Shown here: one piece after another, positions 1 through 64,000 of the stretch | How positions within the stretch are numbered: the first letter of the stretch is position 1 | How the letters are laid out: every line of letters begins with the position of its first letter | Source of the DNA: Candidatus Eremiobacteria bacterium | Lineage (GTDB): Bacteria; Vulcanimicrobiota; Vulcanimicrobiia; Vulcanimicrobiales; Vulcanimicrobiaceae | Direction: 5' to 3' | DNA: 64,000 nt | Assembly: GCA_963737065.1 (NCBI GenBank) | Contig: CAVTRC010000002.1 | Coordinates: forward strand, 192,001-256,000 | The notes under the pieces: generated by a model | Seen by the model: the letters and a program-made list of their open reading frames with translations, nothing else | Database searches by the model: none | Told to the model about the DNA's origin: nothing | Made by a program: the position numbers and the translations under genes

Positions 1-676
1 GGCCGCGATGACTTTGCCGGCGCCGCCGATGCTGCAGTGACAATCGGGATCGCGGGCGCACTCTGTGCAGCTGTTTCGGGCGTAACCGACTGGCAGGATG
101 CGGATGCCCCAGCTCGCCGAATTGGGATGACGCACGGTATTTTGAACTTGAGCGCAACAGCGTTGTTCGGCGCTTCACTGATTTCACGCAAGCGCAAGTC
201 ACGGAGCATGACGCGGGTACTGCGTGCACTGGGCTATGGCTTCATAACTACCGCCGCGCATCTGGGCGGCGAGATGATCTACACGCACCGCGTGGGTGTT
301 GATCGTACCGCCGGCCAAGTGTTTCCGGAAGACTTTGTGTCCGTGTTGCCGCATCGGAACTGGCAGAATCACAGCCCAAGCGCGTCGAGCACGATGGTGT
401 TCCGATCCTTTTGGTACGGCGTGAAACGAAGATCTTTGCGCTGGCTGAAACTTGCTCGCATTTCAGCGGGCCTCTTTCGGAAGGCAAACTAGTGGGAGAC
501 AGCATTCAGTGCCCATGGCACCGATCGCGATTCGCACTGGACGACGGACGGGTGCTCGATGGGCCGGCGTGCACCGCCAACCGTGCCTTGAAACGCGCGT
601 ACGCAACGGGCAGATTGAAGTGCGCAAACCACTGAACAAGTCGGCTCCGCCGACACCGTCAGCTGTCGGCACATAA
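1..676 (+). pseudogene. DUF2231 membrane domain + Rieske [2Fe-2S] domain protein; 5' part outside window, two frameshifts
   Basis: Frame 1 gives GVTDW...HGILN...AHLGGEMIY (DUF2231-like). A shift near 351 leads to the Rieske ligands CSHFSGPL...CPWH. A shift near 569 leads to ...ETRVRNGQIEVR. May be sequencing errors rather than a true pseudogene. Confidence 0.75.
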
Positions 677-683
677 GTATGGC

Positions 684-1702
684 ATGAGAATTCTCACGGG
701 GGTAAAGCCCACGGGCAAGCCACACCTGGGAAACTATCTCGGTGCGATACGACCTGCGTTGGGTCTGGCGAAGAATGGGGCCATGCTCTTCATCGCAAAC
801 TATCATGCTTTGACTACGGTGACTGACGCAGCCCAATTACGTCGCCTTACCTACGATGTTGCTGCATCATGGCTCGCTGCGGGGCTGGATCCCGAACGCG
901 TGGTATTCTATCGCCAATCCGACGTGCGCGAAACGTTCGAGCTGTTCTGGCTGCTTTGCTGCACGACGCCGAAGGGAATGTTGAATCGTGCGCACGCCTA
1001 CAAAGCGATCGTCGATGAAAATTTGGCCCTCGGACGGGCTCCGGATGCCGCCGTTAACATGGGGATTTACAGCTACCCAGTCCTGATGGCGCAGACATGC
1101 TGCTCTTCGATGCGAACTTCGTTCCCGTAGGGGCGGACGAGAGACAACACGTCGAGATGGCGCGTGACGTCGCCGAACACTTCAACCGCTCGTTTGGCCC
1201 GGCCTTGACTATTCCCGAACTGCTCTTGAGCGGCGACGGCCAACCCTTACTCGGCACTGACGGTCGCAAGATGAGCAAGTCGTACGATAATGCAATCTCT
1301 CTATTTGCGTCGAGCGATGCGTTGCGAAAGTTGCTGCGTTCCTATAAGACCGACAGCACCGCTCCCCGTGCACCGAAGGATCCAGACGCGAATGGACTAT
1401 TTAGAATGTACGCCAGCTTTGTTGATGCTGATAAAGCAGCCGCCGTGCGCAAAGCGCTCCTATCAGGTGACATGATGTGGGACGAGCTGAAGGGCCTCAC
1501 GTTTGAGGCAGTCGATGGAGAGCTTTCTCCGTTGCGGCAGCGCTACGGCGAAATACGGAATGATGTGGCAGCACTGGAACGCATTCTTTCTCATGGGGGC
1601 GAAAAGGCGCGCGCAATTGCACGAAAAACCATGCAACGAGTGCGCGACGCGGTAGGCGTCGGTCACAGCCCCAGCATCGGCAAAGTCAAGGCCTTACACT
1701 GA
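684..1702 (+). pseudogene. trpS: tryptophanyl-tRNA synthetase with a 1-nt frameshift at ~1091
   Basis: ORF 684-1130 has TGVKPTGKPHLGNY (HIGH) and YPVLMA. ORF 1097-1702 continues (A)DMLLF..VPVGAD and KMSKS. Restoring one G in atggcg[g]cagac joins them. Confidence 0.85.
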
Positions 1703-1766
1703 AGCGCGCCTGCGCGGGATCACTCTCGTAGTGATCGTGGTCGGCTTTTCGTGCGCCAAGCACGCC

Positions 1767-2693
1767 TTACATTGATCGCCGCATTGTCGCGCGGAACATG
1801 TCTTTGTCGGCGATGGAATAGTAGAGGTAGATGGCATCGCGTTCCTCGAGCGAGGACGCTGCAAAAGCGATGTCAGTGTCGGTCGTGTTGCGCGGAGGAG
1901 GCGGCGTCATGAGCGGTTCTTCGCAACGCGCAACGATGCGGGTATAGGTTTCATCGAAAATGGCCCAGCCAATTCGCCATTTGGCTTCTCGCGTTGCGCC
2001 GTTATAGAACATGACGGGGCGTCGCGGATCCGTCGTAAGCACGGGTCCCGTGCTCAGGTGCCACGAATCCCAGCGTCCCGGCCGCGAATTGAAAAACGGG
2101 TGGAGGATCCGCCATGGACCATGAACGGCGGGGGCGGATGCGATTCCGATTTTCGATGCGCCGGCAGATGCGTACTCGAAAAAGAGTCGCCAGGTTCCAT
2201 CCGCCACTCGGACAATCGTTGCTTCTTTCGGATTTTCGCACTGTGGCCTCGAAGAAAGCGCGATTCCCCGCTTTTTCAGGTGTTCAACGTCGGGGCCGGC
2301 GGCGAGGAAAAGCTGCCCACGCTTGAATGTCTGGTTCCAGCCGGTGTAATAGACGTAGTATGTTCCGTCAACTATGGCGAGTGTCGGGTCTTCGCATCCG
2401 TCTTTGTCGTCGTCGCCGGGGCCCGGCGCAATCACCGGCTGGTCACCCATGAGGAAATGCAAACCATCGCGGGAGCGACCGTAGTAGATCCGAGCGACCT
2501 TCTCGGCTGCAATCGTGGAGCGATTGACGGCGCGCAGTAAGAGTCCATAATGCGGCTTTTGCTGCCACACGAACGGACTGAGGGCGTACATCTCGGCGAG
2601 CGGACTCTTCCGCTCCAGCTCTAGCGATGTGATTTCGGCGACCGCGAAACCAGGTGTCTTAGCCATTACCGATTCGTCCATTGCCGATCCCAC
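1767..2693 (-). CDS. GH130-like / five-bladed beta-propeller glycosidase or phosphorylase
   Basis: Motifs GCEDP, YYVYYTG, NPKEA, MFYNG, YLYYSIAD, typical of predicted GH43/GH130-type glycosidases. Confidence 0.7.
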   Translation of the reverse strand: MGSAMDESVMAKTPGFAVAEITSLELERKSPLAEMYALSPFVWQQKPHYGLLLRAVNRSTIAAEKVARIYYGRSRDGLHFLMGDQPVIAPGPGDDDKDGCEDPTLAIVDGTYYVYYTGWNQTFKRGQLFLAAGPDVEHLKKRGIALSSRPQCENPKEATIVRVADGTWRLFFEYASAGASKIGIASAPAVHGPWRILHPFFNSRPGRWDSWHLSTGPVLTTDPRRPVMFYNGATREAKWRIGWAIFDETYTRIVARCEEPLMTPPPPRNTTDTDIAFAASSLEERDAIYLYYSIADKDMFRATMRRSM

Positions 2694-2726
2694 ACGTTGC
2701 GCTCCTCTCGGACTGTGGCTCTCGTA

Positions 2727-3952
2727 TCACATCACGAATGTGCTGACGAGGAAGACTCCGGCAGCAATGCTTACGACAGCCGTCGTCGCCCAGCCCGCGG
2801 CTTTGAGCCATGGCGAAAAGGGCGTCCCCTGCATCACTTCTTTGTCGCCTGCTGCAAGTAGCATGAAGACGAGGGTGATCGGCGTGGCGATGCCGCCGGC
2901 GATTGAACTAATGAAGAGCAGCCGAATCGGCGATACGCCGGCGAAAGCCACGGCACAGCCGATCGCGGCGGCGAGCAACATCGTGGCATAAAATCCGCGC
3001 GCCTGAAAGAACTTCGCATCCAGTTGACCGACCCAGCGGAACATCTCGGCGACCACGTAGCCGGAGGTCGCGAGCAAGACCGGGAGGGCCAGGAGTGCCG
3101 AACCGAGCAGTCCGATCCCAAAGAACGCCGAAGCGAACCGGCCGGCGAAGGGGAAAAGCGCGGATGCGGCCTGCTGCGCCGTTTCGACCGTCCGGTGGTG
3201 GACGCCCAAGGTTGCACCCGTCGCGATGACGATGAACCAAAACGTAATTCCGGCCGCGATCGCTCCGAGGGTTGAATCGATCTGAACTAAACCCAGCCGA
3301 CGAGCGGAGGCCGTTCCTCGGCGATCTCGATCCCTTGCCAGACATAGGCATAGGCGGTCAACGTCGTGGCTAAGAGCGCGATACCGCCGGCCGTATACGC
3401 CGGGGACGGTTCGAAATGGGGAACGAGGGAATCGAGGAGTATGCGGTGCCAGTCCGGATGAGCGAAGAGCGCGGCTGCGATGTACGCAAGAAAGGCGAGC
3501 GGAATGTAGATGAGGATGGACTGGATGCGCGCATAATCCCGAGATGAGCAGTGCGACGCTGAACCGGCCAACGGCAGGATCCACCACTGGTAAGGAAGAT
3601 GCGTCAACAACTGGAGCGCCGCGCCGCCCCCTTCGAGATCGGCCGAAAATGTCAGAACGTTCACCACGAGCACTGCTAGGAGCACGACGGCGGCGCTTAC
3701 AGTTCCGTAACGCTCTCGCACGATATCCTCGAGGCCACTGCCTTTGGCAACCGTGCCGACCTGCGAACTGATGGCTTGGACGACGGCGAGCATGGGGATC
3801 ACGAGCACGACCAGCCAGCCCAGTCCGTAGACCGTCGTCGACCCGATAACGGCCAGCGTCGCGACGGTGGTTGGATCATTGTCGGACGCGGCCGAAATGA
3901 TCCCCGGAACCATCGAGCGGAAGAGGCCGAACTTGCCCGCCGCGGGAAGCAT
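2727..3952 (-). pseudogene. NRAMP-family divalent metal transporter, frameshifted
   Basis: PGIISAASDNDPTT motif in ORF 3287-3952. The C-terminal TM helices lie in ORF 2727-3587. At least two frame switches (about 3560 and 3300). Confidence 0.75.
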
Positions 3953-4130
3953 CAGACGCGCTTTCTTCTCACATACACCAGCTTCATCGTCGCAAAATTG
4001 CGCCAGGCACCGATCGGTGGCGGTGCTCGAAACGCCTGGCCGGTATGTTATCGAAATGCCGAAGGTCGTCCGTACCCGCGCAAAAGCGGCCTTTCAGCGC
4101 GCTGGCAGAACGCGAGGCGACCGATGGGTG

Positions 4131-4341
4131 TGGCGGGTGCATCATGGGAGAAGATCCCGGCAGCTCCGTGGTCAACAGCTATCTGCAGATGCGGGATTTC
4201 GAGAACGTCTTTGTCATTGGTGCGTCCGCCTTTCCGCAGAACGCCGGCTTCAATCCGACGTGCACCGTAGGCGCACTTTCGTACCGTGCAGCGGACGGCA
4301 TTATCAATCACTACATGAAGAAACCCGGGCCTCTGGTCTAA
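4131..4341 (+). pseudogene. C-terminal fragment of a GMC oxidoreductase (gluconate 2-dehydrogenase flavoprotein-like)
   Basis: GGCIMGEDP..SVVNSYLQ..ENVFVIGASAFPQNAGFNPT.TVGALSYRAAD is the GMC C-terminus. The N-terminal FAD domain is absent. Confidence 0.7.
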
Positions 4342-4379
4342 TGCATTACAATGTCTGGCCTCGCTCGGCTTTCGCGTAA

Positions 4380-5169
4380 GCCTGCGCACCACCATTACGC
4401 CCGTTGAGCCCTATCGCCTCGACTTGACGGCCCAGGGCGCTGCGCCGGGTAAGCAGCAACATCGTCGACGTCCTCGCGCGCAAAGGAACATACCTGCGTG
4501 GGTTGCGCGGCGAGCACTGCGTCAATATCATCGAAGTCCAACAGGAAGCGGACGGAAGTCTCGTGGTGCGGATTAGCGGGCGCGGCGCCGGCGTGCAGCT
4601 GGAAACTGTGAGAACGTTATTGGGGACGGGCGTGGACCTTCGTCGTTGGTACCGCCGGGTGGCGCGCTACCCGTGGCTCGCGCGCTCGCGCGGGATCTGC
4701 GCGGCGTGAAGCCGCCACGCTATCCCGACCTGTGGGAGGCGCTGTGCAACGGGATCGTGTTCCAGCAACTGAGCATTGCAGCGATCAAGATCTGTTGAGC
4801 CTAGGGCTGAGCCGTCAAAAGGTGACATACTTGAAAAATGCCGCTGCAGCGGTGAAGTCGGGTGCGATTACCATCTGCCCGCATTGCGCCGCTTCCGATG
4901 GCGGAGGCACTTATCGAATTGCAATCGGTCAATGGCATGGTCATTGGAGCGCCGCGAACATTCTCTTGCGGGGCTTCGGGCGTCTCGATGTTTTCCCGAT
5001 GGGCGACACAGGGGTCGCACAGAACATCAAACGTCTATCCGGCGATCCGCACGTCCGTCTGGACGATGTCTTTCTTGCACTTGGCGATATGCAAGGGATG
5101 CTCTATTTTCATCTCCTGCTCGGTAAATTGCGCAGTCGGCCGGCTTTCTCATCGGCGGCTTCGAATTGA
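4380..5169 (+). pseudogene. alkA: AlkA-type DNA-3-methyladenine glycosylase (HhH-GPD), fragmented
   Basis: Pieces in alternating frames: PYRLDLT, RGVKPPRYPDLWEALCNGIVFQQLS, LGLSRQK, GHWSA..LLRGFGRLDVFPMGD. Apparent internal deletion near 4780. Confidence 0.7.
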
Positions 5170-5274
5170 ATGAAATGGCGCGCGAGCGCTGCGCCGCTGG
5201 TGGTCTGTCGCGCTGCTTAGCGGGAGTGGGACATTTCACATGTTTACGATGATTCGCTGCCGTCGACAGCCACA

Positions 5275-5538
5275 TTGGAGAGAGTTTTGAAACTCGTAAC
5301 TGCAATAAATGCCCAAGACCTGGAGCATGCCACGCTGATTGCCGAATCGAACGAATTCGCGATCTATGACGTCGGCAATGACACCTACGCGCTCGTCCAT
5401 CGACATGCAGCCGTTGAATGGCAGGCGATCACGATCTCCGGCGACGGTCTCTTCCGGGTGCTCGAAATATTAGCGCAGGCTACCCGCACCTTGTACCGAG
5501 ACGTCGCATGCGATCTTTCAAGGCAGCGCCGTTCCTAG
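5275..5538 (+). CDS. hypothetical protein (87 aa)
   Basis: ORF with protein-like composition and no recognised motif. Confidence 0.5.
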   Translation: MERVLKLVTAINAQDLEHATLIAESNEFAIYDVGNDTYALVHRHAAVEWQAITISGDGLFRVLEILAQATRTLYRDVACDLSRQRRS

Positions 5539-5685
5539 GCGAAACTGCGCTAGACCGTAAGACGCTAACGGAAAGCGGCACCGGAGCCGACGTAACCGAC
5601 GGCTCGCACGCGGCGGGCATTGCACGGATATACGAAGCTGATACAATGCCGACATCGAGTCGATGAATGAAGGAAGCGCAGTACG

Positions 5686-5904
5686 GTGACGAACCGGCGA
5701 TTTCGCAAGGGCGATCACGTGAGTTGGAATTCGGAAGCCGGCCGCGTCTCCGGCAGGATCGTTAAAGTGATCACATCGGAAATCCAATTCAAAGGTTACA
5801 CGGTTCATGCGAGCGACGATGAACCGCAATACGAGATTAAAAGTGATGAGACCGATCACATTGCGATGCACAAAGGCTCGGCATTGACGAGACTCGCTGA
5901 CTGA
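5686..5904 (+). CDS. DUF2945 / HVA1-like Tudor-fold small protein
   Basis: FRKGDHVSWNSEAG...HASDDEPQYEIKSDETDHIAMHKGSAL; RBS aagga upstream. Confidence 0.8.
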   Translation: MTNRRFRKGDHVSWNSEAGRVSGRIVKVITSEIQFKGYTVHASDDEPQYEIKSDETDHIAMHKGSALTRLAD

Positions 5905-6105
5905 CGCCGGTACTCCAGCACGGCGCAGGCGCCGAAGTCTAGCGCGATCGACCTCGACGATCCCATTGCGCTTCGTAGAGCGCCACGGCCATGCACCGTT
6001 GATGCAACCTCGTCGACGGTGCGCCCCATGAAGCCGGAAAAACGATCTTGATTGCGGAGTGTGCGACCCAGCCGCAGCGCATCTGCATGATGATCGGCGT
6101 CGGCG

Positions 6106-6852
6106 CTAATTTTGGAGTTTGATGTTCGAGAAATCGATCTGGCGCACGAGCGTTTCGCCTTCATATCCGAGAACGCGTATTGGAAGATTGCTCGTCGTTG
6201 AAATATCGACAATTTCGCGCGTCAAAGCGGTGTCGCTGCCGGAGGAGTTCGGAATAAGCGTAACGGCGTCAGTCGCGACACCGTCGATTACGGGACCCGT
6301 ACCCGCGGAGATTGTCCCCGGTGTATCGTGTGCGTGAGCAAGAATGGCAGCAAAGCTTAATTCATCGATGGATGACCCGCGGATAGTCGTGACGGCCGGA
6401 TCATGTAGTGCGAAGGTTTTCTTAAATAGCGCCGTCAAGCCGGAACCGCGGTGCGCGACCACGGTGTTACCGCCGCTCCACACGGCCGTCACGCCCGAAT
6501 TTGGGCCTTTGTCGTAGTGTACCGTGGCATTCGCCGGCTTGTGAAACGTATACTCGAATACCGCATTCTGCACCGTTGTGCCCTTCCGCTCGAAAATGGT
6601 GACCGTCGCGCTGTAGCCCGTGATGTTCGTCCACGCGCGGTCGAATGCGGCCAATGCGGCTGGGATCGCCGAAGGCGACGGACGTACTGGCGCCACGGAC
6701 GGTGATGGGCTTCCCGTTATCTGCGTCTGCGCGGGCGCCGATGTGATCAGCGAAATGATCGTTGTGCAAGCGACGATAACTATGACGATCGTCATTCTTG
6801 TCAACGAACTGCCTTGCATCGAAGGTTCAGAAACCGCATGCTTACCTTTCAC
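6106..6852 (-). CDS. secreted protein, LolA/outer-membrane lipoprotein-sorting-like fold
   Basis: N-terminal hydrophobic signal, Pro/Ser linker, C-terminal ...ISTTSNLPIRV..YEGETLVRQIDFSNIKL pattern. Confidence 0.55.
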   Translation of the reverse strand: MKGKHAVSEPSMQGSSLTRMTIVIVIVACTTIISLITSAPAQTQITGSPSPSVAPVRPSPSAIPAALAAFDRAWTNITGYSATVTIFERKGTTVQNAVFEYTFHKPANATVHYDKGPNSGVTAVWSGGNTVVAHRGSGLTALFKKTFALHDPAVTTIRGSSIDELSFAAILAHAHDTPGTISAGTGPVIDGVATDAVTLIPNSSGSDTALTREIVDISTTSNLPIRVLGYEGETLVRQIDFSNIKLQN

Positions 6853-7085
6853 GACGTCTTTATTTACCAGGCTTTATAGCCTCCATTTTATAATTTCTGT
6901 CCAGTCAGATGAAAACATCGTCTCGATTAGGGACGATTAAGGAAACCACTTGGTGATCGGTTGCCGATTCGTGAAGCGAACTGACAAGGCGCACGCGCCG
7001 TATTCGTAAATAGCAAGCAGCGCGATAAGGAATGAACGCAGAGCGGTGAGCGGGAACACGCGCTCAGAGAAGTGCAACACTTGCC

Positions 7086-8207
7086 GTGATCGAACGACCA
7101 CTTCGTAGCCTTATTTTTGTTGGGTTGGCAATCGGCATCGCGGTGCTCGCGTGGATCGTTGGCGCGGTCATCGAACACGTGAAAAATCTTTTCACGACGA
7201 TTATCATCGCGATCCTGTTTGCATATGTGATCTACCCGGCGGTTCGCCGGCTTAGTACGCGGATGCCGCGGCCGCTTGCCGTCATCGTCGTTTACATTTT
7301 AGCCTTTGCAGCGATCGGCTTCACGGCCGCTTACTTGGCCCCGGCGATCGCAACCGAAGCGATCGAACTTGCGCGGGCGATGCCCGCTGCATTACGCAGC
7401 GTGGAAAGCCAGGTTGCGCATCCGGGAACGAGCCAGTTCTTGGCGCACTTCCCACTCGCAGTCCGCACATTTATCGTTCAGAACGCCGCTCGCTTTGAAG
7501 TAATTGCGACCACGTTTGCGGGAAACGTCGGCTTGCACGCCCTCGACGTTCTGCACGGGACGGCGACGCTCGTCGTCGACACTTTTGTGATGCTGGCGCT
7601 CGCATTTTTCTTCATCATCGAAGCGGACCAGATACGGGCGACTTTTCTCCGGCTAGTTTCGCGCGATGCCCGGCCGGCAGCAACGAGCTTCATTGACGAG
7701 GTAGATCGGGTGATCAGCGGATTCGTCAGGGGCCAGGTTCTTCTCGCAATCGTCATCGGAATCGTTGTAACGCTGGTCTTATTGATCACGGGAGTACGCT
7801 ACGCGACGTTGCTCGGTGTATTTGCCGGCTTCGCAAGCGTCGTTCCAATCGTCGGCGAATTCATCGGAGCTGTTCCTACGTTCCTTGTTGCGCTTTTTAC
7901 TGTCGGACCGATTAAAGCACTGATCGTTCTGGCGCTGTTCATCGTCGTGTTCGAGGTGCAGGGCCGTGTTCTAGCACCAATCATCGTCGGCAAGAGCGTT
8001 GGCGTGTCCCCGCTGGTCATTTTCGTTTCGATCCTCGTCGGTGCTGAGGCGTTCGGCGTTGTCGGAATGATCGTGGCAGTACCGGTTGCTGGAATAATTC
8101 GCGTGGCGCTCGACCGGCTAGCTCCCCCCGAAGCGAGCGCGGAAATCACATCGGTCGAACCACGTGACGTTGCTGTTCGCCACGATACGAGGTCAGATAA
8201 ACTTTAG
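7086..8207 (+). CDS. AI-2E family transporter
   Basis: Multi-TM protein with GFVRGQ, VVPIVG, LAPIIVGKSVGVSP, GVVGMIVAVP motifs. Confidence 0.9.
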   Translation: MIERPLRSLIFVGLAIGIAVLAWIVGAVIEHVKNLFTTIIIAILFAYVIYPAVRRLSTRMPRPLAVIVVYILAFAAIGFTAAYLAPAIATEAIELARAMPAALRSVESQVAHPGTSQFLAHFPLAVRTFIVQNAARFEVIATTFAGNVGLHALDVLHGTATLVVDTFVMLALAFFFIIEADQIRATFLRLVSRDARPAATSFIDEVDRVISGFVRGQVLLAIVIGIVVTLVLLITGVRYATLLGVFAGFASVVPIVGEFIGAVPTFLVALFTVGPIKALIVLALFIVVFEVQGRVLAPIIVGKSVGVSPLVIFVSILVGAEAFGVVGMIVAVPVAGIIRVALDRLAPPEASAEITSVEPRDVAVRHDTRSDKL

Positions 8208-8575
8208 CACTATACGGTTCCATCGCCATGGAACGCGAGCCACGGCGATTGCAACGGCGTAGTCGACCGCAGACGCGGGTTGCGTAAAACCGGATCTGCT
8301 TGCTCTTGTGACCTAGAGCGCGACCGGAATCTTCACCCCAGCCCGTCCGTGACTCTGTGCGTCGCTACGATTAACGTTGAACGGGGTGATAGCCCCGATT
8401 TTACGCGCGGCGCGCCTGTGGAGTTCAACAACACTATTCTGAGATCGTCGCGCGCAATAGCGACGCGCTAGCGCGACTCTCGGCCGCTGACGGACGGTCG
8501 GGTAAGGCCACCGAGAGTTCATCCGCGTCTCATCGCCGTTTGTTTGTGGCACTGTTCGTTGACGAAGGAACAGTA

Positions 8576-8941
8576 ATGGGACCGTTCAGCTTGATTAGCG
8601 GCGCACCGAAACACGTACCGCCTGAAATCCGTCGTATACGGCGCATTCGGTGCCTTGAAGCCTCGGGGCGGGCGTTTTTCAAAAGGCTGGTATGCCTGGC
8701 TCACAGCGTGGATCTAAAGCCACGTGAATTTGCGCTGTTGCTCGAACTGGCGAACAATGTCGGCATCGCGCTTTCACGCGAACGGTTGCTCGAACGCGTG
8801 TGGGGTTTTGATTTCGACGGCGACGAACGCACGGTGGACGTGCACGTTCGGCGACTGCGCGCGAAGATCGAAGAGGAAGCGAAGATTCCCGCGATGGTAC
8901 AAACGATCCACGGTTTCGGCTACAAGTTCGTGCGCGGGTGA
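8576..8941 (+). CDS. OmpR/PhoB-type winged-helix DNA-binding domain without receiver domain (probably truncated response regulator)
   Basis: [49 protein letters not shown]. The ~40 aa upstream of ~8700 do not resemble a receiver domain. Start uncertain. Confidence 0.7.
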
Positions 8942-8945
8942 ATGC

Positions 8946-10079
8946 TTGCAGCGGCGTGTTCTCCGCAGCGATGGGTTCGTGCATGGACTTACTGAAGCGC
9001 TCGAAGCGCGCCGTGCACCGATACCGGTGCTCGTGTTGCGCCTTCCCGAGTTTGCCGAACTCGCCTGGCAAGATGGCCGCCGCGCCGCGCAGCGGTTGGA
9101 ACGAACGACCGTGCGTGTCTTCGCCGCCGCCGCCGATCGCATCATGCGCGATGGTGACATCCTCGGTCATGATCGCGGGAGCGACTGGTTTGCCGTCGCA
9201 ATGCTTTCGCCGACGCGCGCTGGCGCCGCGTTCGGTGCAATCGATGCGCGAGCGGCGCTGGAACGGATATGCGCAACTGTCGCCGTTGAAACGGGACGCC
9301 GCGTGGAGTCCGGCTGGTGGCCGGTTGAGTCACCGGCCGAAATCGACGCATTCGATGCGACGCGCGCGGCGGCGCTCGAGCGCGGCGCGCGCGAACGCGA
9401 GCGCTACGAGTTCCTTGCGACCGTAGGCCACGAATTGCGTACGCCGCTGACATCGATACGCGGATACATCGAAACGCTCCTCGATGAAGACGTTGACGGC
9501 GATACGACGCGGCGATTCCTCGAAACCGCCCGGCGAGAGGCGCTGCGACTTGCGCGACTCGTCGACGGAATGCTGGATTTCTCTATGCTGCATCTCCACT
9601 TGCCGGCCGCGTGCGGCGTCACCGAAATCGGTGCGGCGATACGCGCGGCGCTCGACGCGCTCGAACCGATCGCACGCGAGAGCGGCGTGACCGTGCGGTT
9701 CTCGAGCACGCTGGATGCGCGCGTGCGCATTGACGCCGACTCGTGTATGCACGCGCTCCTCAACGTCATCGAAAACGCAATAAAGTATTCCGGCAGCGGC
9801 GGAGCCGTGGAACTGTCGGTTAGCCGCGCGGATCCTTTTGTTTGCGTGAACGTCGACGATAACGGTCTCGGCGTTCCACCGGAAGAACGCGAGCGTATCT
9901 TCGGTTACGGTGCGCGCGCGCGCGTTCACGAGGGCGTTCGCGGCAAGGGCGTCGGTCTGACAATCGTGCGCGCGATCGTCGAGCGCGCCGGCGGACGAAT
10001 TGAGGTGGCGGACTCGCATCTCGGCGGAGCGAAATTTATCGTCGCATTTCCGTTCGCGGATTTCCATCATCCGATCTGA
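8946..10079 (+). CDS. soluble sensor histidine kinase (HisKA/HATPase) with N-terminal degenerate GGDEF-like domain
   Basis: H-box GHELRTPLTSI, N-box NVIENAIKY, DNGLG, GVGL. No TM segment. Start uncertain (TTG 8946). Confidence 0.85.
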   Translation: MQRRVLRSDGFVHGLTEALEARRAPIPVLVLRLPEFAELAWQDGRRAAQRLERTTVRVFAAAADRIMRDGDILGHDRGSDWFAVAMLSPTRAGAAFGAIDARAALERICATVAVETGRRVESGWWPVESPAEIDAFDATRAAALERGARERERYEFLATVGHELRTPLTSIRGYIETLLDEDVDGDTTRRFLETARREALRLARLVDGMLDFSMLHLHLPAACGVTEIGAAIRAALDALEPIARESGVTVRFSSTLDARVRIDADSCMHALLNVIENAIKYSGSGGAVELSVSRADPFVCVNVDDNGLGVPPEERERIFGYGARARVHEGVRGKGVGLTIVRAIVERAGGRIEVADSHLGGAKFIVAFPFADFHHPI

Positions 10080-10165
10080 AGTATACCGGACGCGAACCGC
10101 GCGTGCGCACCGGCGCCGCCGGCGGAGCGATCGACGACTCGCTCAGCCGACTTCGTTATCACGCG

Positions 10166-10432
10166 TTACCTAGCAGATGCGCCTAATTCATCCGGCGGGA
10201 TCTCGATGTGCGCGACCGCGTCTATCGGATTCGCTTCCTGCTCAAGAGCGGCCTGAAGCGAACGCGCAACCTCAAAGTCTTTCTCGCGCCGGAGTACGCA
10301 GATAACGCCTGGGGCGCCGTGCGCGACTCCGATAACGTCCCATCCACGAGACGATAGCTCTGTAAGCTGCGCGGAGAGCTTTTCGTCGGGGTCGCCGGTT
10401 TGGATTCGGTATTCATGCGATACTCTAGCCAT
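10166..10432 (-). CDS. small hypothetical protein (DUF4177-like)
   Basis: HEYRI...LTELSSRGWDVIGV...VLRRE resembles the DUF4177 pattern; ATG at 10432. Confidence 0.55.
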   Translation of the reverse strand: MARVSHEYRIQTGDPDEKLSAQLTELSSRGWDVIGVAHGAPGVICVLRREKDFEVARSLQAALEQEANPIDAVAHIEIPPDELGASAR

Positions 10433-10615
10433 GATGCTTCGTTCGCGATGACCCGTGATAAGCACATTCCTCCCTATGTGAGCCGGGCTGTGCCTTTTTA
10501 CGGTTCCAGCATCGCATGCGTACTCCACCCGGAATCGCCGCCGGCGCGCATCGGAACGGAAGTCGCAGAACCAAGGCAAAGCAAGAATTATACGGCTTGC
10601 ACTGAAGCGGTCGTC

Positions 10616-13132
10616 ATGATCGTAAAGGGCGAGCCCACCCATCATGTTTCCCCGGAAAAGCGACTACCGAGCTATCGCGTAAACGCCGAACGGCTCGGCA
10701 TGGCGTGCAGTCTTGGCAATTCGAGCATCTGGGTGAACACAAAAAGTACCGGCGATATCGAACGTGTCTTCTGCGTCACCGAAGGAGTGGTCGCGATCGG
10801 TTCCATTTGCGTTCGATACGGGGTTGTCGGCAGACCGTTACGCGAGCTGTGGATGCAGCACGAGGAGGATCCGAGCGGACGAATATATTCCGCGCTGAGC
10901 ACGGACGGTACGACCGTGGAATTCGAAATCCATCCCGCATATCAGCGTCGTACGTTCACGCTCGCAGGCGCATTACGCGTTGAAGAAACGACGTTTGTAC
11001 CGCTGCTTGGACATGCAGAGGCGAGAAACGATCCGCCGATCGTGTACCAACATATCCACATTCATAACATCAGCGATACCGAACACGATATCCGCGTTGC
11101 GGGGTACGCGCGGCTGCGTGGCAATACGCAGGACGATGTCCTGGCGGACATGGACGACGATGTATTGGGACTGATCGCCTATAATCGGAATAATCCGTCG
11201 CTCGTGCGCGTGTTTGCAATGACGGAAAAGCCGAGTTCTTTCGAATCGAGCTTCGACTTCGGCGCGGTCTACCACACCTCACACATGCACCCATTACGTG
11301 GAACCACGCAAGCGCACGGGGACATTTTGGGAGCGTTGCAGCTCGAAATACAGCTCCAACCGGACGAACATAGACGGTTCGCCTTCAAAGCGGCGGTCTA
11401 TGGCAACGGTACGGAAGCCGCGAAGCAAAGTTTTTCGCAAACCATTTCCGGTCGGGATGCGTTGACGGAAACGATTGGCAATCTCGAAGAAGTGATTCAC
11501 CGCTCCGAGGTCGTCACGCCCGACGAAGTGATCAATGACGGAGCATTGTGGGCGAAAGTCAACATGCGGCGCGTCATGGCGAACTATCCCACGGGGTGGC
11601 TTTTTACAAACGATCCAGGCGTAACGTCAAACGTCGTCTGTCGCGATTGCGCGTGGTTTGCCGTCGGAAACGACTACTTTATGCCGTCGTTCTCACGCTC
11701 GCTGCTCGACACGTGGGCAGAGCGGCAATACCCGTCGGGGAAACTCCCGGAATACATGGATGCCTTGTCGGGCGCCGTCGAGGACGATGGGTTGAACATC
11801 AATGACGACACGCCGCTTTTTATTATGGCGGCGAGCCATCACTACCGCTCGAGCGGCGACGTCGATTGGCTCCGACGTATCTATCCGTCGCTTGCGAAGG
11901 CCGGACGCTACATCATTTCACAGATGGACGATCGCGACCTCGTCTTTTGCTCGGCGGATGATTCGCGCGGAAACGTATGGGCGATCGCCAGTTGGCGCAA
12001 CATCATCGCGAACTACAAAATCAACGGAGCTGTAACCGAGATCAACTCCGAGTGTGTCGCCGCGCTGCTGAGCTTGGCGCATCTCTCCGAACGCATAGAC
12101 GGTGCCGCGGTCGACGCTTCCACGTTTGCCGATGCCTCGGCTCGAATCCGAAGTGCGATGGCAACGCACCTCATAAACCCCGACAGCGGTCTGTTTTATC
12201 TCAACGTGGACGTCCGCGGCAACGCGCACACCGATGTAACGGGCGATCAGATCTTCCCCGTCATGTTTCACGCGTGCGACGATGAGACGAGTTTTCGTAT
12301 CATCAGTAGACTGAACTCACCGGATTTTTGGACCGACGCGGGCCTACGAACGGCATCGGCGCTGGACCCGCTGTACGATCCGCAGGCGTATGCCGGTTTA
12401 ATCGGGGGCGTTTGGCCCGGCTTGACGTGGTGGTATGCGTTTGCGGCGGCGCGCTACCATCCGGAGTTCATGGTTAAGGCGTTGCGTTCGTCGTTCGAAC
12501 ATTATGCAAAGGATCCGCGACGGTACAACACCGTGCCGGGCCAATTCAGCGAGTGGTTCGATGGAGATTCCTTAGCAAATCGCGGAATGCGTCTAAGCCC
12601 GTGGGAGCCGCCGCGCTTCCTTTGGGCTGCCATCGAAGGCGTTTGCGGGCTCACGCTGAGCGCAGATGTGCCGCAGATCAACCCGCTGGTTCCCGAAAAT
12701 TGGAAATGGCTCGCGCTGCGGCGACTTCGGTACCACGGTCAAGAGATTGCATACTTTGCCGTCCGCGTGAAGGGCTCGTTTCAATTGTTCACAACGTGCG
12801 AGATCGATACCGCCCACCCGCACTACGTCTACGATCGCGACATCTCCGATAGCGTGCCGATGTTCTCGCGCACCTCTCGTGCGGTGGCTTTTGAACGCGA
12901 CCGCGAAATCGTTATACTTGTCGGTAACGCGGGTAACGTCACGACGAACGTTCCCATGGATCTCTCTGCCATTTTGGACGCGAGCGCCAAGTATCACACG
13001 CGCATCTACAACTCTGAACGCGACGATTGGGAAACCGACGAGGTGTTAGCACGTAATCAGATCTGCGCGGTTACGGCAACGATCGAAAGCCAGGGTTATC
13101 GGGTCCTCCACTTCACGCGCGTCGACGAGTGA
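10616..13132 (+). CDS. (alpha/alpha)6 glycoside hydrolase, amylo-alpha-1,6-glucosidase/GH116-like
   Basis: VCRDCAW, DDTPLFI, WLRRIYP, GGVWPG, PGQFSEWFDG motifs; probable ATG at 10616. Confidence 0.75.
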   Translation: MIVKGEPTHHVSPEKRLPSYRVNAERLGMACSLGNSSIWVNTKSTGDIERVFCVTEGVVAIGSICVRYGVVGRPLRELWMQHEEDPSGRIYSALSTDGTTVEFEIHPAYQRRTFTLAGALRVEETTFVPLLGHAEARNDPPIVYQHIHIHNISDTEHDIRVAGYARLRGNTQDDVLADMDDDVLGLIAYNRNNPSLVRVFAMTEKPSSFESSFDFGAVYHTSHMHPLRGTTQAHGDILGALQLEIQLQPDEHRRFAFKAAVYGNGTEAAKQSFSQTISGRDALTETIGNLEEVIHRSEVVTPDEVINDGALWAKVNMRRVMANYPTGWLFTNDPGVTSNVVCRDCAWFAVGNDYFMPSFSRSLLDTWAERQYPSGKLPEYMDALSGAVEDDGLNINDDTPLFIMAASHHYRSSGDVDWLRRIYPSLAKAGRYIISQMDDRDLVFCSADDSRGNVWAIASWRNIIANYKINGAVTEINSECVAALLSLAHLSERIDGAAVDASTFADASARIRSAMATHLINPDSGLFYLNVDVRGNAHTDVTGDQIFPVMFHACDDETSFRIISRLNSPDFWTDAGLRTASALDPLYDPQAYAGLIGGVWPGLTWWYAFAAARYHPEFMVKALRSSFEHYAKDPRRYNTVPGQFSEWFDGDSLANRGMRLSPWEPPRFLWAAIEGVCGLTLSADVPQINPLVPENWKWLALRRLRYHGQEIAYFAVRVKGSFQLFTTCEIDTAHPHYVYDRDISDSVPMFSRTSRAVAFERDREIVILVGNAGNVTTNVPMDLSAILDASAKYHTRIYNSERDDWETDEVLARNQICAVTATIESQGYRVLHFTRVDE

Positions 13133-13184
13133 AAGTCGTCGCTTCAGGCGGAATCCGCGGCCGGCTCGTCGTAGAAGTACGCCC

Positions 13185-13514
13185 GTGACTATGTCGCGGG
13201 TTTCTTTTGCGCATGAGAGTGAGGCGTCGCTGGCGCGGCTGTTCGATTTCTACCGTATCGCGTGGGAATACGAGCCCCGCTCCTTTCCCATCGCGTGGAA
13301 TAGCGACGGCAAAGCCGTCGCCTTTTTTACGCCCGATTTCTATCTGCCCGAATACGATCTCTATATCGAACTCACCGTAGCAAAGCCGGCGCTGAACACA
13401 CGCAAGAATCGCAAAATGCGCTTATTGCGCGAACATCATCCGCACGTTCGGGTGAAACTCTTCACGCGCCGCGACGCGGAGCGCATCTTCGCGCGCATCC
13501 CGCGAGCCGCATGA
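13185..13514 (+). CDS. PD-(D/E)xK / T7 endonuclease I-like small protein
   Basis: FAHESE...WEYEP...FTPDFYLPEYDLYIELT; stop overlaps the hpt start (ATGA). Confidence 0.7.
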   Translation: MTMSRVSFAHESEASLARLFDFYRIAWEYEPRSFPIAWNSDGKAVAFFTPDFYLPEYDLYIELTVAKPALNTRKNRKMRLLREHHPHVRVKLFTRRDAERIFARIPRAA

Positions 13515-14020
13515 TCGGCGAAGTACTCTTCGACGCTGCTGCGATCGACCGCCGCGTGCGCGAGCTCGGCGCAGCGATATCGCGGGACTACGAGGGCAAA
13601 CTGCCCGTGCTCATTGGCGTGCTCAACGCTGCCGCGCCATTTCTTGCCGACCTCACGCGTGCGGTGTCGATTCCATGTGAATTCGATGTTATCGCCGTTA
13701 CGAAATTCAGCGACGTGGAGGGGATCAAATTCCAAAAAGACACTTCAGCATCCATTGAGGGTCGGCACATTATTCTTGTCGAGGACACGGTCGACACCGG
13801 CATGACGCTCGGGTACGTAGTCAAGGCGCTGCTTGCACGCCAGCCTGCGTCTCTCGCGGTTTGCACGCTGCTAGATCGTCCTACGCGCAGAATTGCCGAT
13901 ATACAGATTAGGTACCGGGGCTTTGAGGTCCCCGATGTTTACGTGGTGGGCTACGGACTTGACTACTTGGGACGATACCGCGAACTCCAAGCGCTCTACG
14001 CGCATGGTGCCTGGCCGTGA
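13511..14020 (+). CDS. hpt: hypoxanthine phosphoribosyltransferase (divergent)
   Basis: PRPP loop ILVEDTVDTGMTL and C-terminal YVVGYGLDY..RYREL. Confidence 0.85.
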   Translation: MIGEVLFDAAAIDRRVRELGAAISRDYEGKLPVLIGVLNAAAPFLADLTRAVSIPCEFDVIAVTKFSDVEGIKFQKDTSASIEGRHIILVEDTVDTGMTLGYVVKALLARQPASLAVCTLLDRPTRRIADIQIRYRGFEVPDVYVVGYGLDYLGRYRELQALYAHGAWP

Positions 14021-15330
14021 CTAGATGGATGCGCGCCGTCGCGGCGCTCGCTTCGCTCGTTCTCGTCCTGTTGCCGCTGCGGGGCCCCTCGCTCGAGTTG
14101 CAGTCAATCGCTCGCGCCGCGGCCGATTATAAGAACTCAAACCCGCGGCTCGAGCAGATGTTCCGCTCGGCGCTGCTCGATACGGGGAAATTGGCCGAGT
14201 ACGCGCCCGACGGCACGGCCTATATCAAAACGGGTGACATACCTGCGGAATGGCTTCGCGATGCGAGCGCGCAGGCGCGACCGTATTTATTTTTTGCGAA
14301 GGACGATCCCGACACGCGAGCGCTCTTGCGCGCGATCATCGCGCGCATGACGAAGTACTTGCAAGTCGATCCGTACGCGAATGCGTTTACGATCGACTAT
14401 CGCGTATGGGAACAGAAGTTTGAGCTCGACTCACTCGCGTATCCCGTGACGCTTGCATGGAGTTACTGGAAAACGACCGGTGATGCGTCGGTCTTCACGC
14501 CCGATTATCAGAAGGCTCTTGATTCGATCCTCGCGACGATGCAGCGCGAACAAGATCATCCGCGCGACTCGCGCTACGGTCACAAAGAGCTCTCGAACGA
14601 CGGCAGAGGCCGCCCGACCGGCTACACCGGCATGATTTGGACCGGCTTTCGCCCGTCGGATGATGCCTGCTACTACAACTTCCTCATTCCCTCGGAGATG
14701 TTCGCGGTCGTCGCACTCGGCGACATGGCGGAGATCGAACGCGACATCTATCACAACGTCATCAAGGCGAACGAAGCGAAGTCGCTGCGCGATGAGGTGC
14801 AACGCGGCATCCAGACGTACGGTCTCGTGCTCGTGCCGAAATACGGCTACATCTACGCGTACGAAGTCGACGGTCTCGGACACGCGATCCTAACGGACGA
14901 CGCGAACATTCCGAGCCTGCTGTCCGCGCCGTACATCGGCTACACCGTGCCGAACGATCGCTACTACGACAACACGCGCCGCTTCCTACTCTCGCAAGAC
15001 AATCCGTCGTTCTATCAAGGCTCCGTCGCGCGCGGCATCGGCAGCTGGCATACACCCGACCACTGGATCTGGCCGCTCGCGCTCATTATGCAAGGCTTGA
15101 CCGCAACGACGGAATCGGAAAAACAAGACGTTCTCGGCCAGCTCCTCGCGAGCGATCCGGGCGATCACCTATTGCACGAGTCGTTCGATCCGAACGACCC
15201 AAAGCGTTTCACACGTGCGGATTTCGGTTGGCCGAACGCCCTCTTCTCGGAGTTCGTGATGACGCAGCTCCAAGGCGTAAACGAAATCCCAATGGGTGAC
15301 ACGTCGGACCTAGAGTTTCGCTCAGAATAA
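14017..15330 (+). CDS. GH125 exo-alpha-1,6-mannosidase-like glycoside hydrolase, secreted
   Basis: TGDIPAEWLRD, DPYANAF, WEQKFELDSL, FRPSDDAC, DDANIPSLL, FGWPN; N-terminal signal peptide. Confidence 0.9.
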   Translation: MTRWMRAVAALASLVLVLLPLRGPSLELQSIARAAADYKNSNPRLEQMFRSALLDTGKLAEYAPDGTAYIKTGDIPAEWLRDASAQARPYLFFAKDDPDTRALLRAIIARMTKYLQVDPYANAFTIDYRVWEQKFELDSLAYPVTLAWSYWKTTGDASVFTPDYQKALDSILATMQREQDHPRDSRYGHKELSNDGRGRPTGYTGMIWTGFRPSDDACYYNFLIPSEMFAVVALGDMAEIERDIYHNVIKANEAKSLRDEVQRGIQTYGLVLVPKYGYIYAYEVDGLGHAILTDDANIPSLLSAPYIGYTVPNDRYYDNTRRFLLSQDNPSFYQGSVARGIGSWHTPDHWIWPLALIMQGLTATTESEKQDVLGQLLASDPGDHLLHESFDPNDPKRFTRADFGWPNALFSEFVMTQLQGVNEIPMGDTSDLEFRSE

Positions 15331-15347
15331 TCAGTGTGGAGGCGGTC

Positions 15348-15513
15348 CCCGTATCGGGTGTGGCGTGAGCCTCACATAGCGCGCGGGGCGTGTGAGGAGG
15401 AGCGGGCGCACGATGCGCTGGAGCGACGACGAGGCGAGGCCGTTTTTTCACACGAGGTGAAAAAACGGGCGTCCCCGCGCGCTATGTGAGGCTCACGCCG
15501 CACCCGATACGGG
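15348..15513. repeat. 166-bp palindromic element: 41-bp terminal inverted repeats enclosing a 12-bp hairpin
   Basis: 15348-15388 is the reverse complement of 15473-15513 apart from one G:U position. Inner hairpin CCGTTTTTTCAC-acgag-GTGAAAAAACGG at 15440-15468. Confidence 0.9.
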
Positions 15514-15558
15514 TGCCAGGCGGAATGTTTCGCCGTTGCTTCGTACCCCACACCTGTT

Positions 15559-16809
15559 ATGGCTAAGGCGGATGTCGTCGTTGGGATTCAGTGGGGCGAC
15601 GAGGGCAAAGGGCGCATCGTTGACTTGTACGCGCGTGAATACGACATCGTCGCGCGGTTCGGCGGCGGCGATAATGCGGGGCATCAAATCAAGGTCGGCG
15701 ATACCGACATTGCGCTTCGCATCGTTCCTTCGGGTGTGCTAAATCCGCATGTAGAATTGTTTATCGGCGGCGGCACTGTCGTCAGCCTCACTGGACTGTT
15801 GGATGAGCTCGATCGGCTTGCCGCAATTGGCATCGATACTTCTCGGGTGAAGATTTCGGATCGGGCGCATATCGTGTTTCCGTATCATGGCGCGACGGAT
15901 CGCGCGACCGAACGCAGCCGGGGAAGCGCTGCGATCGGAACGACCGGACGCGGCATCGGCCCCGCGTATGTTGACAAGGTCGCGCGAAGCGGCATTACGT
16001 TCGCGGATTTGCGACGGCCGGAGGCGCTTGCCGATAAGGTTCGTGCGAACCTCAATCGTGTTGCGTCGGTCGACGGTGAAGCGCTGCCGGGGGAGGCGGA
16101 TCTCGTCGCGCAGACGCTCGCATCGGCGGCTCGGCTTGCACCGCACGTTGTGGACGGCGTTGCGTACATCCATGAAAACTTAGAGCGCAATACGCGCGTG
16201 TTGATTGAAGGTGCGCAAGGTTCGCTGTTGGATGTCGGATACGGAACGTACCCGTACGTCACGAGTTCGCATACGATCGCGGGCGGCGCGTGCACGGGGC
16301 TCGGGATCGGGCCGACCGCAATCGGACGTGTGATCGGCGTGGTGAAAGCCTACTGCACGCGCGTCGGAGCCGGGCCGTTTCCCTCGGAGTTGCACGACGG
16401 AACCGGGGAACGATTGCGCGTGGCGGGCGGCGAGTTCGGCACGGTCACCGGTCGTCCACGTCGTTGCGGATGGTTCGATGCCGTCGCCGGGAGGTACGCG
16501 GTTCGATTGAACGGACTCTCCGCCGTCGCGGTCACGAAGCTCGACGTACTCAGTGGCTTCGAGCGCATCGGCATCGTTACGGAGTACCGTATCAACGATA
16601 CACCGGCCACGTTCGCCGATGCCGGAGCAGCGGGTTTGGACGTCGTGATCGAGCAGATGGACGGATGGAGCGAACCGATTGCTGACGTGCGTTCGATCGA
16701 CGATTTGCCGCAAGCAGCCCGGCGATACATCGCCCGGATAGAAGAGCTGCTGAGCGTGCCGATCGAATTAGTTTCCGTAGGACGGGAACGGTCGCAACTC
16801 GCTCGTTGA
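15559..16809 (+). CDS. purA: adenylosuccinate synthetase
   Basis: QWGDEGKG, GGDNAGH, IGTTGRGIGPAY, EGAQG, GTVTGRPRRCGW. Confidence 0.97.
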   Translation: MAKADVVVGIQWGDEGKGRIVDLYAREYDIVARFGGGDNAGHQIKVGDTDIALRIVPSGVLNPHVELFIGGGTVVSLTGLLDELDRLAAIGIDTSRVKISDRAHIVFPYHGATDRATERSRGSAAIGTTGRGIGPAYVDKVARSGITFADLRRPEALADKVRANLNRVASVDGEALPGEADLVAQTLASAARLAPHVVDGVAYIHENLERNTRVLIEGAQGSLLDVGYGTYPYVTSSHTIAGGACTGLGIGPTAIGRVIGVVKAYCTRVGAGPFPSELHDGTGERLRVAGGEFGTVTGRPRRCGWFDAVAGRYAVRLNGLSAVAVTKLDVLSGFERIGIVTEYRINDTPATFADAGAAGLDVVIEQMDGWSEPIADVRSIDDLPQAARRYIARIEELLSVPIELVSVGRERSQLAR

Positions 16810-16854
16810 GCGGCAACGGTTCGTGAAGATTTTGTGGAAGTAGGCAACCTTCGT

Positions 16855-16881
16855 TAAAGCGATTGGGACCCTTACCGATAT
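16855..16881 (+). promoter_or_regulatory. sigma28 (FliA/SigD)-type promoter upstream of fliF
   Basis: TAAA-N15-ACCGATAT versus the consensus TAAA-N15-GCCGATA(A/T). Confidence 0.7.
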
Positions 16882-16983
16882 TCGGGATAGTAGTCTGCTG
16901 GCTCATCCAACGGACTTCTCCCACGTTGGACATGGACGTCCAGCGCTGCAGGCCAAGGTCGGCTCGAAGAATTAAGGTAGATC

Positions 16984-18675
16984 TTGGATCGTTTTACGTC
17001 CGTCTTGTCGGGCATTACGCCGCGCCTGCAGCAGATTTGGCAAAGCCAAAATCGCCAAACGCGCGTCATTTCGGTGCTCGGCATTTCCGTGCTGCTCCTC
17101 GGCATTCTCGCTTTGGGGTGGCTTGAATTCGGACGTCAGCCGGCCTACGATACGCTGTTTTCGAATCTGTCCAGCGACGACGCCGCAGCCGTGACGCAGA
17201 AGCTCAAGGACGACAAGGTTCCCTACCATCTGTCGGCCGACGGCAAAACGGTCTCCGTTCCGGAGCAGTACGTGAGCGACGAGCGGGTCGCAATCGCCGG
17301 CTCGAATATGATCAAGGGCGGCGGCACCGGTTACGAACTGTTCGATCGTACGAACTTCGGCATGACCGATTTCCAAGAAAAGATTGCGAAGACGCGCGCG
17401 GTCGAAGGCGAGCTGCAGCGCACGATCAACGGACTCGATCCGGTAGAGTCTTCGCGCGTCAATATAGCGGCGCCGGAACAATCGCTCTATACGTCGACGC
17501 AAGATCCTACGACCGCATCGGTTGCGATCAAAACGAAGCCGGGGCAGTCGCTCTCGCCGGATCAAGTGAAAGGAATTACGGCGCTCGTTTCCGGCGCCGT
17601 AGCCGGGCTCAAGCCCGAAAACGTTACGATTGTCAATCAAGACGGTCAGATTTTGCTTCCCGGCGCCGGTCCAACCGCAGCCGGCAGTGACGGGTCGAGT
17701 ACCGACGCGCTGAAACTGACGCAAGAGCAGCTTCTCGCGAAAGAACGCTACGAGTCGACGCTGCAGCAGAGCGTACAGTCGATGCTCGACGATACGCTTG
17801 GCAAAAAGCGCGCGATCGCTCGCGTTTCGACCAAAATGGACTTCGACGCGCAAACGTCGGAAAGCAAAGTCTACGCGCCGCAAGGTACGGTCCTCTCGCA
17901 GCAGACGGAGCGGGAAGCGTATAACGGAACGCAGCCGGTTCGTAATCCGGCAATGGGCGTTCCCGGTACGACGTCAAATATCGGCACCTATCAAGCGCCG
18001 GCGCAGCAGACGGCAAACGGCCGGTACAATCGTTCGAAGTCGACGACGAACTACGACATATCGGAACAGAACATCAAGCACATCAATGCGCCGGGCAAAG
18101 TGTTGCAGACGAGCGTGGCCGTTCTCGTTGATTCTTCCGCGCAAGCGACGGCCGGTACGAACGGCACGCCGCTGCCGATCGGCGCAGCGAACGCGCAGAC
18201 GTATCGGCTGACGCTCGCGAACGTGCAACAGATCCGCAATAGTGTCATTGCGGCGGCCGACTTGAACCTCGCGCAAGGCGATCAAGTTTCGGTCGAAGCG
18301 ATTCCCTTCAACCCCTCCGTAACCGCGAGCGGTTCGCCCTCTTCAGTCACGACGACGGTTCTGGGCATTCCGGTCTGGGCGTTGATTGTCGTCGGCGGTA
18401 TCGCTGCCCTCGCCGGCATCGGTCTCCTCGCGATGCGCTCGCGCCGCAAAGGGTTCATGCCGAGCATGGAGCTGCCGTCGTTCGATACGTCGCTCGCCGA
18501 GGAGCTGCCGCCGTTTGAAGAGCATCCGATTCTCGAAAGCGCTCCGGGCGTCGCCGCGCCGATTCGTTCCGCGGCGGATCTGACACGCGAGCAGATGATC
18601 GAGTACGTCACGACCGTGGCGCAAGAAACCCCTGATTCCATTGCCAAACTCGTCAAACTGTGGCTGGCGGAATAA
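16984..18675 (+). CDS. fliF: flagellar MS-ring protein
   Basis: Two TM segments; LFSNL, GYELFD..NFGMTDF, EGELQRTI, TASV, V.GL.PENVTIV. Confidence 0.96.
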   Translation: MDRFTSVLSGITPRLQQIWQSQNRQTRVISVLGISVLLLGILALGWLEFGRQPAYDTLFSNLSSDDAAAVTQKLKDDKVPYHLSADGKTVSVPEQYVSDERVAIAGSNMIKGGGTGYELFDRTNFGMTDFQEKIAKTRAVEGELQRTINGLDPVESSRVNIAAPEQSLYTSTQDPTTASVAIKTKPGQSLSPDQVKGITALVSGAVAGLKPENVTIVNQDGQILLPGAGPTAAGSDGSSTDALKLTQEQLLAKERYESTLQQSVQSMLDDTLGKKRAIARVSTKMDFDAQTSESKVYAPQGTVLSQQTEREAYNGTQPVRNPAMGVPGTTSNIGTYQAPAQQTANGRYNRSKSTTNYDISEQNIKHINAPGKVLQTSVAVLVDSSAQATAGTNGTPLPIGAANAQTYRLTLANVQQIRNSVIAAADLNLAQGDQVSVEAIPFNPSVTASGSPSSVTTTVLGIPVWALIVVGGIAALAGIGLLAMRSRRKGFMPSMELPSFDTSLAEELPPFEEHPILESAPGVAAPIRSAADLTREQMIEYVTTVAQETPDSIAKLVKLWLAE

Positions 18676-19767
18676 ATGAACTTCGAGGTCGAATCGCCGA
18701 TCGTCAATCTCGCCGACTTCGGATCGATGCCGGAGCCGCCGTTCGGCATCATGCCCGAGCAGCCGCAAATCGAAATTTCGGGGCCGGAAAAATCAGCGAT
18801 CTTGTTGATCACGCTCGGGCTCGAACTCTCCGCCACCATCTTCAAATTCTTGCGTCAGGACGAGGTCGAGCGGATCGTCCTCGAGATCGCGAAGATCACC
18901 ACCGTACCGATCGAAAAGCGCGACGCGGTCATCCAAGAGGCGTATCAGCGCGCGATTGCGCTCAAGTATATCAACGAAGGCGGCATCGAGTACGCCAAGG
19001 AGATTCTGGAGCGCAGCTTCGGTGCGGGTCAAGCCGACGACATGACATCGCGGCTCTTCGCGGCGCTTAAGCACGGCAATCCGCTCGAGCTCATCAAAAA
19101 AACTGAACCGGCGCAGCTGCTGCAGTTCATTCAAGACGAGCATCCTCAGACGATTGCGCTAATTCTCGTGTATATGGTCGCCGAACAAGCCGGTGCGGTG
19201 CTCTCCGCGCTGCCGCCGGATTTGCAGGCGGAAGTTGCGATGCGTATTGCAATCTTGCAGAAAACGGCACCCGAAGTACTCGAACAGCTCGACGAGCTAC
19301 TCGGACGGCGACTGCTCGTCAGCGGCGCGGACTTCGCGAAGGCGGGCGGCGTACAGTCGCTCGCGAACGTGATGAATTTCGTCGATCGCGAAACGGAAAA
19401 GAACATTCTCGACGGTTTGACAAAACGCGACCCGGAACTCGCGCAAGACGTCAAAAATCTGCTTTTCGTCTTCGAAGACATCATCAATCTCGACGACCGC
19501 TCGATTCAGCGCATTCTCAAGGAAGTCGACGGCAAGGATCTCGCGCTCGCACTCAAAGTGGCCAACGAAGAATTGCTCCAGCGCGTCTACAAAAACATGT
19601 CGTCGCGCGCTGCCGTCATGCTCAAAGAAGAGATCGAGTTGCTCGGACCGACGCGCATGCGCGACGTCGGCAAAGCGCAGCAGCAAATCGTCGACGTCAT
19701 CCGCACCCTCGAAGAAAACGGCCAAATCGTCATCGCTCGCGGTGCGAAGGACGAGAGGCTGGTGTAA
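18676..19767 (+). CDS. fliG: flagellar motor switch protein
   Basis: EHPQTIALIL, GGVQSLA, FVFEDI, NMSSRA motifs. Confidence 0.97.
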   Translation: MNFEVESPIVNLADFGSMPEPPFGIMPEQPQIEISGPEKSAILLITLGLELSATIFKFLRQDEVERIVLEIAKITTVPIEKRDAVIQEAYQRAIALKYINEGGIEYAKEILERSFGAGQADDMTSRLFAALKHGNPLELIKKTEPAQLLQFIQDEHPQTIALILVYMVAEQAGAVLSALPPDLQAEVAMRIAILQKTAPEVLEQLDELLGRRLLVSGADFAKAGGVQSLANVMNFVDRETEKNILDGLTKRDPELAQDVKNLLFVFEDIINLDDRSIQRILKEVDGKDLALALKVANEELLQRVYKNMSSRAAVMLKEEIELLGPTRMRDVGKAQQQIVDVIRTLEENGQIVIARGAKDERLV

Positions 19768-19800
19768 TGATGACGTTACTTCAGTTTCCCGTTTTCTTCG

Positions 19801-19922
19801 CCGGGGGCCCCACGCGTATGCGTGGGGGGCGCCCTTCGACTTCGCTCAGGACAGGCTCCGCAGCGCAGCTGCGGAGCGCCGTTCCAATGAGCGGGGTCCC
19901 CGATGTGCGAAGCACATTGGGG
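19801..19922. repeat. GGGGCCCC/GGGGTCCC palindromic element, copy 1, with nested CCCTTCGACTTCGCTCAGGACA REP-like unit
   Basis: Shares ordered blocks with 25500-25589 and 43940-43985; nested unit at 19832-19853. Confidence 0.75.
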
Positions 19923-19925
19923 TGT

Positions 19926-19976
19926 AACGGTCAAATCGTCATCGCTCGCGGTGCGAAGGACGAACGCCTTGTATGA
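19926..19976 (+). repeat. 51-nt duplicate of the fliG 3' end
   Basis: Encodes NGQIVIARGAKDERLV*, as does 19717-19767; the differences are synonymous only. Confidence 0.9.
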
Positions 19977-20099
19977 CCGATGCAATAACGCGTTCGGCGG
20001 CGCCAGCGGTTTCGCGGTCCGCGCACGCCCTTCGGCTGCGATTCGGACAGGCCGCGGCGCCGGTTAGAACCGGTGGGGGTCCATTTGTACGGAGTACGA

Positions 20100-20984
20100 G
20101 TGGGTAAGGTTGTAAAGTCCGCGCGCTTCGCTGAACGGAAGTACGTCGTCGGCGTGCCTGCTGTTGACGTCGTCGCGTCCGCGCCGCCGGTCGTTCAGTG
20201 TGACGACGCGTTTGCCGTTGCGCATCTTGCGACTGGTCTGAACGGATATTCGAACGGCGTTCACGCGCCGGAACCGGAGCCGCCCGCGGAACCTGTGCCG
20301 CAGATCGATTGGGAACGCATCCGCGCGGATGCGGAAGCGATCGTCGACCGTGCGGCGGCCGACGCGGAGACACTGCTGAAACAAGCTGAAGCGACCGCCG
20401 CCGATATCGTCACGTCGGCGCAAGCGCGCGTTGCGCAGATCGAAGAAGAAGCCCGCACGCGCGGCTGCCGGCGAGGGTATGATGAGGGACGCCAAGCCGC
20501 GCATGATGAGCTCGATCCCGTTTTCAAAACGATGCGCGAAATGATCGAAGGCATGCGAGCGCAGCGTGAAGGGTTCATCGCGAGCGCTGAACCGGAACTC
20601 GTGCGACTTGCGATGGCAATTGCGGAACGCATCGTGCATACGGAAGTTTCCAACACTCGTCAAGTCGTCGTTGAAAACGTGCGCGCAGCATTGACGCGTC
20701 TGGTGAGCAGAGAAGTCGTTACGCTGCGCGTGAACCCCGCGGATCACGAAACGATCCGTCAGTATCGCGAAGCGATCGTCGCCGCAAGCGACGTGGGGCA
20801 TCTGCGCGTCGTGGAGGATCAGCGGGTCGATCGCGGCGGCGTGCTCGTCGAAACGGACGCGGGAACGATCGATGCGAAAATCTCGACACAGCTGCGCGAA
20901 GCCAAGCGCGCGATTCTCAGCGAAGAAGCGATCGTGCTCGATACGTCCCAAGTGCGCGACGCACTGCTTCCGCCCGCGAGCTAG
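20100..20984 (+). CDS. fliH: flagellar assembly protein FliH
   Basis: GxxxG repeats (GCRRGYDEG), LRVNPAD, VDRGGVLVETDAGTIDA; GTG at 20100 after GGAG. Confidence 0.9.
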   Translation: MGKVVKSARFAERKYVVGVPAVDVVASAPPVVQCDDAFAVAHLATGLNGYSNGVHAPEPEPPAEPVPQIDWERIRADAEAIVDRAAADAETLLKQAEATAADIVTSAQARVAQIEEEARTRGCRRGYDEGRQAAHDELDPVFKTMREMIEGMRAQREGFIASAEPELVRLAMAIAERIVHTEVSNTRQVVVENVRAALTRLVSREVVTLRVNPADHETIRQYREAIVAASDVGHLRVVEDQRVDRGGVLVETDAGTIDAKISTQLREAKRAILSEEAIVLDTSQVRDALLPPAS

Positions 20985-20985
20985 A

Positions 20986-22305
20986 ATGGCGCTCGACCAC
21001 GCATTCTCCGCGGAGGCGTATCTCGAACTCTTACGCAGTGCCGATCTCGTGCGTCAATACGGGAAGGTCCGCCAAGTCATCGGCGTCGTGATCGAGAGCC
21101 TCGGGCCCAATATGGCAGTCGGCGAAACGTGCCAGATCTCGTATCGGCGCACCGCCGAACCGGTGCTTGCCGAAGTCGTCGGATTCCGTGATAACAAAGT
21201 CCTCATCATGCCGCTTGGCGAGCTCGAAGGCATCGGTGCGGGCAGTGACGTCGTCGCGCACGGCGCACCGTTGGAAATCGGTGTCACCGATCATTTGCTC
21301 GGCCGCGTTCTCAACGGTTTGGGACGGCCGATCGACGGCAAAGGGACCGTCGTCGCCGATAATCGTGCCGTGATCACGGCGGCGCCCCCGCCGCCGCTCT
21401 CGCGACGCCGTGTCACGGAACCGCTTTCGCTTGGCATACGCGCGATCGACGGGATGCTCACGTGCGGCAAAGGTCAACGTGTCGGCGTTTTCGCTGGATC
21501 GGGCGTCGGAAAGTCGACCATTCTCGGCATGATCGCGCGCAACACGGCAGCCGACGTAAACGTCATCGCGCTCGTCGGCGAGCGCGGAAAAGAAGTGCGC
21601 GACTTTATCGAGCGCGACTTAGGTGAAGAGGGGTTGCGCCGAAGCGTCGTTGTGGTATCGACAAGCGATCAGCCGGCGCTCGTGCGTATCAAAGCGGGCT
21701 TTGTGGCGATGACGATTGCGGAATATTTCCGCGACCAAGGTCTCGACGTAATGTTCATGATGGATTCCGTGACGCGCTTTGCGATGGCGCAACGCGAAGT
21801 CGGTCTTGCAATCGGCGAACCCACCACGACACGCGGCTACACGCCTTCGGTGTTTGCGCTGTTGCCGAAACTCTTGGAGCGCGCCGGTACGTCGCAGAAA
21901 GGCACGATCACCGGATTGTTCTCGGTACTGGTTGACGGCGATGATATGAACGAACCGATTGCCGACGCCGTGCGCTCGATTTTGGACGGGCACATCGTGC
22001 TCTCACGTCAACTTGCCTCGGCCAATCACTATCCTGCGATCGACGTGCTGCAGAGCGTCAGCCGTGTGATGCCCGACGTGACCGATGCCAATCACTATTC
22101 CGCCGCGTCGGCGATTCGCGATATCTTGGCGACCTACCGCGAAGCCGAAGACCTCGTCAACATCGGCGCCTACGTTCCGGGAAGCAACCCGCGCGTCGAT
22201 CATTCACTCTCGAAGATCGAAGCCGTGCGCCATTTTCTGAAGCAAGGCATATACGAGACGAGCTCGTATGAAGCCACGATCGCGCAGCTGATGGGTGTTG
22301 CGTGA
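20986..22305 (+). CDS. fliI: flagellar export ATPase
   Basis: Walker A AGSGVGKS, GERGKEV, MDSVTRFAMAQRE, DGHIVLSR. Confidence 0.97.
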   Translation: MALDHAFSAEAYLELLRSADLVRQYGKVRQVIGVVIESLGPNMAVGETCQISYRRTAEPVLAEVVGFRDNKVLIMPLGELEGIGAGSDVVAHGAPLEIGVTDHLLGRVLNGLGRPIDGKGTVVADNRAVITAAPPPPLSRRRVTEPLSLGIRAIDGMLTCGKGQRVGVFAGSGVGKSTILGMIARNTAADVNVIALVGERGKEVRDFIERDLGEEGLRRSVVVVSTSDQPALVRIKAGFVAMTIAEYFRDQGLDVMFMMDSVTRFAMAQREVGLAIGEPTTTRGYTPSVFALLPKLLERAGTSQKGTITGLFSVLVDGDDMNEPIADAVRSILDGHIVLSRQLASANHYPAIDVLQSVSRVMPDVTDANHYSAASAIRDILATYREAEDLVNIGAYVPGSNPRVDHSLSKIEAVRHFLKQGIYETSSYEATIAQLMGVA

Positions 22306-22757
22306 AGAAGTTCGTTTTTACGCTGCAGCCCGTGCTCGATCAGCGGCAGCGCGTGGAGAACGAAAAGCAACAGATCGTGGCCCGGCGGCGCCGCGCGCTG
22401 GATGAGGCGGAAGGCGAGCTGAAACGTTTGAACGATCAGTTCCGGGCTAGCTCGGAGCGTTTGCGCGTGGAGCACCGCGATTTTAGCGCGGAAGAATTGC
22501 GCCTGCATTACGCACATTTATCGTTCCTGGACCGAACGATCGTCGCGCAGATCGCCGTCGTGGCGGAGCGGCGTGTCGCGCTCGATCGCGCGCGCGCCGA
22601 CTTGCTTGCCGCGAGCAAAGAACGGAAGGTCGTCGAGAAGCTCAAAGATCGTCGTCACGACGCGTACGTCGCCGAAGCGGCCCGTCAAGAACAGAATGCA
22701 CTGGATGATGGCAACGCGCGTCGACATATGCGCCGAGCGTTAGGAGGTACCTCATGA
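22302..22757 (+). CDS. fliJ: flagellar export chaperone
   Basis: MKKFVFTLQPVL, coiled coil, ERKVVEKLK, EQNALDD; follows fliI. Confidence 0.9.
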   Translation: MKKFVFTLQPVLDQRQRVENEKQQIVARRRRALDEAEGELKRLNDQFRASSERLRVEHRDFSAEELRLHYAHLSFLDRTIVAQIAVVAERRVALDRARADLLAASKERKVVEKLKDRRHDAYVAEAARQEQNALDDGNARRHMRRALGGTS

Positions 22758-23392
22758 TCGTCACGCGTCAGCGGCGCAAACCCTTTCCGTGGAAGCGCTT
22801 CGTTCTGCCGGTCACCGCGATCGCGCTCGTTATGTTCGCATTCGCTTGGGAGCCTTCGCGCAATGTCATCGCAAACGGACGGATGGCGCCGGTATGGCGC
22901 GCATCCGAGAGCGCGTATGGTGCGCTTGCGAAGCCGTTTAGTTTCGCCGCGCAGAACGAGTTGCTCACGCAGAAGAACAGCCAGATCGCTGCACTGCAGA
23001 AACAGATCGGCGACGTGCAAACGCAGATGACTGCGAAGGATAAGAAGATCGCCGACCTCACGGCGCAGACGCAACAAGAGCAGTTGCGAGCGGTGACTGC
23101 AAAACCGGTGACGCAACCGGTTAGTGCGCCGGTCGCCGGTGAGGTGTCGACGTCGCAGACCTCCGGGAGCGACCTTGCCGGCGGCGCTTCGCCCGACATG
23201 CGGCGCACCGCTGCGTTCTGGGGCAACATGGAGCCGGAGAATGCCGCGAAAGTGATTCAGGAGCTTCCGGTGCCGTACGCCGCACGCGTGATGGCGCTGA
23301 TGTCGCCCGACGCCGTCGGAGCGATTCTGGACGCACTGCCGCCTGCATATGCGGCGAAGCTGACGCAGGATCATCCCGAGCTAAAAAAGTAA
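22754..23392 (+). CDS. MotE/YlxF/FlbB-like flagellar protein (MgtE-N-like C-terminus)
   Basis: TM + coiled coil + MEPENAAKVI..MSPDAVGAILDALPP; position after fliJ. Confidence 0.75.
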   Translation: MIVTRQRRKPFPWKRFVLPVTAIALVMFAFAWEPSRNVIANGRMAPVWRASESAYGALAKPFSFAAQNELLTQKNSQIAALQKQIGDVQTQMTAKDKKIADLTAQTQQEQLRAVTAKPVTQPVSAPVAGEVSTSQTSGSDLAGGASPDMRRTAAFWGNMEPENAAKVIQELPVPYAARVMALMSPDAVGAILDALPPAYAAKLTQDHPELKK

Positions 23393-23404
23393 ACGCGCGC
23401 CCAT

Positions 23405-24745
23405 TTGGGTCGTCTCATCGTCCGTACACGGACGCTCCCCGCCGACGTTCTGACGCCCATCGGCGCGTATCTTGCGCTCGGGAAGGCGGGCGCATCGTGC
23501 CTGCTCGAGAGCGTCGAGCACGGCGGCAAGCTTTCGCGTTACTCGTTTATCGGGCTCGATTATGCCGCGACCTCGACGTTCGTCGCATCGCCGGATATCT
23601 ACGATCGTATCCGCGCGTTTCTGGACGCGTATCGTCCCGATGACGAATCGCAGCTCGGCGGTTCGCTCGTCGTTTTTGCGTATGACGCCGCGCGAGCGAT
23701 CGCGCATCTAGCGCCGCGCGCATACGACGTTCCGGCGATGCCTGACGCCTTCGTCGCCGTGCCGGGGACGTGGCTCGTGTTCGATCATCTTACTCATTCG
23801 CTCGTGCTGTGGGGCTGCGGTCAAGACGCCGCAGCGATCGATGCGCGCCTCGCACGCTACATCGTAACGATTCTTTCGAATACACCGCGTCTTGCCGGCG
23901 CGGTGCGTGCGCGCGCGCCGGTTGGTGTGACGATGGATCGCGGGACGTATCTGGAGAAGGTTGCGCGCGTCAAGCAGTACGTCTACGACGGCGACGTCTA
24001 TCAATTGCAACTCGGGATTCGCTTCGATGCGGAACTCGAAGGAACGCCGTTTGACCTCTATCGCGCGCTTCGCCGGCGTAATCCGTCGCCGTACATGTTT
24101 TACGTCGATACGGAATTCGGACAACTGCTCGGCGCGTCGCCCGAATTTCTCGTCCGGCTCGAAGGACGCAAGGCGCGAATCCGACCGCTGGCGGGCACGC
24201 GTTCGCGCGGCGCGACCGACGAACTCGATGCAGCGATTGCCGCGGAACTTCTCGCGAACGAAAAAGAACGCGCGGAGCACGTCATGCTCGTCGACCTGGG
24301 GCGCAACGATCTCGGGATGGTATGTGAGTACGGGAGCGTCCGGATCGACGAATTGCTGCAGATCGAACGCTACAGTCACGTAATGCACATCGTCTCCGAT
24401 GTCGTAGGACGCTTGCGTCCGGACTGCGACGCGCTCGATCTGTTTCGCGCGGGCTTCCCCGCCGGCACCGTCACCGGCACGCCGAAAGTCCGCGCGATGC
24501 AACTGATCGACGAACTCGAACCGGTAACGCGCGGCTTTTACGCGGGAAGCATCGGCCGGTGGAATTGGAACGGCGACTTCGATTCGTGCATCACGCTGCG
24601 CAGCGTTCACGTGCGAGCGGGGCGCGCGTACTGGCAAGCGTCGGCGGGCATCGTTGCCGACAGTGATCCTCAGTTCGAGTACGAAGAAGTCCTCCACAAG
24701 ACGCGCATTGCGCGCGAAGTCTTGAATGTTGGATTAACGGCGTGA
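23405..24745 (+). CDS. trpE: anthranilate synthase component I
   Basis: LLESVE, NPSPYMFY, SPEFLV, PLAGTR, KERAEHVMLVDLGRND, GTVTGTPK. Confidence 0.88.
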   Translation: MGRLIVRTRTLPADVLTPIGAYLALGKAGASCLLESVEHGGKLSRYSFIGLDYAATSTFVASPDIYDRIRAFLDAYRPDDESQLGGSLVVFAYDAARAIAHLAPRAYDVPAMPDAFVAVPGTWLVFDHLTHSLVLWGCGQDAAAIDARLARYIVTILSNTPRLAGAVRARAPVGVTMDRGTYLEKVARVKQYVYDGDVYQLQLGIRFDAELEGTPFDLYRALRRRNPSPYMFYVDTEFGQLLGASPEFLVRLEGRKARIRPLAGTRSRGATDELDAAIAAELLANEKERAEHVMLVDLGRNDLGMVCEYGSVRIDELLQIERYSHVMHIVSDVVGRLRPDCDALDLFRAGFPAGTVTGTPKVRAMQLIDELEPVTRGFYAGSIGRWNWNGDFDSCITLRSVHVRAGRAYWQASAGIVADSDPQFEYEEVLHKTRIAREVLNVGLTA

Positions 24746-25323
24746 TGTCAAGCGTTCTCTTTATTGATAACTACGACAGCTTCACGTATAACGTGGTGCA
24801 TTTGCTTGCTTCGCAAGGCGCTTCGCCGGACGTCATTCTGAGCGATGACCGAGGTCTCGGGCCCGAGCTGCTCGATCGGTATGCAGCCCTCGTCGTCGGA
24901 CCGGGGCCCGGAAATCCGTCGCAACAACCGCGGATGATGCAGGTGCTGCATGCCGCCATCGATCGCGGCTTCCCGGCCTTCGGCGTATGTCTCGGATTGC
25001 AGTCGATCGGCGAGGCGCTCGGCGCGCGGGTCACGCACGCGCCCGTGCAAATGCACGGTAAGACGAGCGAGATTTACCACGATGGCAGTGGACTTTTTTC
25101 AGGATTGCCCTCGCCGTTCATCGCCACGCGCTATCATTCACTGTGTGTAGACGAAGCATCGCTGCCTGTCGAACTTCGCGTGACGGCGCGCAGCAACGAC
25201 GGCGTCGTTCAAGGCATCGCGCATGTCTCGAAGCCGCTTTCCGCCGTGCAGTTCCACCCCGAGTCCGTGCTCAGCGAGCATGGCACGCGAATCGTGCAAA
25301 ACTTTATTGACACGCTCCCGTGA
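24742..25323 (+). CDS. trpG: anthranilate synthase component II (glutamine amidotransferase)
   Basis: IDNYDSFTYN, GPGPG, GVCLG, RYHSL, QFHPES. Confidence 0.92.
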   Translation: MMSSVLFIDNYDSFTYNVVHLLASQGASPDVILSDDRGLGPELLDRYAALVVGPGPGNPSQQPRMMQVLHAAIDRGFPAFGVCLGLQSIGEALGARVTHAPVQMHGKTSEIYHDGSGLFSGLPSPFIATRYHSLCVDEASLPVELRVTARSNDGVVQGIAHVSKPLSAVQFHPESVLSEHGTRIVQNFIDTLP

Positions 25324-25335
25324 GCATGTTACGCT
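25307..25335 (+). promoter_or_regulatory. sigma70-type promoter for the leader-aroF transcript
   Basis: TTGACA (25307-12), 17-nt spacer, TG-n-TACGCT (25330-35). Confidence 0.75.
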
Positions 25336-25344
25336 CGCCGAACG

Positions 25345-25437
25345 ATGACGACGATGAAATTCGTTGCGTGGTGGTGGCCGCTGACCGAGAGAATCTCCGG
25401 TGAAGCGTGTGTGCCATTGTCGTCGTCGCGTAAATAG
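25345..25437 (+). CDS. Trp-rich attenuator leader peptide MTTMKFVAWWWPLTERISGEACVPLSSSRK
   Basis: Three consecutive TGG codons, located between a promoter and a terminator upstream of aroF; not in the ORF track. Confidence 0.8.
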   Translation: MTTMKFVAWWWPLTERISGEACVPLSSSRK

Positions 25438-25462
25438 CGCGAGAATATTGGAAAAATCGACG

Positions 25463-25498
25463 AGGCCGCCCGGATCACCGGGCGGCCTTCATTTTATT
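25463..25498 (+). terminator. intrinsic terminator/attenuator hairpin
   Basis: AGGCCGCCCGG-atca-CCGGGCGGCCT followed by TCATTTTATT. Confidence 0.85.
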
Positions 25499-25499
25499 A

Positions 25500-25589
25500 C
25501 CGGGGCCCCGCGTAGCGGGGGCGCGGAGCTGCGCAGCAGCGGAATGCGTTCCAACAAACGGGGTCCCTAAAGTGCGAAGCACTTTGGGG
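25500..25589. repeat. GGGGCCCC/GGGGTCCC palindromic element, copy 2
   Basis: CGGGGCCCCGCgtaGCGGGGGCGC...GCAGCGGA...TTCCAA...CGGGGTCCCTAAAGTGCgaaGCACTTTGGGG. Confidence 0.75.
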
Positions 25590-25599
25590 AGCGAGCGAT

Positions 25600-26415
25600 A
25601 TGTACGAGTTGGCGCGGCGCGGCTCGAGCGGGAATACGATCGTAGACGTCGGCGGCACGCGCATCGGCGACGGATTTAGCGTCATTGCGGGACCCTGTGC
25701 GATTGAGGACGACATTCAAATAGAAACCGTTGCGCGTTGCGTTAGCGTGCATGGCGGCGCGCTGCTGCGCGGCGGCGCTTACAAGCCGCGGACCTCTCCG
25801 TATTCGTTTCAGGGGCTGGGCGATAACGGGGTCGAGTTGATCGCGCGCGCCGCGCGTCACCACCGTCTTGCGGCCGTCGTCGAAGCGCTCGACGCGGAAC
25901 AGCTGCCGGTGCTCGCGCGGTACGTTTCGATGATTCAGATCGGCGCTCGAAACATGCAGAATTTTGCGCTCGTCAAAGCAGCCGCACGCACCGGCTTGCC
26001 GATCTTACTGAAACGCGGACCGGCAGCGACGCTCGACGAGGTGCTCTATGCTGCCGAATACGCGCTGCTCGAAGGCAACCGTAACATCGTCGTGTGCGAA
26101 CGCGGCATCCGCGGGTTCGATCCCCAAACGCGTAACGTATTCGATCTCGCGGGGGCGCTGCGTCTCAAAGAGCTCACCCATCTTCCGGTCATCGTCGATC
26201 CGAGCCACGCGACCGGCCGCCGGACGCTCATCCCTCCGCTCGTGCTCGCGGCGGCCGCTGCCGGCCTCGACGGCGCGATGATCGAAATCCATCCCGACCC
26301 TGCGCGCTCGCGCTCGGACGCCGAACAGGCGCTGGATCTCGAAACGTTCGCGGACCTCATGGGCCGGCTCGTACCACTCGCTGCTCCTAAGGTAGCTTCC
26401 TTGGCGGGCCGATGA
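25600..26415 (+). CDS. aroF: DAHP synthase, type I-beta, without regulatory domain
   Basis: IAGPCAIE, GGAYKPRTSPYSFQGLG, QIGARNMQNF, CERGIR, DPSHATG. Confidence 0.93.
   Translation: MYELARRGSSGNTIVDVGGTRIGDGFSVIAGPCAIEDDIQIETVARCVSVHGGALLRGGAYKPRTSPYSFQGLGDNGVELIARAARHHRLAAVVEALDAEQLPVLARYVSMIQIGARNMQNFALVKAAARTGLPILLKRGPAATLDEVLYAAEYALLEGNRNIVVCERGIRGFDPQTRNVFDLAGALRLKELTHLPVIVDPSHATGRRTLIPPLVLAAAAAGLDGAMIEIHPDPARSRSDAEQALDLETFADLMGRLVPLAAPKVASLAGR
26388..26415 (+). promoter_or_regulatory. sigma28-type promoter upstream of fliK, overlapping the aroF 3' end
   Basis: TAAG-N16-GCCGATGA. Confidence 0.55.
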
Positions 26416-26524
26416 AGAAGATGAGGGTCTAGGTTAGCTAGCTCCTTGTGTCGCTAACGCTGTTTGGGCGCCAGAGCTGGCGCAGCGTGCGGCGTTATTT
26501 CAGAAAGGAAAGGGGGTGAGATAC

Positions 26525-28075
26525 ATGGCTTCTGTACATTCAGTTATTCCGTCTGCAGCAGGCCCGACCGGCGCTGTTGCGTCAGCGCGTACGGGAACGG
26601 CGTTGAAAAGCGGGCTCGATTGGTCATCGCTCTCCGGAGCGATGGGCGTCAACGGTGCCGTATTTTCAAATCTTCTCGCTGGATCAAGCTCCGGCGCGAA
26701 TGTCGCTCCAAGCGCTTCGCAAAGTGTCCTAGCGCGCCTTACGGCTATGATGCAAAACGGAACGCCTTTATCGTCGATCATCGCTCAACTCTCGCAGAGC
26801 ATCGGCAACGCCGTACAGCAACAACTGACGGGAAAGCTGCCGCAAAGCGATCTCGATCGAATACGATCGTCGATCGCAACGTCGATCGCAAACGCGCTCG
26901 CTTCGCCGAGTAATGCGCCGCCGGGCAGCTCAGACCAACAAGTCGGCGCCCTCGCAACGCGGTTACAGCGGTTAATCGAATCGCTAGCGAGGGATACAAT
27001 GGAACGCTCCGGGCAGCAGAACGAATTCGCGGGAAGCATCTTGGACGCCAAATCGGCGAAAGACATCCCGGCCCAAGCACCAGCAAAACCAACGCCGAGC
27101 ACGACAATGCTCGACGTCTCTTCGCTCGTGCGCTCGTTACTGTCCGGCGCCGCTACGGCGCTCGACCAGCCACCACCCGCACCGGTCGCGCAAGCGCCGT
27201 GCGCCGCGGCTTGCGCTTCGCAGCCGGCGCTCGCTCCAGCGCAAACCGTCATCACGATGGCAAATGCACCGGATCTTCTCGCACGTATGCTCGTGCGCGC
27301 AGCCGGCGTCGACGCGCAAGCCTCCGCCAACGCCGGCGTTTCAAACGCTTCGGCCGGAACCGCAGGCAACGCCGCGCAAACACCGTCTGCGTTAGCGGCC
27401 CGATTCGAGTCCGCACTTTCGAACATCGTCTCAAACGCCACGCAGGCGTCTTCGGACGGATCGTTCGCGAACGGCGGACAAACGGGGCAATCCTTCGAGC
27501 GTCAATCCTCGCAGCAATCGCTTTCGAACCACGACTCGTCGCTGACGAACGCGCTCGCTGCACCGGCATTTTCGATGTCCGGAATCGTTCAATCTGCGGG
27601 CGAAACGACCGCGGGTGCATCGCGCGCCGGCGTCGACGCAGACGCCGTTGTCGAACAACTGGTCAAAAGCATGGTGATGCGCACGGACGCGCAAGGCTCC
27701 TCGGTAATTCAACTGCATCTGCAGCCCGAGAACCTGGGCGACGTGACGATGAAGATCACCGTTACGGGATCGCAGATCTCGGCGAACGTCGTCGCAGCCA
27801 ACGCCGACGTCCGCAATGCGTTGATGTCCAATCACCAGCAACTCGCACGTTCTCTCGCCGACGCCGGCTTGACGCTTTCCGGCTTCTCCGTCGACGTCTC
27901 GGGCGGCAATGCGGGCCGCGACCGTCAGAACAACGATCGCACGGCGGGCTTCGGCCGCCGCTACACCGTGCACGAACTGCACGGTGCATCGGAGTCCGAA
28001 ACGCCCGCGCTCGCCGCACTCGGTCCATCGATTCTCGACGGCTCGAGTTTGGCGTTATTCAACTACTTGGCATAA
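26525..28075 (+). CDS. fliK: flagellar hook-length control protein
   Basis: Ala/Ser/Pro-rich N-terminus; C-terminal LHLQPENLGDV..I..V..NADVRNAL..L.RSL..GL; precedes flgD. Confidence 0.88.
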   Translation: MASVHSVIPSAAGPTGAVASARTGTALKSGLDWSSLSGAMGVNGAVFSNLLAGSSSGANVAPSASQSVLARLTAMMQNGTPLSSIIAQLSQSIGNAVQQQLTGKLPQSDLDRIRSSIATSIANALASPSNAPPGSSDQQVGALATRLQRLIESLARDTMERSGQQNEFAGSILDAKSAKDIPAQAPAKPTPSTTMLDVSSLVRSLLSGAATALDQPPPAPVAQAPCAAACASQPALAPAQTVITMANAPDLLARMLVRAAGVDAQASANAGVSNASAGTAGNAAQTPSALAARFESALSNIVSNATQASSDGSFANGGQTGQSFERQSSQQSLSNHDSSLTNALAAPAFSMSGIVQSAGETTAGASRAGVDADAVVEQLVKSMVMRTDAQGSSVIQLHLQPENLGDVTMKITVTGSQISANVVAANADVRNALMSNHQQLARSLADAGLTLSGFSVDVSGGNAGRDRQNNDRTAGFGRRYTVHELHGASESETPALAALGPSILDGSSLALFNYLA

Positions 28076-28090
28076 GAAAAGAGGAAACAT

Positions 28091-28648
28091 ATGCCTTCGG
28101 CATTTGTAACCGGAACCACGGCGCAGCCGATCAGTTCGCTGATCGGTGTCAATGCTCCGACGACGTCTTCGTCGTCGAACAATGCGTCGCTCGGTCCCGA
28201 TGCGTTTCTTCAGTTGTTGACCACCGAGTTGCAGAACCAAGATCCCACGCAGCCGGAAGATCCGACGCAGTCGGTGACGCAGCTCGCGCAGATGTCGGAA
28301 CTGCAATATCAACAGCAGCTCACTTCGTCGTTCCAAAACTTCCAAAGCAACTTCGGCGTCATGCAAGCCGCATCGTTGATCGGCAAACAAGCAACGGTGA
28401 ACGTCGGAGCGGGCAGCGGAGCGTCCGCAGCGAGCAACTCGTCGTACGTAACCGGAACGATCCAATCCGTCGAAGTGCAGAACGGAGAGCCGTACTTCAC
28501 GATGGCGGACAGCAACGGCAAGGTCTACACCGATAACAACGGCAACGCGCTCATGTTCTCAACGGCCGAAATCACGGGCATCGGAGTGGGATCGGGAACG
28601 CCGGCCGGCACGGCGGGAACGACCAGCTCGAGCAAAATCAAGCTGTAG
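28091..28648 (+). CDS. flgD: flagellar hook capping protein
   Basis: FLQLLTTELQNQDPT.P, QLAQ.S.L, AASLIGK. Confidence 0.93.
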   Translation: MPSAFVTGTTAQPISSLIGVNAPTTSSSSNNASLGPDAFLQLLTTELQNQDPTQPEDPTQSVTQLAQMSELQYQQQLTSSFQNFQSNFGVMQAASLIGKQATVNVGAGSGASAASNSSYVTGTIQSVEVQNGEPYFTMADSNGKVYTDNNGNALMFSTAEITGIGVGSGTPAGTAGTTSSSKIKL

Positions 28649-28654
28649 ACTCTC

Positions 28655-29077
28655 ATGGACAACAACGAGATCAACCGCATAAACCAGCCCGGGATCATTC
28701 CCGGACCGGCCCCGCGTCCCGTCGGACGCCCGGTCGACATTCCGCCCACCGGAACGCCGACGTTCCGTTCGGTTCTCGATGCCGCGACGGCGGCTCCGCC
28801 GGCGACGTCCACAAGTGGATCGGAACCGCTCAAGTTCTCGGCGCACGCTATGCAGCGTCTGCAATCGCGCAACATCAGCCTCACCTCGGACGACGTGACA
28901 CGAATGAACGCGATGGCGGATAAAGCGGCGGCGAAAGGAGCGAAAAATTCGCTCTTCCTCGTTCGCGACGTCGCGATGGTCGTGAGTATCAAGAACCGCA
29001 CGGTCATCACCGCGGTCGACTCGGATTCGATGAAAGAAAACGTCTTTACGAACATCGACTCGGCGGCGATTATCTAA
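28655..29077 (+). CDS. TIGR02530-family flagellar operon protein
   Basis: LKFSAHAMQRLQSRNI, KAAAKGAKNSL, VVSIKNRTVITA, VFTNIDSA; between flgD and flgE. Confidence 0.88.
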   Translation: MDNNEINRINQPGIIPGPAPRPVGRPVDIPPTGTPTFRSVLDAATAAPPATSTSGSEPLKFSAHAMQRLQSRNISLTSDDVTRMNAMADKAAAKGAKNSLFLVRDVAMVVSIKNRTVITAVDSDSMKENVFTNIDSAAII

Positions 29078-29095
29078 AACAACTATTATTACTAC

Positions 29096-29153
29096 CCGAG
29101 GCGGACCGCATGCGGAGCCTCGGCCGCGGCGCGGAAGGATTGAAACGCCGCGG
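29096..29153 (+). ncRNA. candidate cis-regulatory two-hairpin RNA in the flgE leader
   Basis: P1 CCGAGGC/GCCTCGG (29096-123) with inner GGA-CCG catg CGG-A; P2 CCGCGGCG/CGCCGCGG (29124-153) with purine-rich loop CGGAAGGATTGAAA. Confidence 0.55.
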
Positions 29154-29174
29154 ATCTACATGTGAGGTCAATAC

Positions 29175-31064
29175 ATGGCTTTCGATGCATTGAACATCGG
29201 GGTTAGCGGCCTGGACGCGTATCAGAGTTGGATCGACATGATTTCGAACAACATCGCGAATACGTCCACGACCGGGTTCAAAGGTCAACGCATGACCTTC
29301 GCGGACCAGTTTTATCAACAATTGCAAGGCGCAACCGGCCCATCGCAATCGCAAGGCGGAACGAATCCGCAAGATTTCGGTCTAGGCGTGAAGGTCAATA
29401 CCGTCGATACGCAGTTCGGTCAGGGCGGGCAACAAACCACCGGAATCAACACCGACATGATGATCAGCGGCGACGGATTCTTCGTGCTGCGCAGTCCGAA
29501 CGGTTCGAACACGCCGGTCTACACGCGTGACGGCGCGTTTTCGCTCAACCAGAACGGTTTGCTCTACGATCCGGGTTCGGGACTTGCCGTGCAGGGCTAC
29601 ACGGCGAACTCGAGCGGTCAGATCACCCAGACCGGCACGCCGTCGGACATCAACATTCCGATCGGTTTGACGGAACAGGCGACGGCAACGGGCGCCGGCG
29701 TGAAAGTCGGTCCGAACACCAGCGATCAGGTCTTCGATATGCAGATGGGCGGTAATCTCGACCAAACGCAATGGCAGCAACAGTTCGAGAACCACATCGG
29801 CGCATCGCCGACACCGGGCACCACAAAGACGATCTCAACGACGATCTACGACTCGCTCGGAAATGCGCACCAAGCAACGATCACGTATACTCCTGACACC
29901 GGCGGTGCGACGCCCGCGTCCTCGGCGTTGACCGCGAATGGCGCGCTCGCGGGCGGCGGGACACTCCTCACGGCCGCACCGACCTTTCCTCTGGACGGCA
30001 CGTTCAAAGGACCGAGTCCGACGACGGTTACCGTGGCCGTGCAGAACGGCGCGAGCGGACCGTATGCGCAGATTTCCGACGGTAACGGAAATACGATGAC
30101 CGGTTCCGCGAATCAAACGGTTACGTTCGACGGCGCGACCTTCACGCTCGGCAATTTCACTGCAGCTGATGCGGCGTCCGGAGCTTCGTCAACGTTTAGT
30201 CTCACTGCGGCGACGAACGGATTGCCGGCATCGGTCGACAATGCTGCGGGAGTCGCTGAAGCACCCGCGACGCGTTGGTCGGTAAGCGTTAGTTTCGCCG
30301 ATGGAACGCAATTCTCGGCGATCACGCAGGGCGCGAGCGAGAATGGCGCGGGCGTCGTCACACCGGCCACGACCGCAACGGCGAGTTCCGGTACGATCGG
30401 ATACGCGTATTTCGATCAGAACGGTCAGTTCATCAACACGTCGTCGATCGAAACGGTGCCGGCCGGTGGCGTGATCGGGCCGAATCAAGCGGCGTACCTG
30501 CACACGACCGGCAATCAGCCTTCGGTTACCGACGGCAACCAACTCAACATCGCCGTTTGGGGAACGGGCGCCGGAAATAATTCGACCGCCGGCGGTGTGC
30601 CCGCGACGCCCGGACCGATCGGTCTTGACTTCTCGGAGAACGCAAGCCTCGCCGGCGACTATTCAGCGAACGTCGTTTCACAGAACGGATACGCCGCCGG
30701 AACGCTCTCGAACATTTCCGTCGGACAGGACGGAGCGATCACCGGGTCGTTCACCAATGGCCAAACCAAAACGCTCGCGCAGCTCGCGATCGCAACGTTC
30801 CAAAACGAAGACGGACTGCAGCGGCTGGGCAGCAACCAGTTTGGGGCTACCGCGGCGTCGGGTCTCGCTCAACTCGGTACTGCCGCAAGCGGACGTTTCG
30901 GCAGCATCGTCGACGGAGCGTTGGAAGAATCGAACGTCGATCTTGCCGATCAATTTACGAAGCTCATCGTGGCGCAACGTGCATTCGAAGCGAATTCCCG
31001 CGGCATCACGACGGCCGACCAGAACTTGATCGACCTCATCAACATGCGCGCTTCGGAGAACTAA
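29175..31064 (+). CDS. flgE: flagellar hook protein (long form)
   Basis: GVSGL..ISNNIAN..TTGFK, GDGFF, YTRDGAF, IYDSLGNAH, LEESNVDLA..LIVAQRAFEANSR. Confidence 0.95.
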   Translation: MAFDALNIGVSGLDAYQSWIDMISNNIANTSTTGFKGQRMTFADQFYQQLQGATGPSQSQGGTNPQDFGLGVKVNTVDTQFGQGGQQTTGINTDMMISGDGFFVLRSPNGSNTPVYTRDGAFSLNQNGLLYDPGSGLAVQGYTANSSGQITQTGTPSDINIPIGLTEQATATGAGVKVGPNTSDQVFDMQMGGNLDQTQWQQQFENHIGASPTPGTTKTISTTIYDSLGNAHQATITYTPDTGGATPASSALTANGALAGGGTLLTAAPTFPLDGTFKGPSPTTVTVAVQNGASGPYAQISDGNGNTMTGSANQTVTFDGATFTLGNFTAADAASGASSTFSLTAATNGLPASVDNAAGVAEAPATRWSVSVSFADGTQFSAITQGASENGAGVVTPATTATASSGTIGYAYFDQNGQFINTSSIETVPAGGVIGPNQAAYLHTTGNQPSVTDGNQLNIAVWGTGAGNNSTAGGVPATPGPIGLDFSENASLAGDYSANVVSQNGYAAGTLSNISVGQDGAITGSFTNGQTKTLAQLAIATFQNEDGLQRLGSNQFGATAASGLAQLGTAASGRFGSIVDGALEESNVDLADQFTKLIVAQRAFEANSRGITTADQNLIDLINMRASEN

Positions 31065-31076
31065 CAGACTTTATCT

Positions 31077-31325
31077 GCCAAAGCTAAAGCTTTGTCGGCT
31101 AAAGTCGCGTGATATGTGTAGCAGCAACGCCAAAGCTAAAGCTTTGTCGGCTAAAGTCGCGTGATATGTGTAGCAGCAACGCCAAAGCTAAAGCTTTGTC
31201 GGCTAAAGTCGCGTGATATGTGTAGCAGCAAGGCCAAAGCTAAAGCTTTGTCGGCTAAAGTCGCGTGATATGTGTAGCAGCAAGGCCAAAGCTAAAGCTT
31301 TGTCGACTAAAGTCAGCTGATATGT
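31077..31325. repeat. tandem array of 52-bp hairpin-containing units (4 near-identical + 1 degenerate)
   Basis: Unit GCCAAAGCTAAAGCTTTGTCGGCTAAAGTCGCGTGATATGTGTAGCAGCAA(C/G) starting at 31077, 31129, 31181, 31233 and 31285. Confidence 0.95.
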
Positions 31326-31394
31326 ATTGCCAAGGATGGCGAGTACTCGGGGCGGCAGAGCAGCATCTGCCGCCCTTACCTTTGGAGGTTCCCC

Positions 31395-31595
31395 GTGATA
31401 GCACTGACCCGCCTAAACGGCCAGCCGGTCATGGTCAATTCGGACCTGATCGAGCAGATCGAAGAAACCCCTGACACCGTCGTCACGCTGACGTCCGGAA
31501 ACCGTCTCGTCGTACGCGACCGCATGACGGACGTGCAAGCGAAGATCGTTGAGTTCAAGCGGCGGATCCACGCGCCCGAACGGGGAGAGACCTAG
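31395..31595 (+). CDS. flbD: flagellar protein FlbD/SwrD
   Basis: MIALTRLNG..VNSDLIEQIEETPDTVVTLTSG. Confidence 0.92.
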   Translation: MIALTRLNGQPVMVNSDLIEQIEETPDTVVTLTSGNRLVVRDRMTDVQAKIVEFKRRIHAPERGET

Positions 31596-31675
31596 CGAGC
31601 ACATCGTACTGAGCTTGAGTAACCTGCTGCCTCGGCCGATACCCGATAAGACGCGGCTGTAAGCGGAGAGCGATC

Positions 31676-32518
31676 TTGGATTTTGCGACAGTCATCGGCC
31701 TGGTTATCGGGTTCGGTGCGATTCTTTTGGCGGGCTGGGTAGGCGGGATCGACCCTCGAGTTTTTGTCGCGCGATGGGACGCCTTCGTTTTGATTCTCGG
31801 CGGTTCGATCGGTGCGACGTTGACGTCGTTCCCCATGCGAACGTTTTTCAAGGGATTCGGCGGGGGCTTGCGCACCGCGTTCTCGGAAGCCGACTATCAC
31901 GAACGCGACATCATCTCAACGCTCGTCTCGTTTGCTGAAAAGGCGCGTCGCGAAGGTCTGCTCGCGTTGGAAAACGAGGCCGCTGCGCTCGACGATGACT
32001 TCATGCGTAAAGGCATCCAACTCGTCATCGACGGCCGCGACACCGAAATCATTCGTAAAGTGTTGGAGACGGAGGTCTCCAACGCGCAAGAGCAAGGCGC
32101 AAAGGCCGAACAAGTTTTCATCAGTCTAGGCGGGTACTCGCCGACGCTCGGCATTATCGGTACGGTCCTCGGACTCATAGGCATGTTGAAATCGCTCGGT
32201 GAAGCAAATCAGAGCACGAACATCGCGGGGTCGATCGGGACCGAAACGGCGGTTGCGTTCGTTGCGACGTTCTTCGGCATCATGTTCGCGAACTTACTGT
32301 GGCTTCCGATCGGCAACAAGATCAAGGAACGCAACGGAGAGATGCTGCTGATGCGCGAGATCATGATCGAAGGCATTCTCGCGATTCAAGCCGGCGATAA
32401 CCCGCGTCTGCTCGAAGAGAAACTTCTCGCGTTCCTCGATCCGAAAGAACGGGAAACCGAAATCGAAGAAGGCGGCGCCATGGCGGGCGAAGCCGGCTAC
32501 TCTGCGTCGTCGGCATAG
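31676..32518 (+). CDS. motA: flagellar stator MotA
   Basis: ARREGLLALE, GIQLVIDG, PTLGIIGTVLGLI, AFVATFFG, GDNPR. Confidence 0.95.
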   Translation: MDFATVIGLVIGFGAILLAGWVGGIDPRVFVARWDAFVLILGGSIGATLTSFPMRTFFKGFGGGLRTAFSEADYHERDIISTLVSFAEKARREGLLALENEAAALDDDFMRKGIQLVIDGRDTEIIRKVLETEVSNAQEQGAKAEQVFISLGGYSPTLGIIGTVLGLIGMLKSLGEANQSTNIAGSIGTETAVAFVATFFGIMFANLLWLPIGNKIKERNGEMLLMREIMIEGILAIQAGDNPRLLEEKLLAFLDPKERETEIEEGGAMAGEAGYSASSA

Positions 32519-32529
32519 CGTTATCGTCC

Positions 32530-33312
32530 GTGGCACAACCGATCAAAGCGGCCGCTCGCGCAGCCGAGTCGAATCTGCGCAAGAAGAAGTCCGAAGAAAA
32601 ATTGGAGACGGCGGGCATGATGCGCTGGCTCCTGACGTACGCGGACATGATCACCCTCATGCTCGCGCTCTTTATTATTCTTTTCGCGATGTCGACGATC
32701 AGCCGCGTCAAGGTGCAGGCATTTGCTAAGTCGGTATCGGGCGGGTTCGACAACGTATGGTCCGTGAATCAGCCGCCGAACGGCGGTGTGAACGGAGAGC
32801 AATCGTTCGAAGCGACCTCGAGCATTCCGGCGATACAAAAGGAACTCGAAAAGTACGTCAAGCAGAACCATCTCGAAAATCAAGTGCAAGTACACGCCGG
32901 CGCGCGCGGTCTGACGATTACGCTTTTGTCCGACGAGTCGTTCTATGATAGCGGCAGCGCGCAGTTGCGCCCCCAAACGCAGAAAATCATCGACGGAATT
33001 GCGCCGTTTATCAGGCGAAACGGCGACGAAATCGCGATCAACGGATTCGCCGACAACGTGCCGATTTCGACGCCGCAGTTCCCGACGAATTGGGAACTGT
33101 CGGCAGCGCGTGCGGTCGGCGTCGCCCGGCGTTTGGTCGAGAACGACGGCATGAATCCTCGACGCATAACCGCGGCCGCTTATGGAGAGTACCGGCCGCG
33201 TAATAACAACTCCACGGATGCAGAGCGCCAAGCGAACCGGCGCGTCGATATCGTATTGCTTCGCGGCAACGGTACTGCGGCGCCGAGTTCACGCCAAGAG
33301 AAAGGGCCGTAG
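32530..33312 (+). CDS. motB: flagellar stator MotB
   Basis: WLLTYADMITL TM motif; OmpA-like NWELSAARA, NRRVDI. Confidence 0.95.
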   Translation: MAQPIKAAARAAESNLRKKKSEEKLETAGMMRWLLTYADMITLMLALFIILFAMSTISRVKVQAFAKSVSGGFDNVWSVNQPPNGGVNGEQSFEATSSIPAIQKELEKYVKQNHLENQVQVHAGARGLTITLLSDESFYDSGSAQLRPQTQKIIDGIAPFIRRNGDEIAINGFADNVPISTPQFPTNWELSAARAVGVARRLVENDGMNPRRITAAAYGEYRPRNNNSTDAERQANRRVDIVLLRGNGTAAPSSRQEKGP

Positions 33313-33321
33313 CTCCGCTGC

Positions 33322-34317
33322 ATGTCTAGTCTTTCACAAGAAGAGATTGATGCGCTCATCAATCAACTCTCCGGTACCGGGGGCGCCCCCGCGAAGGAAG
33401 CAATCGATGGACGACGCGTAAAGTCGTTCGATTTTCGCTTCAACAAGCGTCTCGACAAATTCACCAACAATCAGCTGCAGACGCTTCGGACGCTGCACGA
33501 GAACTTCACCCGCCTTCTCAATAACTCGCTCTCCGTCTACCTGCGTACACGAGTCGAAGCGACGATCGTCTCCATCGAGCAGATCAGCTACGGAGATTTC
33601 ATCGCATCGATCGGCATTCCGTCGATCCTCGGGATCTATTCGATGGATCCGCTGCCCGGCAGCGGCATCGTGCAGGTCGATCTCAACCTCGTTTTTTCCA
33701 TCATCGACCGTTTGCTCGGCGGTCCGGGTTGGTTCCCCAACAAGCTTCGCGACCTCACCGACATCGAGCGCACGCTGATGCAGCGGTTCATGGCGCGCAT
33801 GCTCAACAGCTACCGAGAGTCGTGGAACTATCTCTTGACGCTTTCGCTGAAGATCGAAGCGCTCGATTCGAATCCGCAGTTCATTCCACGCATCATTCCG
33901 CTCGACCAAGTCGTCGCGTACGTTTCGATGGAACTCAAGATCGGCGATATGGCGGGCATCATGAATTTCTGCTTGCCGTACCTCGTGCTGCAGTCGATTA
34001 GTACGCAACTCACCGATTTCCAATGGTCACCCACCGTGATGGCCGGACGCGGCATGACCGAAGAAGACATCGCGCAGCTCACGCGCAACGTCGAACGCGC
34101 CGGCGTCGAAGTACAGGTCGAACTCGGCCAGACGATGGTGTCGCTGCGCGATCTGGTGAGCCTGCGCGAAGGCGACATCGTGGTGTTCGACAAGCCGACC
34201 AGCGAGCCGTTATCGGCGCGCGTAAACGAGCGGGAGAAGTTCCGCGTGTTCCCCGGCATCAACAAAGAGCACTTGGCCGTGCAAGTTTCACGCGTCATAG
34301 CGAACGAGGACGAGTAA
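33322..34317 (+). CDS. fliM: flagellar motor switch protein
   Basis: LSQEEIDALI, IIDRLLGG.G, LTDIE, SpoA C-terminus. Confidence 0.96.
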   Translation: MSSLSQEEIDALINQLSGTGGAPAKEAIDGRRVKSFDFRFNKRLDKFTNNQLQTLRTLHENFTRLLNNSLSVYLRTRVEATIVSIEQISYGDFIASIGIPSILGIYSMDPLPGSGIVQVDLNLVFSIIDRLLGGPGWFPNKLRDLTDIERTLMQRFMARMLNSYRESWNYLLTLSLKIEALDSNPQFIPRIIPLDQVVAYVSMELKIGDMAGIMNFCLPYLVLQSISTQLTDFQWSPTVMAGRGMTEEDIAQLTRNVERAGVEVQVELGQTMVSLRDLVSLREGDIVVFDKPTSEPLSARVNEREKFRVFPGINKEHLAVQVSRVIANEDE

Positions 34318-34320
34318 TCC

Positions 34321-35238
34321 ATGCCCGATACACAACAGCTTGCCGATGCGATGCTCGCCGCCGCCGGATCCGTTCTCGGCCGGTTGGTGGAAACACCGCC
34401 GTCGATCAGTCGCGCGACGCGGCACGATCACGAGGGATCGATTCACACCGACGGTGAGGAGCTCGTAACGATCGCCGAAATCCCGTCCGTCGGCGCGCAA
34501 GTCGTCGTTCGTTTTCGAACCTCGGACATGCAGCAGATCGTCGGGCTCATGCTCGGCGGCACCGACGACATGGGTGAAATGGGACCGATGCAACTTTCGA
34601 TTGCTTCGGAAACCGTATCGCAGATCGCATCCGCGATGGTCGAAGCGCTCGCGAAAGGTGTCGGCACGTCAACTGACGGCGTGCACGCTGCGCTGTGCAG
34701 TGACGCAACGCTGCTTCCGCCGCCGCCGTTCGAATCGTATGACGGTACGGTCAGCATCGACGGCGATTTGTCGCCGAAGATCAGCATCGACTTCGCCGCT
34801 ATCACGCTCTCGAAACTGGGGCTCGGCATGGGACAAAGCGCATCTGCGGCGCCCGAACCGGCGCACGTTCGCGAACCGGAACCCGTCGCCGTGGCGCCCG
34901 CGAAGCAGAAAGCAGCTGCGACCCCGGCCAATGCGCAAACCGTAGAATACACATCGATGCAGCCGACGCACGTCCGTGCCGCGCAACCTGGTCAGGCCAA
35001 CCTCGATCTGGTCCACGACGTGCCGCTGCAGATCAGCGCGGTCCTCGGCAAAACCGTAATGCCCCTGCGCGAAGTCGTGTCGTTTGCATCCGGAACGGTG
35101 TTCGAGTTGGACAAACTTGCAGCGGAGCCGATCGATCTGTACGTCAACAACATCTTGATTGCGCGCGGTGAAGTCGTCGTCGTCGACGACAAATACGCGG
35201 TGAAGATCTCTGAACTCAATCCCCAAGTAGGAACGTAA
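34321..35238 (+). CDS. fliN: FliY/FliN-type switch protein (degenerate CheC-like N-terminus + FliN domain)
   Basis: NLDLVHDVPLQISAVLG..ELDKLAAEPIDLYVN..IARGEVVVVD; extra ~170-aa N-terminal domain. Confidence 0.85.
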   Translation: MPDTQQLADAMLAAAGSVLGRLVETPPSISRATRHDHEGSIHTDGEELVTIAEIPSVGAQVVVRFRTSDMQQIVGLMLGGTDDMGEMGPMQLSIASETVSQIASAMVEALAKGVGTSTDGVHAALCSDATLLPPPPFESYDGTVSIDGDLSPKISIDFAAITLSKLGLGMGQSASAAPEPAHVREPEPVAVAPAKQKAAATPANAQTVEYTSMQPTHVRAAQPGQANLDLVHDVPLQISAVLGKTVMPLREVVSFASGTVFELDKLAAEPIDLYVNNILIARGEVVVVDDKYAVKISELNPQVGT

Positions 35239-35289
35239 CGCGTCCGCGCGTCGCCTCGATGAAACGCGCATGCCGTTAATCTGATTTGT

Positions 35290-35643
35290 ATGTCCGGAAA
35301 TTTCTGGGTTAATTATATCCTCGCGCTTGCGGTCGTCGCCCTTATGCTCGGCGGCCTCTATGCGCTCGTGCGCGGTCTCGCGCGCGGGCGCGTTCTCTCT
35401 TCGGCGGATCGCCGTCTTGTAACCGTGCTAGAATCGACTGCGCTTGGTCAGCACACGGCGGTGCACGTCGTCAAGGTCGGAAACAATTACTTTCTGCTCG
35501 GTGCCGGCAATGGCCATGTAACGGCGCTTGGTGAACTGGGATGCAACGATGTCGAAACGTGGCTCGCTGAACAACGCACGTTGATCGGCGTTCAACGCGC
35601 ATCGCTCGTCGATGCCTTCAAGTTCTTGCGCGGGAAACAGTAG
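35290..35643 (+). CDS. fliO: flagellar biosynthesis protein FliO
   Basis: TM + VLESTALG..VHVVKVG..FLLG; between fliN and fliP. Confidence 0.85.
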   Translation: MSGNFWVNYILALAVVALMLGGLYALVRGLARGRVLSSADRRLVTVLESTALGQHTAVHVVKVGNNYFLLGAGNGHVTALGELGCNDVETWLAEQRTLIGVQRASLVDAFKFLRGKQ

Positions 35644-35645
35644 CG

Positions 35646-36455
35646 GTGCGCGAGATCGTCAAACAGCTCTGGGCGCGCCATGGCGCCGTGCTTCTGTGCG
35701 CCGCGTTCGCCGTTTTCACGATGTGGGTCGTACCGGCGATCGCGACCGCGCAAACGGCGCCGACCACGCCGGCGGTTCCCATTCCGCAGGTGAATATCGG
35801 CGTCGGGCAGGCCAAGAGCCCGCAGCAAGTCGTCGGCGCGTTGCAGATCCTCTTGCTGCTAACGGTGCTCGCGTTAGCACCGACGCTGCTCGTCATGGTC
35901 ACGTCTTTTACGCGCATCATCGTCGTGCTCTCATTTGTCCGCACCGCTATGGGCACGCAGAGCGTTCCGCCGAATCAGGTGCTGGTCGGCCTTGCGCTGC
36001 TCCTGACGTTTTTCGTGATGAACCCGGTGATTCGCGACGTCAACGCGAACGCCGTGCAGCCGTATCTCAAGAACCAGATCACGCAGCCTGTTGCACTGGA
36101 TCGTGCAATGACGCCGCTGCGCGCGTTCATGTTCAAGCAGACGCGTGAGAAAGACATTCAGCTCTTTTACTCGATTTCGAAAGAACCGCAGCCAGCCTCG
36201 CAAAAGGACGTCCCGACCTACCTGTTGATTCCCGCCTTCGTTCTCTCGGAGTTGAAGACCGCGTTTGAGATCGGCTTTGCGATCTACATTCCGTTCATCG
36301 TCATCGACATGGTCATCGCAAGCATCTTGCTCAGCATGGGCATGATGATGATCCCGCCGGTCATCATCTCGCTGCCGTTCAAGATCCTCATCTTTATCCT
36401 GGTCGACGGCTGGGATTTAACCGTGAGCGCGCTTTTCCAGAGTTTTCATCCCTAA
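35646..36455 (+). CDS. fliP: flagellar export gate protein
   Basis: TSFTRIIVVLS, PPNQVL, PAFVLSELKTAF, MGMMMIPP, LVDGW. Confidence 0.97.
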   Translation: MREIVKQLWARHGAVLLCAAFAVFTMWVVPAIATAQTAPTTPAVPIPQVNIGVGQAKSPQQVVGALQILLLLTVLALAPTLLVMVTSFTRIIVVLSFVRTAMGTQSVPPNQVLVGLALLLTFFVMNPVIRDVNANAVQPYLKNQITQPVALDRAMTPLRAFMFKQTREKDIQLFYSISKEPQPASQKDVPTYLLIPAFVLSELKTAFEIGFAIYIPFIVIDMVIASILLSMGMMMIPPVIISLPFKILIFILVDGWDLTVSALFQSFHP

Positions 36456-36510
36456 TGAAGATGCACGTTGCGCATTTTCCACTACGCGGTGGGCCCCGCG
36501 GAGCTTCGCT

Positions 36511-36780
36511 GTGAATTTCTCGGACGCGATTACGATAGGGCGCGAAGCGATCTTCATCGCGTTCTGCGCTGCGGGTCCGGTACTGCTGCTCAGCATGATC
36601 GTCGGGCTTGTCGTTTCGCTGTTTCAATCGGTGACGCAGATTCAGGAGCCTACGCTTGCGTTCATTCCGAAGATCGTCGTGTCCGCACTGGCGCTGCTGT
36701 TTTTCGGGCCGTTCATGCTCGCGATGCTGACCGACTTTACGTCGCGCATTTTCTCGAGTATTCCGAATTTCGTCAGGTAG
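36511..36780 (+). CDS. fliQ: flagellar export gate protein
   Basis: FQSVTQIQEPTLAFIPK. Confidence 0.95.
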   Translation: MNFSDAITIGREAIFIAFCAAGPVLLLSMIVGLVVSLFQSVTQIQEPTLAFIPKIVVSALALLFFGPFMLAMLTDFTSRIFSSIPNFVR

Positions 36781-36798
36781 GCGGAGGCGCTTCCTACG

Positions 36799-37578
36799 AT
36801 GGTTGACGTCTTCGGGCTGAGCGGCGCACAATTCGAGACCTTCGTGTTGGTCTTTTTGCGGGTGACGAGCATGCTCTACGTCTTTCCCGTGTTCTCGGCA
36901 CCGCAGATTCCGCCACAGTTGCGGTTTGGATTCGGGGTGATACTGTCGTATCTGCTCTACCGAATCGTTCCGCCAGTGCATCTCTCAAACGGCATCTACG
37001 ATCTGATCCTCGCCGGCGCGAGTCAAATCATGCTCGGCATGGTCGTCGGGTTTGTCGCGTCTCTGGTCTTCACCGGAATTCAGTTCGCGGGTGAATTGAT
37101 CGACTTGCAAATCGGCTTTGCCATCGCGAACGTCATCAACCCGCAGACTCAGCAAAACGTGACGATTATCGGCGAATTTCAACTCGCGATCGCGACGCTG
37201 ATCTTTCTCGCGACGAATTCACACTACTTTTTGATTCAAGGGATAGCGGGCTCGTTCAACCTCGTCCCGCTCCCCTACATTTCACCGGATCCTAGTCTCG
37301 CGGGAAACATCACGCTCTTTTTTACGCAAGCGTTTCTCATCGTGTTCCGCATCGCCGCGCCGGTCGTTGCGGCGCTCTTTCTGACAAACGTGGCGCTTGC
37401 GTTCCTAGCCCGCGTCGCACCGCAGATGAACGTCTTCGTCGTCGGCCTTCCCGTTCAGATTGGCGTCGGCCTCATCATGATGGCCGTCAGCCTTCCGCTG
37501 ATGGCGACGGTTGGACCCGAGTTATTCCAAACGGTCGCGCAACAAATGGACGCCGTAATGCGCAGCCTCCACGGCTAA
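36799..37578 (+). CDS. fliR: flagellar export gate protein
   Basis: AGELIDLQIGF, ARVAPQMNVFVVGLP. Confidence 0.95.
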   Translation: MVDVFGLSGAQFETFVLVFLRVTSMLYVFPVFSAPQIPPQLRFGFGVILSYLLYRIVPPVHLSNGIYDLILAGASQIMLGMVVGFVASLVFTGIQFAGELIDLQIGFAIANVINPQTQQNVTIIGEFQLAIATLIFLATNSHYFLIQGIAGSFNLVPLPYISPDPSLAGNITLFFTQAFLIVFRIAAPVVAALFLTNVALAFLARVAPQMNVFVVGLPVQIGVGLIMMAVSLPLMATVGPELFQTVAQQMDAVMRSLHG

Positions 37579-37591
37579 TCGCGTTAGGCGG

Positions 37592-38617
37592 CTAGAAATA
37601 CCGGAATTGTCCGACTTTCGAGGCGGCTTGCTCGGTGAAGTAGACCTCGTTGTCCGGGCCGAGCGAAACCCACCATGGAACCGAGGCGCTCGTCTTTGTT
37701 GCGAACGTCGTAACTTTGCCGGTGCTCGGGATGAATTGCGCGATTGCGCTCCCCTGCGAATCCGCGATGTAGTAGTTGCCGTCGATACCGGCCGTGAGTC
37801 CGAACGGCGCCTTCACGCCGCCGAGCGTCGTTTCGGAGCTCAGCACACCGGAGGTCGTCATGCGTCCGATTTTGTCGCTGCTCGTTTCGGTGAACCAGAG
37901 CGCGTTGTCCGTACCCTGAATGATCACGCCGCCGCCGCTCAGGCTGCCCGAAAGTCCGCCGTACTCAATCACGCCCGTTGTGGGCGCTTGCGCGGGAGCG
38001 ATGGTGCCCACTTTGTTCGAAAACGTGTCGAGAAACCACAGGGCGCCGTTTGCACCGGCCGTGATCGAGGTCGGCTTCGATCCCGCCGGAAGCCCGTAGA
38101 AGGTCGGGATGCCCGCCGTCGTCACGTGCCAGATGCCCGGATTGGTCGCCGACTGGTCGGTCACCCACAGCGCACCGTCTGGTCCACTGACGATGCCCCA
38201 CGGGCGTGAGGCCAAACCGAGCGGAAATTCCGTGAAGATGCCGGTGGTCGTGATCCGGCCGATCTGTCCGATAGCGGATTCGGTGAACCATAACGCGCCG
38301 TCGGGTCCGGTTGTAATGGTTAACGGCTTCGAGTTGGCGCTGGGGACCGTATATTCGCTGACCTGAGCCAGCTGATTGAGTTGGCCGATCTTATTGACGG
38401 CCGTCTCCGTGAACCAAAGGCTCGAGTTTGGCCCGGTAACGATGCCGCCCGGCTGGGCTGCCGACGTTTGCGTTGGGTACTCGCTTGAAACGAATGGCGT
38501 GATCGTCGGCGCCGGCGTCGCGGTGCCGCTCGTTATCGGGGTGGTTTTGCCGCACGCGGCCAGCAGGACGGCCGCAAACGCGCCGGCTAGCGAGGCCAGC
38601 GCTAATTTCGAACTCAT
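37592..38617 (-). CDS. Vgb (virginiamycin B lyase)-like beta-propeller lipoprotein
   Basis: Lipobox LAAC; seven repeats of P.GI..GPDGALWFTE....IGRIT. Confidence 0.85.
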   Translation of the reverse strand: MSSKLALASLAGAFAAVLLAACGKTTPITSGTATPAPTITPFVSSEYPTQTSAAQPGGIVTGPNSSLWFTETAVNKIGQLNQLAQVSEYTVPSANSKPLTITTGPDGALWFTESAIGQIGRITTTGIFTEFPLGLASRPWGIVSGPDGALWVTDQSATNPGIWHVTTAGIPTFYGLPAGSKPTSITAGANGALWFLDTFSNKVGTIAPAQAPTTGVIEYGGLSGSLSGGGVIIQGTDNALWFTETSSDKIGRMTTSGVLSSETTLGGVKAPFGLTAGIDGNYYIADSQGSAIAQFIPSTGKVTTFATKTSASVPWWVSLGPDNEVYFTEQAASKVGQFRYF

Positions 38618-38704
38618 CTGTTACGGGTCTTCCTTTCGGGTCAGCTCCCTTATTAGCACAGCGCGGCGCGGCTCCCCCTGTGACCCACAGCCCGAGCTAG
38701 CGTC

Positions 38705-38732
38705 TCAGGCTTGCGGGGGCCGCACCCGACAA
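38705..38732 (+). promoter_or_regulatory. possible sigma28-type promoter upstream of flhB
   Basis: TCAG-N16-CCCGACAA. Confidence 0.4.
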
Positions 38733-38762
38733 CTGTAGGGAGCATGCTCGTCACCGTCGCCG

Positions 38763-39830
38763 ATGGCTAAGCCGGAGCAAACCGAAAAGGCCACTCCAAA
38801 GCGACGCGAGGAAGCACGCGGCAAAGGCCAAGTCCCACGCAGTACGGAGTTGGCCGCCGGCGTGATCTTCCTCGCGGTCGTTCTCGTTCTGCATGCGTTC
38901 TTCGCGCCGATCATGGATTCGCTTGAGGGCTCCACGCGCGGATATTTTTCGCGCATCGGTGATATGCATTCAGACCTCACGATCCATTCCGTGGGCGGCT
39001 TCTTCATTCAAGCCGCATCCGGCGTGATGCTGGTCGTCCTCGTTGTGTTCGCGCTCGCGTTTTTCTTCGGCATCGTCGTCAATATCGCGCAATTCGGTTT
39101 TCTTTTCACATTGAACTCGATCAAGCCGTCGCTAGGAAAACTGAATCCGGTCAACGGCTTCAAGAACATGTTCAGCAAACGCATCGCCGTCAATCTGGGC
39201 AAGCAGCTGCTGAAGCTCGCCGCCGTCGCGATCATTCTGTACGTCGAGATCGCGAAGAACATCTCGTTTTTCGCGCAGGCCGGTCAAATGTCGCCCGCCG
39301 GCACGATCGAAAGCATGATGAATCTCATTTACGGCATCGCGTGGAAGTTCGGTTTACTTCTCGTCGTGGTCGGGCTGCTCGACTATGCCTACGAACGGTG
39401 GCAACTCGAAGAGAACTTGAAGATGACCAAACAAGAAGTCAAGGACGAGTGGCGGCAATCGGAAGGCAATCCCGAAGCGAAGGGTGCGATGAAGAAGCGG
39501 CAACGCGAGTCATCCCGCAGGCGGATGATGCAAGCCGTACCGCGCGCGACCGTCATCGTTACGAACCCCACGCACTTTGCCGTGGCATTGCAGTGGGACG
39601 AAGCGCAGATGGAAGCCCCGGTCGTCATCGCAAAAGGCGCCGACTTACTCGCAAAGCGCATCCGCGACATCGCGCGCGAACACAATATTCCGATCATGGA
39701 GAATCCGCCGCTTGCGCGGACGCTCTACGACAAAGTCGAACTCGATCGAGCGATCCCGCCAAATCTCTATGCAGCGGTCGCGCAGGTCATTGCGTTCGTC
39801 TACAAACTTAAGAGGAAGACGATAGCTTAA
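38763..39830 (+). CDS. flhB: flagellar export protein
   Basis: TEKATPKR, MTKQEVKDE..EGNPE, autocleavage site NPTH. Confidence 0.97.
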   Translation: MAKPEQTEKATPKRREEARGKGQVPRSTELAAGVIFLAVVLVLHAFFAPIMDSLEGSTRGYFSRIGDMHSDLTIHSVGGFFIQAASGVMLVVLVVFALAFFFGIVVNIAQFGFLFTLNSIKPSLGKLNPVNGFKNMFSKRIAVNLGKQLLKLAAVAIILYVEIAKNISFFAQAGQMSPAGTIESMMNLIYGIAWKFGLLLVVVGLLDYAYERWQLEENLKMTKQEVKDEWRQSEGNPEAKGAMKKRQRESSRRRMMQAVPRATVIVTNPTHFAVALQWDEAQMEAPVVIAKGADLLAKRIRDIAREHNIPIMENPPLARTLYDKVELDRAIPPNLYAAVAQVIAFVYKLKRKTIA

Positions 39831-41977
39831 TGGCAGTTCAAGGCGCTCCCGCCGGGCAGATGCAAGGCGGCGGATCGCTCGCACAGCGGCTCGGCACCGC
39901 GGCCCCGATCTTGATCGCGGGCGCGTCGGTCATGCTCGTCCTCCTCATGATCGTGCCGATCCCGGCGTTCGTGCTCGACGTGTTGTTGACGGTGAACATT
40001 TGCCTCGCGCTCGTCATCATCGGGACCGCGCTTTATACGGAGAACGCGCTCGCATTCTCGGCGTTTCCGACGCTGCTGTTGATCATCACGCTCTTCCGCC
40101 TTTCGCTCAACATCACGGCGACACGATCGATTCTCTTACACGGCTATGCCGGCGCCGTCATCGACTTTTTCGGACAGATCGTGATCGGCGGCAACTACGC
40201 CGTGGGTTTCGTGATCTTCCTCATTCTTATCATCATTCAGTTCGTCGTTATCACGAACGGTGCGGGCCGTGTCGCCGAAGTCGCGGCACGTTTCACGTTG
40301 GACGCGATGCCCGGCAAGCAACTTGCGATCGACGCGGACTTGAACGCCGGATTGATCACGGAAGCGGAAGCGCGTCAGCGCCGCAAAGACATTCAGCGCG
40401 CCGCCGACTTCTATGGCGCGATGGACGGCGCGAGCAAATTCGTGCGCGGCGATGCGATTGCGGCGGTCATCATCGTCGCGATCAACACGATCGGCGGGTT
40501 CATCGTCGGTATCGCGCAGCAGCATCTGGACGTGATGACGTCGCTGCAAAAGTTTACGTTATTGACCGTCGGTGAAGGCATCGTCACGCAAGTCCCCGCG
40601 CTCTTGATCTCCACGGCGACCGGTATCATCGTGACTCGCGCCGCGGCCGAATCAGACTTCGGCAGCGACATTACGAAGCAACTTTCATCGCAACCGACGG
40701 CGCTGCTCATTGCGGCGATTATGACGGCCCTCTTCGGGCTTGCCGGGCTCGATCGCTGGCTGCTGCTCACGGCATCGGCGACGCTCTTCGCATTGTACTT
40801 CGCCCGCCGGCGCACGGCGCAGAGAGCGATCGCAAATCTGCCGCCCGGAGCGGTGCCCGGCGCGATCGCCGGTGCGACGAGTGCTTCTGCTGTACCGAAG
40901 CCGGCGGAGAGCGTCGTTCCGCTCCTCTCGTACGATCCGATGGAGCTCGAGATCGGCTTCGGCTTGATTCCGCTCGTCGACGTCAATCAAGGCGGCGATC
41001 TGCTCGAACGGATCACCTTGATCCGCCGTCACGCCGCGCGCGATCTCGGCATCGTCGTGCCGCCGATTCGCGTGCGCGACAATTTGCAGTTGCGCCCGAA
41101 CACGTACACCGTCAAGATCTACGGACTCGAAGTTGCCCACGCCGAGGTAATGGTGAGCCGTTTGCTTGCGATGAACCCCGGGACCGCAACGGCGCCTATC
41201 GACGGCATTCCAACGACGGAACCCGCGTTCGGACTACCTGCACTGTGGATCGCCGAAAACGCGCGCGCGGAAGCGGAGATGGCCGGATACACCGTCATTG
41301 ACCCGACGAGCGTCATAGCGACGCATCTTACGGAACTGATCAAGGGACATGCGCCTGAGTTGCTCGGACGTCAAGAGACGTCTGCGCTGCTCGACAACAT
41401 CAAATCGCATTACCCCGTCGTCGTTGACGAACTCGTTCCGACGCTCCTGACGGTTGGCGAAGTGCAACGCGTCTTGCAGAATCTGCTGCGCGAGCGAATT
41501 CCCGTACGCAATCTCGTATTGATTCTCGAGACGCTTGCGGACGCGGGGCGCGTAAGCAAAGACATCGATTTCCTTACCGAGAAAGTACGAGCGGCGCTCG
41601 CTCGCCACATCTCCGCAGAGTACGCTGAGAACGGCTTACTGTCGGTCATTACGGTCGATCCGCGGCTGGAGTCGTTGCTCTCGGAAGCGGTGCGCCGCGG
41701 CGAGGACGCCTATGCGTTACTCGACCCGAACACCGTCTCGCGCATCTATGCGTCGCTGACGCGCCAAATCGGCACCGCGCAGAACGCAGGTCTTGCGCCG
41801 ATCGTTCTCTGTTCTCCGGCGGTACGGCTCGCGCTCAAGCGGCTTACAGAACGCGCGGCGCCGCAGTTGGTCGTTCTTTCGTATTCTGAGATCGCGCCGG
41901 GTCTGCGTGTCGAGTCGATCGGACAGATTTCCACCACCGAAGACGCAGCGGATCCGGTAGCATCAGCAACACGTTGA
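39830..41977 (+). CDS. flhA: flagellar export protein
   Basis: RVAEVAARFTLDAMPGKQ, FYGAMDGASKFVRGDA, LSYSEI. Confidence 0.97.
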   Translation: MAVQGAPAGQMQGGGSLAQRLGTAAPILIAGASVMLVLLMIVPIPAFVLDVLLTVNICLALVIIGTALYTENALAFSAFPTLLLIITLFRLSLNITATRSILLHGYAGAVIDFFGQIVIGGNYAVGFVIFLILIIIQFVVITNGAGRVAEVAARFTLDAMPGKQLAIDADLNAGLITEAEARQRRKDIQRAADFYGAMDGASKFVRGDAIAAVIIVAINTIGGFIVGIAQQHLDVMTSLQKFTLLTVGEGIVTQVPALLISTATGIIVTRAAAESDFGSDITKQLSSQPTALLIAAIMTALFGLAGLDRWLLLTASATLFALYFARRRTAQRAIANLPPGAVPGAIAGATSASAVPKPAESVVPLLSYDPMELEIGFGLIPLVDVNQGGDLLERITLIRRHAARDLGIVVPPIRVRDNLQLRPNTYTVKIYGLEVAHAEVMVSRLLAMNPGTATAPIDGIPTTEPAFGLPALWIAENARAEAEMAGYTVIDPTSVIATHLTELIKGHAPELLGRQETSALLDNIKSHYPVVVDELVPTLLTVGEVQRVLQNLLRERIPVRNLVLILETLADAGRVSKDIDFLTEKVRAALARHISAEYAENGLLSVITVDPRLESLLSEAVRRGEDAYALLDPNTVSRIYASLTRQIGTAQNAGLAPIVLCSPAVRLALKRLTERAAPQLVVLSYSEIAPGLRVESIGQISTTEDAADPVASATR

Positions 41978-41978
41978 C

Positions 41979-42644
41979 ATGCTGAAATCATTCTTTACGA
42001 AATCGAGTGGTATCCCGCTCTCGCAGCTTCCGCTGCTTCATTCGTTTGTCGATGTCATCGCGGGCGGTCGTCCCGTCCGTCAAGTAACGGTCGAAGCCGT
42101 GGGCCCAAAAGGCATCGTCACCCGCGAAACGCTCGGCACAGCCGGCGAGTCGGCCGTCATCGTATATCAGGCGCAGGACGGACGCTTCCGCGCGCAGACG
42201 AAGATCACGTCTACGGGAAACGCGACGACCACGTTCGAGACACCGCGTAAAGTGAGCCTCATCGGCGCCGCAAGCGGCGTGCAAAAACGCCGGAGCGTTC
42301 GCCTCGACGCGACCGTCGCCGGGCACTGGCGCTTCGCGCCCATGGGCGTCGGCAGCGGAGAGTGGTCGAAATGCAGCCTCCGCGACATCAGTCGCGGCGG
42401 CTGTTCGCTTATCATCGATCGCGCGTTGAAAAATTACACTCGCGTCGAGGTGAAGATGCAGCTGCGCACGGATGGTGAAGCATTGGCGCTCCTCGGCGAA
42501 GTGATGCGCCACGCGGTGATTGCGTCGTCCGGCAAACACTGCCACGGCCTGCGTTTCCAAGCGATCCGCCCGGACGAAGATCAGGCGATCGTCGAGTTTA
42601 TCAATCGCCGCCAGGCAGACTTACGCAACCGCGGTCTGGCTTAA
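41979..42644 (+). CDS. PilZ-domain c-di-GMP receptor (flagellar brake-like)
   Basis: RxxxR (KRRSVR) and DxSxxG (DISRGG) motifs, GLRF. Confidence 0.85.
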   Translation: MLKSFFTKSSGIPLSQLPLLHSFVDVIAGGRPVRQVTVEAVGPKGIVTRETLGTAGESAVIVYQAQDGRFRAQTKITSTGNATTTFETPRKVSLIGAASGVQKRRSVRLDATVAGHWRFAPMGVGSGEWSKCSLRDISRGGCSLIIDRALKNYTRVEVKMQLRTDGEALALLGEVMRHAVIASSGKHCHGLRFQAIRPDEDQAIVEFINRRQADLRNRGLA

Positions 42645-42655
42645 CCGTCGTTCCA

Positions 42656-42683
42656 TAAAGAAGCGCTTTCCTTTGGCCGATGG
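42656..42683 (+). promoter_or_regulatory. sigma28-type promoter upstream of cheY
   Basis: TAAA-N16-GCCGATGG. Confidence 0.6.
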
Positions 42684-42750
42684 TCTTCAAAGGATGGCGT
42701 GAGGCGCGTTTGTGCCTTTCCGCATTTGCACTTCGTCTTGGGAGCTACGG

Positions 42751-43113
42751 ATGAGCAAGAGAGTCCTCATCGTCGACGATGCCGTCGTCATGCGGATGAT
42801 GATCAAAGGGATCCTGTCTAAGAACGGCTTTGATGTCGTCGGAGAGGCTCAAAACGGTGTTGAGGCGGTTGAGAAGTACAAGCATCTCCAGCCGGACCTC
42901 GTGACGATGGACATGGTCATGCCCGAAATGGACGGCATCGCGGCCGTCAAGCAAATCGTTGCATCGGATCCCAGCGCGAAGATTATCATGTGCACCTCGA
43001 TGGGCCAGCAGGCATTGGTCGTCGAGGCGATTCAAGCCGGCGCGAAATCGTTCATCACAAAACCGTTTCAGCCGCCAAAAATTCTCGAAACGATTCAGAA
43101 AGTGCTGTCATGA
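42751..43113 (+). CDS. cheY: chemotaxis response regulator
   Basis: Stand-alone receiver VLIVDDA, DLVTMDMVMPEMDG, KPF; ATG 42751 after GGAG. Confidence 0.93.
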   Translation: MSKRVLIVDDAVVMRMMIKGILSKNGFDVVGEAQNGVEAVEKYKHLQPDLVTMDMVMPEMDGIAAVKQIVASDPSAKIIMCTSMGQQALVVEAIQAGAKSFITKPFQPPKILETIQKVLS

Positions 43114-43718
43114 GCGCGAGCATGCAACTCAACGATCTGCAAAAGGACGCGCTCAAGGAAGTGGGCAACATCGGCGCGGGCCATGCAGCTACGGCGCTGT
43201 CGCAACTGCTCAATACGAAGATCAACTTGAGCGAACCGCGCATCGATGTGATCAAGTTCCGCGATCTCGCATCGCGCGTCGGTCATGAAAACCGCACGGT
43301 CGCGGCGCTCCACATGTACGTCCGCGGCGAAGCACCGGGTCAGATGGTGGTGCTGTTCGACCGCGAACAGGCGCTCGATTTCGTCAGCCAGTTCTTGCAT
43401 CGCGTGATCGGCGACATACAGATCTTCGATTCGATCGCCGATTCGACGTTGAAAGAACTCGGCAACATCATCGCCGGGTCGTATCTGACGGCGATCATTC
43501 AGTTGACCGGATCGAATCTGTTGCCGTCGGTTCCGACGCTTTCATACGGGACGGTGCAGGCCGCGTTTCGCACCCTGATGTCGATTCTTCCCGATCAAGA
43601 CGTATTCTTGATCGAGTCGGCTTTCTTGGATAAAGAAAAGGAAGTCGCCGGACAGTTCATTCTGATCCCGGAGACTGGATCGCTCGGGCCGCTGCTCTCC
43701 GTCTTCGGCGTCGAGTAA
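43110..43718 (+). CDS. cheC: CheY-P phosphatase
   Basis: DALKEVGNIGAGHAATALS and STLKELGNIIAGSYL (two ExxN sites). Confidence 0.92.
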   Translation: MSASMQLNDLQKDALKEVGNIGAGHAATALSQLLNTKINLSEPRIDVIKFRDLASRVGHENRTVAALHMYVRGEAPGQMVVLFDREQALDFVSQFLHRVIGDIQIFDSIADSTLKELGNIIAGSYLTAIIQLTGSNLLPSVPTLSYGTVQAAFRTLMSILPDQDVFLIESAFLDKEKEVAGQFILIPETGSLGPLLSVFGVE

Positions 43719-43766
43719 CGCTCGCGCCGCGTTTATGGCCGGTCGAGACGCGTTGGTTCGGGGGCC

Positions 43767-43797
43767 GCGCAAAAACCACATCGTGTGGTTTTTGCGC
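43767..43797. repeat. perfect 13-bp hairpin in the cheC-cheA spacer
   Basis: GCGCAAAAACCAC-atcgt-GTGGTTTTTGCGC. Confidence 0.8.
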
Positions 43798-43939
43798 TTA
43801 CGTGATTTTTGCGCAGAACGACCGCCGATGCGTCAAAGCACGACGCGGTCCCGATGGGACAAGGCTAACGACGACATGTTCATTAGGCGCGCCCTAGGGG
43901 AATCAATGCCGGCGATGGTGCTTTTGCGCGCCATGGTTT

Positions 43940-43985
43940 GGGGGCCCCACGAAGTGGGGGGCGCGCAGCCTGGGGCGGAGCGCCT
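43940..43985. repeat. GGGGCCCC palindromic element, partial copy 3
   Basis: GGGGGCCCCACgaaGTGGGGGGCGCGCAG...GCGGAGCGCC, matching the blocks at 19801-19880. Confidence 0.7.
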
Positions 43986-43990
43986 TTGAA

Positions 43991-45943
43991 ATGTCGGACG
44001 AGCTGTTTAATCGCGAGGAGTTCATCTCGTACTTCCGGGATGAGGCGGACGAGTTACTGCAGCAGATCGATGCGGATTTGTTGCGGCTTGAAGAGGGCGT
44101 GAATTCGGGTTCGACCGATCCCGAGATCATCAATTCGCTGTTTCGTGCACTGCATACCGTGAAGGGGTCTTCCGGTATGCTCGGCTTTGTTGACGTTCAG
44201 GGGCTCGCGCACAAGCTGGAAAATTTGTGCGATCTGCTTCGGAGAGACCGGATGCCGCTCTCCGAGAGTGCGGTCGACATTCTTTTTACGGGTCGTGATT
44301 TACTCACGGGGCTCGTGCAGGCGGCGATTGGACAAGAACAAGCGCCGGAGGGCGTTGTCGAGTACATCGACAAGCTCGATACCTTTACGTCGATTTACGA
44401 AGAGACGTCGCACGTCATCGATGGGCGAACCGGTCCGGAAGAGTCCTTTGACGAGGCGGCAGCGCACGAGGAACAGGCAACTGCGACGGACGTGGCGGCC
44501 TTCGAGGCGGAAGTAGAGCGCCTGTTGGCGCAAGCGCATTTGGCGAATGGCGCTGCACCGAGCGCGTCCGCAGAACCGCTTGCGGTTCCGGCTTTCGAAC
44601 GGCCGAATGCGGCTGCGGCTCCGGCTCAAATGCCTGCCGTGCCGGCGCCTGCGCAAAAAGCGGCTGCGAACGGCGATCACAAGCGCTCGTCGATTCATCA
44701 GACGATTCGTGTCGATATCGAACGTCTCGATGCGCTCTTGAATCTCGTTGGCGAGCTCGTAATCAATCGCACGCGTATTTCGGATATCGCCAATACGCTC
44801 GAGCGATTGATGAACGATAGATCTAGCGCTGCAGGAGGCGGCGCTCAAGCTATTATCGCGCCCCTTGCGAAGGAACTCGCTGATTCAGCGGCGTTGCTCG
44901 CGCGCACGACGAACGAAATTCAAGAGTCGATCATGAAGGTGCGCATGGTGCCGATCGGTCAAGTCTTCGACCGGTTTCCGCGCCTCGTGCGCGACGTGGC
45001 GAAGGCGCGCGGCAAGGAAGTGCAACTCGTGATCTCCGGCGCGGAAACGGATCTCGACAAGACGATCGTCGATGAAGTCGGCGAGCCGCTCATGCATCTG
45101 CTGCGCAACAACGTCGATCACGGCATCGAAGCACCCGACGAACGGGAACGTCTGGGCAAACCACGAGCCGGCACGATATCGCTCAATGCCTATCACGAAG
45201 GCAATCAGATCATCATCGAAGTGGCCGACGACGGCGGCGGAATCAACCTTGAAAAAGTGCGCGCGCGCGGCGTGAAACAAGGACTCATTTCCGGCGACGA
45301 CCGGTTGACCGATCGGGAAATCGTCGACCTGATCTTCACGCCGGGCTTTTCCACCGCCGACGTGGTGTCCGACGTCAGCGGACGCGGCGTGGGAATGGAT
45401 GTAGTCAAGCGGAACATCTCGCGCCTAAAAGGCGTCTTCGACGTCGAAACGGCCGCAGGTCAAGGGACACGCTTCACGATCAAGCTTCCGCTGACGCTTG
45501 CAATCATACAGGCGCTGCTTGTGCGCGTCGCCGACGAGCTCTACGCGATTCCGCTCGATTCCGTGATCGAATCGCAGCGCGTGGAAATGGCCGACGTGCG
45601 TACGGTACATCGCAACGAAGTCATCACGCTGCGCGGACAAGTCGTGCCGCTCGTGCGAATTGCGGAACTGTTCGAACTGGGCGGGCGGCGCGATCCGGAC
45701 AAGGTGATGATCGTGATCGTTGGCTTGCAAGGACGCCAAGTCGGGCTCGTCGTCGACTCGTTTGAAGGCGAACAAGAGATCGTCATCAAGCCGCTCTCGG
45801 ACGTCGTCGGTCGCATTCCCGGCATCTCGGGTGCGACGATCCTCGGCAACGGTTCGATTTCGCTCATCATCGACGTTCATTCGCTCGTTAGTGAAGCTCA
45901 CGTCGGCGGCAAGGTCGCGCGCGTGGAGTTTTCGGGAGTTTAG
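43991..45943 (+). CDS. cheA: chemotaxis histidine kinase
   Basis: Hpt FRALHTVKG, IRVDIERLD.LLNLVGEL, DHGIE, GRGVGMDVV, CheW domain. Confidence 0.97.
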   Translation: MSDELFNREEFISYFRDEADELLQQIDADLLRLEEGVNSGSTDPEIINSLFRALHTVKGSSGMLGFVDVQGLAHKLENLCDLLRRDRMPLSESAVDILFTGRDLLTGLVQAAIGQEQAPEGVVEYIDKLDTFTSIYEETSHVIDGRTGPEESFDEAAAHEEQATATDVAAFEAEVERLLAQAHLANGAAPSASAEPLAVPAFERPNAAAAPAQMPAVPAPAQKAAANGDHKRSSIHQTIRVDIERLDALLNLVGELVINRTRISDIANTLERLMNDRSSAAGGGAQAIIAPLAKELADSAALLARTTNEIQESIMKVRMVPIGQVFDRFPRLVRDVAKARGKEVQLVISGAETDLDKTIVDEVGEPLMHLLRNNVDHGIEAPDERERLGKPRAGTISLNAYHEGNQIIIEVADDGGGINLEKVRARGVKQGLISGDDRLTDREIVDLIFTPGFSTADVVSDVSGRGVGMDVVKRNISRLKGVFDVETAAGQGTRFTIKLPLTLAIIQALLVRVADELYAIPLDSVIESQRVEMADVRTVHRNEVITLRGQVVPLVRIAELFELGGRRDPDKVMIVIVGLQGRQVGLVVDSFEGEQEIVIKPLSDVVGRIPGISGATILGNGSISLIIDVHSLVSEAHVGGKVARVEFSGV

Positions 45944-45949
45944 TCAGCC

Positions 45950-46462
45950 ATGGCAGACGTCAAACAGGAGAACAAACAGCAGCTCTCCGGCGAAGTGCTC
46001 CAAGTCGTCTCGTTCAAGGTCGCGACCGAAGAGTACGGCGTTGACATTTCGCAAGTTCAAGAAATCATTCGTATGGTGGAGATCACGCACGTCCCGCGCG
46101 CGCCGCATTTCATGGAAGGCGTGATCAACCTGCGCGGCCAGTTGATTCCCATTATCGACCTGCGCACGCGCTTCGGCATGGCACGCATCGACGCAACGAA
46201 GAGCACGCGCATCGTCGTTACCGAGATCGGTAGCAAGCGGATCGGCATGGTCGTCGACAGCGTAAGCGAAGTCCTCAACCTCCCGATGGAAAACGTCGAG
46301 GACGCGCCGGAGATGATTGCCGGAGTCGGCACCGAGTACATCCAAGGGGTCGGGAAGATGGGCGAGCGGCTCATCATCATGCTCGACTTGACGATGGTCA
46401 TTTCGGGCGACGAGAAGCGCCAGCTCGAGCATGCCGGCGACCAAGCCGCAGTCGCCGTTTAA
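45950..46462 (+). CDS. cheW: chemotaxis coupling protein
   Basis: EEYGVDI..VQEII, GVINLRG.LIPIIDL, GMVVDSV. Confidence 0.96.
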   Translation: MADVKQENKQQLSGEVLQVVSFKVATEEYGVDISQVQEIIRMVEITHVPRAPHFMEGVINLRGQLIPIIDLRTRFGMARIDATKSTRIVVTEIGSKRIGMVVDSVSEVLNLPMENVEDAPEMIAGVGTEYIQGVGKMGERLIIMLDLTMVISGDEKRQLEHAGDQAAVAV

Positions 46463-46463
46463 C

Positions 46464-46526
46464 CTCTTAAATTATTAGTTGACAACTATCGGACCTAATG
46501 CTATCGTACTCTTAAAGAATTAGGAG
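46464..46526 (+). promoter_or_regulatory. sigma70 promoter flanked by two candidate BlaI-family operators
   Basis: TTGACA (46479-84)-N17-TG.TATCGT (46502-07); repeats CTCTTAAATTATTAG (46464-78) and CTCTTAAAGAATTAG (46509-23). Confidence 0.7.
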
Positions 46527-46540
46527 CGAGGTAGCATAGA

Positions 46541-46924
46541 TTGGCCCGAAAGAAGAGTCCGACCCTCACCGAAGGCGAGCTGCGCATCATGGAAGTGCTG
46601 TGGCGCCTTGGACGGGGGACCGTCGCTGAAGTCTCAGAAGCAATGCCGCCGCCGCCGGTGGCCTACAATACCGTTCTCACGACGCTACGGATCCTCGAAC
46701 AGAAGGGCCACGTCGCCCATGAGGAAGCGGGTCGTGCCTACATGTACTACCCGCTGATTGCGCGCGAAGCCGCCGCGCAGTCGGCCGTCAAACAAGTTGT
46801 TTCAAAATTTTTTGGAAACAATGCGGGCGCGTTAGCGCTACGTTTAATTGAGAACGAACGGCCGTCGGACGACGAACTCGACCGTTTGCGCTCGTTGATC
46901 GAACGGTACGACGAAGGGAAGTAA
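46541..46924 (+). CDS. BlaI/MecI/CopY family transcriptional repressor
   Basis: LTEGELRIMEVLW..GTVAEV..AYNTVLTTLRILEQKG..GRAYMY. Confidence 0.93.
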   Translation: MARKKSPTLTEGELRIMEVLWRLGRGTVAEVSEAMPPPPVAYNTVLTTLRILEQKGHVAHEEAGRAYMYYPLIAREAAAQSAVKQVVSKFFGNNAGALALRLIENERPSDDELDRLRSLIERYDEGK

Positions 46925-46927
46925 CGC

Positions 46928-48967
46928 ATGGCTCACCTCGAGCTGCTCGGGCCTGTAGCGCGGATCGGACTAGCGATTCTCCTCAACGGCCTGTGGCAAG
47001 GCGCGCTCATCGCGTTGCTGACATGGGTCGCACTCTATGTTTTTCGCAGTGCGAATGCGACAACGCGATATGCGGTATGGTCGCTCGCCCTATTGGCGAT
47101 CTTCATCGTCCCCGTTGTCACGAGCCTCTCGCGCGTCAGTGTGGAAACTCCGCCGGTAACGACGCACGCAACGAGCGGCGCATCAACGACAACTGCGCAA
47201 GCTGCACGCGTCGCGCGCACCGTCAGCGCGGCACCCGAGACGCGCGTTGCGCCCGTTGCAGCACCGGCGGCAGCGCCGCACGTCGCCGTGCCGTCATTCC
47301 GCTTGCGCGTTCCCGGGCTCGTTGCCCCCGTACTCTTCGCTTTGTGGGGAGTCGCGACGCTCGTCATTATCGTTCGGTTGATCGTCGCGTTTGTGGCACT
47401 CGAACGGCTCAAGCACGATTCACTGCCGCTTTCCGTGCAGTATCGCGACTCAATGCCGCGATGGATGAACGCCCTCAAAGGATCGCGCGACGTGCGGATC
47501 TGCGTTTCCGATGCCATTGAAGTGCCGATCGCGGTCGGACTCTTCGACTCGATGGTGCTCCTGCCGTCGCACCTCGTACACTCGCTCGAGCCGTCGGAGA
47601 TCGATCAAATCAGCCTGCACGAACTCGGGCATTTGCTGCGCGGCGACGATTGGACGAATGCGATTCAACGCATTGCATCCGCGCTCTTGTTTTTCAATCC
47701 CGCGGTGTGGTTTATCTCGCGCCAAATGGACGTGGAACGCGAAGTCGCGTGCGACGACTATGTGCTGCAGTTGACCGGGCAAGTCCGTCCGTATGCGTTC
47801 TGTTTGACGAAGATGGCGGAAATGACCGCCTGGCCGCACCGGCCGATGCCCGCGCCGGGTGTCTTCGCAACGCGCAAGAACATTTCGATTCGCATCGAGC
47901 GCTTGTTGCGCACGGGACGCGCGATCGGCTCGAGCATTGCGCCGAGCGTTGCGGGGAGTTTCGTCGCGGTGCTCGTGGCGGTGTTTATCGTGCTGCGGCT
48001 CATGACGCCGAGCATCGCGTTTACCGCACCCGCCGCGCCCGACCCCGCAGCCTCACCGTCGCCGGTGCGGCCGATGGCGAAGGTTGCTGCTCCGCGAAAG
48101 ATTGCGGTGAAAGTCGAGGCGCCCCGTACCGCGTCCACGACCGCGCCCGTGACAACGGTTGCGCGGGTACAAGCGTTGCCGGCGCCCGTGCAGGCGACGC
48201 CTGCGCCGGCCGCTCCGGTGCATCGCACGACGCACAAGATGCCGCAGATCGCGACGCTGCCGCACATGATCGCGAGGGTTCAGAGCAGCATTCCCAGTTC
48301 GGGAACGCTTGCCGCAAGCGTGCAGAACGCCCTAAGCAACGCCGGCGTTGCGGGATCGCACGCAAAGAACAGCGCCGGATGCACCGGCTGCAACTTCTCC
48401 GATGCAAATCTGGCGGGACGTGACTTCTCGAATCGTTCGATGGAAGGCGCGAACTTCAAGAGTGCAAATCTCGAAGGCGCGCGGTTCGATCACGCGCAGC
48501 TCACAGGCGCGAACTTCGACGGTGCCGATCTTCGGAACGCCTCGTTCCGCGGCGCCGAGCTGCAAGGTTGTAACATGCGCGCTACTCGTCTCGAAGGCGC
48601 GAACTTCGACGGCGCGCACTTGACCGGTTGCAATATCGATGTGAGCAAATTGGCACCGACGCAGGCACGCACCGTCCTCAACAGTTGCGAAGGCTGCAAC
48701 TTTGCTCACGTTAATCTCTACGGCATGGATCTGCACGGCATTCACGTCACCGGCGTCAATTTCGCCGGCGCCGATTTGCGCAACACGAATCTCTCCGCCG
48801 CAGATCTCACCGGGGCCAATCTCGCCGGTGCGAAACTTGCCGGCGCCAACCTCTACAACGCCGACCTCACCGGCTGCAACCTCCACGGCGCCGATCTGCG
48901 CGGCGTCGACCTGTCGCACACGTCGCTCACCGGCGCGAACATGGGCGACGCGATCTGGAAAGACTGA
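46928..48967 (+). CDS. BlaR1-like M56 metallopeptidase with C-terminal pentapeptide-repeat domain
   Basis: TM helices, HELGHLLRGD, FFNPAVW, EREVACDD; then TM, Pro/Ala/Thr linker and A(N/D)L/F pentapeptide repeats with CxGC caps. Confidence 0.92.
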   Translation: MAHLELLGPVARIGLAILLNGLWQGALIALLTWVALYVFRSANATTRYAVWSLALLAIFIVPVVTSLSRVSVETPPVTTHATSGASTTTAQAARVARTVSAAPETRVAPVAAPAAAPHVAVPSFRLRVPGLVAPVLFALWGVATLVIIVRLIVAFVALERLKHDSLPLSVQYRDSMPRWMNALKGSRDVRICVSDAIEVPIAVGLFDSMVLLPSHLVHSLEPSEIDQISLHELGHLLRGDDWTNAIQRIASALLFFNPAVWFISRQMDVEREVACDDYVLQLTGQVRPYAFCLTKMAEMTAWPHRPMPAPGVFATRKNISIRIERLLRTGRAIGSSIAPSVAGSFVAVLVAVFIVLRLMTPSIAFTAPAAPDPAASPSPVRPMAKVAAPRKIAVKVEAPRTASTTAPVTTVARVQALPAPVQATPAPAAPVHRTTHKMPQIATLPHMIARVQSSIPSSGTLAASVQNALSNAGVAGSHAKNSAGCTGCNFSDANLAGRDFSNRSMEGANFKSANLEGARFDHAQLTGANFDGADLRNASFRGAELQGCNMRATRLEGANFDGAHLTGCNIDVSKLAPTQARTVLNSCEGCNFAHVNLYGMDLHGIHVTGVNFAGADLRNTNLSAADLTGANLAGAKLAGANLYNADLTGCNLHGADLRGVDLSHTSLTGANMGDAIWKD

Positions 48968-48984
48968 AGCGAGGAGCAAAACCG

Positions 48985-49773
48985 ATGAAACATCTTGCGC
49001 TTGCGCTTTGCGCGCTGGCTTTGTTATCGTACGCGCTCACCGGCGCCGTCCAGGCGAAACCCACGAACTGCATGGGCTGCAATTTCGCAAGCGCCGATCT
49101 GCAAGGACGCGACTTTTCGAACGTCGACTACGTCGGCGCGAACTTCACCGGCGCGAACCTTCGCAACGCAAACTTCAGCGGCTCCAACCTCACCGGCGCG
49201 AACTTCCGCGATGCCGACTTACGCGGAATAAACTTCACGAACGTCGACTGCACGGGTTGTGCCTTTGGCGGCGCGCGCTTGAGCGGTGCGCAATTCAAAG
49301 GGGCGCGATTGACCGGCGCAAATCTGAGCGGTGCGCTCCAAGGACTCAGCGATCAGGAATTGCGTGACATCCTCAACAACTGCACCGGTTGCAACCTGCG
49401 AGGCGCGCAATTGCGCGGGCACGACCTTTCAAACATCGAGGTGACCGGCGCAAATATGGAGGATGTCGATGCATCTTCTGCGCGGTTCACGAATGCACGG
49501 CTCATCGGCGCGAATTTTCGGGATGCGAACTTGCGCAATGCCGATTTTACCAACGCCGCGCTCTGCTGGCACAATACGTTCAACAGCGGCGGAACGGTGG
49601 CCAGGCGCGAGACCGAATGCGTGCGTCTTTCCGGCGCCGACGTACACGGCGCAAAATTTACCGGCGTCCGTCTCTGCGACAGCGATCGCGGTTCGTGGAC
49701 GTGTACTCCCGCCGACGCGTCGACGATTCGCCGGTACAGCGACTCATCGCTCGACGGAGCGGTTCTACAGTAA
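48985..49773 (+). CDS. secreted pentapeptide-repeat protein with CxGC motifs
   Basis: Signal peptide ending AVQA; CMGC, CTGC, CTGC; ANFTG/ANLRN repeats. Confidence 0.9.
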   Translation: MKHLALALCALALLSYALTGAVQAKPTNCMGCNFASADLQGRDFSNVDYVGANFTGANLRNANFSGSNLTGANFRDADLRGINFTNVDCTGCAFGGARLSGAQFKGARLTGANLSGALQGLSDQELRDILNNCTGCNLRGAQLRGHDLSNIEVTGANMEDVDASSARFTNARLIGANFRDANLRNADFTNAALCWHNTFNSGGTVARRETECVRLSGADVHGAKFTGVRLCDSDRGSWTCTPADASTIRRYSDSSLDGAVLQ

Positions 49774-49806
49774 CATGCAGGCGCGGTCTTGCGTTCACGT
49801 AATAGA

Positions 49807-50676
49807 ATGCAGACCATGCGCACTCCCCTCGCGGCGGCACTCATAGGTGCCTTCCTCGCTTGTATTGCTGCCGCTCCGGCGGCCCCGAAACCGTCTCCTT
49901 CACCCGCGCCTACGCGAACCGCTCCGCCGGAGATCTACCATACGGTCGTGCATCCGGTATGCAGCGCGCTTGCGGCGAAGATTCGTCCTGCGATTGGAAT
50001 GCTACTCGAAAACGATCAAATCATCGGCAAGAGCCCGGGGATGTTCAAAGAGTACGGCATGGCGCAATTCAACCAGAGCGACGCGCAAAAGAGCATGACC
50101 GTTTTGCACATGGAAAACTTGGTCACGCCGCTTGCCAACAACGTCCTCGCGATTCAAAAAATGCTCGAAGATCCGTCGGTCTTCCCGCCGAAGGCGCGCG
50201 ATCAGGAAGATCAGCGCACGTTGGATCTCAAGAACAAGCTGCTCCAGTCGCTTGCCGACCAGCAAGCTGCACTCGACATCATCAACGGGTTCGTCGAAAC
50301 CCAGCAATTGGCCGACATGCAGCACGAAGGTTTCGGCTACATCTATGCGATTGCCGGCCGCGAGCAAAGGACGAACACGGGCGGCGTGGATCCGCTGCAC
50401 AACATCTCCCCGACGGCCGATCCGCTTCATCCGCAACCGTTCGACGATACCGTGATCAACGCGGGCTTGCCGACGAATCCGTACGAAATCGATCTCACGC
50501 GCGTCCCGGGATTGACACTCGGCTACAATCCGGTGAAGGATTTGCAACAGGCCGTCGAGTGGGCGCAAAGCGACGGTCAGAAACATGAAGACACCCTTGC
50601 AAAGACGGTCGTGCAAACCGTGAAATTGTGCGGCGGTCAAACAGGCGCAGGCGCTTCTCCGTCCCCGAAACCGTAA
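49807..50676 (+). CDS. hypothetical secreted helical protein
   Basis: Signal-like N-terminus, Pro-rich linker, helical body; start at 49807 or 49816. Confidence 0.7.
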   Translation: MQTMRTPLAAALIGAFLACIAAAPAAPKPSPSPAPTRTAPPEIYHTVVHPVCSALAAKIRPAIGMLLENDQIIGKSPGMFKEYGMAQFNQSDAQKSMTVLHMENLVTPLANNVLAIQKMLEDPSVFPPKARDQEDQRTLDLKNKLLQSLADQQAALDIINGFVETQQLADMQHEGFGYIYAIAGREQRTNTGGVDPLHNISPTADPLHPQPFDDTVINAGLPTNPYEIDLTRVPGLTLGYNPVKDLQQAVEWAQSDGQKHEDTLAKTVVQTVKLCGGQTGAGASPSPKP

Positions 50677-51095
50677 CCCAGTCCCGTAAAGCGCATCAAC
50701 CCTTCGAACGGACCGTAGCTCGCGAAGGCATCCCGCCACAACGCGTGCGCGCGCGAAAGTGCATCGTCGCGTTCGTTCACGATCCGTCGCGTCGTGAGTG
50801 CCAAGCCTGAAACGGTTGCGAGCAACAGGTCACGATCGCGCCAATTGCCGAGCGCCTCTTGCAGTTGCGAAAGGCGGCTTGCGGCTTGGAGCAGCGACGG
50901 TTCCTTCGGCGTGAAGCGTTCGAGCGCGTAGCGCAATCGCGCGCATGCGATGCGAAAGTCATGCACCTCGCGCGCGCGGCGCGTCTGCAGTGCGGGTGCG
51001 AGTGTCAATAGCTCCGCAAAGCGAACGATTGCGATGCGGCGCATCGCATCATCGATGCCGCAGGCAACCGTCAGATCGATGTTGCGGGCCTTCAT
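50637..51095 (-). CDS. CHAD domain protein, C-terminal half
   Basis: VHDFRIACARLRYALE and LQEALGNWRD; ATG overlaps the upstream stop (ATGA). Confidence 0.75.
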   Translation of the reverse strand: MKARNIDLTVACGIDDAMRRIAIVRFAELLTLAPALQTRRAREVHDFRIACARLRYALERFTPKEPSLLQAASRLSQLQEALGNWRDRDLLLATVSGLALTTRRIVNERDDALSRAHALWRDAFASYGPFEGLMRFTGLGYGFGDGEAPAPV

Positions 51096-51475
51096 ACGGT
51101 ATACCGCAATCCGGTAAGCAAACGGCGGACGCGCGAAAAACAGGCGCGTTCGCGCGCGCAAAGTTCGGATAAGGTCGTACGCGCATCGCGCCGTTCGCGC
51201 GTATCGAGCGCCGAGCGCAACGTCTCGCGCAACACCGCGGCATCCCGCGCATCACTCGTGAGATCGATCAACCGGCGCAGACGTTTGAACCGCCGCGGCC
51301 GCAGGATGTCGCGGAAATCTTTGAAGAGCGAGCGCAGGCGACGCGCTGCCGTACGGAGCTCATGAAGACGCTTGGTGGACGGCCGTTTCAAAAAGCGCCG
51401 CCGTGCCTTCATAAAGACGCGGACCTCCGCTGCACCGAGGGTTTTCGCCCATGCAATGACGCGATCGTCCGCCAT
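51092..51475 (-). CDS. CHAD domain protein, N-terminal half
   Basis: LHELRTAARRLRS and ARDAAV. Confidence 0.75.
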   Translation of the reverse strand: MADDRVIAWAKTLGAAEVRVFMKARRRFLKRPSTKRLHELRTAARRLRSLFKDFRDILRPRRFKRLRRLIDLTSDARDAAVLRETLRSALDTRERRDARTTLSELCARERACFSRVRRLLTGLRYTV

Positions 51476-51518
51476 TATGCGGTTCAAAATTCTGCTCTTG
51501 AACGGTGATCCCCGGCGC

Positions 51519-51547
51519 TTGACATCGAACATATGTTCGATTAGGAT
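51519..51547 (+). promoter_or_regulatory. SOS promoter with LexA box (Gram-positive CGAAC-N4-GTTCG type)
   Basis: TTGACA-N17-TAGGAT with the perfect palindrome ATCGAACATATGTTCGAT (51524-41) filling the spacer. Confidence 0.92.
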
Positions 51548-51555
51548 GATCACCC

Positions 51556-52257
51556 ATGCTTCCCGCTACCGCCTTCCACGACCGCCGCAACCAGCTCTTC
51601 GAAGAGCTCAAAGAGCGTCTTCACGCGGCGCCGGGGGCGGTCGGCGTGGATGTCGATCGCCTCATTACGAGCGGGATCGCACCACTCGATTGTCTCCTAG
51701 GCGGCGGCTTTCCACTTGGATCGCTCGTGACGCTCGAGGGGCTGGGCAGTGCCGGTCGATGGAGCATCGCTGCGGCGCTGCTTGCCCAGGTGACACGCCG
51801 AAGCCTCGGCGCCGTTATCGACGACGGTGAACTGTATCCGCCCGCATTGGAAGATGCCGGCGTCCGTCTCGACCGCTTGCTGGTTATTCCCGCAAAAACG
51901 CCGGTGGGCATTGCCCGGGCCGTCGATGTGATCTTGCGCTCGCGCGCTGCTCGCGTCATTGTCATGCGTGCTCCGGCGTTACGTGCGGCTATGTGGACTC
52001 GTCTTGCAACCCTCGCTCATCGAGCGGGATCCGTCCTCGTCGTGATCGCCGGCCGCGCGGGTACAGAACTCGCCGGCGTGGCGACCGTTCGCCTGGGATG
52101 CATCTTCGAACGCGCGGTGATGCGCGGCTCGCGCGGGCTCTGGGGGTGTTTTTCCGGATTTACGCTGCGTGCGGAACTGCGCAAACACAAAGCCGCGCGG
52201 AGAGCCGGGGGAGCCGTTTCGCTTCGTTCAGCCTTTCTTAAACCCGTGGGCGCATGA
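51556..52257 (+). CDS. imuA: ImuA-like RecA-fold mutasome protein
   Basis: SGIAPLDCLLGGGFPLGSL, LYPPAL..AGVRLDRLLVI; degenerate Walker A; first gene of the cassette. Confidence 0.8.
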   Translation: MLPATAFHDRRNQLFEELKERLHAAPGAVGVDVDRLITSGIAPLDCLLGGGFPLGSLVTLEGLGSAGRWSIAAALLAQVTRRSLGAVIDDGELYPPALEDAGVRLDRLLVIPAKTPVGIARAVDVILRSRAARVIVMRAPALRAAMWTRLATLAHRAGSVLVVIAGRAGTELAGVATVRLGCIFERAVMRGSRGLWGCFSGFTLRAELRKHKAARRAGGAVSLRSAFLKPVGA

Positions 52258-53723
52258 ATCGCATGAATGAGGAAGTGGCGATGCTGATCTGCTTGCGCGT
52301 TCCCGACTATCCGTTGGCGGTTGCCCTCGGCGGCGCTCGCGTCTGCGAGGACGTTCCGTTGCTCGTCGCCGACCGGTTCGATCGCGGACATGTTATCGCG
52401 CTTGACGATCGTGCACGCGAATGCGGTGCGCGTGCTGGGCAAACGGTGACGCAAGCCGCAGCCGTTGCACCCAATGCGCGTGTCGCCGTCCACGATGCGG
52501 TTCGCGCGCGAGCGGTATGGAACGACGTGCTCGATGCGCTCGATGCGGTAACGCCGCTGATCGACGACGTGCGCGAAGGTATCGCGTTTCTCGACATGCG
52601 CGGGATCGCCGGATCGTTTAACGATTGGGTCGTGCAGATTCATAGCATTCTCGATCGCTTCGATCTGCCGATTCGCACGGGTGCCGGTCCCAACCGGTTT
52701 TGCGCGTATGCAGCAAGTTGGATTGGCGATGCAACCGCGATCGAACCGGGAGAGGAGGCGTCGCGGTTGGCGCCGTTGCCGCTCGACGTGCTCGATGTCG
52801 ATCCGCATGCGCACGAGCGATTGCGTTTACTCGGCCTCTCGACGCTTGGAGAACTTGCGCGCTTGCCGCACGGACCGTTCGTACGCCGCTTCGGACGCGC
52901 CGCGGCGCAGTGGCATGAGTGGGCGCGCGGCATCGACCGCACGCCGTTCATTCCGCGCAGCCATGCGGTAGCGATCGAAGCGTCGATGTTTGGTGAAGGG
53001 TCGGCGGAGAGCGAAGAGGCGGTGCTCTTCGCGATGCGCGTGCTGCTCTCTCGGATTTGCCATGATTTGGAACGGTGCGGCAAACGCGCAAGCGCGCTCG
53101 ATCTCGAAATCGAACTGGAGAACGGACACAACGAACGCCTGGAAATTCTCCTTGCGGCGCCGACTGCGAACGACCGCGCAATGCTCGACGTCGTGCGAGC
53201 TAAAATGGAAGGGCTGACGTTCGATGCGCCGCTCTGCGGACTGCGGCTACGCGCGCTCCGCTTAGAAGAGGGAGGCGAAGCGCTGCCGCTCGTGCGCAAC
53301 GACGATATCGACGTCCAAAACGTTGCCGTCGTCCTCGCGCGTCTGGAAGCGCTGCTCGGTGAACCGGTTCGTCGCGCGCGCACGCGCGCCGCGTATCCCG
53401 TCGAAGAACGCTTCACCTACGAACCGTTTACCGTTCCGAAACTACGAGAAGCGTATTCAGCATTGGTAGTAAACGAAAGCGCGGCCGTACCGCAATTGCG
53501 GCTCATGGACGTAACGGAGGTCGACGTGTCGGTTGCGCGCGGGGAGCCGTCTGTTATCAACGGACACGCGGTCGTTGAATGTGCCGGCCCGTGGCGGATC
53601 GACGAAGCATGGTTCACATCGCCGGTGACGCGGGACGAATACGACGTTGTTCTTGACGACGGCAGCGTGCGGCGTATCTACCGCCAAGGCAATCACTGGT
53701 ATCTGCGGGGCTCGTATGATTGA
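52254..53723 (+). CDS. imuB: ImuB, catalytically inactive Y-family polymerase
   Basis: A..CGARAGQTV.QA, LAPLPL, LGLSTLGELARLP, C-terminal GPWRID..W...RDEY. Confidence 0.88.
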   Translation: MNRMNEEVAMLICLRVPDYPLAVALGGARVCEDVPLLVADRFDRGHVIALDDRARECGARAGQTVTQAAAVAPNARVAVHDAVRARAVWNDVLDALDAVTPLIDDVREGIAFLDMRGIAGSFNDWVVQIHSILDRFDLPIRTGAGPNRFCAYAASWIGDATAIEPGEEASRLAPLPLDVLDVDPHAHERLRLLGLSTLGELARLPHGPFVRRFGRAAAQWHEWARGIDRTPFIPRSHAVAIEASMFGEGSAESEEAVLFAMRVLLSRICHDLERCGKRASALDLEIELENGHNERLEILLAAPTANDRAMLDVVRAKMEGLTFDAPLCGLRLRALRLEEGGEALPLVRNDDIDVQNVAVVLARLEALLGEPVRRARTRAAYPVEERFTYEPFTVPKLREAYSALVVNESAAVPQLRLMDVTEVDVSVARGEPSVINGHAVVECAGPWRIDEAWFTSPVTRDEYDVVLDDGSVRRIYRQGNHWYLRGSYD

Positions 53724-54222
53724 AGTAGCGCAAACCTCCTGTGAAACGTTCCAGCGCGTCGCGTCGGCGTGGCTGCGCAGCGGTGAGATTACGCGCACGA
53801 ACCATTTGCTCTCGCCCCTCGAAGAACTTGCCGGCTTCAATTACGGCTTTGTCTACTTGCTCGAATTGCGCGATGGAAATTCCCGGGCTCCCCAATTTCA
53901 CACCGTGAAATTGGGGTTCTCGGAGCATCCGATGCGGCGCATACGCGAGATCAAAGCGAACTACCGGTACGGCACGCATCTACGCTTGCGCGCGTGCTTT
54001 GTCGGCGAGCCGCGGATGGAACGCGACATGCACAAGCGCTTCACGCATCTGCGGGTGCAGAACGAACAATTTCTCGCTTCGGCCGCGATCGACGATGCGT
54101 TTGCGCAGGAACGCGACCGCGTCCGCGCGCGCCTGCGCTCGCTTCATCTCTGCACGCACGAATGCGCTCAACTCGTCAAGAATCTCGACCTGCGCATGCT
54201 CTGCACGTGGCTACGCCGTTAA
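53716..54222 (+). CDS. T5orf172/Mug113-like GIY-YIG nuclease-fold protein
   Basis: GFVYLL...VKLGFS..P.RR...MERDMHKRF..LRVQNEQF. Confidence 0.75.
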   Translation: MIEVAQTSCETFQRVASAWLRSGEITRTNHLLSPLEELAGFNYGFVYLLELRDGNSRAPQFHTVKLGFSEHPMRRIREIKANYRYGTHLRLRACFVGEPRMERDMHKRFTHLRVQNEQFLASAAIDDAFAQERDRVRARLRSLHLCTHECAQLVKNLDLRMLCTWLRR

Positions 54223-54237
54223 TACCACGTTCTAGAT

Positions 54238-57200
54238 GTGGCACTAAACTACGCGGAACTGCACTGCTGGTCGAACTTCACCTTTCTCGAAGGCGCATCG
54301 CATCCCGAAGAACTTGTTGAACGAGCCTGCGAGCTGGGGTTACGCGCGCTTGCGTTGACCGATCGCGACGGGCTCTACGGCAGCGTGCGCTTTGCAGCGG
54401 CTGCGCGGCGCGCCGGGCTCGATGCGATCATCGGCGCGGAATTAACCTTCGAAGATAAAACGCATGCGGTCATTCTTGTCGAAAACGCGCGGGGCTATGC
54501 TAACTGCTGTGAGTTGATCTCGACGGCGCAAATGCGCGGAAGTAAAGGTGACGCGCGTTTGCGGATCGAGGACTTCGACGGCCGTAGCGACGGAATCATC
54601 CTGCTGACGCGCACGCTTGACGCCGAGCGCGCGTCAATCTTGCTCGGGCTCTTCCGCGAACGTTGCTATCTTGAGCTGCAGCAGCATCTTACCGTAGAAG
54701 ATGCCGCGATGAACGAAGCGTTGATCGCGCTCGCGCGCCGCTTGAAAATGCCGTACGTCGCGACGAACGCCGTCGCGTACGCGCGGCGCGAGGAGGCGCC
54801 GCTTGCCGACGTGCTTTCGTGCGTGAAAGAAACGATTACGCTCGAACAAGCACGCGCTCAGCATCGCTTGAGGCCGAACGCCGAATACTATTTGAAGCGC
54901 GCCGCAGCAATGCGCAAACTCTTTGCGGCACACCCTGAAGCGATCGATGCGACGCTCGCGATTGCACAACGCTGCGCGTTCCGCCTTGAGCGTCTTGTCG
55001 GGCAGTTTCCGCTCTTCCCGGTCGCGGACGGCTACACGCGCCAGACGTATTTGCGCGAACTCGTCTATAAAGGCGCCGTCGATCGCTACGGCGCGCCGAT
55101 CGCATCGAACGTCGAACGCCAGCTTGAGTACGAACTCGGCATCATCGCCAAGATGGATCTCGCCGGATACTTCCTCATCGTGTGGGATATCGTTCAAGCC
55201 GCAAACCGCTTCGCCGTGTTGTGTCAAGGACGAGGTTCGGCCGCAAACTCCGCCGTCTGCTATGCGCTCGGCATCACGGCCGTGGATCCCATCGGCATGA
55301 ATTTGCTCTTCGAGCGGTTTATGTCGGAAGAACGTCAGGAAATTCCGGACATCGATATCGACTTCGCACATCAAGACCGCGAACAAGTTATCCAGTATAT
55401 TTACGAGCGCTATGGCCGCAGCAATGCCGCGATGGCCGCGGAAGTGGTTACGTTCCGCACGCGCTCGGCGCTGCGCGATGTCGGCAAAGCGCTCGGCTTG
55501 ACACTTGCGCAAGTCGATGCAGTTGTGCGCGAATTCGATGCGCGCGAATCACTTGCCGGCGCAACCGGACAACCGGATCTCGTCTCAACGGAACAACCGC
55601 AATCGGTGCAAAAGCGCCGCGATCTCGATACCGGTTCAAATGCGCGCGCGTCGCGACTGGAGCCCGGACAAACCGATCGGTATTTGTACGGCTTTCGCGG
55701 CCAAGACTACGGCGCGGATCCCGATCCGGCGATTGCTGCGCCGGTCAGCGGCATTCTCGGTGAGCGGCTGTACGCGTTTTGCCGCCGCATCGACGGGTTT
55801 CCGCGCCACATGGGCATTCATTCCGGCGGCATGGTGATCACTCGCGATCCGCTGGTCCGCGTCGCGCCCGTCGAATGGGCAACGATGAAAGACCGCACGA
55901 TCATTCAGTGGGACAAAGACGATCTCCAGGAACTCGGCCTGATCAAAATCGATTTGCTCGGCCTCGGGATGCTCTCGCTCTTGCGCGAAGCATTTTCATT
56001 ACACGAACGGTACGTCACATCGTGTCATGGCGAGCAGAAGCCCCGTGTCATCCTGCGCCGAAGTCCTGAGCTTGCCGAAGGGCTGTCGAAGGATCGCGTC
56101 GCACGTCTGGCTCTTCACACGATCCCATCCGACGACAAACGCACGTATGAAATGATCTCCCGCGCCGACACGATCGGCGTCTTCCAAATCGAATCACGCG
56201 CGCAGCAATCGATGCTGCCGCGGATGAAACCCGCGTGTTTCTACGACATCGTCATGCAAGTCGCGATCATTCGCCCGGGTCCCATTCAAGGACAAATGAT
56301 CCATCCGTTCCTGCGCCGCCGTTCGGGAATGGAACCGGTCGCGTACCCGCATCCTAAACTGAAGCCGGTCCTCGAACGTACGTTGGGCGTGCCGCTCTTT
56401 CAAGAACAAGGGATGCGCATGGCGATCGAAGCGGCCGGTTTTACGCCGGGCGAAGCGGACAAGTTGCGCCGCGCGATGGGCCACAAACGCTCGCACGAAC
56501 GAATGCGCGAGATTTATCCGAAGCTGATCGAAGGCATGGTTGCGAACGGCATCGACCGTACCGCCGCCGAGCAACTCTTCCACATGCTCGAAGGATTCGC
56601 GGATTACGGCTTTCCGGAATCGCACGCGGCGAGCTTTGCATTACTCGCCTATGCGTCGGCATACGTCAAATGTCACTATCCGGCGATCTTCGGCGCGGCA
56701 ATTTTAAACGTGCAGCCGATGGGATTTTATTCGACGGAAGTGCTGGTGAACGACGCACGGCGGCACGGCGTCACGATCAAATCGGTTGAAGTCAACGCGA
56801 GCGAGTATTGGTCGTTCGTCGAGCCCGATGGCAGTTTGCGCCTCGGGTTCCATCTCGTGCGCGGACTCGGTGAAGGACAAAAGGAGCGACTGGAGGAGGC
56901 GTTACGCGGCGGGACGTTTACGGATTTGCTCGAGTTCGCGAAGCGCACGCAGCTTGAAAAAGAAGCGATTGAGAATCTTGCCGTGGCCGGCGCGTTTTCG
57001 CCGTGGTACCGCTCGCGGCGCGAGGCAATGTGGGCATTGCGCGCGCTCGACGAACGCGAGGCGCGCGGTGAGCTCGGGCGTTTGATGGATATGGAGGAGC
57101 CCGAGGCGACGTTCAAAGCGCTTGCGCCCAAACAAGAGACGGCATTCGATTTATGGTCGACCGGCGTCACGACCCGCGGTCAGGCGGTCGAACATTTCCG

Positions 57201-57543
57201 CGCGCAATTGCATGCGGCGCGCGTTATTCCGGCTGCACGGCTTGCGGAAATGCCGAACAACCTCGTCTGCCGCGTCGGCGGACTCGTCATTACCCGTCAA
57301 CGTCCCGGTACCGCGAAGGGCTTCGTCTTTCTGACGCTCGAGGATGAGACGGGACTCGTGAACGTAATCGTGCGTCCGGATGTCTACGAAAAATTCCGCC
57401 GCGTCATCCGTACGAGCAACACGCTCGTTATCGAAGGCAAACTGCAAAAAGAAGCCGGCGCAATCGATATGCTCGCGCGCGCAATCTGGTCATTCGAAGC
57501 CGAAGGCATCCTCGACGGCGTCCGCCCGCGAAATTTTCACTGA
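54238..57543 (+). CDS. dnaE2: error-prone DNA polymerase III alpha (DnaE2/ImuC)
   Basis: YAELHCWSNFTFLEGASHPEEL, GRGSAANS, PDIDIDF, YGFPESHA, RQRPGTAKG, C-terminal RPRNFH. Confidence 0.96.
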   Translation: MALNYAELHCWSNFTFLEGASHPEELVERACELGLRALALTDRDGLYGSVRFAAAARRAGLDAIIGAELTFEDKTHAVILVENARGYANCCELISTAQMRGSKGDARLRIEDFDGRSDGIILLTRTLDAERASILLGLFRERCYLELQQHLTVEDAAMNEALIALARRLKMPYVATNAVAYARREEAPLADVLSCVKETITLEQARAQHRLRPNAEYYLKRAAAMRKLFAAHPEAIDATLAIAQRCAFRLERLVGQFPLFPVADGYTRQTYLRELVYKGAVDRYGAPIASNVERQLEYELGIIAKMDLAGYFLIVWDIVQAANRFAVLCQGRGSAANSAVCYALGITAVDPIGMNLLFERFMSEERQEIPDIDIDFAHQDREQVIQYIYERYGRSNAAMAAEVVTFRTRSALRDVGKALGLTLAQVDAVVREFDARESLAGATGQPDLVSTEQPQSVQKRRDLDTGSNARASRLEPGQTDRYLYGFRGQDYGADPDPAIAAPVSGILGERLYAFCRRIDGFPRHMGIHSGGMVITRDPLVRVAPVEWATMKDRTIIQWDKDDLQELGLIKIDLLGLGMLSLLREAFSLHERYVTSCHGEQKPRVILRRSPELAEGLSKDRVARLALHTIPSDDKRTYEMISRADTIGVFQIESRAQQSMLPRMKPACFYDIVMQVAIIRPGPIQGQMIHPFLRRRSGMEPVAYPHPKLKPVLERTLGVPLFQEQGMRMAIEAAGFTPGEADKLRRAMGHKRSHERMREIYPKLIEGMVANGIDRTAAEQLFHMLEGFADYGFPESHAASFALLAYASAYVKCHYPAIFGAAILNVQPMGFYSTEVLVNDARRHGVTIKSVEVNASEYWSFVEPDGSLRLGFHLVRGLGEGQKERLEEALRGGTFTDLLEFAKRTQLEKEAIENLAVAGAFSPWYRSRREAMWALRALDEREARGELGRLMDMEEPEATFKALAPKQETAFDLWSTGVTTRGQAVEHFRAQLHAARVIPAARLAEMPNNLVCRVGGLVITRQRPGTAKGFVFLTLEDETGLVNVIVRPDVYEKFRRVIRTSNTLVIEGKLQKEAGAIDMLARAIWSFEAEGILDGVRPRNFH
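56023..56093. repeat. REP-like palindromic unit(s) inserted in frame in dnaE2
   Basis: TGTCATCCTG...GTCCTGAGCTTGCCGAAGGG.CTGTCGAAGGA; related to the reverse complement of 19832-19853. Confidence 0.65.
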
Positions 57544-57749
57544 AGCGCTGCAGCACAAAGGGGCAAGCCTGAAGCTGAAATCGGCGTCGCCATGGCGGCT
57601 GCGATCGCCTCAAGGCTACGCATGTGAATTTTCTCTCCCCATCGCTGTACGGCGCCAAGATCCATCCCAAAAGGTGCCTTTGTTGCTCCGCAGTGTACTC
57701 CGTAATCGGCCGCAACAGTATTTCAGCGATTTTCCTTAATCTGACTCAG

Positions 57750-58601
57750 TTAGTTCGGATTGTCGCCTTTGATCTCGCCCGTATAGATCGCACGCAACAG
57801 TGGCGCGAGCGTCACGTCCGGCGGTAGTTTGTATCCGATCGGCGGCGAAGGGATCGGCAATCGATGCGTGCGATCCAGCGGCAGCATCGCATCATGGTCG
57901 GCGGGATAGCACACCGGCCAAGGGATGTTTCCGTCCTCCGTTCCGCCGCCGCTATATTGCGCAAAGTAATGCACGTAGTAGCACGACATACCGCGCGCGA
58001 TCCAATGCTGGTGCGGCAGCGGTTCGAGCAGCGCCTCGACGGATTCGCGTTGCTCCTCGCGTCCGCTCACGTCAATCGGTGCTTCGTGATATGCCGACGC
58101 CGGCAGCGGCGGATTCGTCGCGATGCTGATGCTATGCGACGAATTCAGCTGCTGTGCTTCACGCGCAAACATCTGCTGTTGCTGCGCAAGTTGCTCAGCG
58201 AGCGAGGCGGGGTCGTGCCGCACGCGTTGCGCCGGCGGCACCGGCGTGCCGGCCGGAGTCAAGCGTGCGAGCTCCGCCGGACGTGCCGGTGGCTTTGGTG
58301 GCGCAACGCGTGGTCGACGGGGCTGTTGCTGCTGCTTCGGAGTGGCCGCATGCTGCGTGGGCGCCCGCTGTTGCCGGTGCTGCGCGCTGGGTGGTTGCGG
58401 TACCGTGCGGCGCTCCAGCCGAATGCTCGACGAGGAGACAATCAGCTCGTGCTGCGCACTCACGGGACGCAGGTGCAAATGCACCGCCGAAACCCAGATC
58501 ACGAGCATCCATGCGATCAGATTCATGACGACCGAAGCAACGAGCGACAGGACGAGCGTAGGGCGCTCGTCCTGCCGAAAATCGTCGCGTACAGTAATCA
58601 T
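57750..58601 (-). CDS. hypothetical membrane-anchored Pro/Gln-rich protein (TonB-like N-terminus)
   Basis: Single TM, low-complexity stalk, C-terminal domain with two Cys. Confidence 0.6.
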   Translation of the reverse strand: MITVRDDFRQDERPTLVLSLVASVVMNLIAWMLVIWVSAVHLHLRPVSAQHELIVSSSSIRLERRTVPQPPSAQHRQQRAPTQHAATPKQQQQPRRPRVAPPKPPARPAELARLTPAGTPVPPAQRVRHDPASLAEQLAQQQQMFAREAQQLNSSHSISIATNPPLPASAYHEAPIDVSGREEQRESVEALLEPLPHQHWIARGMSCYYVHYFAQYSGGGTEDGNIPWPVCYPADHDAMLPLDRTHRLPIPSPPIGYKLPPDVTLAPLLRAIYTGEIKGDNPN

Positions 58602-58774
58602 CGTTCGTAGTGGGCTAAGCGTACCCGGGCGTCCCGCAGAGCGCCCTGAGAGTCTAGCGATGGGACGTTCAGCGAAACAAGCAGGTCCAATTCGACACCG
58701 CGAGTTTCCGAACGCCGAAGGGTGTTCCCCGGTGAGAAGAAGGCTCCCGCACCGTCGCGAAATAGTACGCTGAC

Positions 58775-59008
58775 ATGGACCAGACGCCCGAACTTCAACG
58801 CGCCGAAGAGCAACGCGACAATGCTCAACTGACGCGAACGCTGATTTGGATCGGCGTCGCGGGTATCGGCGCGGCAGTGGCCTTCACCGTCGTCCGCGTG
58901 CTGTTGAATCGGCGCCCCGCGGATCCGACCAGCGAGCGCATTCAACAGCTGATCGATGAGGCGAACCACTTGCTCAAGACGCTTGACGAACAGAGAAATA
59001 CTGCGTAA
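58775..59008 (+). CDS. small single-TM hypothetical protein
   Basis: 77 aa, TM segment followed by an amphipathic helix. Confidence 0.6.
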   Translation: MDQTPELQRAEEQRDNAQLTRTLIWIGVAGIGAAVAFTVVRVLLNRRPADPTSERIQQLIDEANHLLKTLDEQRNTA

Positions 59009-60482
59009 CGCGGCACCGGCGTTACGCGCCGGAACCGAACTCGAATTGTCGTTCACCGACCTGCTTGCAAACGGCCAAGCCGTGGGACGCGCAAGCGGGT
59101 TGGTTGTTTTTTGTTTCGGTCCATTGCCGGAGGAACGCGCGCGCGTGCGCATTTCGACCGTCAAACCAAAATATGCAACCTCGACGATGCTGCAGTTGAT
59201 CTCCGGATCGCCGCATCGCGCGATGCCGTTTTGCCCCGTGTTCGGCACCTGTGGCGGCTGTCAAGCTCAGCACCTAAGCTATCCCGCGCAATTGGCGTGG
59301 AAAACGCATGTCGTCCGCAGCGCGCTGGCCCGTATCGGAGGCTTTACCGGTGTGGACGTTCGCACAACGGTCGGAATGGTCAATCCGCGCGCGTATCGCA
59401 ATAAAATGTCGCTCGTCGTCGATCACACGCTGCCTGCGCCGGCGATCGGCTTTTACCAGCAGCGTTCGCACGACGTCGTGGCGATCGACGATTGTCCGAT
59501 CGTCACGCCTCAGCTCAACGCGTTCATTCACGGATTTAATCGCGCGCGGATAAGACAAGAGACCGCACCGATGATGCAAGTGGCGCGTCACGTTGTGTCG
59601 CGCAGTGCGCAAGCGACGGGAGAAGCGGTCGTGACGGTCACCACGTCGCAGCTCTCTCCCGAAGTGGAACGCGGTGCGACAGCGTTGCTCAAATCCTTAC
59701 CCGGCGCTGTGGGGCTCACGAATTCATATCAGCTCACAAGCCAAAACGCGATCCTGGGGAGGCGTCATCGCGTCGTTGCGGGCTCGCCCGAAATCGAAGA
59801 GACGATCGACGGTATTCGCTATCGCGTTTCCGCAGCGTCGTTTTTTCAAGTCAACGTCGAGATCGTCGGCCGCATCTTCGCCTTTATGAAGAACGCCCTG
59901 CAACATCCACGCCGTATCGTGGACCTCTATTGCGGCGCCGGCACGTTCTCGCTCTTCTTTGCGAAGAACGGCTGCGAAGTGTACGGGGTGGAAGAGAATC
60001 CGCAAGCGATTCTCGAGGCGGAGGGCAACGCGAAGCTCAACAGCCTCGAAGGATGGGTCCGGTTTCACGCCGGCCGCGTGGAGGATGCCGTCCGTTCGCC
60101 GGACGCGCGCGAAGCGATGAACAACGCGGATATCGTGTTTCTCGATCCGCCCCGCAAGGGAAGCGACGAGGCGACCCTGAGCGCAATCGTGGATTTCAAG
60201 GTGCCGTATATCTGGTACCTGTCCTGCGACCCGGCCACGCTCGCCCGGGATTTGAAGTTCTTGGCCGCCAATGGGTACCGGCTCGGCATCGTTCAGCCGT
60301 TTGACATGTTCCCCCAAACGGGGCACGTTGAGACCCTGGTGACGCTCTACCGCGAAGCCATAGCGGACGAGGAAGTCGTGCACGACGCGTTTCTCAACGT
60401 GCCGTCACCGACGTGGCCGAAGAGTGATCAATATGCCGCCGACGAACCGGAGTATCCCGACTTTGTCATCAGAGAAGATTGA
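58983..60482 (+). CDS. rlmD: 23S rRNA (uracil-C5)-methyltransferase with TRAM domain
   Basis: CPVFGTCGGC, YRNK, SFFQVN, DLYCGAG, LDPPRKG, SCDPATLARD, DMFPQT.HVE; start uncertain. Confidence 0.92.
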   Translation: MTNREILRNAAPALRAGTELELSFTDLLANGQAVGRASGLVVFCFGPLPEERARVRISTVKPKYATSTMLQLISGSPHRAMPFCPVFGTCGGCQAQHLSYPAQLAWKTHVVRSALARIGGFTGVDVRTTVGMVNPRAYRNKMSLVVDHTLPAPAIGFYQQRSHDVVAIDDCPIVTPQLNAFIHGFNRARIRQETAPMMQVARHVVSRSAQATGEAVVTVTTSQLSPEVERGATALLKSLPGAVGLTNSYQLTSQNAILGRRHRVVAGSPEIEETIDGIRYRVSAASFFQVNVEIVGRIFAFMKNALQHPRRIVDLYCGAGTFSLFFAKNGCEVYGVEENPQAILEAEGNAKLNSLEGWVRFHAGRVEDAVRSPDAREAMNNADIVFLDPPRKGSDEATLSAIVDFKVPYIWYLSCDPATLARDLKFLAANGYRLGIVQPFDMFPQTGHVETLVTLYREAIADEEVVHDAFLNVPSPTWPKSDQYAADEPEYPDFVIRED

Positions 60483-60756
60483 CGTTCGCTATGTCGCAAA
60501 GCTCGCGCGCATCGCGCTCACGGACGATGAAGTTCAGCGCTTCGAAACGCAATTGGGCGACCTGCTCGAACACGTGAACGCGCTCGCAAAACTCGACGTT
60601 TCGCACGTCGCGGCGACGGCGCAAGTCGTCGAGTCGCGCAACGTCGAGCGTGATGATGAACCGGCGGCCAGCCTCGATCGCGAGACGGTGCTGGCCCAGG
60701 CGCCGCAACGCCAAGGCGCCTTTTTCCGCGTTCCGCGCATCATCGCCGCAGAGTAG
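60463..60756 (+). CDS. gatC: Asp/Glu-tRNA amidotransferase subunit C
   Basis: VRYVAKLARI, FFRVPRII; TTG at 60463 after GGAG. Confidence 0.93.
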   Translation: MSSEKIDVRYVAKLARIALTDDEVQRFETQLGDLLEHVNALAKLDVSHVAATAQVVESRNVERDDEPAASLDRETVLAQAPQRQGAFFRVPRIIAAE

Positions 60757-60762
60757 GACGTC

Positions 60763-62250
60763 ATGGAGATCATCGAACGCAGCGCGGCGCAGATCGCACG
60801 CGACGTCAATAGCGGAAGTATCTCTGCCCGCGAAGTGACCGATGCGATACTTTCACACATCGACGCCGTCGATGGGAACATCGGATCGTACCTGACGGTT
60901 CTGCACGAGCGTGCGCACGCGGATGCGGCGCGCGTCGACGAACGGGTGCAAGGGGGCGAAAAACTTCCGCTTGCCGGCGTGCCGCTTGCGGTGAAAGACA
61001 ACATGTGTTTGACCGGCACGCGAACGACCGCCGGCAGTAAGATCCTTGAGAAATGGAAGTCGCCGTATACTGCAACGGCCGTCCAACGCATGATCGAAGC
61101 GGGCGCGATTCCCGTTGGTAAAACGAACATGGATGAGTTCGCAATGGGAAGCTCGTGCGAAAACTCAGCGCTCGGCGTCACGAAGAATCCCTACGATGTC
61201 TCGCGCGTGCCGGGCGGTTCCAGCGGCGGCTCCGCGGCCGCGGTTGCCGCCTTCGAAGCCACGATCGGCATGGGAAGCGATACCGGCGGTTCAATTCGCG
61301 AACCCGGCGCGTTCTGTAATCTCGTGGGGTTCAAGCCGACGTACGGACGGGTTTCGCGATATGGACTGATCGCGTTCGCATCAAGCTTGGATCAAATCGG
61401 ACCGTTGACGCGCACGGTTGAAGATGCCGCGATCGCGTACGAAGCAATGGCCGGTTGGGACCGCATGGATTCCACGTCGATCAAGCGCAATGTCGAACCG
61501 GTGTCTGAGGATTTGCACAGCGACCTGCGCGGGCTCAGAGTCGGCATCGTCAAGGAATTCGACGCGCACGCGCTCGGCGACAAAATTCATGCGCTGTACG
61601 AACGCGCGTATCGCGATTTGCAGTCGCTCGGTGCCGACCTCGTCGAGGTGTCGCTGCCGACCGCGGAGTACGGCTTGGCCACGTACTATTTGATCGCGCC
61701 GGCGGAATGTTCGTCGAACCTCGCGCGCTTCGATGGCGTTCGCTACGGCTTGCGCGTCGAAGGCGCCGACGTTCACGACATGTACGAAAAGACGCGTGCC
61801 GCAGGGTTCGGACCGGAGGTAAAGCGCCGAATCCTCATCGGCACGTACGCGCTCTCGAGCGGCTACTACGACGCCTACTACGTTCGCGCTCAAAAAGCGC
61901 GCACGCTCATTGCCGACGATTTTCGCAAAGCGTTCGCATCGTGCGATCTCATCGCCGCTCCGGCAGCGAGTTCGCCGGCGTTCCAGTTCAACGCCAAGAG
62001 CGATCCGTACAGCATGTACTTGATGGACTATTACACGATTCCGATGTCGCTTGCCGGATTACCGGCACTCTCGGTTCCTTGCGGCTGGGTGACGCCGCCC
62101 GGCGGCGATCGCGAAATGCCGATGGGCTTACAGCTAACGTCACCATTATTCACCGAGAAACTGTTGCTCGGCGCAGCGCACGCGTACGAAAAAGCGACAA
62201 ACCACGCAAATACACATAAGCCGGCTCTAACGACGGCGGGTAGCCGGTGA
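60763..62250 (+). CDS. gatA: Asp/Glu-tRNA amidotransferase subunit A
   Basis: GKTNMDEFAMGSS, PGGSSGGS, GSDTGGSIR, SSNLARFDG. Confidence 0.97.
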   Translation: MEIIERSAAQIARDVNSGSISAREVTDAILSHIDAVDGNIGSYLTVLHERAHADAARVDERVQGGEKLPLAGVPLAVKDNMCLTGTRTTAGSKILEKWKSPYTATAVQRMIEAGAIPVGKTNMDEFAMGSSCENSALGVTKNPYDVSRVPGGSSGGSAAAVAAFEATIGMGSDTGGSIREPGAFCNLVGFKPTYGRVSRYGLIAFASSLDQIGPLTRTVEDAAIAYEAMAGWDRMDSTSIKRNVEPVSEDLHSDLRGLRVGIVKEFDAHALGDKIHALYERAYRDLQSLGADLVEVSLPTAEYGLATYYLIAPAECSSNLARFDGVRYGLRVEGADVHDMYEKTRAAGFGPEVKRRILIGTYALSSGYYDAYYVRAQKARTLIADDFRKAFASCDLIAAPAASSPAFQFNAKSDPYSMYLMDYYTIPMSLAGLPALSVPCGWVTPPGGDREMPMGLQLTSPLFTEKLLLGAAHAYEKATNHANTHKPALTTAGSR

Positions 62251-63719
62251 ACGCGCCGTTTCGTTCGAAATACGAAGTTATCATCGGCATCGAATGCCAT
62301 GTCGAGTTAAAGACCGCAACGAAGATGTTTTGCGGCTGCCGCAATGAGTTCGGCGGCGAGCCGAACACGAACGTGTGTCCGGTCTGTCTCGCGCTTCCCG
62401 GTGCATTGCCGGTTGCGAACCGCGAGGCGATCCAACACATGATTTCCGCGGGGCTTGCGTTCGGTGCGCACATCCCCACGTTTTCGAAGTTTGACCGGAA
62501 GAACTACTTTTATCCGGACATGCCGAAGGATTACCAGATCACGCAGTATGACATGCCGCTAACCGTCGGCGGTGTCGTGCGCTACTGGCTCGAGGACGGC
62601 ACGGTGAAAGAATGCCGCCTCACGCGCATCCATTTGGAAGAAGACACCGGCAAGTCGACGCACGCGGGATCCGGCGACGGACGTATCGCGGGCAGCACGT
62701 ACTCGCTGGTCGATTTCAACCGCGCGGGCGTGCCGCTCATGGAATGCGTCTCCGAGCCCGAAATTCACAGCGCCGATGAAGCGGTCGGGTATCTCGAAGC
62801 GCTGCGCCGCACGCTGCAACAGGTCGGCGTGAGCGACGTCAAGATGGAAGAAGGCTCGCTGCGCTGCGATGCCAACGTCTCGATCCGTCCGACGGGTTCG
62901 AAAGAACTCGGTACGAAGACGGAGATTAAAAACATGAACTCGTTTCGCTCGGTGCATCGCGCGATCGAGAGCGAGATCGAACGGCAGATCTCGCTCGTTG
63001 AAGCCGGCGAACGGGTCGTCCAAGAGACGCGCGGCTGGGACGAGGTTCGCGGCGTCACGCACCCGATGCGCAGCAAAGAAGAGGCGCATGACTATCGCTA
63101 CTTTCCGGACCCGGACCTCGTACCGCTCGAGATCGAACGCGTCGATGTGGACCGGTTGCGCGAGCAGCTTCCCGAACTTCCGATCGCGCGATTCGAGCGC
63201 TACGCGAAAGAGTTCGCACTAGACGTGAAGCAGGCGACGCAACTCATCGATACCGTTGCGCTCGCGGTCTACTTCGATGCGGTTGTGAAGGCAAGCACCA
63301 ATCCGAAGCAGTCGACGAACTTCGTGCTCGGTGATCTCTCCCGGCTTGCGAATGAAACGGGGACACCCGTCCACGAATCGCCGATCACGCCGCAACATGT
63401 TGCGGAATTGATCGCGCTCGTCGAAGATAAGACGATCAATTCGAAGATCGCGAAGGAACTGGTCGAGCGGATGTGGCGCGGTGAAGGCTCGCCGAAAGCA
63501 ATCGTCGAGCGGGAGGGGCTCGCGCAAACGTCCGACCCCGGCGCGATCGTTGCGTTCATCGAAGCGGTGCTCGCTGCCAACGAAAAGACCGTCACCGACT
63601 ATAAAGGCGGGAAGACGAATGTTATGGGGTTCCTCGTGGGCCAAGTGATGAAGGCCTCGAAGGGCAAAGCCGACCCGCAAATGGTCAATCAATTGATGAA
63701 GCAGAAGCTGGAAAGTTGA
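62247..63719 (+). CDS. gatB: Asp/Glu-tRNA amidotransferase subunit B
   Basis: IGIECHVEL, RKNYFYPD, HLEED.GK, RCDANVS, DYRYFPDPDL. Confidence 0.97.
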   Translation: MNAPFRSKYEVIIGIECHVELKTATKMFCGCRNEFGGEPNTNVCPVCLALPGALPVANREAIQHMISAGLAFGAHIPTFSKFDRKNYFYPDMPKDYQITQYDMPLTVGGVVRYWLEDGTVKECRLTRIHLEEDTGKSTHAGSGDGRIAGSTYSLVDFNRAGVPLMECVSEPEIHSADEAVGYLEALRRTLQQVGVSDVKMEEGSLRCDANVSIRPTGSKELGTKTEIKNMNSFRSVHRAIESEIERQISLVEAGERVVQETRGWDEVRGVTHPMRSKEEAHDYRYFPDPDLVPLEIERVDVDRLREQLPELPIARFERYAKEFALDVKQATQLIDTVALAVYFDAVVKASTNPKQSTNFVLGDLSRLANETGTPVHESPITPQHVAELIALVEDKTINSKIAKELVERMWRGEGSPKAIVEREGLAQTSDPGAIVAFIEAVLAANEKTVTDYKGGKTNVMGFLVGQVMKASKGKADPQMVNQLMKQKLES

Positions 63720-64000
63720 CGCCGGGCTCTGTTCAAATAGTCGCCGACGAGCGCACGCTCGAGGCTTTAGATTTTGCGAGCGTTCGGGATCGCGTCGTGG
63801 GTGCGACGCGAACCGCGCGCGGACGTCGTTTCGCGAACGAACTCGTACCGTTGACGGACTTTGCGGTGGTGCGCCTGGAGCAGGCGCGCACGGCGATCGT
63901 TCGCCAAGTTGTCGCGGCGGCCGATTTCCACGTCTTGCCGGCGATCGACCCGGAGCCGGATACGCAAGCCGCGGCATTGGGACGTACGCTCGCACCGGCC
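63716..64000 (+). CDS. mutS2: MutS2 family protein, N-terminus (runs off the window)
   Basis: Not in the ORF track. TTG overlapping the gatB stop gives ..DERTLEALDFASVRDRV..T.RGRRFANELVP..AAALGRTLAP, similar to the MutS2 N-terminus. Confidence 0.7.
   Translation, partial: MTPGSVQIVADERTLEALDFASVRDRVVGATRTARGRRFANELVPLTDFAVVRLEQARTAIVRQVVAAADFHVLPAIDPEPDTQAAALGRTLAPA

Follow-up and report, generated by a model that had tools for sequence, protein, structure and literature searches.

Which role does the intergenic region in front of the hook gene flgE play, and is it connected with the uncharacterised gene that precedes it? The question is raised by a flagellar gene cluster in a 64,000-nucleotide stretch of DNA from a Candidatus Eremiobacteria bacterium, the whole of which we refer to as the window. 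An earlier, sequence-only reading of this DNA had proposed that the product of the preceding gene, a member of the TIGR02530 family, and two adjacent hairpins in the gap form a protein-RNA switch for hook synthesis. The literature that we searched, whose coverage leaves out most subscription journals, held no functional study of a TIGR02530 protein and no description of the leader.

Results

Organization of the locus

The genes in this part of the window are ordered fliK-flgD-TIGR02530-flgE-flbD-motA-motB, with the TIGR02530 gene starting 6 nt after flgD and flgE following 97 nt downstream (Table 1). The open reading frame reached 104.7 bits against TIGR02530 (flg_new; cut-off 83.2) and 49.2 bits against PF12611 (Flagellar_put; cut-off 21.1, E 4e-13). 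The position between flgD and flgE that had been described as typical of the family is thus found in the window, and it recurs elsewhere: using tblastn, a FlgE-type N-terminus was detected after TIGR02530 in 78 of 80 loci sampled across phyla, while one of the remaining two shows such an N-terminus by eye and the other is cut short. In related genomes, the gap between the two genes measured 89-120 nt at all 20 loci.

Table 1. Features of the flgD-TIGR02530-flgE region, in positions of the window
Feature	Coordinates	Strand	Description
flgD (hook cap protein)	28091..28648	+	Pfam FlgD and FlgD Tudor domains; NCBIfam FlgD models under their cut-offs
TIGR02530 / PF12611 gene	28655..29077	+	140 aa plus stop; NCBIfam and Pfam profile matches
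N-terminal region, residues 1-55	28655..28819	+	low-confidence; rich in proline, serine, threonine and alanine
Folded C-terminal domain, residues 55-140	28817..29074	+	strand, two helices, three strands, short helix, strand
flgE leader (TIGR02530-flgE intergenic region)	29078..29174	+	97 nt
P1 hairpin	29096..29123	+	outer stem 29096-29102 with 29117-29123; inner stem 29106-29108 with 29113-29115 (fold)
P1 unpaired parts		+	GGA bulge 29103-29105; loop 29109-29112; opposing A 29116
P2 hairpin	29124..29153	+	stem 29124-29131 with 29146-29153; 14-nt loop 29132-29145 (fold)
Linker with ribosome-binding site	29154..29174	+	GAGG at 29165-29168; extends up to the flgE start codon
flgE (hook protein), gene led by the RNA	29175..31064	+	629 aa; TIGR03506 267 bits; Pfam FlgE/F/G domains

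Structure of the leader in the window

RNA folding of the gap returned two abutting hairpins at exactly the positions at which P1 and P2 had been proposed, and both the GGA/A internal loop of P1 and the 14-nt loop of P2 were recovered. The fold has an energy of -40.4 kcal/mol (z -2.44) and 4 of 200 shuffles folded equally well. Taken alone, the folding energy of this sequence is thus only slightly out of the ordinary, and what makes the observation strong is conservation and covariation in other genomes. The P2 loop reads CGGAAGGATTGAAA in the window, and within it GAAGGATTGA (29134-29143) comprises three GA steps with a spacing of four bases. From the end of P2, 11 nt separate the hairpin from the GAGG and 21 nt separate it from flgE.

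The reading of these hairpins as something other than a terminator was upheld, since no T-run follows P2 and neither the sequence nor the terminator scan gave a GC-rich hairpin with a U-tract, as expected of an intrinsic terminator or attenuator, at 29096-29175. Two further candidate elements were set aside. A hairpin predicted in the window to sequester the ribosome-binding site depends on the MAFD N-terminus of the FlgE of this order and has no counterpart in Bacillota leaders, and a sigma-28-like promoter noted by eye in the 3′ end of the TIGR02530 gene has no match to a -35 element, the promoter scan having found none there.

Conservation and covariation of the leader RNA

The same two hairpins folded independently in 20 of 20 TIGR02530-flgE gaps from related genomes. 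An RNA model, R2, was then searched over the 80 loci from many phyla (414 kb) and gave 71 matches in 70 of them, representing about ten phyla; all matches were on the gene strand and started between the TIGR02530 stop and the flgE start, and there were no off-target matches at E ≤ 1 in the 414 kb. For the alignments, the sequences were trimmed to the hairpin cores and the structure was supplied by hand; RNAalifold applied to a raw MAFFT alignment of whole gaps returned no pairs, the alignment being out of register. In the seed alignment of 13 sequences, 96.5% of the cells were paired, 10 of the 19 pairs had changes on both sides, and the covariation score was reached by none of 500 shuffles, whereas in the slid controls only 31-42% of the cells paired. 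The cross-phylum alignment of 44 matches was 96.4% paired with compensatory changes in 17 of the 19 pairs (covariation score 0.607 versus 0.216), and an alignment of all 71 matches was 93.6% paired (0.567 versus 0.175). Compensatory changes affected every pair of the P1 outer stem (7/7) and of the P2 stem (9/9). The expectation of a conserved, covarying structure in homologous leaders is therefore borne out, and P1 and P2 are not chance hairpins, since the same RNA recurs across phyla with compensatory changes.

Single-stranded letters are conserved as well, in particular the GGA bulge of P1 and the GANNGANNGA loop of P2. The P1 sequence GGNCC was present in 70 of the 71 matches and GGACC in 58, the bulge being GGA in 58, GGT in 9, GGC in 2 and GGG in 1. 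The P2 loop contained GANNGANNGA in 48 of the 71 matches, where shuffling predicts 0.019 per sequence; the looser pattern GA-N3-A-N2-GA was found in 20 of 20 relatives and in 53 cross-phylum matches, and was missing in the other 18. The hairpins lie 11-40 nt upstream of the flgE start codon, and over 59 loci the median distance from P2 to the start codon was about 24 nt with the ribosome-binding site 3′ of P2, while in 15 of these 59 loci P1 directly adjoins the TIGR02530 stop codon or overlaps with it, a cis arrangement.

Distribution of the RNA and its link to TIGR02530

The RNA is nearly single-copy per genome. It had one match in the genome from which the window derives, one match at E < 0.01 in each of 4 whole genomes, one of which has a second, weak match (E 0.19), and one match in each of 57 Bacilli genomes. 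Among 151 Bacilli genomes, it adjoined TIGR02530 in all 69 carriers of that gene and was found at flgE in none of the 82 genomes without it, though 42 of the 82 have FlgD. The sole match in these 82 genomes, located between rpsB and tsf, was rejected as a chance hairpin. The 101 genomes of the window's own phylum include 13 carriers, 11 of which have adjacent matches and 2 of which have weak or P1-only matches (filters off); there was no match in the 88 non-carriers. The RNA and the protein are both conserved from Eremiobacterota to Bacillota, Bdellovibrionota, Actinomycetota and others.

Not every TIGR02530 locus has the RNA, however. The Selenomonas and Centipeda loci (2 of the 80) keep a TIGR02530 protein with all conserved residues in front of a gap of 15-22 nt with no RNA, and a search of one genome of this group found no copy anywhere, indicating that the protein has a role for which this RNA is not needed. 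Of the other 8 loci with no model match, 4 look P1-like by eye and 4 are ambiguous. We found neither protein changes matching the GGA, GGT, GGC and GGG variants of the bulge nor relaxed TIGR02530 residues in lineages without the RNA. Furthermore, since kin genomes are not independent, the co-occurrence may in part reflect a single inherited cassette of gene plus leader. Extra copies of the RNA occur in two genomes with TIGR02530 elsewhere, at a distance of 30 nt ahead of flgG and of about 145 nt ahead of flgF-flgG, an arrangement that we counted as possible support for action in trans.

The TIGR02530 protein

The family is large, with 6091 relatives and 1885 representative clusters at E ≤ 0.001, and a control search did not find it in E. 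coli or 13 other named control genomes. In 8 of the 10 Bacilli carriers that lack a detectable CsrA, the TIGR02530 protein scores 60-73 bits, which is below the family cut-off, and these genomes may form one related group. The predicted structure of the window's protein has a pLDDT of 86.4 overall and of 59-79 over residues 1-60, and S62, H64, A65, R68, R72, K94, G95, T132 and D135 of the C-terminal domain are invariant or nearly so.

The sequence-only reading had likened this protein to DUF4258 and RelE-type folds. A sub-threshold match to DUF4258 recurs in 72 of 124 relatives, and hhalign against 16 DUF4258 domains gave an E of 2e-5 with 77% probability over the FS.HA..R...R.I helix. Against this, the alignment spans 18 columns only, and the DUF4258 profile (PF14076) matched the window's protein with 13.6 bits over profile positions 1-16 only, failing the cut-off of 25. 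A sequence profile search returned no related solved structure at E ≤ 1, and the ESM Atlas gave no usable match for residues 55-140. A small RelE/DUF4258-like domain, rich in conserved His, Arg and Lys, is a candidate identity for the C-terminal part.

The N-terminal region is otherwise unconserved, and within it lies the sequence FRSVL (F37-L41, encoded at 28763-28777). The phenylalanine is invariant and the residue at +4 is hydrophobic in 124 of 124 aligned relatives, with the phenylalanine at a median of 36 residues from the N-terminus. Two studies (PMC10965912, PMC8983047) describe FXXXPhi as the gate recognition motif of rod/hook-type substrates, placed in a disordered region and no closer than about 30 residues to the N-terminus. 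FRSVL agrees with this definition, being at position 37 with a pLDDT of 59-79, and FxxxPhi motifs are also present in FlgD (FLQLL, residues 39-43), FliK (residue 50) and FlgE (residue 42) of the same genome. The motif is short, and we regard TIGR02530 as a putative rod/hook-type export substrate.

Discussion

The interpretation offered by the sequence-only reading is supported in part. We place a probability of roughly 0.5 on the reading in which the P1-P2 gap is a structured flgE leader RNA that acts post-transcriptionally, with TIGR02530 as its most likely partner and export as the drain on that partner. The leader would then regulate flgE, most likely through translation initiation or mRNA stability, and the TIGR02530 protein would bind, or cleave at, the P1-P2 structure. 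Its N-terminal FxxxPhi may dock it at the FlhB export gate, as happens with rod/hook-type subunits, so that the flagellar type III apparatus in rod/hook mode would drain the protein from the cytoplasm and export would set its level. FlgE synthesis would consequently be concentrated in the period in which the machine has a use for the protein, and would be switched off both ahead of gate construction and once export has changed to the filament type. A more specific version, which we put forward tentatively and consider possible rather than probable, is that TIGR02530 is a secreted, RelE-derived regulator that sits on or cuts the flgE leader (in some lineages that of flgF or flgG) and is exported as a rod/hook-type substrate via its FxxxL motif. 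Its cytoplasmic level would rise ahead of the assembly of the export gate and once more when hook completion has triggered the switch, and hook-protein synthesis would thereby be confined to the stage at which the machine accepts the product.

An alternative that we judge unlikely is that the leader is an mRNA processing or stabilizing element with no dedicated protein, and that TIGR02530 is an exported hook-assembly factor co-inherited with it as a cassette. The polycistronic transcript would be cut upstream of P1, whereupon the two GC-rich hairpins, now at the 5′ terminus, would shield flgE from 5′-dependent decay, or they would serve as a ribosome standby platform; either way, FlgE output would be raised over that of its neighbours. 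Such an element would account for stable hairpins 5′ of an unstructured linker with a ribosome-binding site, for P1 often starting where the upstream gene has its stop codon and for the copies preceding flgG and flgF, which also encode high-copy axial proteins, and it is consistent with a TIGR02530 protein that is unchanged where the RNA is absent and has an N-terminus of the kind expected in exported subunits. From a relative, there is a metatranscriptome contig, with 57 differing letters over 447 bases compared to the window, that covers the end of the gene, the gap and the beginning of flgE; it would weakly favour the same explanation, though DNA carry-over is possible. Only one metatranscriptome run contained 7% of the sampled words, and its contigs, which come without transcript ends, strand or level, are only 85-95% alike and therefore derive from relatives. 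Stabilization, however, needs the stems only, yet the best conserved letters are the unpaired ones of the GGA bulge, GGNCC and GANNGANNGA, which points to a specific reader; nor would it explain why the 42 flagellated Bacilli that lack TIGR02530 never have the RNA at flgE.

That reader could in principle be CsrA, for which GGA is the core of the binding site, although we find it quite improbable that CsrA, released or held by FliW, represses flgE translation through this leader as it does with flagellin genes. The exposed GGA of P1, a GGR on the 3′ side of P1 or the GA-rich P2 loop would be the sites; most sequences have GGA on the 5′ side of P1 and GGA or GGG on its 3′ side, csrA and fliW are neighbours in this genome, and CsrA is present in 59 of the 69 Bacilli carriers and, among carriers from other phyla, in 4 of 5. 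Yet the remaining 10 Bacilli carriers have the RNA and no detectable CsrA, and 33 CsrA-positive Bacilli genomes are without the RNA, so that CsrA does not track it. CsrA-regulated leaders have at least two GGA sites, typically in hairpin loops, with one overlapping the ribosome-binding site, whereas here the conserved GGA occupies an internal loop with G-C pairs on either side, 12 of the 71 matches have GGT, GGC or GGG as the bulge, the GGA of the P2 loop is restricted to the window's own genus, and there is no conserved GGA at the ribosome-binding site. It is very improbable, in our estimate, that the RNA senses something else, be it a small ligand as in a riboswitch, a different flagellar protein or the ribosome itself, with TIGR02530 unrelated to its action. 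Unpaired nucleotides conserved across phyla and the lack of a matching known RNA family would suit a sensor of this kind, but an RNA of about 63 nt that consists of two simple hairpins and lacks both multi-stem junctions and pseudoknots offers little space for a ligand pocket, no conserved alternative terminator or anti-ribosome-binding-site pairing was found among the leaders compared, and the strict link to TIGR02530 would be left unexplained.

The arrangement favoured here, a leader with TIGR02530 as its partner, resembles several known systems in part. In the FliW-CsrA-flagellin (Hag) partner switch of Bacillus subtilis and its relatives, as in our proposal, a flagellar structural gene is under post-transcriptional control via a structured 5′ leader with an exposed GGA, and the availability of the regulator reports the export of flagellar subunits; csrA and fliW are both present in this genome. 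That switch acts on flagellin, whereas the module described here precedes the hook gene, has its GGA in an internal loop and has a candidate partner of another fold. FlgM is a late (filament-type) substrate that binds a sigma factor, sigma-28, and acts on transcription. Like FlgM, TIGR02530 would be a small, partly disordered regulator removed by the type III apparatus, which would couple expression to the assembly stage; in contrast to FlgM, it has an early (rod/hook-type) FxxxPhi, its export is putative, and it would act on an mRNA leader. The RelE/ParE fold is a small alpha/beta domain with two helices packed on an antiparallel sheet, and toxins of this type are encoded in two-gene operons with a cognate antitoxin and act as mRNA endonucleases or by gyrase poisoning. 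TIGR02530 differs from these toxins and from DUF4258 in scoring below every family threshold, in its extra 55-residue N-terminal region, its conserved C-terminal ENVFTNIDS strand (PF12611) and its conservation inside the flagellar operons of many phyla; there is no antitoxin-like small open reading frame beside its gene, which flgD and flgE flank directly.

Among RNAs, Termite-flg (RF01729) and flg-Rhizobiales (RF01736) are likewise candidate cis-regulatory elements named for their association with flagellar genes; Weinberg et al. 2010 (PMC2864571) list them as occurring in termite gut samples or Rhizobiales only. Rfam 15 gave no match at E ≤ 10 in positions 28000-30000 of the window, none at the gathering score in the whole window and none at E ≤ 1 in 12 carrier loci, and RF01729 did not match the flgE leaders of 5 carrier genomes. 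Salmonella FlgE is reportedly regulated after transcription in response to the assembly stage, going by the title of a study of 2000 by Bonifield, Yamaguchi and Hughes, and a P1-P2/TIGR02530 module could produce such behaviour.

If true, the proposed mechanism would represent an RNA-level mirror image of the FlgM checkpoint in about ten phyla. It would give a function to TIGR02530, a widespread uncharacterised family, and would contribute a previously undescribed RNA family to flagellar biology, and if the RelE link holds, it would provide a case of a toxin fold recruited as a dedicated regulator. With a 63-nt RNA and a 140-residue protein, and with several culturable carriers, among them Cohnella, Desulforamulus, Lucifera and Fuchsiella, the module would offer a testable handle on the post-transcriptional control of FlgE.

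A conserved two-hairpin RNA in front of flgE

The flagellar genes of the window, which belongs to a genome of 3.08 Mb in two contigs (C1 and C2), are ordered fliK, flgD, TIGR02530, flgE, flbD, motA, motB and fliM, and near-identical proteins in public records are labelled Candidatus Eremiobacterota or Vulcanimicrobiota (Baltobacteraceae, Aquilonibacter). Folding of positions 29078-29190 yielded two abutting hairpins, P1 and P2 (-40.4 kcal/mol, z -2.44), the same pair that a sequence-only reading had drawn between the TIGR02530 gene and flgE. That reading had also held that they do not form a terminator, and indeed no T-run follows P2 and a terminator scan of the window made no call at the hairpins. 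A GAGG ribosome-binding site begins 11 nt beyond the end of P2.

Features of the flgE locus and related features elsewhere in the same genome (window positions unless a contig is named)
Feature	Position	Details
Genes directly 5' of the start of the flagellar cluster (fliK)	23405-26415	products resemble anthranilate/aminodeoxychorismate synthase components and DAHP synthase (translations, by eye)
fliK	26516-28075	
flgD	28091-28648	
TIGR02530 gene	28655-29077 (+)	140 codons; 104.7 bits (TIGR02530 cut-off 83.2); Pfam PF12611 match
TIGR02530-flgE gap		97 nt
P1	29096-29123	7-bp outer stem, GGA bulge, 3-bp inner stem, single opposing A
P2	29124-29153	8-bp stem, purine-rich 14-nt loop
flgE	29175-31064	
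Tandem repeat in the flgE-flbD gap	31077-31325	52-nt unit x 4.8, 97% matches; elsewhere in the genome one 48-nt partial match (84%), on C1; gap of 330 nt, folding as a whole at z -3.5
Hairpin 3' of the tandem repeat	31349-31375	GC-rich, 11 bp, no clear T-run
flhB (flagellar)	38763-39830	
Further FlhB-family matches	C1:2098949-2099914; C2:169964-170182; C1:1483250-1483513	one full-length FlhB/YscU (248.8 bits), one C-terminal part only (55 bits), one N-terminal, weak, below cut-off
csrA and fliW	C1:234573-235219 (-)	adjacent; on the other contig

The TIGR02530 gene was found in 20 of 41 related genomes, and in all 20 loci the gap to flgE (89-120 nt) folded independently to the same architecture, in which the stem sequences vary, the GGA bulge is constant and the loop reads GA-N3-A-N2-GA (20/20). 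A MAFFT seed alignment was made from 13 cores and given its structure by hand; in it 96.5% of cells were paired, 10 of 19 pairs changed on both sides and the covariation score was matched by none of 500 shuffles; slid controls had 31-42% of cells paired. R1, the covariance model built on this seed, found a single place in the window's own genome, the flgE leader. We then scanned TIGR02530 relatives in one genome per species and used the best 80 of 579 confirmed loci, from which the R1 matches at E<=0.05 gave a 44-sequence alignment that is model-fitted, and hence biased towards the R1 structure, with 96.4% of cells paired, compensatory changes in 17 of 19 pairs and a covariation score of 0.607 vs 0.216 in shuffles.

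A second model, R2, made from these 44 sequences, gave 71 matches in 70 of the best 80 loci, with 93.6% of cells paired and a covariation score of 0.567 vs 0.175. The number of pairs with changes on both sides (17) is not distinctive here, because 54 of 500 shuffles equalled it. Among these 71 matches, GGNCC was present in 70, GGACC in 58, GA-N3-A-N2-GA in 53 and GANNGANNGA in 48 (shuffle expectation 0.019 per sequence), the bulge being GGA in 58, GGT in 9, GGC in 2 and GGG in 1. P1 is the universal part of the motif; the typical P2 loop is absent in Bdellovibrionota, Solirubrobacterales, FCPU426 and some further loci. These findings show that the leader is a structured RNA selected both for its stems and for specific unpaired letters.

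The leader also lies outside all Rfam 15 families, since scans returned no match in the leader region (E<=10), anywhere in the window (gathering score) or in 12 carrier loci from other phyla (E<=1). The thematically closest RNAs are the flagellar-gene-associated motifs Termite-flg (RF01729) and flg-Rhizobiales, as described in PMC2864571, but the leader matches neither. In the literature searched, which included few subscription journals, no functional study of TIGR02530/PF12611 or of an flgE leader was found, and the RNA is apparently undescribed.

The motif is tied to TIGR02530 across phyla

The labels among the best 80 of 579 loci include Eremiobacterota, several Bacillota classes, Actinomycetota, Bdellovibrionota, Armatimonadota, Spirochaetia, Planctomycetales, KSB1, Ignavibacteriales and candidate division FCPU426. 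R1 at E<=1 found 47 places in these loci, 46 of them on the gene strand directly 3' of the TIGR02530 gene and the last on the opposite strand of one of the 46. All 71 R2 matches lay on the gene strand and started after the TIGR02530 stop and before flgE begins; the 80-locus set (414 kb) gave no other match at E<=1. The gaps 3' of TIGR02530 thus share a covarying motif across phyla. Ten of the 80 loci had no R2 match, four of these being P1-like by eye and four ambiguous; in Selenomonas and Centipeda, with gaps of 22 and 15 nt, the motif is truly absent, and the whole Centipeda genome contained no match.

Measured in 59 loci, with flgE starts taken from tblastn and therefore approximate, the first paired base of P1 lay a median of 16 nt past the TIGR02530 stop (range -4 to 58; abutting or overlapping it in 15 of 59), and the distance from the end of P2 to flgE had a median of about 24 nt, with the ribosome-binding site in the unstructured linker. 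The leader therefore lies a short distance 5' of the ribosome-binding site of flgE. One gap, from an unclassified bacterium (L086, 248 nt), holds tandem motif copies at 2923-2980 and 3056-3115, and in one from Fimbriimonadaceae (L077 2821-3025, 203 nt) short GACCTATA-like repeats replace a recognisable motif.

We compared, by hand, presence lists for 151 Bacilli genomes, in which R2 under strict filters (one match per genome) was found in 57, TIGR02530 in 69, FlgD in 111 and CsrA in 92. In 56 of the 57 R2-positive genomes TIGR02530 was present and the match adjoined its gene. The 13 carriers negative under strict filters had the motif at the expected place with filters off (20.8-44.9 bits), so that it stands beside TIGR02530 in 69 of 69 carriers. 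Of the 82 genomes without TIGR02530, 42 have FlgD, and the single R2 match in the whole group of 82 (29.8 bits) lay between rpsB and tsf; we rejected it as a chance hairpin. Eight of the Bacilli (G050, G075, G114, G130, G144, G158, G171 and G183) have TIGR02530 scores of 60-73 bits, below the family cut-off, in longer frames of 150-265 aa; all have the leader motif, and CsrA was undetected in them.

In the own-phylum sample of 101 genomes, 13 carried TIGR02530, with adjacent matches in 11 under strict filters and, once the filters were switched off, adjacent weak or P1-only matches in the other two; the 88 genomes lacking TIGR02530 gave no match. In the genomes sampled, the motif thus occurs only where TIGR02530 does. 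Since kin genomes are not independent, these tables express a strong association rather than a statistical test. The strict co-occurrence that the sequence-only reading had put up for testing holds in one direction, from motif to protein, but fails in Selenomonas and Centipeda, which have the protein without the motif.

The motif is also nearly single-copy: in each of four complete Bacillota carrier genomes the flgE leader was the only match at E<0.01, and one of these genomes had an additional weak match (27 bits). Two own-phylum carriers have an extra copy distant from TIGR02530 (L194 2001-2062, minus strand; L193 1001-1061, plus strand), one lying 30 nt 5' of flgG, between flgF and flgG, and the other about 145 nt 5' of a flgF-flgG pair, both with GGACU rather than GGACC in P1. 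Their position indicates that the motif is a 5' leader of axial-protein genes rather than a 3' extension of the TIGR02530 gene, and their distance from that gene that the reader of the motif can act in trans.

TIGR02530 combines a predicted export-type N-terminus with a possible RelE-like domain

An AlphaFold2 model of the TIGR02530 protein (124-sequence alignment, mean pLDDT 86.4) comprises residues 1-55 (pLDDT 59-79), with a single short helix at 37-46, and residues 60-140 (pLDDT 94-97), which open with a strand, continue with two helices and three strands, and close with another strand. The predicted C-terminal domain is plausibly RelE/DUF4258-like, as had been suggested from its sequence pattern: hhalign against 16 DUF4258 domains gave 77% probability and E 2e-5 in an alignment limited to 18 columns (the FS.HA..R...R.I helix), and 72 of 124 relatives had sub-threshold DUF4258 matches in Pfam (best E 0.0032). 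However, the window protein scored 13.6 bits against a DUF4258 cut-off of 25, and Foldseek returned no match below E 0.25, although RelE-type toxins formed its top rows. No antitoxin gene adjoins the TIGR02530 gene in the window.

The N-terminal region is rich in Pro, Ser, Thr, Ala and Gly and otherwise unconserved, except that F37 is invariant and the +4 residue is Leu, Phe, Met, Val or Ile in all 124 relatives, a median of 36 residues from the N-terminus. This pattern (FRSVL, F37-L41) is a predicted FXXXPhi gate recognition motif, which is described as docking rod/hook-type subunits at the FlhB C-domain (PMC10965912). The motif is placed at residues 36-40 in FlgD, and none of the Salmonella rod/hook subunits has it closer than 30 residues to the N-terminus (PMC8983047); FlgD, FliK and FlgE of the window's own genome have FXXXPhi-type motifs at residues 39, 50 and 42. 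The GGA, GGT, GGC and GGG bulge variants had no corresponding protein change. Selenomonas and Centipeda TIGR02530 retain all conserved residues while the RNA is absent, indicating that the protein has some motif-independent role. A homologue, ps41/gp136, is reported in megaphage G (PMC12484599).

Candidate readers of the leader

The leader RNA is real and widespread, with a tight link to a flagellar protein that is so far uncharacterised, and we consider it probable (roughly 0.8) that it controls flgE translation or stability. One metatranscriptome contig from a relative runs from the end of TIGR02530 across the gap into the start of flgE, which is compatible with co-transcription, DNA carry-over being an alternative source.

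CsrA, with FliW, is a rival candidate for the reader of the leader, as both are encoded in the window's own genome, and CsrA is present in the majority of carriers (59 of 69 Bacilli, four of five from other phyla). Nevertheless, 10 of the 69 Bacilli carriers have the motif without CsrA, 33 CsrA-positive Bacilli genomes lack the motif, the conserved GGA lies in the internal loop, and the ribosome-binding site has no conserved GGA. It is also possible that the leader is a protein-independent stabiliser or standby site, although this would poorly account for the conserved loop letters. The protein-RNA switch for hook synthesis put forward in the sequence-only reading is still unproven but is the best-supported reading, and we would give even odds that TIGR02530 itself reads the leader.

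More tentatively, and with doubt prevailing, TIGR02530 might be an early export substrate whose cytoplasmic level depends on that export. This dependence would limit FlgE synthesis to the rod/hook phase, and would explain why an export-type N-terminus is found on a RelE-like domain. If this is true, the export step would provide assembly-coupled post-transcriptional control, reportedly the subject, by its title, of Bonifield et al. 2000.

Follow-up and report, generated by a model that had tools for sequence, protein, structure and literature searches.

A BlaI/M56 module of an uncultured Eremiobacterota bacterium pairs a C-terminal pentapeptide-repeat domain with a signal-peptide-bearing paralogue

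In the BlaI/BlaR1 and MecI/MecR1 systems of Staphylococcus aureus and Bacillus licheniformis (8EXP-8EXT), a repressor gene directly precedes the gene for an M56 gluzincin with an HExxH motif and four transmembrane (TM) helices; BlaR1 is described as oriented Nout-Cout, with its active site facing the cytosol and its C-terminal domain outside the membrane, and these systems combine a self-regulated promoter and paired operators with a regulated product related to the sensor in binding function or fold (PMC9834060). Pairs of this kind also serve purposes other than beta-lactam sensing, as reported for CenIR of Clostridioides difficile (bioRxiv 10.64898/2026.04.08.717257) and for PetR/PetP of Synechocystis, a BlaI/BlaR1 relative that responds to copper (PMC7896320). 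According to the CenIR preprint, ~15,000 M56 proteins show 254 domain architectures, with 96% of the proteins near a BlaI homologue and only ~6% carrying a transpeptidase domain; the architectures given there with at least 100 entries are ‘none’, TonB_C, TP, M23, Plug, CarbopepD_reg_2, DUF4825 and Amidase_3, a list from which Pentapeptide is absent, although rarer architectures may appear in the supplement (bioRxiv 10.64898/2026.04.08.717257).

Nearly all pentapeptide-repeat proteins (PRPs) beyond the Qnr/MfpA group are described as being of unknown function, including the extracytoplasmic solenoids Rfr23 (2O6W), Rfr32 (2F3L/2G0Y) and Arabidopsis TL15 (3N90), which have disulfide-stabilised caps—in Rfr23 a Cys39–Cys42 (CxxC) bracket—and are presented as free proteins, none fused to a signalling protease (PMC8145042). 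YjbI/PerA of Caulobacter crescentus is reported to reside in the envelope and to act on the two-component systems UzcSR and ChvGI within a feedback loop of stress signalling through which outer-membrane proteins are remodelled: it keeps envelope-stress kinases silent, is broken down under zinc stress in a turnover that requires none of its cysteines and is then replenished by the silenced pathway (PMC12864828). By analogy, this protein may be taken as an earlier example of a secreted PRP that regulates the envelope and is itself subject to feedback.

The locus described here comes from an uncultured soil bacterium of the Eremiobacterota/Vulcanimicrobiota, a phylum known, to our knowledge, almost solely from metagenome-assembled genomes. 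It lies in a window of 64,000 nucleotides, the whole stretch of DNA analysed, with positions counted from its first letter (Table 1). A promoter with flanking operator-like sites is followed by genes for a BlaI-family repressor, an M56 metalloprotease and a signal-peptide-bearing PRP (sPRP), and open-reading-frame (ORF) and Pfam analyses thus bear out, at the same coordinates, the arrangement proposed in an earlier sequence-only reading: two operator-like repeats at a promoter, then BlaI, M56 and a secreted protein.

Table 1: Features of the locus, with positions in the window.
Feature	Position	Strand	Evidence
OP1, operator-like site (CTCTTAA-N4-TTAG..)	46464..46481	+	Abuts/overlaps -35 hexamer; motif search and relatives
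Sigma-70-like promoter (TTGACA, 17 nt, TATCGT)	46479..46507	+	10/12 consensus matches, TG ahead of -10; kept in relatives
OP2, operator-like near-palindrome (CTCTTAA-AGAA-TTAGGAG)	46509..46526	+	Immediately 3' of -10; 0 mismatches to pattern
BlaI-family winged-helix repressor, 127 aa	46541..46924	+	PF03965 Penicillinase_R, E 5e-30, full-length (profile 1-114 of 115)
M56 (BlaR1-type) membrane metalloprotease with C-terminal PRP ectodomain (predicted), 679 aa	46928..48967	+	Pfam, structure comparison
HExxH zinc motif (H231, E232, H235)	47618..47632	+	Invariant in 120/120 sequences
Fourth transmembrane helix, residues 339-359	47942..48004	+	Model pLDDT ~92; hydropathy peak 341-359
Pro/Ala-rich linker, ~120 residues	48005..48376	+	Predicted disordered, pLDDT <50 for 381-481
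PRP solenoid ectodomain (predicted), residues 484-679	48377..48964	+	Pfam, alignment, model pLDDT >90
sPRP, 262 aa, CxGC-capped solenoid modules	48985..49773	+	PF00805 E 2e-40 (4 stretches); model pLDDT 92.6
Fourth ORF of putative operon, 295 aa from TTG 49789 (shorter from ATG 49807)	49789..50676	+	ORF call

The repressor and protease genes are separated by 3 nt. In NCBIfam the repressor reaches the cut-off of none of the models named BlaI, MecI or CopY; its top match there, the CopY/TcrY model, is far under cut-off (51 versus 122 bits). The protease matches Peptidase_M56 (PF05569, E 7e-34, residues 25–324) and, in Foldseek comparisons, BlaR1 structures 8exq and 8exp (E 7e-7 to 3e-6 over 282 columns), with the HExxH motif falling within the stretch that matches 8exp residues 107–252. 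Predicted structure and hydropathy give four TM helices with the protease domain between TM3 and TM4, and an EREVACDD motif is, like HExxH, invariant in all 120 aligned protease homologues. Judged by the sequences of its repressor, its HExxH gluzincin and its four TM helices, the locus is a BlaI/M56 module and a BlaIR system in the broad sense; the PF03965 and PF05569 matches and the structural matches to BlaR1 agree with the BlaI/BlaR1-type identity first proposed for it.

That reading had also held that this is not a beta-lactam system, and a beta-lactam sensor is indeed ruled out: Pfam finds no penicillin-binding domain (PF00905), the C-terminal domain being PF00805. The match to the blaR1_generic model reaches 94.5 bits against a 400-bit cut-off and is limited to N-terminal residues 39–358, and no gene for a beta-lactamase or PBP2a was found nearby or behind the operators, where PRPs, a DUF5916-like protein and unknown ORFs are encoded. 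Unlike BlaI/BlaR1 and MecI/MecR1, the locus is without a transpeptidase-like penicillin-binding domain, beta-lactamase or PBP, has a tether of ~120 residues between TM4 and sensor, and keeps the genes that it would regulate mostly within the same operon. It resembles CenIR and PetR/PetP, as these are described, in being a BlaI/M56 pair that does not sense beta-lactams, but for neither does the available text of those accounts mention a free, secreted counterpart of the sensor such as is present here. Our literature search found no paper describing a BlaR1/M56 protein with a pentapeptide-repeat sensor and no Eremiobacterota pentapeptide-repeat paper, a point in favour of the earlier reading.

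The C-terminal part of the protease matches Pentapeptide (PF00805, E 3e-64) in eight stretches. It consists of two modules split by a helix (residues 577–586), each starting with a CxGC motif (codons at nt 48380–48391 and 48686–48697), and both motifs, CTGC at residues 485–488 and CEGC at 587–590, are invariant in 120/120 aligned homologues. Models of this domain and of sPRP show a 20-residue strand periodicity at pLDDT >90 and have only PRPs as their top fold matches; Rfr23, Rfr32 and TL15 are all among the sequence or fold matches of the PRP domains of this locus. The linker in front of the solenoid varies among homologues in length and sequence, giving gappy, unconserved alignment columns. 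Model and hydropathy confirm the earlier claim that the PRP domain follows the last TM helix, while the extracytoplasmic location claimed with it is inferred by homology with Nout-Cout BlaR1; the signal peptide of the paralogous sPRP was counted toward the same topology. From their place where the first repeat begins, and with Rfr23 as a precedent, the CxGC motifs resemble disulfide brackets with a structural role more than established redox sensors, with pairing assigned from sequence position and hairpin boundaries only. Qnr, MfpA, AlbG and McbG share the fold but are cytoplasmic gyrase-directed DNA mimics, whereas the PRPs of this locus are predicted to be exported or extracytoplasmic; a Qnr/MfpA-like gyrase protector is ruled out by that placement and by scores far under the Qnr and MfpA family cut-offs (65 versus 240 bits and 54 versus 360 bits).

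The sPRP gene begins 17 nt downstream of the protease gene, with a ribosome-binding site of its own (GAGGAG) and no predicted terminator between the two, and the spacing points to a putative operon with repressor and protease. Its product has a signal peptide (~residues 1–24), a hydrophobic N-terminal helix followed by AVQA|KP and then CxGC, an order that recurs in the sPRPs of relatives. Three motifs (CMGC 29–32, CTGC 89–92 and CTGC 133–136) precede a C-terminal Cys-rich hairpin module (residues 194–240), and C29, C32, C194, C212, C231 and C240 are invariant across 53 sPRP sequences. As in published descriptions of YjbI/PerA, a signal peptide is combined with conserved Cys pairs flanking a quadrilateral beta-helix; YjbI's charged C-terminal tail, needed for function, has, comparing by description, no lysine-rich counterpart in the sPRP tail (...DGAVLQ), and the switch here is an M56 protease where YjbI/PerA works via UzcSR and ChvGI (PMC12864828).

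Alignment of sPRP with the sensor solenoid (46% identity over 166 aa, collinear, E 8e-41) spans the non-repeat linker and the second CxGC, so that what had been described as the same repeat modules proves to be truly paralogous to the domain of the sensor. In a tree built from 59 sensor domains and 59 secreted ones, the two kinds fall on separate sides (SH-aLRT 99, 1 change), which indicates that the two clades stem from one old duplication. The secreted protein evolves faster than the sensor, with path lengths to the same relatives of 0.23 versus 0.15 and 0.83 versus 0.47, and its number of CxGC modules (1 to 3) is independent of that of the sensor (2 in most loci), which counts against the model favoured below. 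When sensor and secreted domains were aligned together, nearly every conserved column was structural and no conserved surface patch common to both, as for a shared ligand site, was found; the comparison is thus of little use for placing such a site and, if anything, counts against a shared partner.

Gene order is conserved. A co-directional PRP gene lies within 260 nt of the protease gene in 61 of 69 informative related loci (intact, with at least 700 nt of downstream sequence; a script counted 60 and L042 was added on inspection), which upholds the expected co-conservation of the secreted gene; the other eight have no adjacent sPRP, so a neighbouring free copy is dispensable, a further observation against a shared partner. 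A DUF5916-like gene directly follows sPRP in 48 of the 53 loci with at least 3.3 kb beyond sPRP, and in 16 of those 48 a homologue of the fourth ORF comes next. The DUF5916-like protein is the most constant neighbour after sPRP (61/80 loci); five of the eight loci without sPRP retain its gene, and at three loci without sPRP it diverges from the same operator region. The fourth ORF has a hydrophobic, signal-like N-terminal segment and homologues tied to the system in relatives; it gave no Pfam or NCBIfam match, and a protein-atlas search returned nothing usable (best score 0.76).

Upstream of the repressor, the direct repeat occurs as CTCTTAAATTATTAG at 46464 and CTCTTAAAGAATTAG at 46509. Promoter-like sites number four in 5.8 kb against 1.4 expected, and the 18-nt operator pattern (at most one mismatch) has seven matches in the 3.08-Mb genome against one for the reversed control. 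The promoter layout is kept in most of 79 related upstream regions: OP1 recurs in position and motif upstream of blaI in most related loci, the OP1/promoter junction TTAGTTGACA is found in 88 of 115, and equivalents of OP2 include perfect CTCCTAA-N4-TTAGGAG palindromes. Conservation in relatives and the reversed-control genome counts together rule out chance as the origin of the promoter repeats. The half-sites, CTC(T/C)TAA/TTAGGAG, are unlike the staphylococcal TACA/TGTA sites.

The full promoter design, TAANNNNDTAGTTGACA, matches the genome five times and the control not at all. The matches precede this operon, a second BlaI/M56 operon, an orphan secreted PRP, a 64-aa exported ORF and a 686-aa DUF5916-like gene. 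All three PRP genes of the genome therefore stand behind a promoter of this design; the orphan, the only PRP gene besides the two in this operon, is found in three of four same-genus genomes, with its promoter kept in those three. Aligned from end to end, the 686-aa protein shares 41% identity with the product of an in-operon gene of the related locus L031; its gene stands inside the operon in most relatives and outside it here. The copy as called from GTG is shorter than the L031 protein by ~90 residues at the N terminus and shows no signal-peptide-like segment in its translation, which likewise counts against the model favoured below. The operator-bearing genes may together form a candidate envelope regulon. 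The second BlaI/M56 system likewise has a sensor plus free secreted copy, its ectodomain being an unrelated helical repeat, and this layout was seen in 10/10 loci.

We tentatively favour, while holding it a little short of probable, a self-repressed proteolytic switch of BlaI/BlaR1 type in which tethered and free PRPs share a partner. A BlaI-family dimer would bind the two CTC(T/C)TAA-N4-TTAG(G/T)AG sites bracketing the promoter. The M56 protease would sit in the inner membrane, Nout-Cout, with its zinc site toward the cytoplasm, and the ~120-residue disordered tether would hold the two-module, CxGC-bracketed solenoid in the periplasm, where a change would activate the protease, leading to cleavage of BlaI and derepression of a small envelope regulon: the switch itself, two free secreted PRPs (adjacent and elsewhere), the large DUF5916-like protein and one other exported protein. 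Tethered and free PRPs would both recognise one extracytoplasmic partner, or both be affected by one insult, so that the sensor would report the condition handled by the free PRPs, and induced free copies would compete for the partner as negative feedback.

A rather improbable alternative is homotypic feedback, in which the free PRP binds the tethered one (e.g. solenoid to solenoid) and keeps the protease off, until its loss through stress proteolysis, export or consumption releases the sensor, BlaI is cut and the PRP pool refilled. Such a loop would fit paralogues kept together since a single duplication, the same layout around an unrelated ectodomain in the second system and, from Caulobacter, the reported YjbI cycle of silencing, zinc-stress degradation and replenishment (PMC12864828). 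It fits less well with the loci that have no adjacent sPRP, with a Cys-rich module at the sPRP C terminus that is missing from the sensor, with module numbers that vary independently, or with the non-PRP proteins of the candidate regulon, which a pure stock-keeping loop leaves unexplained.

We consider it unlikely that reduction or oxidation of CxGC, or a soft metal (Zn, Cu, Cd) bound there, alters the solenoid cap and so activates the protease. The invariance of C485, C488, C587 and C590 (120/120) and of C29/C32 (53/53 sPRPs) would suit a thiol, redox or metal sensor, as would the copper response reported for PetR/PetP (PMC7896320), the sub-cut-off CopY/TcrY match of the repressor and the removal of Caulobacter YjbI by zinc stress; that turnover, however, is described as independent of the YjbI cysteines (PMC12864828). 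On a repeat-register reading, moreover, the second Cys of CxGC takes the inward-facing first pentapeptide position, as expected of a structural staple (cf. Rfr23), and the paralogous helical-repeat system shares the layout, the one feature compared.

Very unlikely, and a special case of the shared-partner model, is the proposal of the sequence-only reading that an external toxin or polymer is what the ectodomain senses, with the soluble copy a decoy or scavenger and the sole effector: it parallels BlaR1/BlaZ, in which sensor and effector both bind the drug, and the faster evolution of sPRP is what a surface or decoy protein would show, but the DUF5916-like neighbour, kept at most loci without sPRP, argues against a decoy alone, and the proposal is too narrow for an output that resembles an envelope regulon, with the second secreted PRP, the 686-aa DUF5916-like protein and the ORF at 49789–50676 also candidate outputs.

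Three PRP genes behind one repressor-type promoter, one of them fused to a signalling protease, provide a first regulatory handle on secreted-PRP function, which becomes a question for reporter assays. To the recently recognised range of BlaIR systems that do not sense beta-lactams, the locus contributes a sensor type that is defined and conserved, and it supplies a predicted small envelope regulon and operator motif for the Eremiobacterota/Vulcanimicrobiota. Together with the second system of the same genome, it points to a recurring layout of sensor plus free secreted copy, one described in none of the published passages cited here. That BlaIR systems in general follow a rule, the outward sensor being a tethered paralogue of the switch-controlled secreted protein and gauging that protein's extracytoplasmic partner, is conceivable but doubtful. 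Were that rule to hold, the locus would provide the first example of a solenoid of pentapeptide repeats that serves as a signal receptor, and secreted PRPs would gain a part in envelope homeostasis alongside a surface protein of CBM9/DUF5916 type. The genome carries three BlaI paralogues, and, as a point against the favoured model, the operator of the second system, CTACTAA-N4-TTAGTAG, appears from its sequence to be close enough to that of the first for cross-talk.

The window encodes a BlaI/M56 system recognisable from its parts and their homology, from a conserved gene order and from a promoter design that is both conserved and rare in the genome. ORF calls and Pfam searches bore out the gene order proposed in the sequence-only reading—a BlaI-family repressor, an M56 protease with a pentapeptide-repeat domain (M56-PRP) plus a pentapeptide-repeat protein that is secreted (sPRP)—and the ORF listing placed these first three ORFs in tight packing on the same strand. 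A Pfam search with the fourth ORF (ORF-4) gave no match. Every match to the named BlaI, MecI, BlaR1, MecR1, Qnr and MfpA models in an NCBIfam search fell far under cut-off.

Features of the operon, its surroundings and related loci in the window's genome (window positions unless a locus, L, or the genome, G000, is given)
Feature	Position	Strand	Details
cheA and cheW	43991-46462	+	Hpt, H-kinase_dim, HATPase_c and CheW domains in cheA
First operator-like repeat	46464-46478		
Second operator-like repeat	46509-46523		
BlaI-like repressor	46541-46924	+	127 aa; Pfam Penicillinase_R/BlaI, E 5e-30
M56-PRP protease	46928-48967	+	679 aa; Pfam Peptidase_M56, E 7e-34 (residues 25-324); Pentapeptide, E 3e-64
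sPRP	48985-49773	+	262 aa; Pfam Pentapeptide, E 2e-40
ORF-4	49789-50676	+	ORF call
Two overlapping ORFs	50637-51553	-	174 aa and 153 aa; CHAD profile 154-225 and 13-122
Two ORFs	51556-53723	+	233 aa and 489 aa
Second BlaI/M56 operon	L004:4508-7604 (G000:C2:472507-475603)		
Orphan signal-peptide PRP	L086:2354-2920 (G000:C1:1588853-1589419)	-	188 aa; without CxGC cap; two-site promoter
Putative ORF	L087:1315-1509	-	64 aa; signal-like N-terminus; directly behind fifth promoter of two-site design
DUF5916-like protein	L116:169-2229 (G000:C1:1844468-1846528)		686 aa; behind two-operator promoter

Hydropathy and an AlphaFold2 model (120 homologues as input, mean pLDDT 80.4) agreed on four transmembrane helices in the protease (residues 2-38, 44-69, 132-164 and 339-359), with the protease domain in the interval between the third and fourth. 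The HExxH (H231, E232, H235) and the E270-D277 motif are each invariant in 120/120 aligned sequences, region 137-282 matches Staphylococcus aureus BlaR1 (8exp) in sequence (E 1e-7) and the model matches the BlaR1 fold (8exq/8exp, E 7e-7 to 3e-6, 282 columns), with a TM-score of 0.58 when normalised to the 241-residue transmembrane-plus-protease entry 8exr. Because BlaR1 has an Nout-Cout topology with its active site on the cytosol side (PMC9834060), the protease beyond residue 359 is, by homology, probably extracytoplasmic. This region starts with a weakly conserved, Pro/Ala-rich linker of ~120 residues that is predicted to be disordered, followed by a solenoid (residues 484-679) modelled at pLDDT above 90. 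In the model, this sensor ectodomain forms two four-coil modules with a helix (577-586) between them, each module opening with a CxGC motif (485-488 and 587-590) that is invariant in 120/120 sequences.

The model of sPRP (pLDDT 92.6) has a signal helix (2-17), a solenoid (28-118), a short helix (123-130), a further solenoid (132-190) and a C-terminal part made up of two beta-hairpins (192-212 and 229-242) and a helix. Residues invariant among 53 aligned homologues include C29, C32, C194, C212, C231 and C240, the last four of which are placed at the bases of both hairpins, and the ten cysteines of the mature protein are compatible with an oxidising compartment. In the pentapeptide-repeat protein Rfr23, the Cys39-Cys42 CxxC pair forms a disulfide bracket (review PMC8145042); by analogy, the CxGC motifs here would be disulfide brackets too.

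Sensor ectodomain and sPRP share 46% identity over 166 residues (BLASTP, E 8e-41) in an alignment that stays collinear through the linker outside the repeats and on through the second CxGC, which makes them specific paralogues, beyond their common repeat composition. A maximum-likelihood tree was built from 59 PRP domains of each kind, sensor and secreted (two loci without CxxC at the expected place were dropped). One branch (SH-aLRT 99) separated the two kinds, and the order of nearest relatives was similar in both halves, which indicates a single old duplication followed by co-inheritance.

The window's genome carries three M56 genes, one of which bears TonB_C and had no obvious partner gene. 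Another, in a second BlaI/M56 operon, encodes a 642-aa protein with an ectodomain that is an unannotated helical repeat of ~30 residues (LKSVGVTPDY-type), for which Pfam gave no match. The stop codon of this gene overlaps the start codon of the next, which encodes an apparently exported 262-aa paralogue with an N-terminal hydrophobic segment; ectodomain and downstream protein are built of one kind of repeat, at 30% identity (E 3e-23). A homologue of the ectodomain lay immediately downstream on the same strand in 10/10 loci of this helical-repeat type, drawn from the window's genome and nine relatives from several genera; the other 11 fetched loci were of the pentapeptide type and, as some were on contigs already in the 80-locus set described below, were not counted again.

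A word-indexed protein search returned 531 matches, the best 120 of which all combined M56 with pentapeptide repeats (43-100% identity) and, where named, included 'pentapeptide repeat-containing protein' among the names used. Scanning species-representative genomes turned up 350 relatives, of which we analysed the best 80 loci, nearly all from Eremiobacterota/Vulcanimicrobiota MAGs; six records carry titles of other groups (Acidoferrum/Acidiferrales, Alphaproteobacteria, Proteobacteria), which may reflect mis-binning. Counts over these relatives are not phylogenetically independent. In 60 loci the M56-PRP gene was intact and a PRP ORF was called within 260 nt in the same direction; in nine the gene was intact but no PRP ORF of this kind was called; the protease gene was split in five loci (three of which still have the PRP gene), two had less than 700 nt remaining downstream and four had no complete gene. 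As one of the nine (L042) does carry a PRP ORF, the ORF call having run upstream, the true figure for a co-directional PRP gene after the protease is 61/69.

Downstream neighbours were surveyed in the 53 PRP-bearing loci with at least 3.3 kb beyond sPRP. A gene for a large DUF5916-like protein came next in 48/53, followed by an ORF-4 homologue in 16 of these 48; ORF-4 directly followed sPRP, as in the window, in four loci, which are the window's closest relatives, and a single locus had neither gene. Overall, 61 of the 80 loci hold the DUF5916-like gene. In three loci without sPRP (L012, L015 and L017) it is transcribed away from the blaI promoter, with a spacer rich in operators between them, an arrangement resembling a classical bla-style divergon. 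Two further loci (L022 and L038) have neither sPRP nor the DUF5916-like gene and instead carry two tandem ORF-4 homologues downstream of the M56-PRP gene.

Across the phylum, 135/301 sampled genomes matched at E ≤ 1e-80, a tally in which M56 paralogues are counted, as are three genomes that are unpublished (G177, G212 and G247). By family, any match was found in 132/206 genomes of the window's own family, 2/22 of a second family (f3) and 0/72 of the other 19 families. Counted by hand among the listed matches, 89 genomes had one that extends at least as far as query residue 639, and with a single exception these genomes belong to the window's own family.

The two operator-like repeats of the sequence-only reading were located on either side of the promoter TTGACA-17-TATCGT, and comparison with 79 related upstream regions showed this two-site design in most of them. 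In relatives, the first site reads (C/A)T(C/A)(T/C)TAA-N4-TTAG and is continuous with the -35 element (TTAG|TTGACA), while the second lies immediately 3′ of the -10 element, often as the perfect palindrome CTCCTAA-N4-TTAGGAG. The junction TTAGTTGACA occurs in 88/115 loci and, in loci from the species-representative scan, lies ~450-600 nt ahead of the M56 start. In one subgroup (L051, L063, L069-L071, L074, L075, L078, L079 and L082), a coding-like stretch ending ...GWGP... stands just before blaI and the TTAGTTGACA junction is ~150 nt further upstream, which hints at an additional small gene leading the operon.

Within the window's 3.08-Mb genome, an 18-nt operator pattern allowing ≤1 mismatch gave seven matches (control, one) and TAANNNNDTAGTTGACA gave five (control, none). 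Such promoters stand ahead of (i) the window's operon, (ii) the second BlaI/M56 operon, (iii) the orphan PRP gene, (iv) the 64-aa signal-peptide ORF and (v) the 686-aa DUF5916-like protein. A PF00805 search found only three PRP genes in this genome, all with a promoter of TAANNNNDTAGTTGACA type ahead. The orphan gene is present in 3/4 same-genus genomes, with the two-site promoter every time and once in a different upstream context; a search of one genome outside the genus yielded no copy. The 686-aa protein, compared at full length, shares 41% identity (E 4e-170) with the product of the gene directly after sPRP in a related locus (L031), which itself matches DUF5916 weakly (E 2e-6); as called, it lacks ~90 N-terminal residues of that product, so that its start codon, and likewise its export, are provisional. 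As a lead only, 19-33% of the members of its nearest Atlas clusters carry DUF5916 and 14-27% carry CBM9_1. On the basis of this promoter census, the predicted output would be a small set of exported proteins: two PRPs, the DUF5916-like protein, ORF-4 and perhaps the 64-aa peptide.

Following the BlaR1 paradigm, BlaI, one of three paralogues in the genome, would bind both operator-like sites, the state of the ectodomain would control the cytosolic zinc site and BlaI would be cleaved. Relatives of BlaR1 outside the beta-lactam setting include the copper switch PetR/PetP (PMC7896320) and CenIR (bioRxiv 10.64898/2026.04.08.717257); the CenIR paper counts 254 M56 architectures, the transpeptidase type making up ~6%, and pentapeptide does not figure in its list of architectures that have at least 100 entries. 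We found no description of an M56/BlaR1-pentapeptide architecture in the literature, including for Eremiobacterota.

We tentatively favour a shared-partner design, in which the sensor may copy the product because both engage the same partner, and free copies would give negative feedback; this is the leading reading, at somewhat under even chances. Direct, homotypic silencing between free PRP and sensor is rather less probable. Caulobacter YjbI/PerA is a secreted PRP at the outer membrane. It carries a signal sequence as well as two cysteine pairs on its flanks, and it silences two envelope-stress two-component systems; under zinc stress it is degraded and then replenished by the pathway that it silences (PMC12864828). 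Thiol or metal sensing through the CxGC motifs, invariant as they are, seems unlikely. Of the sequence-only reading, the BlaI/M56 layout stands on ORFs, Pfam and promoter, but the soluble copy as a pure decoy and sole output is the least likely account, being too narrow for the broader predicted regulon.

Directly upstream of the operon lie cheA and cheW, a linkage that is not conserved, CheW being found in only two related loci. The two overlapping minus-strand ORFs beyond ORF-4 match different halves of the CHAD profile and have the look of a single CHAD gene interrupted by a frameshift or sequencing error. The translations of the next two plus-strand ORFs resemble, by eye, an ImuA-like/Y-family-polymerase (ImuB-like) pair.
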